A DNA stretch of 64,000 nt. It comes from Guillardia theta CCMP2712. Taxonomy: Eukaryota; Protista; Cryptophyta. Shown here piece by piece: positions 1 through 64,000 of the stretch. The notes beneath the pieces are model-generated. The model did not search any database and was not told the DNA's origin. It saw only the letters and a list, made by a program, of their open reading frames with translations. Every line of letters begins with the position of its first letter. The stretch's first letter is position 1. The position numbers and the translations under genes are program-made. The stretch spans positions 221,131 to 285,130 of the forward strand of contig NW_005434642.1 in the NCBI RefSeq assembly GCF_000315625.1, given 5' to 3'.

Positions 1-106
1 TTCCAGCTAAAATCCGCCCTATTCGTTAGCCATGGTGGTGGTGGTGGAGGAGGAGGAGGAGGAGGAGGAGGAAATGAAGTGATGTAAGGACGAGAATCCG
101 CTGACC

Positions 107-3100
107 AGCCTCTTCATGTCCTCGAAGAGAGGAGCAGTGAATTTCGCCATCTCCCTAGACCCTGGTCAGTGGCTGCAGTAGGGGGAGGAGGGGAGGACCT
201 GGTGATGGGGTGCTCGAATGAGAGGCAGGTAGCATGCAGCGCCTGCCTGACTAAGATGGGCTTCCCTTCTCCTCTTCCTCGCTCCACGTCTGTATCGTGG
301 ATCACTTTCCCTCCATACGTTGTGTCGCCTGACACGCGCAGGTGAGGTTGGAGGATGCGGAAGAGATAAAAACCAGCGATAGAATGTCCGATGTGCGAGA
401 GGTGGACACGAATCTGACGAGCAAGTGAGGAGGTGAGAGGAGGAGGAGAAAGAGGAGGAAAGGGAAGAAGAGGAGGAAAGGGAAGAAGAGGAGGAAAGGG
501 AAGAGGAAGAGGAGTAGACTGAGGGGAGGAGTGAGGAGGTGAGGAGGAGGAAGAGGAAGAAAGGGAGGAGGAAGAGGAAGAAAGGGAGGAGGAAGAGGAG
601 GAGAGATTGAAGACAGTTCACCTGGTGCGTTCGCCCAGTGAGGAGTTGAAGCTCCACCAACGTGAAATCTGAAGGTTGCGAAGACAGTCATGAGCAGTGT
701 AGGTTTGATGAGTGAGGGGAAGGAGGGAGAGGGTGGGAGACAATTCATGGGATGAACGAAGTGGAGCCAAGACGGCAAGCAGTGGAGGAGAGGAGGAGTA
801 TAGTGGACGAGGGGGGATAGAGACAACAAGGACAGAGGCAAGTAAGGGACGAGGCATGGGAGATGCTCCGACAGTCCTACCCTTGTATCGCTCCCTCACG
901 CGACAAATGGTCTTGGCTTGCTTCCCTGCCTGATTGCCAAGTCACAAGGGCAGGAGGGAGAGTGGATAACCTTCCCCTCCCGTACGCACATGCGCTCCCT
1001 GACCTTCACGTCTCGTCCTGAGACAAATCATGTCAAGAAGTTGAGGAGGAAGGCAGGGGAGCAGGGGATAGGGAGGAAGGGTTGTGTGGGTCTGACCTAT
1101 AGGGGCATCTATCAGCTGTTCATCTTTGTTCACTCTTCCGTGCACAACCGCCAGATATCTGAAAGGTTGTGTGAGGACAAAGCGGAAGAAGAGCAAAGGA
1201 GAGGAAGACAGAGGATTTGAGAAGAGAAGGGAGGGAAAGGGAAAGAGAAAGAGAAAGAGGGAAGGAGGAAGAGGGAGAGAGGGGAGGGAGGGAGGGAGGG
1301 AGGGAGGGAGGGAGGGAGGGAGGGGAGGGGAGGGGAGGGGAGGAGGTGGTGAAGGAAGAGAGGGAGGAAGAGGGAGGGGTTTCATTTCACCTCTTGTCCA
1401 CTTTTCTCTGCGCGAAGTTCTCGGCGAGCCGCCAGTGAGCAAGGTCGCTCTTAGCAACCACCATGACTCCACTTGTGAACCTTTCACCTCCCACTTCAGA
1501 TGTAAGAATCCTCCTCCTCGTCTTACTCGTACTCGTCCTACTCCTTTTCTTCCTCCTCATCATCTAGCCCCCATCTCCTCTCGATTCATCTCCTGCTCCT
1601 ACCTCCCCTCCTCTTCCTCCTTCTCTTCCTTCACCACCTCCTCTCCTCCAGTCTCCTCTAGCCTCTTCCTCACCGATCCAGCCGATGGACAATGCCAGGA
1701 CGTGAGTTGGTCGCACCCACAGAAGAGAGAGAGTCTCCCTCCTTGCTCCGCTGCTTTCTCCGTTATCATCGATTCCTTTGCTCGCTAGCAGATGCACCTG
1801 AAAGTGGAAAGCCAACGCGTTCACCAGCGTCCCACTTGATACGCCCTGAGAAAATCGTGGAGAAAGAGGAGAAAAGAAGGAAGAGAAGGGCGAGGAGGAA
1901 GAGAAGGGCGAGGAGGGAGAGAAGGGCGAGGAGGAGGAGGAGGAGGAGGAGGAGGAGGAGGAGGAGGAGGAGGAGGAGGAGGAGGAGGAGGAGGAGGAGG
2001 AGCAGGGTGAGAAGGAGGAGGAAGAGCAGGAGCAGAAGCAGAAGGAGCAGGAGGAGCAGGAGCAGAAAGAGGCGGCCACGACAAAGGGGGCAAGGATGCA
2101 GAGAAGGGAAGGAGAGCAGGACAAGACAGGAAAGGACGATCAGCAATCGCCAATCAGCAGCAGACTCAGACGGAACCTGCCAGGGATGGACTGTGAGACC
2201 GGGCTGTTTGTTGACGAGGACGATGCTGTCATCCTCATGCAGGATGTGGATGGGGATGTCATTGGGCTCGATGTCCTTACAGCCAGGAGGAGGAGGAAAG
2301 TAGACGCAAATCACGTCTCCTCCCCTCAGCTTCGCCGCAGGTTTTGCAGCCTTCTTGCCATCGGCGACTACAACGCATCCCTCCTTGATCAACCTCTGGA
2401 TGGCTGGAGGAGAAGAGAGTGAAAGGAGGAGAGGGAGGGGGAGGAGGTGGTGGAGGAGGACAAGCAGGAGAAGGAGATGGGGACAAGAGCGCAGACCTGA
2501 TCGGGACATGAACGTTATCTTCTCTGCCAGGTACTGATCCAGCCGTTGTGTGGACACCTAGAACAGGTTCAGGAAGGAGGGAGGGACAAAAAGGGAGGGA
2601 GGGAGAGAAAAAGGGAGGAAAGGAGGGAGGATGGGAGGGAGGGAGAGAGGAAGGGATGGGTGGATGGGTGGATGAATGAATGGATGAAGGAAGGGAGAGG
2701 GGAGGCGGGGGGGGGGGGGGGGGGGGGGGGGAGAAAGAGAGGCAGGGAGGGATGGAGCTACTGGACCTGTCCTTTCTCAATCTCAAGAACAAGAGAAGGA
2801 GGAGACTCGGTGTCCTCCCTCCTGCCCTTCCAGTCTATATCGGTCTCACGCAGCTGGGAAGATCCGACGTCCTCATCGGAGTCCATCTCCTCCTCCTACC
2901 CATCCCCTACTGTCAGGCTTGATCCTCCCTGCTCCTCTCTACCTCATCGTTCCCTGCCCTCAACGCATCTGAGGGCAGTCGCTGCTGCTGCTTCCTACCC
3001 CCGGGTGAGCATCTTTGGAGCAGGACTGGCAACAAACGCTCACATAGCTGTCGGGTCTATCGTAGCCGCTGCCATGGACGCCGCAAGCATGTCGGCGTCA

Positions 3101-4157
3101 GGCTGCAGCCCTTGCTTCTTCGCTTCCAAGACAAGTTCGGAACTCTGGAGAGGGAGGGAGTAAGACCATGTGGACCCTCTCGCATCACCAACCTCGCTGC
3201 TCCTTCCCATGCTGATCAGCAGTCGGATCGCCGCTGCATACGTGTGATGCGTACGAAGAGATGGGGGTGTGCTGTGAAAACTGCGACGAGAGAGTTACAG
3301 GAAGCAGAGCGGAGGAGAGGAGAGGAGAAGAGAGGAGAGGAGAGGAGAGGAGAGCAGAGCAGAGCAGAGCAGAGCAGAGCAGAGCAGAGGAGAGGAGAGG
3401 AGAGGAGAGGAGAGGAGAGGAGAGCAGAGGAGCGCATGAGTGGATGGAAGAAGTGGAAGGAAGGGAAGGGAGGAGGGGGAGGGCGATGGGGGTCTAGAGA
3501 GAGATCACAACATTTCAAGAGCTTCAGCAGCATCGCGAGTGTCTGACGATCGTCTGCCGAGAACATCAGGTCGAGCTGAAGACAAACAGTCGAGCAGAGA
3601 AAGCGATGGCAGAAGCACGAGAGATGATACTGGAAGAGCAGGTGCAGGTGGAGACTCTTGGAGGAGGAGGAGGAGGAGGAGGAGGAGGAGGAGGAGGAGG
3701 AGGAGGAGGAGGTCGAACATGGCAGCATCAAGAAGGCAGTGAATGGAAACAGCATTCGCATCGATCCCTCCCCCCTTCATCCCCTCGAAGATCTCCACCG
3801 CTTTCTGCTCCACCATTTGAGTCAAACTAAGACTTGACAACGGCGGCGCCTCACCCGGAAGCCTCCAGGTTCGCTAGAGACCTTGGACATGGCTTCGTTA
3901 TAGGCCCAGACATCAGGACGAACGGTCTTCCCTCCTCCTGCGCTCCTCCTCCCCTCCTCCTCCAGCGACATGCCTTTCCCTCCTATGGTCGCAACTCCTC
4001 CACTGGAGGCCGTGGCTCCTCCGGCGCAGGGTAGCAGGCAGACGAGGAGGGGGAGGAGGAGGAGGAGACGTAGAAGGAAGGGCGTTGAGGCCCTGAGACG
4101 GTCGGGAAGGGGACTGCGCCCTCCTCCTACGCTGCTTCTCCCTTGCCTGACCGCCAT
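107..4157 (-). CDS. Multi-exon PPR-repeat + S4 + RluA/RluD-family pseudouridine synthase with N-terminal hydrophobic signal-like segment; 3' end at or beyond the window start
   Basis: Exons encode the S4 domain (QRLDQYLAEKITFMSRS..IQRLIKEGCV), HEDDSIVLVNKQPGLTVHP, GTLVNAL, catalytic RPGIVHRLDR (~1673-1702), YLAVVHG, LLTGRTHQ|IRVH, GDTTYGG, RQALHA..LSFEHPIT and FTAPLFEDM. Upstream exons encode PPR-like helices (TYAAAIRLLISMGRSSE|SSELVLEAKKQGLQPD; QKAVEIFEGMKGGGIDANAVS). ATG at 4157. Confidence 0.85.
1930..2000. repeat. (GAG)n microsatellite inside an intron
   Basis: Perfect GAG run of more than 20 units; source of the spurious poly-R/S/L/P ORFs. Confidence 0.95.
3310..3430. repeat. Composite (AGAGG)n/(AGAGC)n pentamer array in an intron
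   Basis: Directly visible; a very similar composite array occurs at ~32447-32572. Confidence 0.9.
3661..3711. repeat. (GAG)n microsatellite
   Basis: Perfect GAG run of about 17 units. Confidence 0.9.
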
Positions 4158-4190
4158 GTTTCCCTGTACCCTCCCACCATTGCTCCTCCC

Positions 4191-4226
4191 GGATACTTTC
4201 GGATAGTCCCGGATAGTCCCGGATAC
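4191..4226. promoter_or_regulatory. Four GGATA cores at 10-bp spacing in a divergent intergenic region
   Basis: ggatactttc ggatagtccc ggatagtccc ggatac; cores start at 4191, 4201, 4211 and 4221. Confidence 0.4.
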
Positions 4227-4503
4227 CGCACATGGCAAGTTCAGGCGTATCGCATGACAAGCGTGGAGGAGGGGAGGGGGGGAGGGGGGAGGGAAGGGAG
4301 GCAGAAGAACAAGAGGAGCAGGAGCAGGGAGGGTCGAAGGAGAGATAGCTCCTGCATATCCTTGTACTACTCGGTGGGTCAGGATGGGAATAAGGACAAG
4401 ACTCCCACAGATTTTCCTTCTCCTCACAGTCTTCATTCTCCTCTCCTCTTCCCACCCGCTGGAGCACGAGGGCTGCCATGAAGGAGTTTTGCTGCCGTCA
4501 GCC

Positions 4504-5941
4504 ATGCGTGGAGGATACGAGCCCAAGGGTGAGCTCCGCCATGGAGCGACTGTAAAGGGGCCCAGGAGTTGGAGAGGTGCGAAGAACCAGGGTGCTTCTC
4601 GAAGGAACTACAATGCTCGTCGTCAGGTCGCGCACCATCATCCTACTCAGCCGGCGTTGATGCTGTCTTTTAACAGGGAAGATTCAAACAGCCATGGCAA
4701 CAGAAAGATGAGAGGAGTGTACAGGCTGACAAGGCGTGGGAGAGGAGGTGTGAAAATCGCCGATGGCCTCCTGCTGCTCACACGTTTTCAAACAGAAGTC
4801 GCATTGTGAGAGAAATACAGGAAGAACAGATGAAGACAATGAAGACCAACCATTCTTGGCCGGTTCGCTATTAGTGCGAATGCGCTTCCTCAGCTGAGAA
4901 ATCCTTTACCCAAAGGTCGAGGGTATCCCGATCTTCATTCCTCGAGCAATACTGATTCAGAAGTGAGTACAGCATCGAGTTATCTTTGAGCTACATCGCA
5001 AATGAGTACATGCAGGTATCCAATCGCTAAAGTTTGGAGTGAGAGGATAGCAAAGGTAGGATCAGATTTGTGAGGCAGCCAAATTTGTTGAGACATTTGG
5101 ACAGCGTCAACAGCTCAAGAATCAGTCCCTCGCGATACAAGTCATCTCTTCCAAGGCTCAAATCATAGTTCAGCTGTGTGTGGATGGCCCAATGGTAAAA
5201 ACACTTGCTACATTCGTCCTTGACATAACTCTCTGCTTTCAAAAAGGGAAACTGGCTACGGATTGTTCAAGAGAAACTCGCCAACAGATACCGGCAACCC
5301 ACTTTTGAGGTGCACATCCCCCTTCTCCGCGTCCATGGATCCGTTCCTCCTCAGGCGATGCTCAACTTGCTCAGGTTTCCTTGAGATGCAAAGGATCCCA
5401 TGCGCTTACTACGATACTTGGTGGACCACAGGAATTTTACCAGGGATTTACAAGAATTCCGACTTTCCGTCACTAATCAAGTCTACATTGATAAAGCGGA
5501 GTACTCGAGTTCTAGGCAGCTCTCTCTCCGAATATCGTTATCTCCCGAAAAAGACGTGGAGGTGAGATTGAAACTCGCTGATAACCACCTCAAGGTCTTG
5601 TCAGGCCGTTACCTCGAAATTAGCACAGCACTTTCCAGCAGCGAGGATATCCAAACCCTCGCCGTCGTTGATCCTACTGGACGATTTAAGGTATCCGAGT
5701 TTGCGCTTAGCCCTCTTGACGATCCGTCAGATCCAACGACATGAGAGAGCTGAGGTCGTCGGCAGCTGCCATTTCCCGTGAGCTCAGTGGCGGCCGAACT
5801 CTCAACCACTTGGCCGTAGAGCTTGTCTGCGTCCCAGGTTGTCCATACCTTTATCTTACATGCATCGATGACCTGCTAGGAGTAGACGGAGAATACAGAG
5901 ATCGATTCAATCTGTGGAGGTACTCCGTGAAAGAAGTCTGA
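4504..5941 (+). CDS. Multi-exon hypothetical protein
   Basis: A series of short open exons bounded by GT/AG ~45-50 nt apart (e.g. RQQLKNQSLAIQVISSKAQIIVQLCVDGPM; GNWLRIVQEKLANRYRQPTFE; VDHRNFTRDLQEFRLSVTNQ..). No recognisable domain. Confidence 0.5.
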
Positions 5942-5999
5942 TCAGAAGTAGAGGCGCTGGAACAGCACAGCAAGGATAGAATATCGCCATTGACAACAC

Positions 6000-7261
6000 T
6001 GTGATTGATTTCAAATTCCAGTGCTCAGAAATGATGATTTCCATGCACAGGGCGAAATAGATTGACTGGCAGCGAGCTCCACATTACGTAACAGTCATAT
6101 TTCTACTTGTTTGATCATATCTTGGTCATAATGTACAATTTACATGTCGAGACGTGAATTGCAGACATGGGGTAATCGTTCAAACTCCGTATTGCTGAAA
6201 TTGAAATGTGTGCAGGTCATCTTGTGGACTTTTTCAAGTTAATCTGTCTCAACTGATAATCCCTGAAATGCACCTCACCACATGGGCAACACCATCAATC
6301 CTACACCACCTGATCATTTTCTCTTCTCTATCTCGCCTCCTTCCATGCTTGTCATTGGATTCTGTCAAAGTTTTTGATCTTCGCAACAATCAGCTGAACA
6401 TGTGGAATATAGAGATGATGTTATCGAACTCACATGTAGCCATATCCGCTCGTGTATCCTGCCAGCTCTTTTTCCTTCATGCACGTCAGGCAACAACAAC
6501 AGAAAAGTTGGCTGGGACCTCTGGGCGGATGTCCTGCTTGTAAGACTTGCGGGGGTTCGTTGCAACCAGCCCCATCTCCGCTTGCAAAGTTCCCTCAGAA
6601 GGCTAGGGAAAGGCATCAGTACCAGACAACCTTCTACGAGACAGCTTCTCAAGCACAGTTACCAGTAGTTTCCTATCGAAGAACTTGATCTTGTTGAGGG
6701 CTCGTTCAGCTACCTCGCCGTCTCTGTCCGATGCTTCAATCGTCATCCGGTTCTCTTTCTCCGTATGAATCGGAATCGCCCTTGTCCTGCTCGCCTCGTC
6801 AAACGAGCTTGAGGTTCGATCAGCTGTCACCTCCATTCGTTGAAATTCAGTCCGGCTTCGACTGGCTCCCTCAGTCGCCCCTGGCTCCTTGGAGGGGTCG
6901 GAAGCTGAGTGACTTGCAACACATACATCTTGTCCTCCTCCCTCAGAGCCCCTCCTATCCTTGCATTGGAGCCTCTTCCAAATTCTATCTTGTCTCCATT
7001 GTTCAACTCGCTCTCTATTACCCTCCTACCGTTGACAAATGTTCCGTTGCCCGTCGGCGTTCCCTTGAGCCCCTCGTGGCTGCATAGCCATAGAACCAGC
7101 CGGCCATTCGAGCCATGGCGAAACCCCAGCTTGCAATGAATGCGAGAGATACCGTCCCATGGCAGAACTAGGTCGCATGCGCTGTCTCGGCCGATCCTGA
7201 TGCTGCCCCGGCTGATAGCTACCTCTTCCTTCCCGCTCTCACCCTTCAGCACTCGGATCAT
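6000..7261 (-). CDS. FHA-domain protein (3' end approximate)
   Basis: IRIGRDSACDLVL..GISRIHCKL..GNGTFVNG..ELNNGDKIEFG contains the FHA motifs GR, SRxH and NGT. Downstream exons are of unknown function. Confidence 0.8.
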
Positions 7262-7619
7262 AGAAGAAGAGTGGTGGCGACGAAGGAGAGGAGAGCTGAG
7301 GAGAGGAAGCTAGCGAGAGAAGGTGGGGATGGGAGGGAGGTGAGGGAGGAGGAAGGTTCAGACAGGAAGCTTGGCAAGGCGTTGGACTTATCAAGTACCC
7401 CTACCCCCTATATCATTTGAAATTAGATTATATCAGGTGGGGTGGGTGTGAACAGAACTGTGAAAGGCTGCTTTGCGAGTGAAGATTTCAGATCAGAAGG
7501 AGAGGCGGAAGCGAGGGAGAGAGGGACAAGGCAGACTGATCGATGGAATGACAGCAAGGAATGGTGCCTTGAACATATACCTATCGAAGACGAGATCTGT
7601 GTTGTTCTGCTGAGAAGAC

Positions 7620-8012
7620 CAAGAACACTTCCCGACTACAATGAGGACGTGGAAGTGAGAAACGTTAAGAGCCAGGTAGGATGGAAGGAGCAGACATCAT
7701 ACACCCCTCCTTAAAGGGCTCGATGCAAGACGATTCAGCACAAGGTCAGGTCTACTGGGACTTACCAGGTACATGGTGATGGTTGAGTCATGAAAGTTTC
7801 CCTGACCCGCTAGCTTTCAAGGCCTCGTCATTTCTGCGAGCGTTATGATGGTCATCTTTGTTTGCGCTGCCATCGGCTTTCTCAGCTGGAAGGTCTACAT
7901 CCAAGACGGGGGTTATCGCGAGCCATACGAGAACGAGATGGTACAGGAGCTCAACGAGATAGAGCTAGAAGACCTGCTCGTCTGTCGCACCCGAGGGGAG
8001 CAGGGAGCATAA
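7620..8012 (+). CDS. Small single-pass membrane protein (start unresolved)
   Basis: Last exon encodes FQGLVISASVMMVIFVCAAIGFLSWKVYIQDGGYREPYENEMVQELNEIELEDLL..GA* (TAA at 8010-8012); short GT-AG introns upstream. Confidence 0.35.
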
Positions 8013-8158
8013 AACCAGTGAGCAGTAGGGCAGTCAACGAGTAAAGGTATGCGTGTCTATTGAAAACAATAATCCTGTCGCCCGTTGCATACAAACGTCA
8101 TGCGCGAGTTGCTCCCACTGCCCCTCTGCTACCTCCTCCTCCGTGCCTTGCCCCGCTC

Positions 8159-9372
8159 TCAATCCACCCCGTCCATGTCCGCCGGGTCTCCGACCCCTCG
8201 TTCCTGCCTGTAAGACAAGCAGCAAGTCAACGAGACTGAGCATGCCGCACCATGAATTACTCGGTGGGCTGAGGCGAGCTCCTCGCCTTTGCCACCTTGA
8301 GGGTGATGAGGACCTTTGACACATCCCAGATCAATGCCGACTTGTCGTCAGAGCCCGTTGCTAGATAGAGTCGTGGCGCTTTCCCGGTGAAGGCAACGCT
8401 GTTCAGCTCGTCTGTGTGCCCCTTCACCCTCGCTACCTCGTCCCACTCTTGTCCAACTCGGAAGATCCGTGCGATGCTGTCTGCACAGCCAGTGACCAGC
8501 AAGTCGTCTCCAGGTGAGAAGGCGGCCGAGGTCACTTTGTCCGCATGCTTGAGCTTGCGAAAGAAGGTCCACTTCTGTTTGTCGTCACACGAGAAGACAT
8601 TCGCACACTTGTCATCGCCTCCTGTCAGCATGTACTTTCCACTCTTGGAGAAGCAGATCACATTCACAGGGCCCTCATGAGCTTGGATCGTCTGCACAAG
8701 ACTCTTCTTTCCCACGTCCGTCACGAAGACTTCACCTTGCCCCGATCCCGATAGGAGCTGACTGGAATCTGTAGAGAAGCATACACAGAGCACAGGGCTG
8801 CGACTCGACTCCATCTTCAGGTACTCCTTGCCCGAAGCTGCATCAAATATCTTCGCCAACTGTCGAAAGAGGCCGTCAGCCAAGCAAAAGGCACAAGTTA
8901 CAAGTGCGAACCTTGTCATACGATCCTGAAGCAATCAGCTTCCCATCAGAGCTGGCAGAGATGGAGTTGATTGTACTAGAATGAGCCTTGATGGTCGTCA
9001 CAGGGTGACCATCGTCTGCCTCCATGATCCGAATGTTCCTACCAACCTCATCATATAGATGAACGGTGTTGCGAAAGCCTACCCGTCAAGGCATGCGGTG
9101 GCGATCCTTTTCCTCTTGGGTGTATTATAAAAGATGGCATGCCAGACCCAATCAGGATGGGGAACTCTATCAAAGCATGGTCATCGAATGCATCAAAACC
9201 AGCATCTCTCGTACTTGTACACTTCTTTGCCTTCCAAGTCGAAGGCCCTCAAATTCTTGTCTGCAGAGCCCGTAGCAAGGAGCTGGCCATCAGGACTCCA
9301 ATCAACAGACCTTACCCAGTATGTATGCTGGCGGAGGCGAACTTTGGGGTCAATAATGACACTCAGTGCCAT
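8159..9372 (-). CDS. WD40-repeat protein
   Basis: Repeats: HTYWVRSVDWSPDGQLLATGSADKNLRAFD; HEGPVNVICFSKSGKYMLTGGDDKCANVF; HADKVTSAAFSPGDDLLVTGCADSIARIF; GHTDELNSVAF..LATGSDDKSALIWD. Confidence 0.9.
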
Positions 9373-10227
9373 AAGGGATGAGCTTTCTATCAGTTCTGTA
9401 AAAACTGCCCAGTCACAATGGGTTGCAGAAACAAACAGACATATGAAGATGAAGTTTCCAAACGAAACATGACAAAACTCCTTACATCTCACACCTACCC
9501 CGCATGCATTCTAACAGAAAACGATTCCTTGGCAAGGTACAACATTGAAAGCGCCATGCACGAGCCAAAGGCCGGATCGGGCCAGGGCAAGGGTCATGCG
9601 AGGAGATGGAGCGTGCACTAGCTGAGACTCAGCATGCGGCTACAGCTGCAGCAGTCCCATCATCTCACTATCGCCATCGCGAGCATCAGGCTCTCCGCCA
9701 TGGCCCGCGCTCTCAGGTGTCTCATCGCGACAGCCCCATAAGTCCCTGGAGCATGAGCGCATCTCAACCACCCCCATCCCTGGCAGGGGGTGGGTACCCT
9801 TTTGCACGATGACCCTGCATTACTCTTCATACACCCCTACTTTTAATATCTGCAACCCCTACTATGGACCGCCAGTAGTACCTTACCACCCACTCAATCT
9901 CCTCTACCCACCCCCTCATATAAACATTACCCCTTTCCACCAATTTTACCCCTCATATCTTGGCAAACTTACCCACCCCACCCTTGCCTCGATTCTTCCG
10001 AGAGCGTACGTTCTTGGGCTGAGATCTGCAATGTCCAGAGTGTGCAATGTGAACAGATGTGAACTTGCAAGAGAGCGAGAGAAGATGAAGAAAGAAAGAC
10101 AACTGAGTCGAACATGTCAGCAAAGATGCTTCTGAGTTGCCGTTGGCGATCATGCGTGCATAACAGATTGCTCAATGGTAATGTTTATTTGAGCATATGC
10201 CTACCAGCAGTGTAGTTTTCGATGTTG

Positions 10228-11841
10228 TCAATTCACAGGTGAGGAAGCGGCAATATAGTTCTCTGCCGCAACATGCAGACGAGGAGAGGGTAGCTGTCCG
10301 AGATCTTTGACGCTACTCAGGATATCAAGAAGCGACTCGAATCTCCGCAAGATCGGAGATTCCAAGACGTCGTGGAGAGCAATTGCCACCGCCTTGACCT
10401 GCGAAAAGATCGAGTATTAGTTTTAACAGGATTCCAAAGAACTGTTAACCTGTAGCAGGCCGGGGAACAAACGATCCAAAAACCGAAAGGGAAGAGTCTC
10501 CAAGGAGCCAGCCGCAGTGCTGAAGATTGAGGCAACTATCCCATTGAGTAGGATCATGTCGTTCTCAACCAAGACGTATCGCACTTTGGATACATCACGG
10601 GAAATCGAACGAACTTGAACCAGCCCGTCCTGTCCTAGTAAATAATCGCCTGTTTCAACACCCGAGGCCTGCATGAGCTGCATGCTCTCGGAGCGCTTAT
10701 CCCGACAGGGATACTTGCAGACGTGCAGGTAGTGCGGAGGTGTGAGCTCAATCTCCCCCTCGCTCGTCCCCAGCCGCACAACACGGTAGTCCTCCACATG
10801 GTCGTGGATGAAGTACACTCTCCCAAAGTCCTTCGGGCCTGGGCCGTTGGCGATCAAGTCATTCACGCTGATGTCCCCCAGCAACGCTTCTTCCACCTTT
10901 CCTCCACGTTCGACTCTTACTCTCCCGCTTGTGGAGAAGCAGCCATGGTATTCGCCCGGGTCACCCTTGGTAATAGCAAACATCCCTGCAGTTGCATGAA
11001 ACATCTCGCAGATCCCACACATCCTCTCTACTTCAGGCTCTTTGTAATAGCCACCCACCGGGGCACCGCAGACACTGGATTTCTGACCCATCCATATTCC
11101 ATCCTGCGCGACTGTACCACACGAGTCGAACGTATTGCAGGTCTCACTCAATCCTTCGATGCTCATCATGCAATCTATCAAGCTCTGTGCGTTACCTCGA
11201 AGAACAGTCCTGATCGACAGTTTGCTACACGGCGGTTTATCAATGTTGTCTGGTGTGCATTCGGTATCATTGAACGGCGCTGAGATCACACCGTCCTTGA
11301 CAAAGTCATACTTTGGATCGTCTGCCTCGCCTTTGTCTTCAAGAATATATCCACACTTGTTCCATCTGGGAAAGATGGCCTTGGCTTGCCGCACCAAACT
11401 GCTGATGGCACACGTTCGCTCTCCGGTGAACGGGTCTGCCGCTGCCGCTGCTGCATCCTCCTCATCAGTGGAGTTCCCTCCATCGCCACCAGACGAGCCT
11501 GTTGCGTTTGCAAGCGATATCATCCTTTGCTTCAAATGCATCTCATGCTTTAACTCAGTCACTGGAACATACTCCCACTGACCCAGCACCGGCTGCTTTT
11601 TCTCCGGAGCAGAACCCTGTAGCGCCTCTCCCATCCCGGCTATTCTTGAAGCTGGCAGGTAAGCCCAGTGACCCTTGACTGGAAGTGTCCTGGGGAGGTA
11701 AGCGACCTTGGGCTCTTTGCCTTGAAGCAGGGGAAGCTGCCGCAGGTCCTTGTCCTGCACCAGCAGCGCCCAAGCGCACAGGAACGCGGTGATGGCAGCG
11801 CAGAAACCCACGAGAGGAAGGAAGCGACTCACACGCGACAT
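10228..11841 (-). CDS. Signal/TM-anchored Cys-rich protein with C-terminal Hedgehog-type Hint (Hog) autoprocessing domain; 2 exons (intron 10399-10449)
   Basis: N-terminal hydrophobic segment; G|CF at Cys301 (codon 10941-10939); LGDISVNDLI; IELTPPHYL (TxxH); ASGVETGDYL; ILLNGIVASIF; amphipathic tail. A 51-nt GT-AG intron adds VKAVAIALHDVLESPILRRFESLLDIL..PVN*. Confidence 0.88.
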
Positions 11842-12508
11842 GGCTCAAACCTCTTTAGACTCCTTGTGCGACGCTCAGAAGGAGCTACCTCGAATCATCC
11901 TCGCACTTCGCCATCCGCCACGCACCCTACCTCGGTCGCCATGGTGCCCTTTCACCAGGGTGACCGCATCCCCACACATACAGTGGAATCATCCCCCTCA
12001 TCCCCATGTTACCCACATCCCCACCCAGATCCCCACCTAGATCCACACTTGCACCAGCACTTGCACCAAGCGATCCTTCATTTATTACTCAAACTTAAGT
12101 GAAAAATTAGTACCTGGACAATCAGGAGAGTAGTAGGAGGCTCGATCCGGTGTAGTTTCCGATCGGGTTGCGACTATACCACCCCACCCCACCCCACTTT
12201 TTACCCCCTCTTCCCTATTGCACCACCCCCGACGATATTATTCCGCCACTTCCTCCTCACCTTCACAGCCATCCCTCCCCTCTCCCTCCCCTCTCCCTCT
12301 CCCTCCCCTCTCCCTCCCTCGCTCCCTCCTTTAATCATTTTCTCTCTCTTCTCCTCCACCCACTCTCCCACTCCCCTCTCGCATCTCGGTGAGGTCTTTT
12401 CAACCTTGGATCCGTTCTTCTAGGACATTCGACGTGCAGGCAAGTGGGCTGTAAGAAATCTTGTTGGGAGAGGAGTCCACTAGTCTGCTCCAACCTTCTC
12501 CAGGAAGG

Positions 12509-13827
12509 ATGGCTGTAGAGCTCCTTGAATTCAAGATCTTTGCACTCTCCGCAGTGATGCTGACGTCACTGGCTGGTGTGCTCCCGCCTATCCTGCGTCC
12601 TGGGATGGGGAAAGGAGGGGCCCATCCTTCTTATTGGTTTTTCCTCATGCGATCGTTCACAGCAGGCGTCATGCTTTCATTAGCATTCGTGCACATCATA
12701 TCAGAGGCATTCGAGGTCATGGATGGCTTGTGCGGGAAGTACCCGATCGCATCTGTGTTCGTCATGTCAGGGCTTGTGCTCATGATCTGTGTTGAGCGCG
12801 GAGCGCTGGATTTCATGTCTCGCAACGATGATGGACATGGGCATCAGATGTCATCGCAAGAGTTTGTGTGCTGTCAGTCCGACATGCACCAGCATTCCCA
12901 CGGGTGCATTCGGCATGCTCACCACAACAGCAGCGACCACACGCAGCCGCTGCAGGAGAAGCTCATGTCGCGATGCTGCAAGGGGCTGGTGCCTGGCTCG
13001 CACCTGCCGGCCGAGCTAGAGGATGAATGTGCAGAGGAGGATGGCTCGGGCGAGAGCCATCAGGAGCACTCCCATGATCATGCTGAGATCCAGCAGGAGT
13101 CGAAGCGGGGTGATCTAGAGAGCGATCTGCTGGAAGGAGGCAAGAAGCCAAAACCGCCTGAGCTGATGCTCGGCATGTTGGAGGTAGGAGTCATCATGCA
13201 CTCCTTGATCATCGGGATGGACCTGGGAGTAATGTCTCAACGGCCTAGCGCGATCGTCGGGCTGGTTGTTGCCCTGTGCTTCCATCAGTTCTTCGAGGGG
13301 CTGGGGTTGGGAACGTGTATCTCCTATGTAGTGCACGACAGCCGGAGTCGCATCTCGAAGAACAAGGTCAGCCACCTCCACCATGGTGTGAGCTCTGACT
13401 GTACGTGAGCAGCTCTTGATCATGGTCTCTTCTTTCGCCCTCACCTTCCCTCTCGGCGTTGCTAGCGGCATCGTCTTCTCCACCATCCCCACCTTCCGAC
13501 CAGGCTCTGAGTTCCAACGGTGGATTCAAGGTATGTGATAGCGTGCCGAAGGGCATGGCAGGTTCAGACTGAAGTTCCTCCTCCTCTTGCAGGATCACTG
13601 GACGGAATCAGTGGGGGTATCCTTGTGTACCTCGGCCTCGTCCACTTCATAGCAGGTATCCCTTCCTCCGCCTTCCTCCCTGCCCTGCCTATCGGTGACG
13701 CCGTGAACCAGAGGACTTCAGCAGGACGGACGTGAACCTGCCCTCCAACGTGCTGCTGCGATGGATGATGGTGTTCTTCATCATCCTGGGGGGGGTCGCC
13801 ATGTCCGTGCTGGCGCTATGGGTGTGA
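12509..13827 (+). CDS. ZIP (ZRT/IRT-like) zinc/iron transporter
   Basis: [18 protein letters not shown]; His-rich loop; [13 protein letters not shown]; [13 protein letters not shown]; [19 protein letters not shown]; ends MSVLALWV*. Confidence 0.95.
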
Positions 13828-13961
13828 AGGGGTCGCGCCATTGTATACTATGAAGTACGTCGTCGAATCTTGCTCCCCTTCTCGTTAACTTCTGTTAGAT
13901 TCTTTCTTTTGCTTGCTTTGTAACTCTATACATACCGTAGCTTGACAGACCCCTCCCTCCC

Positions 13962-14061
13962 NNNNNNNNNNNNNNNNNNNNNNNNNNNNNNNNNNNNNNN
14001 NNNNNNNNNNNNNNNNNNNNNNNNNNNNNNNNNNNNNNNNNNNNNNNNNNNNNNNNNNNNN
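13962..14061. other. Assembly gap (100 N)
   Basis: Run of N. Confidence 1.
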
Positions 14062-15685
14062 GGCCTTGTTCGATGCCACGGGCGAGCATGCCGGCGTCGA
14101 TGCTCCATGGCTGACGACCGCGCGCAGGGACATTGATGTACCTCAAGGAGCCACCGGGGGAGACCTATGCTCGCTTCGCGAGAGACTTTGCTGTCTCGAT
14201 CGATCCCAACTTGGACATCAACCAGAGCTTCAAGCGCGTCATCTCCTCCTTGCCGCCCTTGGACTACTCGAACTTGCCCGAGGACGAGGAGAAGGTGCTG
14301 GAGATGGAGAAGGCATGGTGGAAGGAAGCGGTGTCACAGGTGGTCGGAGAGGAAGCAGCAGGAAGCGAGGTAGTCTCTTCTCGTTCTCCTCTAGCCTATG
14401 ACCAGCATGCTCCCTCCAAGAACTTCGACGGCTACTTCGAGGCGCTCTTTCATCACTTTGGAAAGGGAACAGCATGGGCCCTGTACGCCGACCGATGGCT
14501 CTGTTGGATGGAGCTGAAGGAGGAGCAGGTACCCGGAAGCAACGACCTGCTTGCAAGAGCTAAGGGAGAGAGGATGGGAGGTCGGAATCCTGTCCAACTT
14601 TGACGCAAGACTCGAGCTCATCCTCCGTGACCTGAAGGTCTACCTTTCATCCCCTCCTCCCAGTGCTTCCTCAACCTCCCTCGATCCTGATCCAGTTCCT
14701 GCTCCTTTTTTTTGCGCGCTCACTGCCCCTCCCTTGCTTCCTCCTCCTCCTCCTCCTCCTCCTGACGTCTCTCGTGCACAAGGTCACAGAGCTTGCAAGC
14801 TTCATGGTCCTTCCCAAGAGCGCTAGAGCGCTGAAACCGCAAGAGGAGGCGTTTGCTGCAGCAGTCAGGGCGGCTGATGAAGTTTGGGGAGGGGAGAATC
14901 AAAGTTCTCGCATGCTGCGATGCCTGCATGTCGGAGACAGGTGCCGCACCCTCCTCGTCCTGCTGCTCGGTTCCTCCCACATCTGCGATTTCTTCACTAA
15001 TGCTGCTCGTCTTCCTCCTCCTTCCCCTCCTTCCCCTCCTCCTTCTCCTCCTCATTTCTTGCTGAAACTTTGCTATCGTCAGAACATCTTCTATGCAGCT
15101 CATACTCCTTCCCCTCCTCTGTCTTGACCTCTTCGTTCCTTTTTCCTTGTCACCTTGCTGCTGCTCCTGTGCTTGACTGTCAACCAGCATCCCCTGCGAT
15201 GTCGAAGGAGCTCTCCGCTGCGGGATACACGCAGTCTGCGTGAGTGTCTTGTGAGAGGAGGAGGAAGAAGATTATGACGAGGTTGTTCAGGTTGATAGGA
15301 AGGGAAAACATTCAGATGGACTTCCGCAGTATCCGAGCGAGCAACATGACGTTGTCGCTGATCTGTCGAAGGTGTGTTGGGTTGTCGATAGAGATGGAGA
15401 TGATGGCGGAGATGAAGATGGAGATGATGATGATGATGACTATGATGGTAATAATTATGATATGAGAACAACTCAACCATGAGAATCGCAGAAATGATGA
15501 TGAAGATGGAGGTGAAGCATGGGAATGGAAGTGAAAGTGGAGATTGAGATAGAGTTGATGATGTAGCTGTTGTTTGAAATGACTTTGAATCCCTTCAGGT
15601 CCCTGAGATTGCAGAGCGAGTGCATCCTCGGATCTTGTTTAGCAAGCAGCAGAGCTTCATCAAATCCCTCGATGACATCTCCTAA
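14062..15685 (+). CDS. HAD-like hydrolase, HDHD3/REG-2 type (5' end lost in the gap)
   Basis: LFDAT|GTLM (motif I, across a GC-AG intron 14082-14127); VGILSNFDARL (motif II); KP (motif III); CLHVGD..CDVEGALRCGIHAV (motif IV); stop TAA at 15683-15685. Confidence 0.85.
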
Positions 15686-15901
15686 GATTAAATCATCGCG
15701 TTCTCAAACACTTGAGCGTGCATGTGAAAGATCATTTACACTCCACGTATATTTTCATCCACCTTCGTCCTCCATTCCAATTCCTCCGCTTTTCTGTCCT
15801 CTCCTCCTTCGCTTCTCCTGTTTCCCTCTTGCTCCATTGTCTCGTCTCTCCGTCTTGAACATCCTAACTGCAATCTCTTTCTCTATTTACAAACGCCCAG
15901 A

Positions 15902-17516
15902 TCACCAGAAAGGGCACCATCCTACATAACTTTGACTGAGATTCTCTTNNNNNNNNNNNNNNNNNNNNNNNNNNNNNNNNNNNNNNNNNNNNNNNNNNNN
16001 NNNNNNNNNNNNNNNNNNNNNNNNNNNNNNNNNNNNNNNNNNNNNNNNAGGAGGAGGTGGCGGTGGTGGCGATGGTGGTGGCGATGGTGGAGGAGGAGGA
16101 CCTTTGTTCGCCCGCAGCACTTTCATCACGCTCTCACAAGTGAAGCGAAACGTTCCCTCAATCCCCGAGACCTGCAGGGCTCAGCTCAGGCAGAGGAGGA
16201 AGGAGGAACAAGGACGGGAAGAAGGGGCGTATGCCCGAGGAAAATAAGCAGTTGATGATTTAGACGTTAGGGCAAGAGGAGGAGAACGAGGACGATGACG
16301 ATGACGAGGACGATGACGATGACGAGGAGGACGAGGAGGAGGAAAGGGGCAGGAAGAGCAGGAGCAGGAGCAGGGAGGAGGGGGTAAGCGAGCAGGCCTT
16401 TACCTCCATCGCGTTGACTAGCATGCGGGTCAACCTGAACGGAACTTTCTCCGGGAATTTCTCTCGTTGCATCGCGACCTGGAAGGAATAAGGTCAGGAA
16501 TTCGGTTCTCTCCGACTCAAACCCTCGAGCAAAATTTGAAATTGTCATGCTGTCCAGCTGATTTCACCTCGAAGCAATCGCCGAAGTCGATGTGGACGAT
16601 CTTGCCCGTGTACTTGTGCAGCATGAGGTTGGAAGGGTGACGGTCGCCGAGCCCGAGGATGTACCCGACCATGGACATGAGAGCGAGCGACCGCGTGTAG
16701 TTGGTCCTCCTCAGCAGCCAGTCCTCTGCGTTGTTGCTCTTGAGCCAGAGCACCTGCTCCTTCCGTCAGGGCAAGGAGAGACTGGGAGCAGGAGGATGAA
16801 GCAGGAAGCAGGAGCTGGAGACGCCGTGCAGGAAACACCGCAACAGCGAGGAGGAAGGAACCTGATGTGAGGAGACAGGACAGGAGAACGAGGAGGAGAG
16901 AGGAAGGAAGAGAGAGGAAGCTGGAGAGAGGGGCAGGGAGTGGAAGGAGACGTACCTTGTTGAGGTCCTGCCCGGTGGTGCTGGTGAGTGCGTGCTGGAA
17001 GACCTCGACCTTGCCGATGACGGGAAGGTTCTCGAAGTCAGGGGCCATGGCGAGCATCAGGCGGTTCTCGATGTTGAGGAGGATCTTTCGGTTTTCGCGG
17101 TACTCCCGCACGAGGATGTGCAGCGTGTCGCAGTCAGGGACCCACTCGATGAGCCCTGAGTTGGGTGAGAGCGGGATGACGGAGTACCGTACGATCTGCA
17201 GGTCCCTGCGCGAGCACTCGCGATCGTTGTGGAGGAGCGTGTTCACCAGGCCAAACAGCTGCATTACCCTCTCGTCCTGTTCCCCACCGTGAGATTCCTT
17301 CTGAAGCTCAAGCTCTTCACCTCTCCCGCCCTCCCCCTCCCGTCTCCCTCCCTCTTAGCAAGCACTCCTCGCTTCTGGTACCCTTCCGCATCAGCCGCTG
17401 TCTCCAAACTCATACCTGTACTCTCTCGCTTCTGCCCTGCTCTCCTTCATCTCCGCCCTCTGATCACTTTGTCTTTCTCGTCCTCGTCCTCCTCCCCCAC
17501 TCTCTACTCTTCCGCA

Positions 17517-17565
<49 letters not shown>

Positions 17566-20500
17566 TCTTCCTTCCCCCCACTTGCCCCTTCCCCCTCCTC
17601 CTTATCCTCCTCCTCTCACCTGCCGTAGATCCTCGTGCCCTTTGAGCAGGTACTGGTATGGCTTTCCGTTGGAGCCTATCATCGTGCACTTCCTCGGCCT
17701 CTGCTTCGACGTGATGATCGACAGTGTCTCCTCAACCGACTGGATCGACACGATCGGCTCCCCTGGCCGGTACTGCCCGGGAATCGAGAGCTCAAGGTCC
17801 TTGGCAGCCTTGAGCTCCGGGCTCGCGTGCTCCAACTCGATGGAGGTGATGCGGCCGAGGAGCTTGTTGATAGTGCGGAAGACGTTGTAGTAGTTCTCCC
17901 ACGCCTTCTGCAGGTCCTTTTCCTGCTTCGACTGGCAGTACTTGTCACAAAACTCCTTGGCCTCGTCAAGGTTCTGCCCGAGCTTCTGCTGGAATTCCAG
18001 CTCCCGCTGCGTCTGCGCTCCCCTCTGCAGGAGCTCGTGCATCGGCCGCAGCACCGCAAACATCCCATCGATGTTCCCCTCGGCAAAGTAGAGCCTGCTC
18101 GCCTCCTCCAGCGCCTCGTGCCACATCTCGATCCACAAGATGGCCACGCGGATCAACTCCTTGCTCACCAGCTTCGCCTGCTCGACCAGCAGCGGGGCAA
18201 ACCCCTCCATCTCGCTCAGGATCTTCTTGGCCGCGTCCCGCCGGGCCTGGATGTGCGACTTACTTGCCACCGTCACCGGGTAGATCAGAGCTTGAGGATG
18301 CGCCTTGCCGATGCGGATGAGGAGGTTGTGGATGGAGTTGCGGATCACTGCGTCGGGCGAGTTGATGCGCGCGATGATCTGGGGGATGACATCCAGCCAG
18401 GTCTCTATGGGGAGGATGTTGAACCCCTCCGCCAGTGCGCGTTCGACCTCTGCGATGGACCCGTACCGGAACCAGAGGGTGAGGAGACGGAGGATATCCT
18501 GCTGGACGTGCCCGCGAGCGTTGGAGACCCCGAGGGCGATGGAACGGATGAAGCCGTTGACCGCCGCGACCACGTAGGGGATGCCGCCAGCACGGTTGCG
18601 CTGCTGCTTGTTCTCGTTGTAGGAGACGATGTCAAAGTTGAAGAGAGCCCAGTGGTGCCAGGCCTTGTACCAGTTCTTGTTCAGGATGGTGGCGTTCCGG
18701 TAGGCGGAGAGGATGAGCCCGAAGTCGTTCTGCTGCGGCGACTCGTGGAGTTCCTGCGTCCACATGCCGACCTTGAGGTGGCAGCGGGCTTGCAGCGTGT
18801 GCGACCCTCGCTGTGCCCTGATGAACTCCTGCAGCGTTACGAGAGCCTGCTCCCGCTGCCCCGTGTACCAGATGTACTTTAGCCATGCAAACCCGATCTC
18901 GGGGTCCACGGAGGGGGAGAAGGGAGACTCCAGCTGCTGCAACTGCTCGTTGTAGTTGAGCAGCTTGGTAAGGGCCTTGTAGCAGAGGCTGCTCCGCCCA
19001 GTCTTGCGGCAGAGGGAAGCATACTTGAGCCATGCTTCCGAGTACTCCCGCGGGGGGATCACCAGGCTGTGGATGGCCAGCAGGCTCTGCCAGACCTCCA
19101 CGTTCGCTTGCGCCCCGAATAGCCTCTGAGTCCACATGTGCCGGATGTGCTCGCAGGCCGGCAGCGCGTCCATGGCCTTTGCGCGCTTGAACTGGAGCAC
19201 CTCCTCCAGCTCCGTCACCTGCTGCGTGATCACCACGGCCTTGTATGCTCGCTCGTAGCTCTCGCTCACGAGGGCCGTCAGCTGCGTGTCCAGCAGCCTT
19301 CTCGTCACCTCCAGCTTCTCCTGCGCCTCATCCAACGCGTCCCCGTGCACAAGGAACATCGCCTTATACATGCAGCCCTCCACTGACTTGGGGTCCATGG
19401 CTTCGATGTACATGGCCAGCTGCTCTACGTCCCCGATCTGACAGGCAGCGGCAGCTCCCAACGGGGCGATGCGAGAGCGAGCATCAGGTAGAGCCGAGCT
19501 CCATGCCGCTTCTGTCATGTCCTTGAGCTGCTCCCACTCCCCTAGCGCCTGCAAGCACCGCATGCATCCCTCCTGCGCCTCCGCCGCCTGCTCCGTCTTG
19601 AGCCGCTGGCGGTAGGCGTCGAGAGCCTCCTCCCACTTGTGAAGCTTCTCGTACCAGGACTCTTTCACCTCTAGGTTGAGGCACTTCTGCGCGTGGACGA
19701 GGAGGCCGTTGGCCGCCTCTGTGTGGCCCAGGAAGTTGTTGATGGAGATGAGCGACTGGATGGCGGTATGAGGGGACCCCAAGAACTCCATCTCCTTGTA
19801 GTGCAGCGCCTTGGCGTACGCCTGGCACTTCTCGGCAACGGCCCCGAGCTTCGGGATCTTGATGGGAAGAGGCTTCTCGTCGTGATCCATGAACTCGGCA
19901 AGGGAGAGCAGAGTCTGCAGCACCTCGGGCGGGATGTTGGGACTTTTCTCAGGGGAAAAAGCGATCTCCAGCGAGCGCATGAGCGAGTCCCGGTAGCTCT
20001 CGTACAACTCCATCCAGCAGCTCAAGAACGCAGCGTTGAAGAGCTCACGAGCAAGAGGGTGGTACACTTGCGCGAGGGCCGCACAGGATCGGAGAGCAGG
20101 GGAAGGGCTCTCTCGCAAGAGCTCCACAGCAAACCTCCTCATCCAGTCAGCCCAGTCTTCCTTGGTGCTCCTATGCGAAGCTTCCCATGCTCGCTTCAAG
20201 TTGGGCTGGTTGACTGCGATCTTCCTCACTTGACCTGTGTCAAGTACAGACTCCAACGAGCTCGAGTTGCTCCCAAGAGTCCCCAGCTCCTCCGTCGGGT
20301 AGTCATCCAGCGTGAGGACCTCGCCGCTTCTGAGCCGTTCGAGGAGCATCTGGTATCTCCCAACCCCATCGTTGACGCGCTTCCTGACGATGATCTTGGT
20401 CAACATGGGCTCGAAGAGGAAGAACCGTTGGCCCAGCGCGTTCATCAGCGCACAAATGGTGATGATGGCTGGTTTGTAGAGCGAGTCGATCGGGCCTTCG

Positions 20501-23500
20501 AGGATGCGAACAAGAGGGTGAATGATCTTTGAGGCAAAGTCCGAGATGTTCAGCCTCAAACTCATCCTCCCGATCCACTGGATCGCAGCTACCCTTACAT
20601 CCAGCTTCGAGTCCTCCTGCTCGGCGATGGCAACGATGGCAGGGATGATGACATCCAAGTAGAGCTCCAAGTTCGCGTCCATGAGCTCGAGGGCGTACAT
20701 CACCTTCTGGCAGGTCATCGGTCTGCTCCTTGCGTTCTCCTTGTTGAGGGCTCCGAGGAGTTTGGGGATGAGAGGAGAAACGTAGACCTTGAATTCGTCC
20801 TTGAGCGCTGATGTGATCTCCCCTATCAGGAAGAGCATTTGCGGCTGCAGAGACTGCTGGTTCCAGAACTCGTGGATCAGCTCAAAGATCCCGGGTAGGT
20901 AAGGGCGGATGTGCTGCTTGACGATCGAGACGAGGAGTCCGAGCTGCTGGAACAGGAAATCTCGCAGCTGCTGCTGATGGGATCGCAGCAGGTTAAGAAT
21001 GGGGTCCATCATCTGGGGCAGGAGGGTCGCGCACTTGAGCCCGAGAGTTCGGAAGATGAACATCACGGCCTGGATTACCATCTGGTGGTAACTGCTGAGC
21101 GACTGGTCGTTGAGGATCTTGACCAGCTTTGACACGGCCACTGTAGGATAGTACTCGTCTGTGGAGGGGCCAGGGAGTTCCTCCTCCCTCCTCCACTTCT
21201 CCGCAGAGAAAGTGATGGGAAGGCCGCTGCTGTTTCTCGTCTGTCGCATCTTGAGGATGTGCGGGTCGACGGCTCCTAAGATTCCCATCACCTTCAGCAG
21301 CTCCTGCCGGATCTCGTTGGTCTGCTCAGCCTGAAGTCTCTTTAGCATGATGGAGAGCAGATTGGGGTACGTCTTGTAGGGCTCAACCACGAAGCCAGTG
21401 TTCTGCACGAGCAAGCCGAGGGTCTTGGTAGCGACCCTCCTCTTGTTCGTGTTGCTCTGGTCCTGCAGCGCCTCCATCATGAGATAGAAGATGTCGTCCT
21501 TCCGCTTCAGCACGTCGTAGCTCCCGACGTGCGAAAGGACTCCAACTGTGTTGAGCACGTTGGCAGCGACAGTCGGGTTCGAGTCCTGCAACTTTGGGAG
21601 GATGGCGTCAAGGATCGATGACACGTATGGTTTGACTAGATGATGTCCCGCAAGGATGACATGCTGCAGCAGTCTTGTGCTCTTCTCCTTCTTGTCCTGC
21701 ATGAACAAAGGTCAGCAAGATTCCTCGGCAACAGACGGTCAAACCTCCCCTCCAAACTCAAGGGCGGTGAGCAGCTGGATCAAGACCTTTCTAAGGCCAG
21801 GGAACACGTGGGCTGGGTTGCAGAGAGTAAGCCTGGTCAGGATGCGAATGGCAGCTTCTTGCACGTTGAAGACTTCATCGTTGAGGGCAACAAAGAGAGA
21901 GTCGATGCAGTGAGACTGAGCGAGGAAGTAGTCGAAGCGGGGGCCGAGGCACTCCAAGACTATCACTCGGATCTGCGGGTCAGAGTCGCTGACCGCCGTC
22001 ACGAGCAGCCTCTCCAGGATCTCAGAGACCACTATGGCAGTCCGCCCTCGCTTCGGGACCGTCTCTCCTGGCCTTAGCAGCAGGTTGCTGCAAGTTTGCG
22101 CTGCCGTTAGTCGCACCATCCTACTCTGATCGTCGAGGTACTGGGAGACACAGTCCTTGACAAACTCGCAGAGCTGGTTGCCCGTGAAATCGAAAGACGT
22201 CAAGGCATGCAGAGCTTGAATGACAGCATTCTGTCGCCCTTTTGCTGTCCCAGAATGCACGCTCATCACTCCTCCCCTGACAAGAATGTCAGCGTGCGAT
22301 TTTGGGGGAGAAATCGTCTCAAATTTCAGCAAGAAAGATGAAAAGTAGGCGAATGAGATTGAAAATGAGGAGAGAGGGAGCTGAACAAGCTATTACCGGA
22401 GAGGGACGATGCGCCTTGAGTTGGGAGTCCCAGAGGGTTGATACGGAGTTCGTTGTAGGGTGAAAGAAATGCTATCTAAGAGCTTCATCTGAATGTCTGG
22501 CAAGAGCAATGGCATCGATTTCCCGATCTGAGACAACGAAGAGATCAGCGCAGGAGTTAGGTTGCCCTCTGACCCGGCCAGCATCTGTTCTATCAGTTCT
22601 GGCATCCTTTCATTGAGGACGACGTGGCTCGAGTCCACCGTGGTGAGCGATGCCAGGCACTGGGGGGCCTCGAAGCAGAAAGGTTTACGAGGGGTCGGAG
22701 TGATTCCATCTTGAACCAGATTCATGACGTCATCCACAAAAGACTCGATCACCCACGCTCCTGCAACCTTGACGATGGCCCCCAGTGAGACAAAGGCCGC
22801 CGAGCTCTCGTTGCCCCTCTTCAGAGTCGCGAGGAGGTACTTGATGCAATCTTCGGCGTACGCAGCTCTGAATTCCTCCTCGTCGATCTTGGCCACAGTG
22901 GGAAGAATGGAAATCACTGTGCGCCGAATCAGCGCGTCTCTGTGGTCCTTATACGCCATAGTGGTCTCCCACATTGCTGACAACGTCGCGCTTGCTGGTA
23001 TATCAGGCGCGATGTTGGGCAGGCTCAAGAGTTCACCCATCACAAGGAGCGATCCATGGACTCCTTCTATGCTGTTTGTGTGGAAACTTTTCTCAGCCTC
23101 TTCGTAAACGGCCGTGAACCACTTCTTCCGCACCACAAAGTCCCTCTCCGCTATGATGGTCATGCACGCTCTCAAGCTCTCGATGGCTGCCTCGCGGATG
23201 ATCTGCTTCTGATCGCGGATTCCTACCCAAATAGATTTCAGGTACGACGGAACATGCATGAAGAACAACGTTGGCGCATTTGTAGCTAGCTCCTTGCATA
23301 CCAAAAGACTCGCTAGCTTCTGATGTTCGGAGCGCTTTGAAGTGTTCAAGCCTTCAAGAGCCCTCTTCATTTCAAACTCAACGAAATCAGCTGTCAAAGT
23401 CCCTCCCGACTGTGCCAAGTGACCGAGAACTTTGCTCGCCATTATCATAGTGCCAACATCGTTGCATGGTAGCACAAGGCGCAGGTAGTTTGCGAACCTG

Positions 23501-23805
23501 GTGATCAGAGTAGACGTCTCCTCGCATTCAAAGTCGATCAAAGAATCCATCGCGTTGATTCCGCCCATCTTTTCGCAGGGGTCGTCGCTCTTTACTAGGT
23601 CGAATATTCTCTTGTTCAGCTCCGTTATGAACCCACTGAACTCCTCCCTGGACATCTGCCTTGATTCCATCTCCACCGCAGACCGCAGCTCCCCCATGGC
23701 TTTCCTCTGCGTGTGCTCATTCCTGCTGCGAAGATCTACGAGAATTTTCTCAGTCGTGTTAGGCAGCGCTCTGTTTGAAGCATGCACATTGGTAGGTGGC
23801 GCCAT
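15902..23805 (-). CDS. TOR: Serine/threonine-protein kinase TOR
   Basis: HEAT repeats (TRFANYLR..), [22 protein letters not shown] domain, FRB ([29 protein letters not shown]), [55 protein letters not shown] ending YVGWCPFW*. Part of the C-terminal region lies in the second gap. Confidence 0.98.
15949..16048. other. Assembly gap (100 N) inside the TOR 3' region
   Basis: Run of N. Confidence 1.
17518..17563. repeat. (CTCCTG)n hexamer microsatellite in a TOR intron
   Basis: Directly visible; the same unit on the opposite strand occurs at ~28391-28483. Confidence 0.9.
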
Positions 23806-24756
23806 TGCAACTCCGGGTACAAACTCAGAGTCCAGTGTCTACACCCGATCACGAGCCCTAATGTCCTTGCTCATGATCGAGATGGTGTTACCAGCCTAAG
23901 GTGTCCACCCGTGTATGACTCGAAAAATCTCGTTGTGAGGGTTCAAACAGAAATTTACAGGCGTTTTTCTTCCAGGCAGTTTTTCGTCGAGCGTGCTGGA
24001 AGCAATACGACTTTTACGATGTCTGTATCATGAGCTATCCCACAGAAGCGGGGGGCGAGCACAGAAAACCAAACCAACTTCGTGTGCAGGACAGTGGAAC
24101 ATACCTAAGAGGAAGGAAGACGCTCCGTTGTCTCGTCCCTCCTCCTCTCTTCTACCGTCAGCATGCACTACCGGCGGATCACTATGAGACCTCTCAGGAG
24201 GGGTAACCGGTACTTGAGGCTGGAATTAGTAGGGTGGGAGTTTCGACCCACCCTCATTTCTCAACCTCAGCTTTCTACCCACCCTCCAGGTGTAGAGAAC
24301 AATCACCATATACCAAGGACTGCATATCTCTGCTATTTTATATTTATTTTCATAAGTGAAATTGCAATACTCCATGTGTGTAGCGATATGTAACACCCTT
24401 ACCTCAACATCACCCCCACTTCCATTTTCACCCCACCCCATCGATTACACCCCCTTCCCTAAGAGTACTCGAGGGGTAACGGAGGGAAACAAACCAATCG
24501 AGGGGGTGGGGTATTTTTTACCCCCTTATAAATGAGATGATTTGAAGGCAAATGAAGGGGTGATATTATCCAAAAAGTTATAATGGTGGGTGGGGTGTTC
24601 ATCAATAACAGTCAATGTAACGCAAAGTAAAAGCACAAACGAAGGGGTAGTCGAACACGAAGTTGAGGAGGTAGGGTACTCCACCCCCTACGATTCAGTG
24701 AGGAGAGTACGGGAGTAGAGGGGTGGGTAGCCTGGTGGACCGGGCAACAGAGCATC

Positions 24757-27700
24757 ATGCAGATCAAGGTTACGCCGCTCGGCGCCGGGCAGGTGAGAGG
24801 GGGAGGAGGAGAGGACGGCCATACAGAATGATGATTCATGCGTGAGCTATATCGCTACAGTGAACATGGTGCAGTCAGAGTGAGAAGGTAGAGAGTGAGA
24901 AGGGAAAGAAGTTGGGAGGGAAGGAGTTTGGGCCGACGTATGAGGCATCGTGGAAATGAGGGTGGGCAAGACTCACTGTTGCTATTCGGAACAAACATAT
25001 CAAAGCATGATAGAAGTCTCTCGTCATGTGCTGCCTATGTATCGTGTTGATGGCGTGTTTCCTTTTCCAGGATGTGGGGAAGAGTTGTATACTCGTGACG
25101 ATAGGAGGAAAGAATATTATGCTGGATTGTGGGATGCATCCAGGTTTGCCAGCAAGCCATGTTCGATATTTCGTTATGAATGAATCTACAGGATACAACG
25201 ACGAACGACGATTTCCTGATTTCCGGTAGCCTTGCTCCTTCATTGACAGGAATCTGATCTGACCCTCGCGTTTGCAGCTACATTTCGAAGGAAGGGAACT
25301 TTACAGGATTGATCGATCTAGTCATCATTTCACATTTCCACCTCGATCATTGTGGATCTCTCCCATATTTCACGGAAGTTCTGGGTTACGATGGGCCCAT
25401 GTACGCAACTCACCCAACCAAGGCCATCATGCCGATTCTGCTGGAGGATTACAGGAAGATCAGCGTGGAGAGGCGGGGTGTAGAGGAGAAGGATATGTTC
25501 AGCTCTCAGCAGATCAAGGACTGTATGATGAAAGTGACTCCCTGCGCACTGGAAGAAACTATCATGATAGAAGAGGACTTTGAGATCAGACCATACTATG
25601 CCGGACACGTGCTAGGGGCTGCCATGTTCTATATCCGGGTCGGGCAGCAATCTATTCTTTACACGGGTGACTATAACATGACGCCCGATCGCCATCTTGG
25701 GTCAGCGCGCTGCGACAAGCTCCGACCGGACCTGCTCATCACCGAGAGCACCTACGCAACTACAATCAGGGAGTCGAAGCGATGGAGAGAGCGGGATATG
25801 TTGAATCAAGTCTCAGAATGTGTCAGGAATGGAGGGAAAGTGTTGATCCCGGTGTTTGCGCTAGGAAGAGCTCAAGAGCTCTGCCTGCTGCTGGACGCGT
25901 TCTGGGAAAGGACGGGCTTGAAGGTTCCCATCTACTTCTCGGCTGGTCTGACAGAGAAGGCGAATCTGTATTACAAGATGTATATCTCATGGACGAATCA
26001 GAAGATCAAGGATACGTTCGTCAAGAGGAACGTCTTCGACTTCCAGCACATTCAACCGTTCGATCGTGCGTTCATCGACCGGCCCGGGCCGATGGTCTTG
26101 TTTGCTACCCCCGGCATGTTGCACGGGGGTCTCTCGATGGAGGTTTTCAAGAAATGGGCTCCTTCTGACAAGAACCTCGTTATCATGCCGGGTTATTGCG
26201 TTGCCGGGACTTTGGGCCACAAGGTGATGAGATTGATTCCGTTGCTGGTTTCCTAACCCTCTGCTTCCTCCCGCAAGGTCCTGAGTAACGGGGGAAAGCC
26301 TCAGGTTCGCTCCGGGAGGGCTGATGGTGATGTGTAAATTAACCTGCTTGATTCGCAGATTATCGACATGCCCAGGGACGAGGGCGGGGGAAAACTGCAC
26401 GTGCGTTGTAAAGTGAGTTTGAGCAATGAATGGGGGGTTTATGCCTGATGTGCTTGAAGATCAAACACCTTAGCTTCTCGGCCCATGCCGATGCCAAGGG
26501 GATCATGACGTTGATCAAGCAGGCAATCTCAGTCGTCAAATGCTCCCGGTTGTTGAAGGGTTCTTGCAGGTCGATCCCGTCAACGTGATGTTGGTTCATG
26601 GCGAAAGGCACAAGATGGAGGCCCTGAAGGAGAGGATTAAGACTGAATTCGGGTTACCCTGCTACGACCCAGCCAACGGGGCGACTACCTATATCACTAC
26701 TTTCCATGGGGTACCTGTCCAGCTATCGACTAGGTCAGCGACGTGCTCGCGTTTTCCAGGGTGGGCAGTAGAAAGTGACCCATAGTTCAGGTTGATGGGC
26801 AAGCGGAGAAGAGAAGAGGAATATTCAGCACTTTACACCAAACGAGCCCTGGCTCCCACGTCAACACAGGCTCTATCTGTATCCTTGTGCATTTGATGAA
26901 TAGCGCTGCAATTTAATTCTCATCTTACAGGGAGTTCTGTATATCAAAGATCCCAAGAACATGATGGTTTGTTTGCTCTCCGTTGTCCTGTTCCAGTCTC
27001 ATGCATTGGGTGCAGGTTTTGGACGAAGTTGAGACAAGCCAGATGATCAATATGCCACAGTGTGACTTGTCGTTCCGGTGAAGTTTTCTTGGAAAGCCGA
27101 CGATGCTGATGTTGAGCACCAGCCACAACATGAAAGTGGACGAGGACATGATCAGTGAGCTGATAGACGACGGAGCCTTCGAGATCCTCGAGCGTTTCGT
27201 GCAGGTCGGCCTCTGACTTCTTCCTTCCAGCATCCGATAGAATGTGCTTGACAGAGCCAGTGGGAGCTTCCGGTGACAAGATCCGTGGACGGGAAGGTGA
27301 ATGCGCTCAATGTACGATCAGTCAAGGTGGGAGGGTGAGAGTTCGAGCTTCCTGTGCTGACTCTTCATGGCAGGTCGAGACGGACGGGGATCATGGCGTG
27401 ACGATTGAATATTCCTACAGGGACCTGGAGCTTGCAAGAAAGTGAGTTGTGCCCAACTTCCCGCTCCTTTCTTTCCTTCCTTTATCCTTCTCCTCCTCCT
27501 CCTCCTCCTCCTCCATTCCCTTCCTGGGCAAGTCCCCCCCCCCACCCCCCACCCGCTCCTGCACTTCCCCTCTCCCCTTCATCTGCCCCCCCCCTTTCCT
27601 CCAGTCAGCCCGCCCCCCCTGCTGCAACTTTGCACGTGATTCTTCGGTGCCAAAGGATCTGGCGATCATTCTGCGAGAGCTTTGGCATGGATGAAACCAT

Positions 27701-27852
27701 CGCGCCAGCCCCCCTCAGCTTGCAGACGGCGGGCAAGCAAGTGGTGAGAGGCGAAATTTGTATGCTCCCTCCTCAGGTTTCCACCGCAGAAGCAGGAGAA
27801 GGTTGATGTCAAGAAAGAAGCTGGAGAGACGACTCTGGTAACATCGCACTGA
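24757..27852 (+). CDS. INTS11: Integrator subunit 11 / CPSF3L (metallo-beta-lactamase + beta-CASP endonuclease); 3' end approximate
   Basis: [12 protein letters not shown]|[102 protein letters not shown]. The GQDVG and MTPDRHL variants fit CPSF3L rather than CPSF73. Confidence 0.92.
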
Positions 27853-28390
27853 TCTTCAAGTCCTACATGCATGACGGCGGCTGTTCCAACCAGATCACCC
27901 CTTCCTCTCCTACTGGCCCCCCTCCTCTCTCTCCCGAGAAACCGCCGAAGCTCGACGACATCGGGTACAGTTGGACGTGACGGAGAAGTGGCCTGACGAT
28001 TGCAGCAGCAGTGCCAAGACAGCAAAACTGAAGGTAGAGAAATGATGGGAAGAGATGAAAATGTGAAATGCAACGCCCTTGCAAATCATGTCTGATCTGC
28101 ACGATCATCGGGCGGATGTACATCATTGCATGTAATGAGATATCATGTACAATAAAGTGAACATCAAGGAGATCATTTCGACTTCGCCTTGCATTTCGAC
28201 GGAGATGCGTTGGAGACAGATCGGACTGGTCCAGTGCAAAGATATCCTGCGAAAATTGTGTTATTTCAATACGTCTGACATTTGCAGGAACCAAAAGCCT
28301 ATAGGAAAATGGAGGCGAAGCGCTGTTAGTAGTAGGACTCCCTCCGTAGAAGCAGAAAGAGAGGAGGGGAGAGGAGAGGAAGAAGAGAGG

Positions 28391-28456
<66 letters not shown>

Positions 28457-28483
28457 AAGAGCAGGAGCAGGAGCAGGAGCAGG
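28391..28483. repeat. (GGAGCA)n hexamer microsatellite
   Basis: Directly visible. Confidence 0.9.
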
Positions 28484-28641
28484 AGGAAGAGGAGGAAGGA
28501 ATTGAGAGGAGCGATGACAGGCAACTTCGAACTATCCAGCAAACTCTCTCGGGGTTTCCTCTTTGCCCTTGTCCTCTCCTCCTCCTGCGCCTTCAGCCTG
28601 CCTTCCTCCTTGTCTCTCGCTTCATCTCATTCTCTCTCGCC

Positions 28642-31063
28642 TTGGAGGGCAAGCACGCACATGTGCTGTTAGTGAACGAGAACCCCTCCCGTCGCCATGG
28701 TCGACCGGCGTGCGCCCAACGGATCCGAGGAGGAGACGCATCCTCTGAGAAAGGCGCCAGCAACGTGAGGATCAAGGTGGACGGCATGAGGTGCGCGTCT
28801 TGCGCCATGAGGCTGGAGAGGAACTTGCGGTCCAACTTCACGGACGAGGTGGAGCTGGCCGTCTCGTTCCCTTTGCAGACTTTGTTCTTGAAACACAGCA
28901 AGGCTCTGCCGATAGAGCGAGTGATGGAGCTGATTGGAGCCAACGGGTTCTCAGCTCACTTGCTAGACACCAACACTGAAGCTTCGTCGAGCCTGAGGGA
29001 GATAGAACAGCAAACGAACCTCAACAAGTCGCTCAACGATCTGCTCCTCATCACCACTATCAACCTTGTCAGTCTCCTCCCCAACTTGTTCCGATCTATC
29101 CCCGCTCAGAGCTTTGACATCATCCTATCATGCGCCGCTCTCGTCACGGTCGGGCGGCAATTCTTCATATCTGCATGGCACTGCTTGAAGCAGAGATACG
29201 CCAACATGGACGTGCTTATCGCCCTGGGATGCGTTTCTACCATGACGTACTCCTCCCTCTGCGCATGGACCAGCATGGGGCACCCGATGTTTCTCACTGT
29301 CGTCATGACGATGCAGTTCGTCCTCCTCGGGAGATTTCTGGAGAAAGTCGCGCAGCAGCACGCAATCAGGCGGATCGCCGACCTCTGCTCCGTCGACTCG
29401 ACTGCAGTGGAGTTGGTAGACAAGGAAGGAAGAGCCCTCCGCGTGGATCCAAAGCTCCTGCAGCCCGGGGACGTCGTGCGAGTCAGCCCGGAGGAGAAGC
29501 TTCTTGTCGACGGGATTCTGCTGGCAGAGGAGACTATCATGGACGAATCGATGCTGACAGGAGAGTTCAGGCCCGTGCGGAGGTCTCGAGGAGACCTTGT
29601 GCTTGCTGGGAGTATCCATCGAGGGGCGAGGACGGAGGAAGTGCGCGTGCTGCGGGCAGGGATCAACACGACACTGTCTCAGTTCCTCAGCATGGTGGAT
29701 CTTGCGGACACAAGGAAGGCGCAAGTGCAGCGGATGACCGATCGCGTCGCCTCCCTCCTGGTCCCTCTGGTCGTGTGCTGCTCCATTCTCGTCGGAGCCT
29801 CCTGGTTCTCTCTGGCCTCCTCTGGAACTCTTCCATCCACTCTGATCTTCGACCAACCTGCTCCTCTCCTCCAGGCCGTCTTCTTCTCGACCAGCGTCCT
29901 CATGGTCTCCTGCCCCTGCGCCCTTGGTCTCGCCGTGCCCATGGCTCTCATCGCCGCCGTCGGCGTTGGCGCTCAGCACGGGATGTTGTTCCGCAGCGCT
30001 CAGGCCGTGGAGGAGGCGTGCAAAGTCTCCCTCCTCTGCATCGACAAGACGGGGACGATCACGGAAGGGAAGCCAAACGTGGAGGGGCTGCTGCTGCTGG
30101 GAGAGGAGGGGGGAGGTAGGGAGGGAGGAAACATCTTGAAGGTGGGAGAGGAGGATGGGTGGGAGCAGGGGATTCCTCAAAGCTGCCGGACGATGTGGCG
30201 CAGCATCGCAGCATGCGAGGTGAACGTCTCGCATCCTCTCTCTACAGCACTCCAGGCGTTCGCTGCCAGGGTTGCGCGCAATGATGAGGTGACGTCACAC
30301 GGGGTACGGAAGAGGAAGAGCATCGTGGGGAAGGGAGTCGTCTGCTGGATGTCAGATGGCACGGTGATGGCGATAGGAGGAAGCAGCTTGCTCGAGCACC
30401 TTCACTGCCCCGCGTCGCCTCCTCCTGCCTGGAGAAACGCCGGACAATCCGTGGTGTGGGTCCTGACAGCCGATGACGCCGTTGAGCAGGGAAGGGAAGA
30501 GGAGGAGCTTCAGAGCTTCCGCTGGAGGCCGCGCATGGCAGTCGCGCTGTCTGACAGGGTGAGGGAGGAGGCGAAGGAAGTCATCAGCAGGCTGAAGGAG
30601 CTGGGGATCGACGTCTTCCTCCTCTCCGGTGACGATCCTCTAGTGGTGGAGCAGGTGGCACAGCAGGTTGGCATCCGGCAGCACCTTGGCGGACTCTCTC
30701 CCCTTCAAAAGTCCCAGCAGGTTTCCCAGCTCCGAGCGCAAGGCGCTCGGGTCGCCATGGCTGGAGATGGTATCAACGACATCCCCGCGTTCGCTCAGGC
30801 GGACCTGTCGGTGGCCGTGGCGGGAGGGAGCAAGGTGAGGAGGAAGGAGGGATAACGGCCATGACGCATGCGGCAGGAGGTCATGCAGTCCTCCGACCTT
30901 GTGCTCGCAGCCAGCAACCTTCGGCTCCTCCTCTCCTCCTTCCGCCTTGCTCGCGCAACGATGAGGCGCATTGTTCTCAACCTTGTCTGGGCTTGCTTGT
31001 ACAATGTGAGTGACAGGAGGAGGGGAAGGAACAGTCTGAGGAAATAGAGGTGGTGGAGCAAGG

Positions 31064-31095
<32 letters not shown>

Positions 31096-31323
31096 GGTCC
31101 AGTGAGGGTCCCCCTGGCTCATACTCTTCACAGGTTGTAGCGCTTCCTGTCGCCGCTGGATTATTCGCGATCTCTGCGTCCATTATCGTTCCTCCCTGGC
31201 TCTGTGCAGGTAAGAGGGAGAGGAGGAGGAGCCTGCTGCTGAAGCTGATCGCTAGGAATGATGAGCGCGTCCTCCGTCCTCGTGGTTTCCTGCTCCTTGT
31301 CGCTGATGCTCTTCCGACCATGA
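28642..31323 (+). CDS. P1B-type heavy-metal ATPase, Cu(I) (P1B-1) signature; true start ambiguous
   Basis: HMA motif GMRCASC; ANMDVLIALG; LTGE; SCPCALGLA; DKTGT; SHPL; MAGDGIND; ACLYN in TM7; MSASS in TM8; stop TGA at 31321-31323. Confidence 0.93.
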
Positions 31324-31427
31324 GCAGAGAGAGTAAATTACATGAATGTACTATAAACAAGATGGAAGAAGGATTGGAGGAAGAGGAAGAGGAGACGCGA
31401 GGGACGAGGAGGAGGAGGAGGAGGATG

Positions 31428-34400
31428 CTAGTCGTCGTCGATCACGATCACATCGTGCGCAGATTCTGCTGCAGCGGTCACCTGATGACTCTGGGGAAGA
31501 GAAGCTGGAAGGAGGGGGGGCGATGAGCTAGAGGAGGAGAGAGGAAGGGGTGAGGAGCGGAAGAAGAAATTTGAAAGGAAATTGACAGAGGAGCTGGGGG
31601 GGAAGAGAATGTGGAAAGGCAAGGGGATAGGAGGCAGAGGATGTCGCAAGGAGGGTCGTGGCGGTGGGAGGCAGGAGGCACCTTGATTCTTCTGGCTCGT
31701 TTGAGAGAATTCTGAGCGAGTGGACATGTCGAAGGAGCTTATGCCATCGGGTACCTGCCAGGTGGCGATCAGAAACGTTGAGGGGAGGGGGAGGGGAACG
31801 AACTTGCTGCAGAATCTTTTGAAACTCCTCGTCCTCCACCACTTCCTCGATTTCTACCTGGCAGATGCTGTAGGAAATCCAAGTGAGACTCTAGAGGAAA
31901 GGACGTGAGGGAGAGGAGGGCGAGAGGGCGAGAGGCAGAGGAGGGGGGAAAGGAGGAAGGGAAGGAGGGGAGGGGAGAGAGGGGAGGGAAGATTGGAGCA
32001 AGACGACTAACGGGCATTTCTTTTCTCCCTGTCTTTCATCGACTTGGTCCAAGACTCTTTGTCAAAGCACTGCGCTCAACGAAATCAGAGGAGCAGGAGG
32101 AAGGCAGGAATGGAGAAAGCGAAGCAACGTGAGAATGGGCACTGGTGGGGAGAGGCAGCCAGCCAAGGAGGAAAGGACGGAGGGAGGGACGGAGGGAGGG
32201 ACGGAGGGACGGAGGGAGGGAGGGAGGGACGGAGAGAGGGAGGGAGGGAGGGACCGAGGGAGGGATGGAGGGAGGGATGGAGGGAGGGACCGAGGGAGGG
32301 ATGGAGGGAGGACAAGGGTTGTCTCACGTTCAAATGACGGCAGTCTTTCCCTTTGACAGGGACCTTTATCCGCGCTTGTGAGATCGGGCAGAGAAGGGAG
32401 ACCTTCAAGAAGTTGACGGGGGGGCACAGTGGCGGAGGGGGGGTGGGAGAGCAGAGGAGAGGAGAGGAGAGGAGAGCAGAGCAGAGCAGAGCAGAGGAGC
32501 GACGAGAGCAGAGCAGAGGAGAGGAGCGACGAGAGGAGAGGAGAGGAGAGGAGAGGAGAGGAGGAGAGGAGCATAGTGCATGTGTTTTCAGTTACCTCCA
32601 CATGGCTAATCACAGCTCCTCCACACTCTGCAAGAAGTTCTTCGATCGGGTCTGCCAGCTGCTGATCCTCCTCGCCCTCTCCCTTTGTGTTCAACCCTTC
32701 CTGCTCCGGTTCCTGCAGGGCGGAAGAAGGATAAGAGAAGTGGAAGGATGAAGACTGGGAGGACTGTAAGAAGAAGGAAGAGGACGACAAAGACAAAGAC
32801 AAGGGCAAGGACAAAGAGGAGAAAAAGAAGGCGTTGGGTGGGAAGGGAAGAAACGAGGCGAACTGCGAGAACCTCTTTCACGTTCATTGTGGATATTTCG
32901 CTTCGTCCTACTCCACCTTCGTGCCGGAAGTAAAGACTCCAGCAGAGCTGTCGCATCCGATTCTGAGCAGCAACTTCAGGTTGCAAGGAGGAGAAGGATG
33001 CAAGGGATTACCAGCAGGCGAGCAGAGTCCCAGCACGAGGAAAGCGGTGAGAACTTCTCCTGAGCCGCTTGCTGGGCTGACTTGAGAGCAGACGCCCACC
33101 TGGAAGTTTGACATTGCTCCTGTCAATCTCAGACAGCCTGGACACTGCACAGTGTCAAACCTTGCTGTCACCTTGCTCCAGATAGCCTCCGACATCCTCT
33201 GGGTTGCGCTGATCGCGTTCTGCAGCTGCGGTACATGTCAACCTCAAGGTTCTCTCCCCACCATCCCGCACAATTCACCTGAGAGGGGAACTGACTCGTG
33301 TGGTACTGGGCAATCGTGCTGGCCAGCCTGCTCCTCGATTTCTTGCCGCAAACTTCAGCACACTCTCAGCTGACCCTCCAGCCCAGCACAAACCTCGATC
33401 TCCTCCTGCAGGGCCCCAGCTGAGAGCTCGTACACCTCCTCCCACCGGACCATCCTTGTAACATCTCTGGTGGGGTTCAGGTCGAGCCGCTCTTGAAGCA
33501 ACGCATTCATGATGAGCTGGCAATCTGAGGTGATAAAAAAGAGTCAGGCTCGGTCGCAAGCTATCGCTGATCCCTTTCCTGTCTTCCTCTTGCTCGCGCG
33601 CAATGAGCCGTCACCTTCGTCCTTCTCCAGCCCTCCGTGCTGCCCTCCGCTGCCATCTCATCGTCATCCTATGGAATTGTTGGGAGCATACAAGTACCTC
33701 GCGTCCACCTCCCTCCCCGTCCTGGTTTCATCCCTCGACGAGCCCTCGACTCTCCTCTCCTCCTCGATCATGTTCTGACTTGAAGCAGCTTGGCTACTGG
33801 AGGGGTCCGCCTCTGTTCTGTCCGCCTCCTCCGTTATCCTTTTCTTCTCTGTTCTCTGTCTTGCTCTTTCTCCACCAGCATCTCCCGGATTCACTGCCGT
33901 CATCTCAGAACTGGAGGGAGATGCTTGCCCGTGCGTTGATCCTCCCTGCGACGATTCTCCTCCTTCCTTTCCTGCCCCTCCTCCACGCTCCTCTGCCCCA
34001 GCTCCTCCTGCCTTCGCTCGATCTACCGCCCTTGTATCCATCTGCTGCGCCCCTCCTTCTACCTTTATCGACCTTCCTTCCAGCTTTGCAGCCCCTTGTG
34101 CTGCTGCTCCTGCGTTACCTGCCATCGACGCTTCCGTTTGCGTCTTCCCATGTATTCCCCCTGCCGCCGTCGCCCCTCCCTGCTGCTGCCCTCCCTGCGC
34201 TGCTCCTGCTGCTTTCACTGCCCCCGTCCCCCCTTGTGCCTCTGCCGCTGCTACCCCTGCCGCTGCCATCCCCTTCCTCTGCTGCGGTTGGACCCCTTGT
34301 GCTGCTGCTGCTGTCTTTGCTACCGCCGCCGCCGCCGCTGTTCCTCCTCCTCCTCCTCCTCCCTGTTGCTGTCCCCCACCGTCCGATCCTCCTACTGCCT

Positions 34401-34933
34401 TTCCCCCTGGTGTCGCCATCTGAGACCCTCCCTGTGATCCTGCGCCTGCTGGTCTCGTCACTTCCGGATCCTGACCGGCTGCCTCCGGCCTTCCTGCTGC
34501 CTCCACAGCCTTCGCAGCCGCCCCTCCCAGCTGCTTCCCTTCTCTCTGCTCCACTTCTGCTAGGCCTGAAGTTATCTGTCCCTGTGTTTCTGTCTCTGCT
34601 GCCACTGATTTGCCCTGCCCCCTCTCCTGCCCCTGCCTTTCAGCCTTTATATGTGCCGGCACTGCCAACGACTCTGCCTGATGCCGCCCTCCTTGCTGTT
34701 CCGCTTCTTCAGCCCTCCATGCCTCGGCTCCCGCTCCTGTCTTTGCTGCCACTGCCGCAGGAGCAGGGGTCAAAACCCGTGCTCCGTTCTCCTGCTGCTG
34801 CTGGTGCTGCTGGTAGTGCTGCTGCTGGTGCTGCTGGTAGTGCTGCTGCTGGGAGTACTGATGGTAATACTGCTGCTGGTAGTTTTGGTGATAGTAGTAC
34901 TGCTGCTGGAACTGCTGCGGGTGATGGTAGTGG

Positions 34934-34967
<34 letters not shown>

Positions 34968-36446
34968 ACTGCTGCTGCTGGTACTGGTACTGCTGCTGGT
35001 ACTGCTGCTGCTGCAGCAGCTGCACTGTTCCCTCTGCCACAGGTTTTATCATCGTCGCCATTCCCCCCTCCTGCACTCCTCCCTGCGCTCCTTCTCCCAT
35101 CGTTGCCCTTGCAGCTGCTGTCATTGTCGTTCCTTGCGCTTGCCCTTCTCTCTTAGGCTCTCCTTCTCCCGTAGCCTCAGCCACCACCGGCACCACTCGC
35201 TCGTTGACAGACTTCTGTGCTCCTGCTCCTGCTCCTGCTCCTAATGCCCCTGCTGCCCCTGCTGCTGCTCCTGCTGCTGCACTAGGAGCCGTTGCCACTC
35301 CTCCAGGCTGCTGGCCCCTCCCTCTATTCCTGCACCTGGTTTCGTCACCATCGTCTTCCCTATCTGCTGCCCTCCTGCTCCTTCATCGGTCCGTTGCTTT
35401 GCCGCCGCCCCTGCAGGCTGCCTCCCGCCTCCCATAGGCTCTGGCACCATTTTCGCTGCTGCCTGCTGCCCTTCTCTCTGTGCCACGTCCTCTTTCAAAC
35501 TCATGCGTCCTAGCTCAGCTGTCTTCTCCTTCTGCTCCTCTCGTGTTGCTTGGCCGGCGATCGCTGCATGAAACCTGCCAGGGACCCTCGCACCATCCTC
35601 TCCTGTATCCGACCTCCTGAGCAAATCAGCCCCTTGTCCCGACAAGGCACCGTTGGATTTTCCTTCCTCCATTCTCATGGCATCTGGCATGTCACGATCG
35701 TTCACTTCATTCCGTCGCCAACCGCCAACTTCGTTGCTAGAAGGCCGCTGTCGCACCATCTCCAGGGTATCTACACCGCCATTTAAGTCGTTCTCGTCAG
35801 ATTCACACTCTATATCCTGCGACCAACTACGATCACCAGTCTCTCCTTGTGCCCTAGTATATCGCCCATCTTGTGCTGCATGATTCTGGCTGGTATGATT
35901 CTGCTGCGGCCGCACGTCCTGCATGAACCGTTCATCCCCGCGTTGATATGCCCGCTCTGAAACCTGGTTGCCCACTCCGAGACCGGGTCCACTATTACCT
36001 CCCAGATTCGTAGGTCCTTGATAGTTCCTCTGTACACTGTAATGCTCCGAGCGCGTTGACGATTCCGCATTTTGCCCCTGCTGTGTTGTGGGCTCAACAT
36101 ACTGTCCATTGCTGGCTGCGGTATGTGAGGGCCTTGAGGAGACGGCAGCTGCACGAGGATCTTGAGGCCGATAACTCTGCTGATATTCGCGCGATTGAGG
36201 GGCGGGAGTCTGGCTGCTGTTTGTCGACTTCTCAAGCGAGCTCGACGAGGAAGATTGCTGTGGCTGGTCCAAGAAATCCTCGTATCGCGATCTCTTCCTC
36301 GACCTGTCTCTATCTGGCAGGAAGGGAAGGGCTCTCTTTCCAAAGCTCCTCTCCTCTTCGGAAAATTGATCCATCATATTTAAGTACCATACTTTCGCAT
36401 TGAACGCCGGTCGCTCCTCCTCCCTCCTCCCCCCCCGCATCGCCAT
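31428..36446 (-). CDS. Large low-complexity protein with C-terminal SP-RING (MIZ) zinc finger and SIM-like tail; putative SIZ/PIAS-type SUMO E3 ligase (two apparent frameshifts)
   Basis: KVSLLCPISQARIKVPVKGKDCRHL|..CFD..KCP|ICQ..VEDEEFQKIL is the SP-RING pattern. The C-terminus DVIVIDDD* resembles a SUMO-interacting motif. Upstream Gln/Ala/Gly-rich exons are linked by inference. Confidence 0.7.
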
Positions 36447-36863
36447 TCGCAAATGGAGTTCTCTCACCTGGAACCGTGAAATCCATTTCAAAAGGCGGGT
36501 GGGTAGTGTACCCTGTGTACGGCCTGAATTTCAAGTGGGAATGTACGGGTAGTCAAAGATTTCAACTTGTGTGATTGGGGGTAGGGTGGGCAGATTTTTG
36601 CCAGGAACTTGTTTGGAACGAGTTGGGAGGGAGGAGACGGAGGGGAAGGAGGAGAGATGTGGGGGAAGAAAGGGAAGTTCTTTCAGCTCTTTACATAGAT
36701 TTGTACTGATTGGCACGTTGGTGGAGAAGAAAAGTCAGCTAACCATCCATTTATACCCCAAGGAAATAATGAAATGTATTCCACGCTTTCGTAGCAGCGA
36801 GAAAATTAAGAGAATGCTATGATATCGGCCATGGTAAATAGTCGAAAGATCTGAAACCGTCTT

Positions 36864-38162
36864 CTACTCGTCAAATAATTCGATTCCCATAATGTCCGCT
36901 ACTGAAACCGGACTCTTTGCACCCGAACTCCGGAGTGCAGCACAAGTTTTCTCTCTTGTCGTTTTGAGAACTATAGGAAACTGCATGTACCTGGGTGAAA
37001 TCGTAAAGTGTAAATTTCCAACAATATGTAGAGTTTAACGCTTACGTTGCATTCGTGCGTACCCACTCGCTATCCAAGAACAGGAATACCTGGGAAAACA
37101 GGCTGATTAATCGCGCAGCACATTCTTAATCGCGAAGTACGTCCAAAACAATGGGAAAGCAGATTTGACTACTCACAACGCAGAAAAGCTCCATGAATGC
37201 CTTTTCGTTCTTCTCAAGCATCTTCACAAAACTGAAGTAATGCTTGTCAGCTATGAAGCTATAGCGCAGTTTAGCTTCACTTAGCCCGCATGCTAGCAGC
37301 TTCTTGGAGAGATGCACTATTCCCAGTGGTCGATTTCAGCTTCATAATGTCCGTGAGCATGTACACCACATTGATTGCGGCACATGCAAAGGGATAGCTT
37401 TCTTCTGCACTCTTTCCGTTGGATCGTTTTAAGAGCTCCATATACTTGTCAGGATATGCCTGTCACACCAAGCATGAGTCAATGAGAAGGCAACACTTCA
37501 GTAACGGCGAACCTCAGCAAAAAATGTGAGACAGAGCACAGGCAGCATGCCAGCAGCTCGAAAGTCAGTAGCCGGGTCGTTTCCCTGAAACCCCATGCGC
37601 TTCCACATTCTATCACACATCAAAGGAATTCAGCTCGAATGTAAAAGAAAAGTTGAGGGGGTTACGGGTCATGCTGCTCGGGTTTTTCGGTGGCGTTCGG
37701 GAAGGAAAGCTCCCAAAGTTTTGTGAGCAGATGAAAGTGAGACTCGTGAGTGTAGGAGATTCCCACGTTCTTCTCAACAAACTCTGCCAATAGCTGTTCC
37801 TGTTCCGGAGTAAGCTCGGGTGGTTTCAAGAAGTTGAAGCTGGAAATGCTGCCGACGGGGATATATGTACTCCAGCTTCTGGCCATGGTAGGGACCTCGT
37901 ACAACCAATTCTGAAAGATTGACCAGTAGCGATATACATCCTCGACTCGGATATCCTTAATCTGGTTTGTGATCCTGCTCAAGCTCCGCACACCTTCAGA
38001 AATTGTACTTGTGCAAATACTCTCCTCCTCCTTGTCATGCTCTGCATGCGAACCTCTGGAGGGTGCATGTCTCAGCAGAGAGGATGACTCGTGATCATCG
38101 TCATCCACCTCTGGCCTTTCATGATGATGTGCTCCTCGTCGTCTCAGCCCGTCGTCCTCCAT
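36864..38162 (-). CDS. ELMO/CED-12 domain protein (ELMOD, Arf-GAP family)
   Basis: HFHLLTKLWELSFP; WKRMGFQGNDPATDFRAAGML; SYPFACAAINV; AFMELFC; FLDSEWVRTNAT|YMQFPIVL. Confidence 0.9.
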
Positions 38163-38859
38163 GGCCAACAAACTGGTATTCTTTGCCACGGGCTATGAGA
38201 AGTTTCCAACAGTGCAACCTTGTTGAGCACCAGACAAACTCTCTTCTTCCTAGGATCTTAACGACTTCTTCGACAGATTCTTCTCTTCTTTCACCCCTCA
38301 AGCTTTTCCCTTGCTTCCGACTGCCCGCATAAACAGCCGCTGCATCCTCCTCCTGCAACCCAACCTAACCCTGGCCTCAAGTACCCCCTCTTTCATTGAC
38401 CCTACCTCCTCCCTACAATCCGATTCTCTCACTACCCATATATTTCTCTCTGTTTACGTACAATGGTACCCGTGTTGGAGAGGGTCATATGGCACATAGC
38501 TTCTTATCACCCCCATCTTGGGAACATAACCCCTCATGATTCTATTATCAGCTGTATGACTGGTCACCCCTGGTTTTTCGCGCCTTCAACACCCCTGTTG
38601 TACCCTGCGGACCACCACCCCTTCATCTGACTCTAATAGACCGGTACCCGTCAAGCAGCAATCGACACCCGGCGGGCCGGGGCCTGCCAGGGCTCCCGGA
38701 GAAAAACCAACCGCAGATGATGTCAGACCAGAGAGCTGTACATGCTTCAGGGGGTGGTCAAACAGGTGAAAATGCTTCGTCAGGGAATAGGGTGGGGTGA
38801 TGACCCCCACCCTGATCTCATAGAGAGGGGTAGTGGGGGTAGGTGGGTAGAGTGACGCA

Positions 38860-40995
38860 ATGAGCAAGCCGGCGCTAGTGGTAGACAATGGCACGGGTTT
38901 CGTCAAGTGCGGGTTCGCAGGGGACAGCTTTCCCAAGGCAATCTTCCCCAGGTAATCTTTGACGATGACTCGACGACTGAGAACGATCGGGACATGATGG
39001 GTGTAGAGTTAGAACTGTATGAAGGTTTGCCTTGCTTTGGAGCAGTGTGAGCGAGGAAAATTGAGGTTGGAAGATAGTTACATTAGCAGTGTAGTTTCAG
39101 CTTGATTTCCTAGATGTTGTGTTGATGGATTGACGTATGGGAGGGGAGATAAGGCTGTGGCATGATCGTTGTTTTTCTTGTTCTTTCCCGGAGGAAATCT
39201 GCCTCCTGAATGGGATCCTTTCTAAATCTTTTACTGTTTTTGACTGTTTGATCAGTATGGTTGGCCGCCCTGTATTGCGATTTGAGGAAAAGGTCAAAGG
39301 AAAACAGGTCAAGGATATTATGGTAGGGGATGATGCAGAAGAGATGAGAAATATGCTAGAAATATCCTACCCAGTGGATAAAGGTACGTGCTTTGTTCCA
39401 TTTGTTTCCAATTTGATGCTATGCAAAGGAATTGTTCAGAATTGGGATGACATGATACATCTTTGGGACTACACCTTTGAAAGACTAGGGGTAAGAAAAT
39501 CTCTTTGAAACTTGGATTGTTGAGATGTTTTCGCTGCAAGGTGGAAGATTGTGGTGAAAGGCGAATCCTGTTGACTGAACCACCCCAAAATCCGAAGCAA
39601 AACCGGGAGAAACTGTTTCAAGTCATGTGAGAAGTTCAATTCGGGGTTACATGCTATCAACAACTGACAGAGGTCGTAAGGTTTGAGAAGTACGGCTTCG
39701 AGGGGGTGCATGTCAGCTTGCAAGCGGTCTTGACGCTCTATGCTCAGGTTTGTTTTTATCTTGTTGAATCACTCGGCAGCATGGTGCACCAGCTTGTACT
39801 AAGATACATGTAGGGTATCATGACCGGCGTCGTATTTGACTCAGGCGATGGTGTGACGCACATTATTCCGGTTGGAGACTTGACGCAAGATCGCTTTTCT
39901 TATGTCTTGGTCAGGTGTGGGAAGGGATGACACTCCCAAATTTGACGAGAAGAATCAACATGGCTGGTCGAAACATTACAGACTATCTCATCAAGCTTCT
40001 GCTTCATCGTGGGTATGTTTTCAATCGCACAGCAGATTTCGACACGGTGCGAATGAGTTCATCGCTGACTCAGTTTAAACTAAAGTTTCCTCAGGTTCGT
40101 CAAATCAAAGAGCAGCATGCATATGTTGCTTACGACACAGCAGTCGAGAAGAAACTTGCGGTGGCCCTGCGTGTCTCCTGTTCGCCTGACTCACTCACAA
40201 TTCTACAGGAAGAAACTACTGTTTTGATGCGATCATACACCCTGCCAGATGGCAGAACGATCAATATCGGACAAGAACGCTTCCAATGTGCAGAGGTAAA
40301 CCTTGGCATCGTAAATTATTCTTCTTGATTCTCTTTCAGGTCTTGTTCCAGCCATCATTGATTGAGAGCGACTCAAAGAGTGTGGCGGAGGTATGACCGG
40401 ATATCCTACTACCAGCCTCTTTCCTACTACCCGCCTCTTCCATACCAAACCTCTCTTCCTTCTTCCTGCTCCCTTCTCCCTCTTTGAATCATCATGATCT
40501 TGGTCTCTTTCCACGGCAGGAATTGCTGGACTCGATTCAATCTGCAGACATGGATTTACGGCCAGACTTCTACAAGCATATCGTCCTCTCAGGAGGAACA
40601 ACAATGCTTCCCGGTTGCTCAATGAATGTAAGAAGTTTCAAAAGCAATGACCAGAGAATGATAGGACTGCCCACAAGACTCGAGAAGGAGCTGCGAAGTT
40701 TGCACCAGAAACTTGTCAAAAGTGACGGTCCATCCAAGCTGAAAATTAGAATCGAAGACCCTCCACGGCGAAAGCACCTGGTACTCAAGTGATTCGGATC
40801 GAACGATTCTGATGAATGAAAGGTGTTTCATGGAGGATCGATCTTAGCCGAGATCATGCAAGACAAGAACGAGTTCTGGGCATCTAGAAAGGTATGCATG
40901 CAACGTGAACCAATGTCCATCTGACGCTAGAGCAGGAATACTTGGAGAAGGGCCCCTCCTACTTGTCAGAAAATGAAAATCTCTGGAAATTTTAA
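38860..40995 (+). CDS. ARP2: Actin-related protein 2 (Arp2/3 complex)
   Basis: [15 protein letters not shown]; [12 protein letters not shown]; ILLTEPP; [10 protein letters not shown]; DSGDGVTH; [44 protein letters not shown]; [12 protein letters not shown]; [12 protein letters not shown]|VF. Confidence 0.96.
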
Positions 40996-41031
40996 ATTGA
41001 ATGCATTGTTTCAAGTTTTCACACGATTTGA

Positions 41032-42245
41032 GTGCGGCGCCGCCGGGCCACTGGGCCAGTCGGGCTGCCGGGCCGGGCCCGGCGGCCCCGGCCGCACTGA
41101 GTGTCAGTCGTGTCACTACGCCGGTGGCCCGGTGACGGCGTCAGTACTGAATCCGATGATCACCGCCCGCCCCCGGGGCCCGGGCCGCGGGCGGTACGGT
41201 ACAGTCCGGACTCCGCATGATGAAGAAAGTGCGGCCCGGCTACCGGCGGGTGCCAGGGCCCCCGGCGGCCGGTACTATGCCAGTCACCTCATTGAAGTTC
41301 CTTCGGCGGCGGCGGCGGCCCCAGCCGCCCGACATCGCTGGCCGGCGGGGCCGCCGCGGATGATGGCCCCGCGCGGGGGCCCTCATCATGCCGGGATCCC
41401 TGTCGGAGCACTGCGGTTAAGTGCCAACTTGAACTGAGCCCGGTAGTCACTGATGATCACCGTCACTGTGACCGTGACGGCAGTCACACATGGCATGATT
41501 GCCGGGCTGAGGCCCAAAGGCGCCGCACGACGGTGCACTCGGGGCTGCCCGGCGCGCCGCCGGAATCCGAGCCGAGGGAGGGGTTGCTACTACGGCAATT
41601 CTCAGTTGCTGCCGAGTCTTTCAAGGGCGAGTCTTCTCGCTATCATGATCATGGCCCGGGCCCCAGCCGGGCCGCGGCCGCGGCCAGGCCACCCGGTGAC
41701 CGCAGCCTGGCAGCCTGAGGCGCGGCCGGCTGGCCCGGGCCAGTGTCACAGAGTCACTGTCACGCACGGTGCCAGTGCGGCTCGGAGGCTTGGCCGGCGC
41801 CGCGAGCCGGGCCCCCGGCCGCGGGGCCGGGCGGCCGGTCACCCCGGCCCCGGACCGGCGGTCAGGCTGCTACCGTCACGGTACTGAGTAGGGGGCCGCC
41901 GGGCCGCCGCAGTCAAGGCCGCGCATGCCTGGCGGGCAGTCAATCATAAGTTCAGCTAGCGCTTACTAGGCTACTCGGACGTCGGACAGGCTGAGCCTGT
42001 CGGCGTGACGCGCCGCGCGGCGTGACGGACCGTCTGAGCGGCCCGGCCAGCGTGACGGACTGAGGCCGGCCGACGTCCGACGCCGGTCACCGCGGGCCCG
42101 GCCCGGCCGACGGTCACCGGTCACGGTGGCCCGGCCTGAGCCTCCGAACCCTGAGTCGGAGCCCCCGGGCCGCCGCCAGCGGGCCGGCCGCCGCCCGGCC
42201 CCGCGGCGGTGGACTCCGGCTCCGAGGATCAAAAGGCGGGCTGCA
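41032..42245. repeat. Very GC-rich, palindrome-dense non-coding island with AT-rich flanks
   Basis: Dense GGCC/CCGG/GCGC words and palindromes (TCAGTACTGA 41141, GGCCCGGGCC several times, GTCACTGTGAC, ATCATGAT). ORFs here are only Arg/Gly/Pro/Ala-rich artefacts. Confidence 0.6.
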
Positions 42246-43047
42246 GCTGAAATTTGAAAATATTTCGAGGTAATTTCAAATGTACACGGAGTCAGTTAGG
42301 GTAAGGTTTCGGAACCAGTTCGGAAATCTGGTTCGAAATCTTTTTAATCCAGTTCTGTAAAGGCAGGGAAATCATGGTACTAAATATTAAATATCGTCAA
42401 TAAAATTAGTACCAAAACTTTAGATATTGTAAAGATTACTGGGTCACTGTACCGGGGATACCAACTTTTATATATATATTTTAGATTCAATGGTATGTCC
42501 GTGCACTCAATATTTTAAAGCCTACATGGTTTTTAAAATCGCCCAACCATGAGCAGAGGGAGCTTCATGGCAGCCATGCGAGACGCCAGCGATGGCACAG
42601 ATGTGGAGGAATGAGGACGAGGATGGCACACCAACAAGCAGCTGAAGTTACCCTAGCGAAGATGAGCATGTGTTGTGGATCCAGGATCGACGTGCACTCA
42701 GTGTGACGAGGTTCAGTTCGTGAAGGCAACTTGCAGTTAGGTGAAGCGAGCAGTGGGTGGAGCGTTTGGATGCGGAGATCATCGCGACGAGACTGTTTTG
42801 AATCTTGTTGTTGATTTTAGAGCTTCTCTATTGAGTTCAAGGAAGGAAGGGAGATACACAGTTGAGTTTGGAGCAGTGGTATTTGAAAAGTTGTGCTGGG
42901 AAGTCAGAGAGAGGCCATATCCTGTCCAGGAGAAGAAAGATCTTTCTTGTCTTCTAGAAGCAGGCTGCAATCTGAAGGAGTAGCTCCTGAGATCTTTGAG
43001 CGGCACATCACTGTACAATACAAGCGCCCACGGGGGGGCAGGGGCAC

Positions 43048-44230
43048 ATGATGCCCACAGGGATTATCACCCAGGTGGATCGGGACGGAAATATCATCGA
43101 TGCGGGGATCGACGATGTTATCATCGACGATGCCCGAGCGAGACATGAGAGTAGCCTGCAGCTGACGGGTGAGCTTCCAGTGGACTTGCGCCTCTCTGGG
43201 GGTTGTAACGTGCTTGCAGCTGCTGAGGGCGAATCGAAGCGACAGAGGAAGCGATGGTCTATGATGCGTTTCCTATGTCGATGCTTCTCACCTGTTGTCA
43301 TCGAGGTTTGCATGCTCCCATTGTTCTGCATGTTCGTTTCTTGACGAGGAGCTTTCTCAGGCTCCGGATGGCGCATACAACCACTCTGCCGGACTGCAGA
43401 ACGGGCACATGCAGTCTTCTCAGTACGATTACAGCATGCAAGACCCAAACATGGATGACGTTTCAAGGATGTACAATGACAGCTTTCTTCTTCCACCGAA
43501 GCTTGTTCCTTTCAAAATTACATTGATCTTAGATCTAGATGAGACATTAGTTCACAGCTCCTTCAAACCTGTCCCTGGGGCTGATTGGGTGGTCCCGGTT
43601 GAGATTGATGGCACGGTGCATCGTGTTTTTGTATGTAAGAGACCTGGTCTGGACAATTTTATGCGGAGGGTGAGCCTAGTCTTATCAGAAACCTCGAATG
43701 ACATGGTCCTTCAGGTTGCCAAACTGTTTGAGGTTGTGGTGTTTACTGCAAGTCTGGACAAATATGCCAACCCAGTGTTGGACTTGCTGGAGAGAAGTGC
43801 GCCCAAGAGCGTTCATTTCCGATTGTTCCGAGAGCACTGTGTCTTCACCAACGGTGTTCTTGTGAAGGACTTGACGAGACTGGTCCGTCTGCTGCATTCG
43901 AATGTCTTTGCTCTGTGTTGATCCTGCCCAACAGGGAAGAGACCCACGGCAAGTCATTCTGGTGGACAACTCACCGTCTTCCTACATGCTTCAGCCTGAG
44001 AATGCGATCCCCATCAGCAGCTGGTTTCATCTTTCTTGCTCTCATGGAGATTCACTGAATTCTTGATCAGGTTTGACTCGCAGACCGATCAACAGCTTCC
44101 TCTCCTGATCCCGTGGCTTGAGAAACTGGCAGGAGAAGACGATGTGTTACCGACCCTGCAGCAGCTGCGTCAAGCGATCGACTCTTGCAATGGAAACTTG
44201 TTGTCCAACATTTCGGCTCAAGTTGTCTAG
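43048..44230 (+). CDS. CTD small phosphatase-like protein (SCP/Psr1, NIF/FCP1 domain)
   Basis: N-terminal IITQV and FLCRCF (SCP-like, likely palmitoylation site); [14 protein letters not shown]; KRPG; [21 protein letters not shown]; FRLFREHC; VKDLTRL|GRD; [10 protein letters not shown]. Confidence 0.93.
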
Positions 44231-44679
44231 CTTTGAAGGCCAACTTGTGTTGGCTCGCCTGCATTTGCTGCCCAAATTTTATTTTTTCTCTCAGACTCGA
44301 AGACTTGACGCAAGGAGATGCCGTTCTTGCATGCGGTTGCTGTCTTTTGATGCGAGTGAGATCAACGGGGTTAACAAGCTAAAGATGAAAGTTTCCCCAG
44401 CCCAGATAGATTATTGGAGTACAATGAAAGCTCCATAGACACACTATTTTCAAGTGAATAAAATACTCTTTTGGTGTAAGAATCGAATCATTAAATTTGC
44501 TTCTCGTATCTACATGGAGGAATTGATAAATGTGAGATATTTCCTTGTGCTTGTCATACTCCACCCGACCATCATGAACAGAAGAATTTTCCTGTTACCT
44601 CAAAGCTCTCAAGACCGAACAACACCTGAGCTGTATGCCTTCATCCATGAATCATCGCCATTCCATCCATGCATTCTTG

Positions 44680-45008
44680 TCATTGCACAGAACAAGTTTT
44701 ATTCCTGCGTATTTGTCAAATAAAACCAAAAGCATCATCATGAGTACTTGTTGCTGTTGTTGTTGTTGTTGTTGGCACTGCCGGTAGTCTGTCGGCCTGT
44801 ATTTGTCCTTCACACAGAAATCAGCGAAACGAAACTCAGAACAAAATATCATCTCACATCCCCTGACCAGTTTGTTGGTGTCGTTGCTGTTGGGCCATCC
44901 GGTACTGTGCCATCTGCTCCTGCGAAACTCCACCGTTGTGTCCTGCTCGTTGTCTCGCTGCTGCAGAAACGGCTCCTCCTGCTGGTCTTGCCCCCGCCGT
45001 ACCAACTC

Positions 45009-45059
<51 letters not shown>

Positions 45060-46697
45060 TTTGCTCTTCCCTGTGTCGCTCCTCGTCGTACTCAGCCTGC
45101 AGTGATAGAGCGAAGGCAAGGTCGGCGTCCTCTTGCTCTGAGTGCTTGGGCACTTCTCTGCTGGGCAGCTGCACTTGATCAGTCATCGCCTTGGGAGAAA
45201 CCTGCTGGACAATTGAGACAGGGGTGGAGGAGGCAACAGTTCTGACGTTCTCTTGTGGCTTGACGGCGTTCTCGACAGCCTCCATCACTTGCTCTGGCAC
45301 GCTTGCGATCTGCGCAAGAGCCTAGAAAAGTGAACAAGTAAGGTGGAGCTGATGTTCAAACAGGTGCAACACTCTACATTTGAAACATGGTCCAGAGTAA
45401 TCACTCCTTGCGGCGCTTCCTCTCTCCCTCGAGATCTGCCAGAGCTCTGAGGAGCGAATCCTTGGAAATTGCCGTCGTAGAAAATGCTGTCGCCCGAGAC
45501 GTCAACGAGCTTCTCCCACACCTGAGCACGGCTGATGTTACCATAAGGGAAGTATCACTTCAACTTACAATCTTTTCTTCTTCGTAGAAGCCGACATCTG
45601 TTACCAGCAAATACAAGCCCCCGGACTTCTTGCACATCGTACAAAAATGGTTGTTGCGAAAGAAGACACAGAGTTCTCCCTCTTTGACAGTTGCATGAAG
45701 CTGCTCAATGCCGTAATAGGTTAGCTGGGATGCAGTCTCCTGTAAGAACGTCTGCACGACCTGTACTAGAATTGAGCAGGGAACCACTACAGAACAAAAA
45801 ACAGAAGAAAGGTACCTGAGCTTCCTTCAATTTCTGCAAATATGCTGAATCATCCACATGGACATCTGGTTGAGATGGTTCCTCTTCAAGAGATTTCTGA
45901 GCTGGTTGCGGTTCTGAAGCAGCAGGAGAAACGTGTCGCGAGGTATGAGTTTGAAACCATGACACAACTGAGGGCAACGATCTCCACTTCTTGAAATCTT
46001 CATCATTCTGATTAATCTGACTTGTCAAGGGTGCGTTCTCATTCTCAGGGACCGCACCCGCCATGTTGTCGGGCGGCGCAGCATTTGAAGTTGAGGTGTC
46101 CCCTGGGTCCGGTTGCTTCTCAGGAATCGATGGACGGTGGTTGGAGTCAGCATCTACAAGGAGACAGAGCAGCTGGTTGTATGACATGTCCCGAATCACT
46201 CCCATAGTCTTCACGTCCTGTGGGTCCACCAGCCAACCATGGAACAGGTTGATGCCAAGCATGTCCAACACTGAGAGCTCGTCCGTGTATTCGAAGTCAG
46301 TCACTTTCTGGAATCGTACGTTCACATCCAGTCCTCGCCCAAGCTTTGGGAGAGTGGACAGGGCATCGTCAATCTGCTGCTGTTGGTTCGCCTGCATCTC
46401 TGGGTTGTGATGCGGAGGGTTGAACTGGACCAAGTAGTCCCCAACAAGGTGAATCAGCTGCCTGAAGTCCATGTATGCCAGATCTGAATGTATCTGTATC
46501 TTGGACTGAAGGAGAAGTACATTGCCTTAGAAAAAATGCATTCAGTCAATAACCTACTTGTTTGCACCGCAAGGCAAAAACTCACTGATGGCAAGGAGAG
46601 GACAGGGCCCGTTGTTGTTCTGCATCAGTATGGGGACTTTCTTATTCTGATAGTCAACAACTTTGATACGGAAAATATCATTGTTGAGCTGGCTCAT
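44680..46697 (-). CDS. MINDY-1/2-type (FAM63) deubiquitinase with MIU motif and predicted CaaX
   Basis: ILMQNNNGPCPLLAI (catalytic Cys); GLDVNVRF; HGWLVDPQ; SQLTYYG; VFFRNNHF (catalytic His); LYLLVTDVG; VWEKL; EQEDADLAFALSLQ (MIU). The last exon after a 43-nt intron encodes KNKTCSVQ*. Confidence 0.93.
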
Positions 46698-47722
46698 ATT
46701 TTTCGAGTCCTTATTTGCAAACAAGCCTTCTTTCTACTCTCAGAGGAAACTGCTTGACGTGAGCAATTTACAGTGCCAGGTCCCAGGAGTCATAAAAAGT
46801 CCTCTGCCTGCAGAAGTGAAAATCAATCAGCAAAACTCAGTTTGGCGAGGAGAATATCCCTGGAGTACTCCTTTCCTATCGTCTCATTGCGTCTCTCACT
46901 CTCTCACCCTCCTTCAAGTCCCCACCATCCCACCATCCTGCCTCCTGCACCACCATCCCATCGTAACGAAAAAGTTCATACCACCCTGTTATTACGGTCA
47001 TCCACCCCTTGGAACTCACAAATTGGACCCCACCCCATGACCTTCGAGCAATTGAAAGTTGGTTGTCGTGGACCCCCCAAATAGACATCATCCACCCACC
47101 CCACAGTATTGAAGCCCCACCCTACCTATAAAATCTACCCTTCCACTGCATCGAATTTTCAATTTCGCTGCAGCAATTTCTTGAAATAGTACTCTAAACT
47201 TTCAACTTTGAAAAAGACTTTTTACGAATTTAGCTCATAAATTCAAATTTGAGGGGAACATTTACTCTGAAGGCAATTGAATTCTGAAGAATTTCATCAC
47301 AAGGCGGCTACAGGGTCGCCGGCCTGCGGCCCGCCGGCAGTCTTTTAAAAACTATTTTTATATTACTACAATTTTATAAGGTAGGACGAGATCTCCATAC
47401 AGTTAAGTTAGGAAATACAGTAGTGTATAAAATAGTTTATACAAATTCTTTCTAGATCCTATCTTTGTCAGAAATTCATATCGTACAAATATAAAATACT
47501 TTTTGGTAATGGAATTCGCGTGCAGGGGGTCAAAAAGCTTGAGAGCGGGAAATGCCAAGAAGGGCGAAAGGAGAGCACCGGTGGTGAACTATCCCGAACA
47601 CTTTGAATGGTGGGGTACTTTTTCCACCCGTGTCTTTGTATGAGAATGAGGCTGATAAGATAGGGTACCTTGGTCCCTGGAGGGGGTCCAATAGTTCAGC
47701 GGAGGGGTGGGTGCTGGTAAAC

Positions 47723-49140
47723 ATGCCGCGGTCGCGGTCGCCAGAAAGGAGGCGATCTCGGTCGAGGGACCGAGGGGACCGAGGGGACCGAGGGGACCGA
47801 GGGGACCGAGGGGACCGAGGGGACCGAGATCGGAGGAGGGACAGGTCAAGGGACAGGTCAAGAGAAAGAGACAGGTCAAGACCCCGCGGTCCACCAAGGA
47901 GGACGGAGCACGAGAAGATTTCTCTGCTGGTAAGTTGGGGATGTCTTCGTTCTGGGGAGAGTGAGTAGGGATCATGTGTTGAAAGTAGAGGTCGATTAAA
48001 CCAAAGTACTTGAAGCATGAGCAGAATTCTCAATGATGAATAGAGGAAGTGCAACTGCGGCGGTATTTTTCTAAAGGTTGTGATTGGTTCAGGTCCGTAA
48101 CATTGGGGATCGAACGGATGGTCAAGATCTTCGAGAGCTTTTTGGACGATATGGTACCGTCAAGGATGTATACATTCCGATCGACTACTACACCAAGTTA
48201 GTCCTTCGCCCTCCTTTGTGATTGTGTTGCTCGTTGTGAGAAAACCACCGAGTTCCATGTTCCAAGGCATGATTGTTGCATTTGCCTCCAAGATGTTGCA
48301 AGTGAAGTTCGAGATCAACATTGAGGATGAAGATTTCTCGGAAGAAGTTCAAGAGTGATGTAGAATTCAAGACTAGTTCCAAGATAGGCTCATCCGACTT
48401 CAAGTTTACTGAAGATGGAATGTGCGAAGATTGCAAGTTGAGACAAGAATATTGAAGTTCGATGCGTGAGATACAAGGATTTAAGAAGAAAGTTGTTCTA
48501 GCCGCAAGACACAAGATATTTTTCAAAGAAGGATGGAGTCACGAAGGAAAAGCTCTTGCCATGTGAAGTTGTCATTTGTTCAAACGATGAAAAGGCTTCG
48601 AAGGAAGCACCTAGAGTCTTTGCCATGTTGATTATATAATTGCGTTCCATGTATGTTATGACTCACATGTCTTCATCAGGCGCCCAAAGCCCTTTGCTTT
48701 TGTCGAGTTCATCAATTACGAAGAAGCTCGTGATGCCAAGGAGGACATGGACAGGAGGGAATTTCAAGGACGTGTGATCGATGTGGTGTTCGCGCAGCAG
48801 AGAAGTATACCGATCCTCTGCATCGAGTAGCCTTTGCTGATTTCTTCTCTCAGGAAAGACGCCAGACCAGATGCGGACTCGTGAAGGAACGAGCAGCCGA
48901 GGTGGAAGATACTCTCGCTCCCCTCGACGTGGTCACTCCCCTCGCCGGGATCGGTCGAGATCGCCTCGTCGTGATCGTTCTAGATCTCCTCGGAAGGATT
49001 CTCCGCGAGCACGACGCGACTCACCAAGAGAATCGCCACGGAAGGAGGAGCCACGGGACGGGGAGGAAGAAAGGCCGTCCTCTCCTCAGCGTGCTGAAGA
49101 AGCACCTATCGAGGGTACTGAAGAACAGCCTGAGGCGTAA
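47723..49140 (+). CDS. SR splicing factor, SC35-like (SCL/SRSF10-type) with N-terminal RS extension
   Basis: RS/RD-rich N-terminus; RRM SLL|VRNI..LFGRYGTVKDVYIPIDYYTK|RPKPFAFVEF..IDVVFAQQR|RKTPDQMR; C-terminal RSRSP repeats. Confidence 0.92.
47765..47829 (+). repeat. 9-nt coding tandem repeat (GGGGACCGA)n encoding (DRG)n
   Basis: About 7 units inside SR exon 1. Confidence 0.9.
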
Positions 49141-49302
49141 AAAGATTGTCCATGCAATCTGGAAACCGGGAGATCAGGAACTCGTCATGAGGTTCCTCAA
49201 TGAATGTGAAGTGCTTGTTTGCGAGGTCTGCACACACACCTTCAGCTGCAGGAGCACACATCACACATTCATATTTACAACAAGATACATAACTTCCTAT
49301 TT

Positions 49303-51528
49303 TCATCGAGGACTCCTCTCCTCAATATATTCTCTATCAATCGAGTTCCCCATTGTTGGACCGGGATCAGGGCTTCTTCCGTCCCTATCTTGTAACGAGT
49401 AAACCGACATCCTTCGGTAGTCCCCGGTCTTCCCGTTGAGCAAGCCGTCAGTCTGATATTCTCGTTTCAACACATTGTTGGTTTTTGCCTTCAAATCCTT
49501 CACAGAGTCTGCGATCATAGAGACTTGATGTATCACATTCTCAAATTCTTGCCAACTCCATTCAACTATCTGATTCATTTTCTCCTGTTCAGCATTTTCT
49601 TCTGCTATTTCTTTGGCTGCGATCAACTCGTCATCATTTTCGCTGTCACTTGAAAACTTGAAACTTGGTATGAACATTAACAGAATCTGAAGCCATCTCA
49701 AGAGAACAATTCTAGCATGCTTGCGGATCTCTGAGGAGATGTAGTCTTCATACTTCTTGTTTTTCATTTCATAGTAAGATTGCATCAGTGTGACGACGAA
49801 CATGTTGATTAAGATGATGGCGTATGTGACCTGAAACGAGATAAACAGTACACTGGCCAGAAATTGATCAAAGGATATCACGTTTCGATAGGAAATAACG
49901 TTGAAAGTCCACGTAACAAGAGTGGAGAGAGCTTGATTGAAACTTTCAAAGCCATCAACCTCCGGGCCAAACGCAAGATAAAATGCTTGTGCATACGCAA
50001 GAATGATGATAAGGAGAATGAAAAACCAGGGAATGCATTGTTGCCCACACTTCCAAAGAATATGAATGATGAGCTCTGTTGATCGACTTATGTACTTGGG
50101 GAATTCAAGTAGCTTCAACCAGCCAAAGAGTGATATGAATGCAAGTAGACATTGTGCCTGATTGTAGAGGAAGCCGACATACTCAAAGTCATTCACGTCA
50201 AGATTGTCCAAGGACGTAAAGACTTCGTTGAGGGAAAGCATTCCAGGAGTTTGTTCTAGATTAACTTTAGTGGCCAACCAAGCGAAGTAAAATGCATAGA
50301 TTACTATGTTGAAGAAGTGATAGTAATTGCTGTAGTGGATCTCAATACCTACCTTTCGCAAGGTGTTCAGTTCAAGTAGGAGGTGCATCATCGCTAAAGC
50401 AAAGAATCCATATTCCATATAGTATAGAATGACCTCTACTCGTTGACCTGACACATATGCTGCCTTGAAAACCCTGAAAGAATAAGAAGGACGAACATCA
50501 CCATACGGCATGAATTCAAAGAATATCCTAGTAGAAAGATAGAAACTGAAGACGCTGTTGAAGGATACTATGTCAATGAATACTGCACGAGTTCCTTGGT
50601 CTACCCAATAGATTCTCTTGAGGTATTCAATCATGCTTGTAACTTCTTCTGGCTTTGTCAACAAGGGAATGTCAATCACATAACCACCGCCGGGATAGAT
50701 CATAGTCGCGTTGTACCCTCCAAATGGAAACGTTTTCAGCTGACTCCCTGTTTGATACTGCAGCATCGAACCAGCCGGCCATCCACTCCGGGGAGCTTTG
50801 CTCTCAAACTGAGCCTTGTAAGCAGGCCAACAGCCGTCGAGCTCGCTAGACATGAATTTGTTGTTCTGGCATGTTATTGGACTTTGCTTGTCGACGTGCA
50901 GTTGCCTTATCCGGACTGGCTGGATCAGTGGGTCTTGACCGTGCACGTATAAGATGCCTGACTTAGCATCTGAAGCATCGCTGACCACCATAGTCTTTGG
51001 ATCATACTTGCAGGCAAACAACAAGTTCATCAATCCTGCAGAGAAGAAGTTCCAGAAATCGTCAACGTCAACGATTTCCTCAAAAGTCTTGGTTTTATCA
51101 AATGCATCAAAATGAATAGAAAAAATGGATTTCTGTGCGCTTTGAAGTAGCATGCTACCATTGCTGTAGTCGTACTTAATGAAAGTAACCACAGTAAACG
51201 CCACAAGGAAGAGAACGTAAGCTCGAAACTCCAAGTACTTCGTCCTTCCATACCGTTTGATAGCCATCGGGAGATTGGTCTTCGCATCAATACTAAGCCC
51301 TGCGTTGATAGCTATTCTACTTGCCTCATTGTTGGCAACATCATTCAAACCATCAGTCAAGATGGTGAATGTTTTCTCTTGTACTTGTGTCCTCCTGTTT
51401 TCAAGCACTTCCCAAGCCAATTCACAATCATAGACTTTCCCCACCAACCTCTCGTTTGGGATAGTGCCGTGGTCCGTAACAAATGATTCATCGAAAACCT
51501 TCCTACTTGGAAATTGTTTCAAGCTCAT
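49303..51528 (-). CDS. Polycystin-2 (PKD2/TRPP)-like channel protein, single exon
   Basis: TFEEIVDVDDFWNF; PVRIRQLHV..C; YPGGGYVIDI; WVDQGTRAVFID; FEFMPYG; WLKLL; AFYLAFG..F.SF; LINMF..YYEMK; six TM segments. Confidence 0.9.
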   Translation of the reverse strand: MSLKQFPSRKVFDESFVTDHGTIPNERLVGKVYDCELAWEVLENRRTQVQEKTFTILTDGLNDVANNEASRIAINAGLSIDAKTNLPMAIKRYGRTKYLEFRAYVLFLVAFTVVTFIKYDYSNGSMLLQSAQKSIFSIHFDAFDKTKTFEEIVDVDDFWNFFSAGLMNLLFACKYDPKTMVVSDASDAKSGILYVHGQDPLIQPVRIRQLHVDKQSPITCQNNKFMSSELDGCWPAYKAQFESKAPRSGWPAGSMLQYQTGSQLKTFPFGGYNATMIYPGGGYVIDIPLLTKPEEVTSMIEYLKRIYWVDQGTRAVFIDIVSFNSVFSFYLSTRIFFEFMPYGDVRPSYSFRVFKAAYVSGQRVEVILYYMEYGFFALAMMHLLLELNTLRKVGIEIHYSNYYHFFNIVIYAFYFAWLATKVNLEQTPGMLSLNEVFTSLDNLDVNDFEYVGFLYNQAQCLLAFISLFGWLKLLEFPKYISRSTELIIHILWKCGQQCIPWFFILLIIILAYAQAFYLAFGPEVDGFESFNQALSTLVTWTFNVISYRNVISFDQFLASVLFISFQVTYAIILINMFVVTLMQSYYEMKNKKYEDYISSEIRKHARIVLLRWLQILLMFIPSFKFSSDSENDDELIAAKEIAEENAEQEKMNQIVEWSWQEFENVIHQVSMIADSVKDLKAKTNNVLKREYQTDGLLNGKTGDYRRMSVYSLQDRDGRSPDPGPTMGNSIDREYIEERSPR

Positions 51529-52586
51529 TTTCAATACAAAACACCAACAGTCTTCACAGCCTTGCCATTTCTCGTCACCTGCGGGATCTGTCAGATTTGA
51601 TTTTTGAGTCTGGTGTCTCTGTTCGAAGGAGAATCCTCACTCGAAGTGATCCCCTCTTTCCCTCTCCCCTAGGTCTCTCCGTTCATCCATCCATCCATCA
51701 GAGTCCATCCATCGGGCGGCCCATTCCTCCCTCCCTCCCTCCCTCCCTCCCTCCCTCCCTCCCTCTGCTTCTCTCCTTCTCTCCTTCTCTCCTTCTCTCC
51801 TCAGTTCTCTCTCCCTTCCTCTCCCCCTCTCCACCCACTCCTTCTCTCCCTCCCTCCCTCCCTCCCTCCCTCTGCTTCTCTGCTTCTCTGCTTCTCTGCT
51901 TCTCTGCTTCTCTGCTTCTGAGTCTCCTCAGTTCTCACTCCCTCTCCCTCTCCCTCGAGTCTCTCCAGCAGGCTCATGCCATGCTGCTCGTCTCAACTTC
52001 AAGGCAACTTGCCGCACTGATGAGAAGGGCCGGCAGTTGTGTTCAGCACTAAAATCATAAAATATGGTCAGTACCAAGATTTTATATAATTTGTACGGCT
52101 ACTTGTTGTATATAAATTTGTACCCGCAGTGAAAATACAGTTTTAAAAATGAAACATGATTACCTAATCGGATTTTGTCTGGCAAGACTCCTCAATGACC
52201 ACCCCTTTCTTGAGATCAGTACCGGTGCAAAAGTAATGCATTTTGACCTATAAAGTACCCCTACTGGATAACCCCACCAAGATCCCAAGTCTACTACCCC
52301 TCTTGTCCTGTCCCCTCCGTCTTGTCCACGAGCCGACGCCAATGCAGTGAGCAGCAGGTAAGGACGAGGAGGACGAGGAGGACGAGGACGAGGAGGACGA
52401 GGACGAGGAAGAGGAGGAACAGGGAAGGCCGGGGAGGATCGGATGGCAGAGAGAGAATGTTTGTAGATCTCTTCCTGCTCAAAGAACATGTGACTTTACC
52501 GAACTTATCGCCTTATTGCAGAGCAGTCTGTAACGTCTCTTGCATCCAGCTCACCCGGAAGATCAGGGATTGCTGGTCATTCAAGA

Positions 52587-55500
52587 ATGCTGGCCTATCA
52601 ATCGTTTACCCTCTTGGCTTGTTTGATTTGCCTGCCCTTCGTTTCCTCATTATACGAAGATCAGGTATGATATTTCACCAATTTACTGGGATGACTGGAC
52701 TGACTATGCAATTCCAGGCGGGGTTGAACGATTTCCATGTACAAAATATCGGAAAACCCACATCACTGTTGTTTCACCCTGATCCGCACAAACGCAGGCT
52801 ATTCTTTGCAACTGTAAGTGCTGATTCTTTGTTTAGTCTGGTCATCTGAATTTTAATGCACCACAGGATCTCAACATCATCGGTGCGTTGGACAGCAAGC
52901 ATGGCACGATCCTGTGGAGACACAGTCTTGGAAATGAAGAAATCAATGCGATCGAATACAGTGGCAGATTCTTGGTAATATTAAGCCAGGCGCTTTGAAC
53001 TTGGTTTCTCCTAATGAAGTTGCTTTCTGCTAGGCTTCGTTGAGTGGGAGAGGAAAGATTGTCAGAGTATGGAATGCAGCTGATGGTGTCTTGATTTGGG
53101 ATCAGCCTACCAACTCAGAGGCTGACGACAGCCGACGAGACTTGAAGTTTTCCATCAGATTCGCCGACGTGAATGGCGATGACGTGGAGGATGTTATCGT
53201 GGCTACTGGGAACATGGTGCTAGTATTCTCAACATCGAACGGAAGAAAAATGTGATACATTTGAAACATATTACGTCGAGGTTGTTGACTTGTGTTGCCT
53301 CAAGGTGGGAGTGGAAGTCTAGGAAGACCAACATCAAGGACGCGGAGATTCTGTTCGCGGATGCCAAGAATGTCCAGGTGGTTGCGGTCGATTCGAACAA
53401 GGTTGATCGAGATCCCATGGTTGCCAAGATAAATTCAAAAGATGGCTCCACTATCGCAGACTTTGGCAAGGCCATTGAGGGAGCGTCCAAGTGCGATAGT
53501 GTCTCTTCCAACTACGGGGGGGTCCTGGCATGTCTTCAAGCGTCTTCAAGTTCTGTCCATTTTTTCAAGGCCGAAACAGGAAAGCGATGGACAAGCTCGG
53601 TCGCATCGCAAGCGAGCAAGGAAGCGGTTTCCGTTGAGCTGCTGAAGAGTGATGAGATGATGATTGTGCGCTATGTGAATCAAGCAGCCATAGTTGCAAG
53701 TCTAGATGAAGGGACAGCGAAGGTTTTGCACACATTCGAAGGTCAACCGGGCACGCTGATCTCGTATGGAAGCGACAAGAATGGAGACGTTCTGGTTGCA
53801 CAAGCTCAACCCACTAGCAAGGGGTTGGTGCTGAAGAGCTTTCATTTGAAGACCAAGGAATTGGTGACGAATGAGATTGCCTCGTCGATCTGGTCCAAGG
53901 AGGAGAATGGCAGTATCGAGATGATGGCCGTCAATCCATATGTTCGTAAGGATGGTTCTGGAGGCCTGAGACTTCTTCTGCTGTCGGAGAACTACGCCTT
54001 GACCCTGTTCCAGCAAGGATCCGTCCTGTGGGAGCGGCACGAGGCTCTTGCATACATTACAGAAGCGGAGCTTGTCGATCTGCCTTTGCCTGCGCTTTCG
54101 CACAATGAGTTGCTTGATGAGAATGTCATCAACTCACTGAATCCAATCTCTCGATTAGTCCGCAGATGCATCGCTGACATGACCGATCTCATTGACTTCC
54201 TCATGAAATCATCCCAGGTAAACCCGTGTTCCGTCCTTGTGTGGCTTCCTGACAACCCTCCGAAAGTTGCAGACCGGGGCGAGCACGAGGCAAAGAGCTG
54301 CGTGGGATGAAGTTGGCGTGAGCTTGAAGCATGACATGCACGGGGATCGCTTCGGCTTCAATAAGATTCTTGTCTTCGTCACCTCCCCTGGTATGGTGTT
54401 TGGCATGCACTCTCAGACAGGCAACATCGTGTGGAAGAAATTTTACGGCAATGACGCAATCTTGGAGCGCTTTTTCTTGACGAAGGCAACTTCACCTGAT
54501 GGCCAGCTGGAGTGCCTCGTGCTGGGGCGATCAAAGCAGAACTCAGGGCACACGTTCGTCGCCTGGATGCAGCCACTGACAGGAGCTGAGACTTCGAGGA
54601 AGGTAATGATCTTATATCCCTGTTGTGCTGGTCAGCTGGGAGTGAGGTGAACGTTGCAGGTGCTGCCTGTCAAAGTGATCCAGGCGTCCCTTGTGCCACT
54701 CCTGACGCAGAAGCACTCGTACATGGTAATGATGATGGACAGCGCGCACAAGGTCCACCTGCTCCCCGACACGCCCAAGACCCGTGAAGCCTTCCGGAAG
54801 CGAGCTTTGCACGTCGTCTTCTACCTGGTGGACAAGGAGAGGTCGGCGATCGACGGGTTTGGCATGCGCGAGGTCGGCGATGAGATGAGAGGAGAAGTCA
54901 TCTGGACCGTGGCGTTTCCCAAGGGGGAGAAACTGCTCACGATCTCGGCTCAGCGGATGAACGAGGCCATCAGGTCTGCGGGAAGAGTCCTTGGAAACCG
55001 CGCGGTCCTCCTGAAGTACCTTAACAAGAATCTCCTTGCCGTTGCTACCGCGACGCAGGAGAGGAACGAGAGGATTGGGCAAGCAGATCCTGTTGTACGA
55101 GTGTACCTCATCGACACCGTGATCGGCGCCATCGTTCACACGGCATCGCACAAGGATGCTACTGGACCTGTTGAGATCGTTCAGTCGGAGAATGTTGTCA
55201 TATACACGTGAGTATCTCCTCCTCTTTCCCCCCTCCTCTACCTTTCTCACATGTCGCGATGCCTTGACTTCCTTGTTCCCTATTGTTGCCATCCTATCTC
55301 TGTCATTGTGAACTAGTGGCCGACAACATGGCAGGTTGTGGAACAACAAGAAGCAACGCAACGAGATTGCTGTCTTGGAGCTGTATGAGAACACCAAGCA
55401 CGAGATCATGACAGCCGGAGAGATGATGATGTACAACGACAGCAAGACGACCTACACCAGCCATGCTCTCGACAAGCCGCGCGTGCTGTCTCAGACTTAC

Positions 55501-56017
55501 ATCACCCACACGGCGTTCAAGACCATGGCGGTCGCCCATACCATGCACGGCATCACCACCAAGAACGTCATAGCCGCGCTTGCTTCGGATCAAATCTTCA
55601 GCATCGACAAAAAGCTCTTGGACCCTCGCAGGCCCATCGGAAAGCCTTCGCCCGACGACATGGAGGAAGGGCTCATGCCCTACAGCCCCTTCCTCCCTGT
55701 GATGCCGACCGCCGTCCTCTCCTACAACCGCACCATCCTGCAGCTGAGGAAGATTGTTGTGGCACCAGCGCGTATCGAGTCGACCTGCCTGATGGTGGCG
55801 GTTGGAGCAGACGTTTTCTTCTCGCGGGTGACGCCAGCCAAGGCCTTCGACTGCCTTGGAGACGACTTCAACTACACCTCCCTCGTGCTCTCCACCTTGG
55901 CGCTCATGATCTTGTCATGGGTTGTGAGCTGGTGCCTTGCCTTGCTGTGCTGCTGCCAGTTGCTGACTCCTTTGCAGGTTCCAGGCCAAGCGTGAGCTTT
56001 CACAAGCATGGAAGTGA
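52587..56017 (+). CDS. EMC1: ER membrane protein complex subunit 1
   Basis: Signal peptide then LYEDQ|AG; GTILWRH; LWERHEALA; DRFGFNKILV; GRVLGNRAVLLKYLNKNL; LLDPRRP..EEGLMPYSP; IESTCL; FDCLGDDFNY plus C-terminal TM; ends LSQAWK*. Confidence 0.95.
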
Positions 56018-56387
56018 AGATATTGAAAAGGAGAGAGAGGAGGCGGAGGAGAGCGGGATCGAGGAAAGAAAGAACGAGGAGCGATATGGAAGAACAAGGG
56101 GAGGAGATAGGAGAATTGAAGTCTCATATGCTAGAATACACGTGAAAAGGCAATAGCACATGCGCTGCAAACTGCAAGAAATCCGCATGACGGCGGGGAG
56201 AAAGAGGAGAAGGTGTGGAGGAGTTGAGTACGCAGATTCGAGATCCCTCCCTCCTTAACCCTCTGCTTTAGAAAAGCCACTCAAAGTCTCAGATTGTTCT
56301 TCGCTTCATCTCAGTCACAGAAGCGAGTTTTTCTTCTCATGTTAAAATACACGTGAGTGCCGCTCGGCTCCTTCACGCTCGCCTACT

Positions 56388-59300
56388 TCATATGCGCGCT
56401 GAGAACTCAAACCGGAAGCGAAAGTCGCCATGGACTACACTGAGCGACCGGCCCGCGAGGAAGGCAACGGGGTCACCCCCCGTCCAAGGAGGAGCGGCGC
56501 TCTCGTCCTTGACCCGAAAGAGCTCGTGCGAGTGAACTTTCTTCACCTTGGCCCTGCTCGCTTCACCTTCGGGCAGGCTAGGGGAGGCAGGAGCAGCAGG
56601 TTCTGTCTTCTTCCTCTTGCCTGCCCCCCTGCTCTGCCCTCCATCGTTCTTCCTCTTCCTCGTGCTCCCCTTCATCCAGTCCTCTGCGGTATCAGCCTCC
56701 ATCAGCTTCCTCTCGAACATCTTGTCCGACATGTTGGACCAGTCGAACTTGTTCGTCCGGTCTACCTCCTTGCTCACCCTCTGTCCCCTCCCATACCCGG
56801 CGCTCTCCCTGTACATATCCTCCGCGTCCAGCTTGACGAGCCTGAGCTGCGATCGAGGGAAGCTGAGCTCCTCGCCGTTGACAGAGACGATGAAGGTGTT
56901 GGGGTTCGACACAGTGGTTACGATGCCTGTCTGTGTCTCGAGGGAGGTGGAGGATGTGGAATCAGCGAGGATGATGACTTTGTCGTCGATGAAGATGGGC
57001 TCTCCCAGCAGCCATTGCGGGATTTCATCGTCCGTCATGAGGCGTGGGAGCGGCTTCTTGCCCGTCCTCGCGTACTCTTCCTCCTGTCGAGCCTTCTCCT
57101 TCATGTCCATCTCGTTGAACAGGTCGATCTCCTCTTGCGATCGCGCAATGAGCTCGTTCACCTCCTCGTCCGTGTGCACCTGCTCCTTCGCCTGCTCCAT
57201 CTTGCTCTCGAACTCCTTCGCCAGCTTCTGCTTCAGTAACTCGTGCGTGTCCTCCACGTCGGTCCGCAGGTTGAACCTCCCGGTCTCGATCGCCAGGTCC
57301 TCGTTCGCCAGCCTCGTCTGCGCCCTCTTGTTTACCTTCTCCTCCACTGTGTTGGGGGTGATGAGTCGCAGGACGAGGCACTGCTTCGTCTGCCCCAGTC
57401 TGTGCACGCGGGCCTTTGCCTGCTCGTCCATCATCGGGTTCCAGTCGCTATCGTAGATGATGACCGTGTCAGCTGTCTGGAGGGGTGGTCAAGGGGGAAT
57501 AGGACCGGTGTTGCATGCTCACCTGCAGGTTGATCCCCTGGCCTCCTGCCCGCGTCGAGAGCATGAAGATGAAGTATTCGGAGTCTTCGGCATTCCACAG
57601 CTTCATCATGTTGATCCTGTCTTCGGAGGAGCTCTCTCCGGACAAGACAAGATGCTTGTATCTTTTCATCTCGCAATACCTGCGACACAATCATCATGGG
57701 ATGAAAGTAACGAGGACAGATATGAGAAGGAATGGTGATGAGAAGAGGAGCGAAGAGAAGATCGGAGGGGGGAGGCAGAGGTGATCGAGTCATCGGCATG
57801 ATGATAACGAGAAGGAGGAAGAGGAGGAGGAGGAGGAGGAGGAGGAGTATGAACGAGGGGAGGAGAACAAGAATTACCCCTGGAGGATGTGTAGTAACTT
57901 GACCATCTGGCTGTAGATGAGCACGCGATGATCCGCCGCTTGCAGCTTAGGCAGGATGCGGTCGAGGAGCTCAAGTTTCCCGCAGGAGCGAATGAGAAAC
58001 TCGTTGCCGAGGAAGTACTCGTCGAAGAGGAAGGGATGGTTGCAAACCTTGCGGAGCTGGGCGACTCGATTGTTCATCTTCTTCTGCTTCGCGTTGCCGT
58101 ACGTGTCTTGTGTCATGAGGACGTGATTCTCCGTCTGCAGATCGACACGCCCGCGGTCAGTAAGTGAACGCTCGTTGGCGCGGGGAGACGGGGAGGGACA
58201 AGATGAAAGCAGCAAGGAGAGAGAATGAAAAATGCAGAGAGAAGAAGGGAGGAGCGAGGAGGGAGGAGGGAGGAGGGAGGAGGGAGGAGGGAGGAGCGAG
58301 GAGGGAGGTAGTCTACAATGAGGAGAGAGGGTGAGACAGAAGGTGGGCATGCAGACGGCAGCAGAACGGCGCAGGGGGTTGAGCTGGTCGACCTGGAGGT
58401 AGAGAACTTTCTGCAACGAGGAGAACTCGCACTTGAGGATGTTCTCGCGGGTCTCCGGGAGCTGCATGATGTCTTTGAGATCAGCTTTCAGCCTCCTCGT
58501 CATGAAAGGGCGCAAGATGGCGTGAAGGCACTTGATCAGAAACTCCTTCTCCTCGTCGTCCACCTGAGGGGATGGGCGTCAGTCTGGGAGGTCAGCGAGA
58601 ACTTCTGGGTGCTCACGTCAACTTCGTCGTCTCCCGTCCTGAAAGGTTTCGAGAACCATTCTTGAAAGTCCTCGTTGGTGTCGAAGACCTGGAGATTCGG
58701 GAAGGGGGGAAAGCAGCGCAACGCACGGGAGAAAGGGGGGAACGAAGGAGATGCGAGGAGGAGGGGAGAGAGACGACGGTAGGAGGGGCAGACAAGACAG
58801 AAGAATGTCATTCGCTGATGATCCTCTCCTCACTTCTGACCTCGGGCAACAGAAAGTTGAGAAGAGACCAGAGTTCATGGATCTCATTCTGCAGGAGCAA
58901 ACACGAGTCAACGGCCGGGATATGACCACGAGGAAGCGAGAGAGCAGAAAGAGCAAAGATCAACAATGGAAGGGAGCTGGAAGAGAGGAGAAAAAGAGAG
59001 GAGGAGGAGAGAGGAGGAGGAGAGGAGGAGGAGAGACGAGGAGGAGAGGGGAGAGAGGACGGGAGGAGGGGAGGGGAAGTGAGCTAAGGTCAGAAGACGA
59101 GCCTGCAGCGGGGTCCCCGATAGGATCAGTCGATGACTGGCCCTGTAGCCATTGCGTCCGGTCAAGCACGAGAAGAGCTTGCTCTCCCTATTCTTCAGTC
59201 GATGTCCCTCGTCGACCACCAGGTAGGCCCACTGAACCGCCTTGAGCCTCTTGGAGTCCACCTTGTCCATCACAAGCTCGTACTGCAGCCTCCATCAGCT

Positions 59301-61044
59301 TCCTCCTCCCTCCTCCTTCATCCGGCGACTGTGTACCTGCACTATGAGGACGTTGAAGTTCCCAGTCTTGATCTGAGTGTTGAAGAGCTCCTTCCTCTCC
59401 GCCGGCGTCCCCTTGTAGACGATCGCGTTCACCTGAGCACGGGGACAGGGTCAGCAGCTGTTTCCCAGCATCGGGTCAGACCGTTGGGGCCCATCGCTCG
59501 AATTCATTTTGCCAGTTGGACAGGGTGGAGAGGGGAGCGATAACCATGAAGGGACCATATTGATGTTTCTTCTCGATGAGGTGAGTTATCATTCCGATCA
59601 CCTGCAACATGTCACCCGACAGCGTTTGCAGACTTGCAAGCCTCGATCATGAAGGCCATGGAGAACACGTGCAGTCACGGAAGAGATGAGGAAGGGAGAT
59701 CACCTGCACTGTCTTGCCCAAACCCATCTCATCCGCAAGAATCCCGCTCAAATTGTTGTTATACAGATTTACCAACCAATTCACCCCTTCGATCTGATAC
59801 GCTTTCAGCTTCAAGCTCTCATCTCCCATGATAGTAGCCTGCAGAAAACTTCAGCAGACATGGAGGCAAAGCAAGAAAGCATGTCATGTATCACTTGCTC
59901 TTCGATCACTTCATTGACCGGCATGTTGAACATGTAGGTCGTCAATGCAGATCTCTCCATCCCATCCATGTTCATTCCAACCTGACAAGTGGCATGAGAC
60001 AGATCGACTTGCAAGCTCATCATACGCTCTCTGCAACTGCCGCTGTCTGTTTGTTGATGTTTGCCCCTAGCTTGATCATGTAATCATCCATTTTTTGCAG
60101 GACTTCCTTCATCCTCTCATTCTTGGAGTCTTGGATGTGTTTGCGATACTCCGCGATGTTGTCTGCCTGCAAGACTTGTACATCAAGAGCAGCGCAGAGC
60201 AGATGAGTTGCGAAACCTTGAGCGCCGCCATCCTCTCCCTCTTCTCCTTCTCAGCTTGCCGCTGCTTCTCTCTCTCCCTCTCTCGCACTTTGCGGACGAT
60301 CTCTTTGGTGAGCTTCCGCATGAGATCTCGCTGTTCCTTGAAGTGCTGTCGGAAAGCAGCATGCGCCTCCATCACGCCCTCAAGAAACTTCGTCTGCTTC
60401 ACTGCAACCTTCTTCAGATGCTCCACTTGGCTGATCTTAATCCAATCCTCCCGCGTCTCGTACTCGAACGACCTGCCGTCCGTCGCGCAGGGTCGCTGCA
60501 TGAAAGGGAGGACGTCGACTCCAGGGAGCCCTGAGAGCGGGTGCTCATCCACGACGTGCTGCCGAAGGCGTCTCTGTATGCAGTGCAACCTCAAAGTCGC
60601 CAGCTCGGTCTTGTTGCGAATGTCCTGCAGGCTCATGTTGGGAGGAGGCTTCTTAGAAGCCTGCAGCTCTTCCTCAAGGACTCTCCTCCTCTCCCGCATC
60701 CTTGCTTCTATCGCTCGCCATCTCGACGAGGCCCCTGCTTCCAGCTCTTGGAAGAACGTCAAGGGAAGGGACCAGAACTGCGGGTGTTGGGCCTTGCGTC
60801 TCCAGTCCGACCTGCACGCGACCGTTTACAAGGGGAGGAGGAGAGCATGGAAGAGGACGTACCCCTGTCTCTCTAGGTCCATGGCGGGGTGGGAAGCGGT
60901 GCTGCAGTCTTCAACGGTGCCTCCCGCGCTCTTCATCAAGGACACGGAGGGAGAAACGTCAGATTGGAGCAGCTTCACGATCTTCAACTGAGCTTGAAGC
61001 CGCTGCATGTTCAGCTCGCTCCATCCTGCCGACATCTCTGCCAT
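56388..61044 (-). CDS. SNF2/BRM-subfamily chromatin-remodelling ATPase (QLQ-like, HSA-like, helicase, SnAC; no bromodomain seen)
   Basis: [13 protein letters not shown] (QLQ-like); KERMAALK; [35 protein letters not shown]; DEGHRLKN; LILSGTPLQ|[15 protein letters not shown]; FQEWFSKPF; [12 protein letters not shown]; LSTRAGGQG; RVHRLGQ; [12 protein letters not shown] (SnAC). Confidence 0.93.
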
Positions 61045-61599
61045 GGACCGCCTGCTCTCGCCGTCCTCTCCTCTCACATCTTCGAGCCCTACCGCGCCAT
61101 GCAGGTTTGACTCAACAGGGTTTTTTATATTTGGATCGCACAAAAAATTTGAAGCCGGTAGGGAGGAGAGGGGGGAGGGAGAGGGGGGAGGAGAGGGGGG
61201 AGGCGAAGGGGACGAGGGAGGGGGAGGGGGACGAAGGGGACATGCAGCGGCTTCAAGCTCACGAAGGGGACGAGGGAGGGGAGGGAGGCGAAGGGGACGA
61301 GGGAGGGGAGGGAGTGAAGGGGGTACGAGAGGGTAGAGAAACGAAGAGCGAGGCGAGAAGAGATGAACTTGTAGGAGAGTGGAGACTCGGGATGAAGTGA
61401 AGACTTTTCAAACGGAAGCTAACTCAGGAATGAATAAAGAATATGGTTGCGGTCGTAGAGGAGCAGGAGCTGAGCATGAACAAGCTCGATGTTGCATGCT
61501 GCCCCTAGTTCTTCGACTTCTCCCCCGGGATCGAGTCGCCGCTGCAGGTCCTGGCCCCCACAAGTTCATCAGAATGACCAGCCCACAACAAGCATCTTC

Positions 61600-63574
61600 C
61601 TACCTGGCGAACCCTCCTTGCACCTTGCGGTTGTTCCAGTTCAGAGTCTCCATGACACCGTTGAACCAGTCGTCCTCTCCGCCACTCCGAGCAACGAGAG
61701 GAAGCGGCCACTTGGACGTGATCACTGTGACCGACCAGCCCTGTGCATGCAGATGTGACTTGTACATGAGAGTGAGGGAGGGAGGGAGACGGGGAGAGGA
61801 ACGAGTGCTGGCGACAAGTTGGAGCAGGAGAGGAGGATGGGAGAGAGGATCAACCTTGCTCAGCGACATCGCGTTCCTTCCATCGAAGGAGCACCACGCT
61901 GAGACCGAGGAGTCCACGGGGACCTACTCACGTCTGAGCACCTTCTCTACCTCCCGGGCAGCAGACCTGGAGCCTTAACGTGACGCTGTCGGGGAACACA
62001 ATCGGCCGAAAGGAGAGGACCGAGGCGCAGATAGGAGTGAGGAGCATGCCGGGAACGTCCTGCCCTTCCTCGTCAGCTTCGTCTCTAGCTCCTCCTCATC
62101 CTCCTACCGGGTGGACCATCGAGCCTCCAGCAGCCAGCGAGTACGCTGTCGAGCCTGTCGGAGTAGCGACGATGATGCCGTCTCCTTGCGATGCACAGAC
62201 GAATCCTGAGGGGGCAGATGAATCGAGGGGAAGGCGGGGGAGGCGGAAGCGATCCGGGCTTACGGTCGTCACAGAAGCACTCGATGTTGGTCAGGTAGGG
62301 AGAGGGCCCTCGGTCCACGCTGACCTGAACCCAACGATCATCCTGGGATGTATGGAGATGTCCTCCGCGACCTCGTTCAATGTGATGAAGTCCGCGATCT
62401 TCCTTCTCATGTCATTGTGAACCGTACACCACAGACGCGTCCGGATTTCGACCTTGGCATGAGAAAGTCAGTCGGAGAGGACACACAGCCATTGTCAGCC
62501 GCACTTTCATCTCATTGCGCATCACTCTTGTAATGACCTGCAACGTTGAGAAACAACGTGAGGGTGTCTAACAAATGCACGATATGCACAAACATCGGGT
62601 TCCTTCAACAGGACAAGAGATCAGGAGAATAGATGAGAATACCTTCTTGTAATCAGAGAAATCAAAAGGAGTCAGAAACCCCAGGCTCCCCATTGCTAAA
62701 TAATATTCAGATCACCCTGCTTTGAACATCAACAAGAGAGTAATACCGAAAGAAACTATTGGAGGGCAAGGACCATTGTAAAGTCCATTGACCCACATGA
62801 TTGTCCCATCTCCCCCCAGGCATATCACAAAGTCTATCGATCGCAGAGTGTCTGGACAGTATTGATTGGCAGTACATCCAGCTGAGAGCCGATTGTCAGG
62901 ACGTTGGATGCAAGTCCATGGACAGAGCATTACGTGGTCCGAGGCTAATCAGCCATGGCAGATCAGGGAACTCGGCCTTCACTGCCGGCTCAACTGCAAC
63001 CTTTGATGTTGAAGGCTCGTCAGAAAGTGTTGAGCTGAAGAGAACGAGAACAGATGCAAGCAAAGGGAGTAAAATAACCTGAAGGTTCTTCTCATCTCGA
63101 AGGAAATGAGCAACTTCCTTCAAGGCCAGGGATAGCGGAGGAGCCTGATCATGGTTTCAGGAGTTCAGTCTTGAGGGCTGCCATTACGACATTCGGTTTC
63201 TTGATTATGAGGACCAGCTGTGGCTTCGAGTCGAAGTTGAGATTGACCTGTAACAAGCCTTCACGCGTAGGAATCGGAGGGTCTGCGCTCATACCAATCG
63301 ATTCGACTGCGAGGCCCACTCAATGTTTCCATTGTTTCGCCGCTCGTACTGGCAGTACTCGTTGTTACATTGTAGGATCTTGATCCCGGCCCCTGCAACT
63401 ACGTCACTAGTCCCCGGCAGTGCAGCATGCATCGGGAGCTCACTCTTGGCCTCCGGCTGAGCATTCATCTGGCCGCTGGGGCATCAGGCTACGAGTCAGA
63501 GCCTACAAGGAGCACAGAGCTCTGCCATCCTCTCCCAGCTCCTCATACCTCTCAAACGACCCCGAGAAGCTCAT
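61600..63574 (-). CDS. ATP-NAD kinase
   Basis: LVLIIKKP; [12 protein letters not shown]; [10 protein letters not shown]; [13 protein letters not shown]; [24 protein letters not shown]; SFRPIVFP; SFDGR; [13 protein letters not shown]. Start uncertain. Confidence 0.93.
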
Positions 63575-63840
63575 CGGTTCAATGCGTCCCCTTGACCCGC
63601 CTCCTGCTGGTCTTCGCTGCCTCAATCCTGCCCACCGTGGAGCGCTCTCAGCATGGAGGACCCTCTCGCAACACCATGCAGCGCAGCATTTGCATCGCTC
63701 GCCGTCTTCGACTTGTTCTCCTCGTCTCCTACGCCGCTGCCATGGGCTCCAATGGACGCTCAACCATGACGAGTCCTGGAACACCAGACGACGTCCCCCA
63801 CCCCCACCCCGTTCTCGAAAGCAAACTACCCGTCTACATG

Positions 63841-63913
63841 GGGGTACTTGCTTTCCCACTTCTCACCCCTGTCTCCTTATGTCTACTACCCCCACCAGTC
63901 GGTAAAGTACCCC
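63841..63913. promoter_or_regulatory. Inverted pair of the recurrent 9-mer (GGGGTACTT...AAGTACCCC) in a divergent promoter region
   Basis: Exact copies at 63841-63849 and 63905-63913; four more copies in other divergent intergenic regions. Confidence 0.5.
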
Positions 63914-63952
63914 GACGACCTTGGTGCAATGAACGTTCCAGTCGGAGATGGC

Positions 63953-64000
63953 ATGGCAGGAAGGAGCGGCGATGAGAACAGCGAGGAGAGGGAGGAGAGC
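63953..64000 (+). CDS. Probable start of a gene running off the window (MAGRSGDENSEEREES..)
   Basis: Open frame from an ATG just downstream of the promoter-like tract; too short to identify. Confidence 0.3.
   Translation, partial: MAGRSGDENSEEREES

What the first reader, a model, noticed from the sequence alone, without database searches (positions are those of the whole stretch)
10228..11841. Hedgehog-like self-cleaving (Hog) protein with an unrecognised 10-cysteine N-terminal domain
Seen: a hydrophobic N-terminus (res ~7-28), a linker, a ~160-aa region with 10 Cys, then G|CF at Cys301, TxxH (LTPPHYL), ASGVETGDYL and LNGIVASIF. After removing a 51-nt intron (10399-10449) an amphipathic tail follows (TLPFRFLDRLFPGLLQ|VKAVAIALHDVLESPILRRFESLLDIL), which the ORF track misses. 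Established: this is the architecture of Hedgehog C-terminal Hint plus sterol-recognition region, which cleaves at G|C and attaches a sterol to the N-fragment; Hog domains are known in various protists. Inference: a unicellular alga may release or anchor a disulfide-bonded, possibly sterol-linked extracellular product that is not the Hedge domain. The second conserved Hint Cys (the SC of NGvlaSC) is replaced by Ile, so the maturation route may differ from animal Hedgehog.
Basis: partly seen in the sequence, partly recalled or inferred. Interest (0 to 1): 0.8.

Follow-up and report, generated by a model that had tools for sequence, protein, structure and literature searches.

The report
Cryptophyte Hog self-cleaving protein, unnamed N-domain
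This is a real, expressed gene of the alga Guillardia theta for a Hedgehog-type self-cleaving (Hog) protein, a kind already reported from this species in 2008, whose cysteine-rich front domain belongs to a small unnamed family that elsewhere ends in a membrane anchor instead of the Hog part.

Summary
The gene is GUITHDRAFT_138502 of Guillardia theta (520 aa, minus strand). Residues 301-445 model as a Hint fold. A family profile hits Drosophila Hedgehog at E 1.5e-18, far better than inteins. G300|C301, T367-x-x-H370 and D347 are present. The Hedgehog C143 position is Ile/Val.

It is not new as a kind. Bürglin (2008) listed two G. theta paralogues as Hog proteins and noted the lost Cys. UniRef calls this gene Hint-containing. 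This scan also noted a Cys-rich Hog and a Frizzled-Hog on other pieces of this genome.

- The N-domain (8 conserved Cys, helical model) matches no Pfam, PDB or Atlas entry. It defines about 75 sequence clusters, with named members only from cryptophytes.
- 40 clusters have G|C 4-23 residues after a CGxCxM motif. About 12 lack Hog and end in a transmembrane, GPI-signal-like or amphipathic tail.
- The tail keeps the Pro-Phe-Arg kink of the Hedgehog sterol-recognition helix.

Best reading: self-cleavage that leaves the N-domain lipid-tethered, probably by a sterol. This is untested.

The parts
10450..11841 (-). Coding exon 1 (codons 1-464)
   Evidence: ORF. It is identical to the public 520-aa model and is covered by transcript contigs.
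10399..10449 (-). 51-nt GT..AG intron, phase 0, holding an in-frame stop
   Evidence: Sequence. Contigs of runs X1 and X3 skip exactly 51 nt here, while X16 keeps them.
10228..10398 (-). Coding exon 2 (codons 465-520 plus stop)
11749..11823 (-). N-terminal hydrophobic segment (residues 7-31): signal peptide or type II signal anchor
   Evidence: Kyte-Doolittle 2.41 over residues 10-28. AF2 models a helix at 2-31. Relatives carry the segment as far in as residues 49-67, which argues for an anchor.
11437..11748 (-). Linker (residues 32-135) with three x-x-Y-(L/V)-P motifs and two N-glycosylation sequons
   Evidence: The motif recurs 1-3 times in nearly all full-length relatives. Sequons are N112 and N123. 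AF2 confidence is low here.
10942..11436 (-). Cys-rich N-domain (residues 136-300). It has 10 Cys and ends in Y-Y-K-E-P-E ... C-G-I-C-E-M.
   Evidence: Eight Cys are conserved family-wide. The AF2 model is helical: mean pLDDT 69.9 and pTM 0.63 for the domain, with block means of 75-94 in its best-modelled stretches. There is no Pfam, PDB or Atlas match. The profile search found 75 cluster representatives.
10939..10944 (-). Predicted autocleavage junction G300|C301
   Evidence: G-C is nearly invariant in the family. It aligns to G257|C258 of Drosophila Hedgehog.
10507..10941 (-). Hint module (residues 301-445)
   Evidence: Pfam Hint. AF2 block means (10-residue blocks) are about 63-86 over residues 301-440. 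Foldseek gives 1at0 and 6tyy at E about 2.5e-8, TM 0.78-0.79. Profile E is 1e-16 to 1e-18.
10297..10506 (-). SRR/ARR-like tail (residues 446-498; the span includes the intron). Helix 1 carries E448, P451-F452-R453. Helix 2 lies in exon 2.
   Evidence: These positions are invariant or nearly invariant in the family. The tail aligns to A-P-M-R-L-L of fly Hedgehog and A-P-F-R-L of human SHH. It is amphipathic. AF2 models helices at 450-458, 466-476 and 479-498.
10177..10227 (-). 3' UTR, approximate
   Evidence: Transcript contigs end at about 10177 and 10207.
11842..11946 (-). 5' UTR, approximate
   Evidence: Transcript contigs begin at about 11941 and 11946.

Best explanation
The gene encodes a secretory-pathway precursor of the Hog class.

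Proposed steps:
1. An N-terminal hydrophobic segment takes the protein into the ER.
2. The glycosylated linker and the disulfide-rich helical N-domain fold in the lumen.
3. The Hint module makes a thioester at G300-C301 by an N-to-S acyl shift, helped by T367 and H370.
4. A hydroxyl-bearing lipid is held by the two amphipathic tail helices and activated by D347 or H348. It attacks the thioester directly, because the residue that forms the branched intermediate in animals (C143) is Ile/Val here.
5. The N-fragment is released from the Hog part with a lipid on Gly300, most likely a 3-beta-hydroxy sterol such as brassicasterol or stigmasterol. It stays tethered to the membrane surface.

Shown here: gene structure, expression, Hint fold, catalytic motifs, tail homology, and the family pattern.

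Inferred: cleavage, the adduct and its identity, topology, and what the N-domain does.
For: - Gene and splice.
- Hint fold and Hedgehog-type sequence: the model matches 1at0 and 6tyy at TM 0.78-0.79. The family profile gives E 1.5e-18 to fly Hedgehog and 3.7e-9 to human SHH, against 0.005 or worse for inteins.
- Catalytic positions: G|C, D347 aligned to D46, and T-x-x-H. H348 is invariant.
- Tail: the alignment runs into the first SRR helix, pairing P451-F452-R453 with P379-F380-R381 of SHH. R381 is needed for cholesterolysis in vitro (PMC7242414). That paper describes the SRR as an amphipathic helix-loop-helix, as seen here.
- Anchor swap: about 12 relatives lack Hog and carry a C-terminal TM helix, a GPI-signal-like tail or an amphipathic tail at the place where Hog sits. 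One such gene has no Hog within 2 kb downstream. Two come from transcriptomes.
- Sterols: G. theta CCMP2712 contains brassicasterol and stigmasterol (PMC5793051).
Against: - No biochemical data exist for any non-animal Hog adduct.
- C143, reported as required for animal autoprocessing (PMC12054796), is absent. It is Val, Ile or Glu in every family sequence counted.
- Bürglin judged SRR motif K not conserved in G. theta Hogs.
- The second tail helix shows no similarity to the H-W-Y motif of SHH.
- The D46-equivalent is Ala, Pro or His in part of the family.
- If the N-terminal segment is an uncleaved anchor, a second tether is not obviously needed.
- The single-sequence Pfam score is below the gathering cut-off.
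Confidence: 0.55

Rival explanations
1. Cleavage only. The Hint module forms the thioester and water (or a thiol) resolves it. The N-domain is released without any adduct, either as a soluble secreted factor or held only by its N-terminal anchor.
For: - The C143 position cannot act as a nucleophile.
- The D46-equivalent varies within the family.
- Hedgehog mutants lacking the SRR still cleave with DTT (PMC7242414).
Against: - The roughly 50-residue tail after the Hint module is the best-conserved part outside the catalytic motifs. E448, P451, F452 and G461 are invariant. That is hard to explain if no adduct is recruited.
- Hog-less relatives replace Hog with hydrophobic anchors, not with a plain stop.
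Confidence: 0.22
2. Transfer to another acceptor. The thioester is attacked by a non-sterol nucleophile, such as another lipid head group or a component of the cryptophyte periplast. The N-domain is then fixed covalently to the cell covering, as Bürglin's neutral term 'adduct recognition region' allows.
For: - The top fold match includes the Tetrahymena BIL2 domain (6y75).
- The second tail helix is unlike that of Hedgehog.
- Motif K was judged not conserved.
Against: - The first tail helix keeps the Pro-Phe-Arg kink of the sterol-recognition region.
- The profile is far closer to Hedgehog than to BIL domains or inteins.
Confidence: 0.15
3. Inactive Hint. The domain is a structural relic and the protein works uncleaved.
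For: - The Pfam score is below the cut-off.
- C143 is lost.
Against: - G|C, T-x-x-H and the His next to the D46 position are invariant or nearly so across clusters at 50% identity or less.
- The distance from CGxCxM to G|C is kept short in 40 clusters.
Confidence: 0.05

Closest known systems
G. theta Hog proteins crGt Hog1 and crGt Hog2 (Bürglin 2008, BMC Genomics 9:127, Additional files)
   Same: They belong to the same family. They share the CGxCxM motif before G|CF, the V-R-Y and N-G-V-x-A-S-V-x-S-T motifs, and the E-T-L-P-F-R and L-E-S-P-x-L tail. Hog1 is the gene on contig C21 (+) and Hog2 the gene on C4 of this genome. That paper also noted the replaced motif J Cys.
   Different: This gene (contig C32) is a further paralogue that the paper does not list. 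Over the stretches that matched in the own-genome search it is 39-60% identical to the C4 gene and 37-55% to the C21 genes. The paper did not describe the G. theta N-domain, its Hog-less relatives or the tail homology.
Animal Hedgehog C-terminal domain (Hint + SRR; PDB 1at0, 6tyy, 6td6, 7e2i)
   Same: Shared features are the fold, the G|C-F junction, the D46 and T-x-x-H positions, and an amphipathic helix-loop-helix tail with a Pro-Phe-Arg kink.
   Different: There is no Hedge signalling domain. C143 is Ile/Val, so the branched thioester reported in 2025 cannot form at that position. The second tail helix is unrelated.
Nematode warthog / groundhog / ground-like families
   Same: A lineage-specific Cys-rich N-domain occurs both fused to Hog and in Hog-less genes (Bürglin 2008; here).
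   Different: The N-domains are unrelated. Here the Hog-less forms end in predicted membrane anchors.
Frizzled-CRD-Hog gene of G. theta (contig C590)
   Same: It is from the same genome, and its Hint module is preceded by a Cys-rich domain.
   Different: Its N-domain is a Pfam Fz domain. The N-domain studied here shows no relation to it (hhalign probability 0.1%; no Fz hit in 53 members).

Membership tests
Hog proteins (Hint + SRR/ARR; Bürglin 2008) | Hint fold | tested here: met
   In the AF2 model, 10-residue block means are about 63-86 over residues 301-440. Foldseek gives 1at0 at TM 0.78 and E 2.6e-8, and 6tyy at TM 0.79.
Hog proteins (Hint + SRR/ARR; Bürglin 2008) | Sequence closer to Hedgehog C-domains than to inteins or BIL domains | tested here: met
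   The family profile gives fly Hedgehog 1.5e-18 and SHH 3.7e-9, while the best intein or BIL hit is 0.005 or worse. The single sequence scores 25.9 bits on Pfam Hint against a 29.7-bit cut-off. Two paralogues pass the cut-off.
Hog proteins (Hint + SRR/ARR; Bürglin 2008) | Gly-Cys junction with Cys as first Hint residue | tested here: met
   G300-C301-F302 is nearly invariant in the family and aligns to the Hedgehog G|C-F.
Hog proteins (Hint + SRR/ARR; Bürglin 2008) | Block B T-x-x-H | tested here: met
   T367-P-P-H370 is present and the His is invariant.
Hog proteins (Hint + SRR/ARR; Bürglin 2008) | Acidic or general-base residue at Hedgehog D46 | tested here: met
   D347 aligns to D46. Within the family this position is D, A, H, P or E, while the neighbouring H348 is invariant.
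Hog proteins (Hint + SRR/ARR; Bürglin 2008) | Motif J Cys (Hedgehog C143) | tested here: not met
   The position is Ile439 here and Val, Ile or Glu in all family sequences counted. Bürglin accepted such sequences as Hog-like.
Hog proteins (Hint + SRR/ARR; Bürglin 2008) | C-terminal adduct or sterol recognition region | tested here: inconclusive
   A conserved amphipathic two-helix tail is present, and its first helix aligns to the Hedgehog SRR. The second helix is not similar. Binding was not tested.
Hog proteins (Hint + SRR/ARR; Bürglin 2008) | Self-cleavage with transfer of an adduct | not testable with these tools
   This needs biochemistry.
Hedgehog proper | Hedge (HH_signal) N-terminal domain | tested here: not met
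   Pfam finds only Hint at E up to 1.
Inteins | C-terminal His-Asn followed by a Cys/Ser/Thr extein residue, inserted in a host protein | tested here: not met
   There is no His-Asn at the end of the Hint module. The module is followed by the amphipathic tail and the stop codon.
Frizzled-type CRD | Match to the Fz domain | tested here: not met
   None of 53 members hit Pfam Fz at E up to 0.1. hhalign to the G. theta Fz domain gives probability 0.1%. No Fz or Smoothened chain appears among the fold matches.

The most novel reading that the evidence does not exclude
The N-domain is a cryptophyte surface module that must be tethered to the membrane at its C-terminal end. Evolution has met that need in three interchangeable ways: a Hog-added lipid, a GPI-type signal, or a transmembrane helix. 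If so, the cryptophyte Hog transfers a sterol straight from the Cys1 thioester, without the C143 branched intermediate now proposed for animals. This would be a natural test case for that mechanism and a view of the pre-animal use of Hog domains.
Probability: 0.3. Interest if true: 0.6.

Novelty: new member of a known kind. Interest (0 to 1): 0.35.

Why it matters
Hog proteins outside animals have been catalogued, but none has a known adduct or function.

- This family offers a compact, expressed, intron-poor example from a culturable alga with a sequenced genome.
- A conserved sterol-recognition-like helix is combined with a natural absence of C143. That makes it a useful substrate for asking whether the branched intermediate is needed for lipid transfer.
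- The Hog-less relatives with predicted anchors give an independent comparative hint that the Hog part serves as an anchoring device.

As a finding it is incremental. The architecture and the species were already in the literature.

Tried and rejected
- **Whole-protein search of PDB sequences:** it gave only a chance gelsolin match.
- **Word-index protein search:** it found just 9 relatives even with a profile. The exhaustive profile search was needed.
- **AF2 on the full length with 8 sequences:** the N-domain was left unmodelled, with pLDDT under 45. A 53-sequence alignment gave a usable model.
- **Fold searches with the N-domain model:** Foldseek PDB found nothing at E up to 0.001. VIA wide gave a best Z of 5.0, generic helical bundles. 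ESM Atlas gave TM under 0.4 normalised by the model, and at most 0.45 by the matched model.
- **Other N-domain searches:** Atlas feature search found no usable hit. A profile against PDB sequences found nothing. Pfam on 53 members gave only scattered single hits.
rejected.
- **Hog-less relatives as artefacts of intron read-through:** rejected for three reasons. The tails are conserved between clusters. Two sequences come from transcriptomes. One contig has no Hog in any frame downstream. Several other apparent Hog-less entries (P0011, P0013, P0031, P0047, P0053) do look like read-through or truncation and were not counted.
- **Taxon names:** they could be recovered only for Guillardia, Hanusia and Cryptomonas. 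The rest are environmental.
- **Not available here:** signal-peptide and GPI predictors, and model coordinates for checking disulfide pairing.

Full report
**Where we are.** The window is contig C32:221131-285130 of the Guillardia theta CCMP2712 assembly. The finding is the gene GUITHDRAFT_138502. UniRef already calls its product a Hint domain-containing protein.

**The observation.**
- A 472-codon ORF runs 11841..10423 on the minus strand.
- In the sequence, C-A-G|G-T at 10450/10449 and A-G|G-T at 10399/10398 bound a 51-nt intron that holds an in-frame stop.
- Exon 1 is 1392 nt, so the intron is phase 0 after Q464.
- Joining the exons gives exactly the public 520-aa model.
- Two transcript-like contigs from different studies (1689 and 1714 nt) skip exactly these 51 nt. 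They end near 11946/11941 and 10207/10177. A contig set that behaves like genomic DNA keeps the intron.
- The runs are only guessed to be RNA. The precise GT..AG skip and the gene-sized contigs argue for mRNA.

**The Hog part.**
- Pfam Hint matches residues 296-442 at 25.9 bits, under the 29.7-bit cut-off.
- In an AlphaFold model, 10-residue block means are about 63-86 over residues 301-440. Foldseek places it on the Drosophila Hedgehog C-terminal fragment (1at0, TM 0.78; 6tyy, TM 0.79), Tetrahymena BIL2 and many inteins.
- A profile of 13 family members hits fly Hedgehog at E 1.5e-18 and human SHH at 3.7e-9. Inteins score 0.005 or worse. It is therefore of the Hedgehog type.
- In that alignment, G300|C301 pairs with the Hedgehog G|C, D347 with D46, T367/H370 with T-x-x-H, and Ile439 with C143.
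- C143 was recently reported to form a branched thioester required for animal autoprocessing (PMC12054796). In every family sequence I counted this position is Val, Ile or Glu, so it is never a nucleophile. If these proteins transfer an adduct, they must do so from the Cys1 thioester.
- The D46 position varies in one sub-group, but the adjacent His348 is invariant. From memory, not checked here: a D46H Hedgehog is reported to remain active. Here I saw only the title of PDB entry 6tyy.

**The tail.**
- After the Hint module the family keeps S-T-A-A-G-x-x-E-T-L-P-F-R-x-L-D-x-L-x-P-G-x-L-Q, and then L-E-S-P-x-L. E448, P451, F452 and G461 are invariant.
- HMMER carries the alignment with Hedgehog into the sterol recognition region. 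P-F-R here pairs with A-P-M-R-L-L of fly Hedgehog and with P379-F380-R381 of SHH.
- Purohit et al. describe the SRR as an amphipathic helix-loop-helix with a Pro kink, and found R381 necessary for cholesterolysis in vitro.
- Here AF2 draws helices at 450-458, 466-476 and 479-498. Hydrophobic moments reach 0.79 and 0.71.
- Bürglin judged motif K not conserved in G. theta. The profile alignment suggests that at least the kink of the first helix is conserved. The second helix shows no likeness.

**What was already known.**
- Bürglin (2008) reported Hog-like sequences from G. theta ESTs. He stated that their motif J Cys is replaced. He proposed that protist Hogs carry secreted, Cys-containing N-termini and may add a sterol or a similar moiety.
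- His supplementary table gives crGt Hog1 and Hog2 with the cleavage site marked. They correspond to the genes I found on contigs C21 (+) and C4.
- The present gene is another paralogue.
- The genome holds five loci of this family: C32, C4, two convergent genes on C21, and C54. It also holds a separate Frizzled-CRD-Hog gene on C590.

**The N-domain.**
- Residues 136-300 carry ten Cys. Eight are conserved across the family (C144, C163, C224, C235, C241, C258, C275, C278). C195 and C205 are specific to the sub-type of this gene.
- The most conserved stretch is Y-Y-x-E-P-E-(I/V)-E-x-x-C-G-x-C-x-M, just before the junction.
- With 53 sequences, AF2 gives a helical model with mean pLDDT 69.9 and pTM 0.63, and 10-residue block means of 75-94 in its best-modelled stretches.
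- It has no convincing match in any search:
  - Foldseek PDB.
  - An exhaustive VIA search, best Z 5.0.
  - ESM Atlas.
  - Pfam.
  - PDB sequences by profile.
- It is not related to the Fz domain of the C590 gene.
- An exhaustive profile search of 1.84 billion representatives found 75 clusters, 48 of them at E up to 1e-10.
- Named members come from Guillardia, Hanusia phi and Cryptomonas paramecium. The rest are environmental or MMETSP transcripts without a species label.

**The family pattern.**
- In 40 of the 81 family sequences held (the 75 from the exhaustive search plus six from the word-index searches), G|C-(F/L/I) follows the CGxCxM motif after 4-23 residues.
- About twelve representatives lack Hog. 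They fall into three groups:
  - One group ends in a short hydrophobic C-terminal stretch after small residues, which looks like a GPI signal (P0035, P0045, P0046, P0066, P0073).
  - A second group has a strong TM helix and a short basic tail (P0022, Kyte-Doolittle 3.1; P0037).
  - A third group, the closest to this gene, ends in a conserved 20-residue amphipathic tail (P0003, P0015, P0024, P0075).
- These tails are conserved between clusters. Two sequences are transcriptome-derived. A 4.6-kb contig with a group-three gene has no Hog in any frame for 2 kb downstream.
- This parallels the nematode Wart-only and Ground-only genes.
- The fact that Hog is exchanged for anchors, not for a plain stop, is my main argument that Hog supplies a membrane tether here. 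It is comparative inference only.

**Topology.**
- All full-length members begin with a hydrophobic segment. In some it lies 20-48 residues in, which suggests a type II anchor rather than a cleaved signal.
- In this gene the stretch A-W-A before L26 would also fit a signal peptidase site. That is by eye and untested.
- Between this segment and the N-domain lie one to three x-x-Y-(V/L/M)-P motifs in nearly every member, together with N-glycosylation sequons.

**Context.**
- G. theta CCMP2712 contains brassicasterol and stigmasterol (PMC5793051).
- At least nine loci match the Patched/NPC1 family. Neither fact is specific evidence.

**Verdict.**
- The kind is already published for this species, so this is a new member of a known kind.
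- Three points raise interest modestly:
  - the unnamed N-domain family;
  - the anchor-swap pattern;
  - the conserved SRR kink in a family that lacks C143.
- This scan noted related Hog genes on other pieces of the same genome.

Noticed in passing
G000:C21:338209-339588 (+) and 339860-341392 (-); loci L004, L005, L013-L018: Two paralogues of this family lie tail to tail within about 3 kb. The (+) gene is Bürglin's crGt Hog1. Neither has the intron in the tail region.
   Followed up: partly
window 10399-10449; L002 (C4), L008 (C54), L011 (environmental contig): The intron sits after the P-G-x-L-(Q/E) of the first tail helix. It is at the same place in the C4 and C54 paralogues and in an environmental relative, whose public model (P0006) reads through it into nonsense.
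   Followed up: partly
window 11437-11748 (residues 32-135) and the same region of relatives: A short motif x-x-Y-(V/L/M/I)-P recurs 1-3 times between the N-terminal hydrophobic segment and the Cys-rich domain in nearly all full-length members. Its role is unknown.
   Followed up: partly
G000:C590:2150-2914 (-), locus L023: This is a separate G. theta gene with a Pfam Fz (Frizzled CRD) match followed by a Hint match. Its N-domain is unrelated to the one studied here.
   Followed up: partly
G000, nine loci (for example C60:12988-13434, C76:432131-432604, C3:573374-573856): At least nine loci match the Patched/NPC1/Dispatched family PF02460 above its cut-off. Whether any of them handles a lipidated Hog product is unknown.
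   Followed up: no
protein P0088 (cluster of P0016): A member of this eukaryotic family is filed in NCBI under a MAG named Promethearchaeia archaeon (MGB1591733.1). It is most likely a eukaryotic contig binned by mistake.
   Followed up: no
window 10478: One low-depth contig (4.55) of run X16 lacks a single base inside the coding region. The transcript contigs do not. It is probably an assembly error.
   Followed up: no
proteins P0076, P0077, P0081: Three long proteins (1008-1654 aa) give weak, multi-stretch matches (E about 1e-4) to the middle of the N-domain profile. They may be chance matches of Cys-rich repeats.
   Followed up: no
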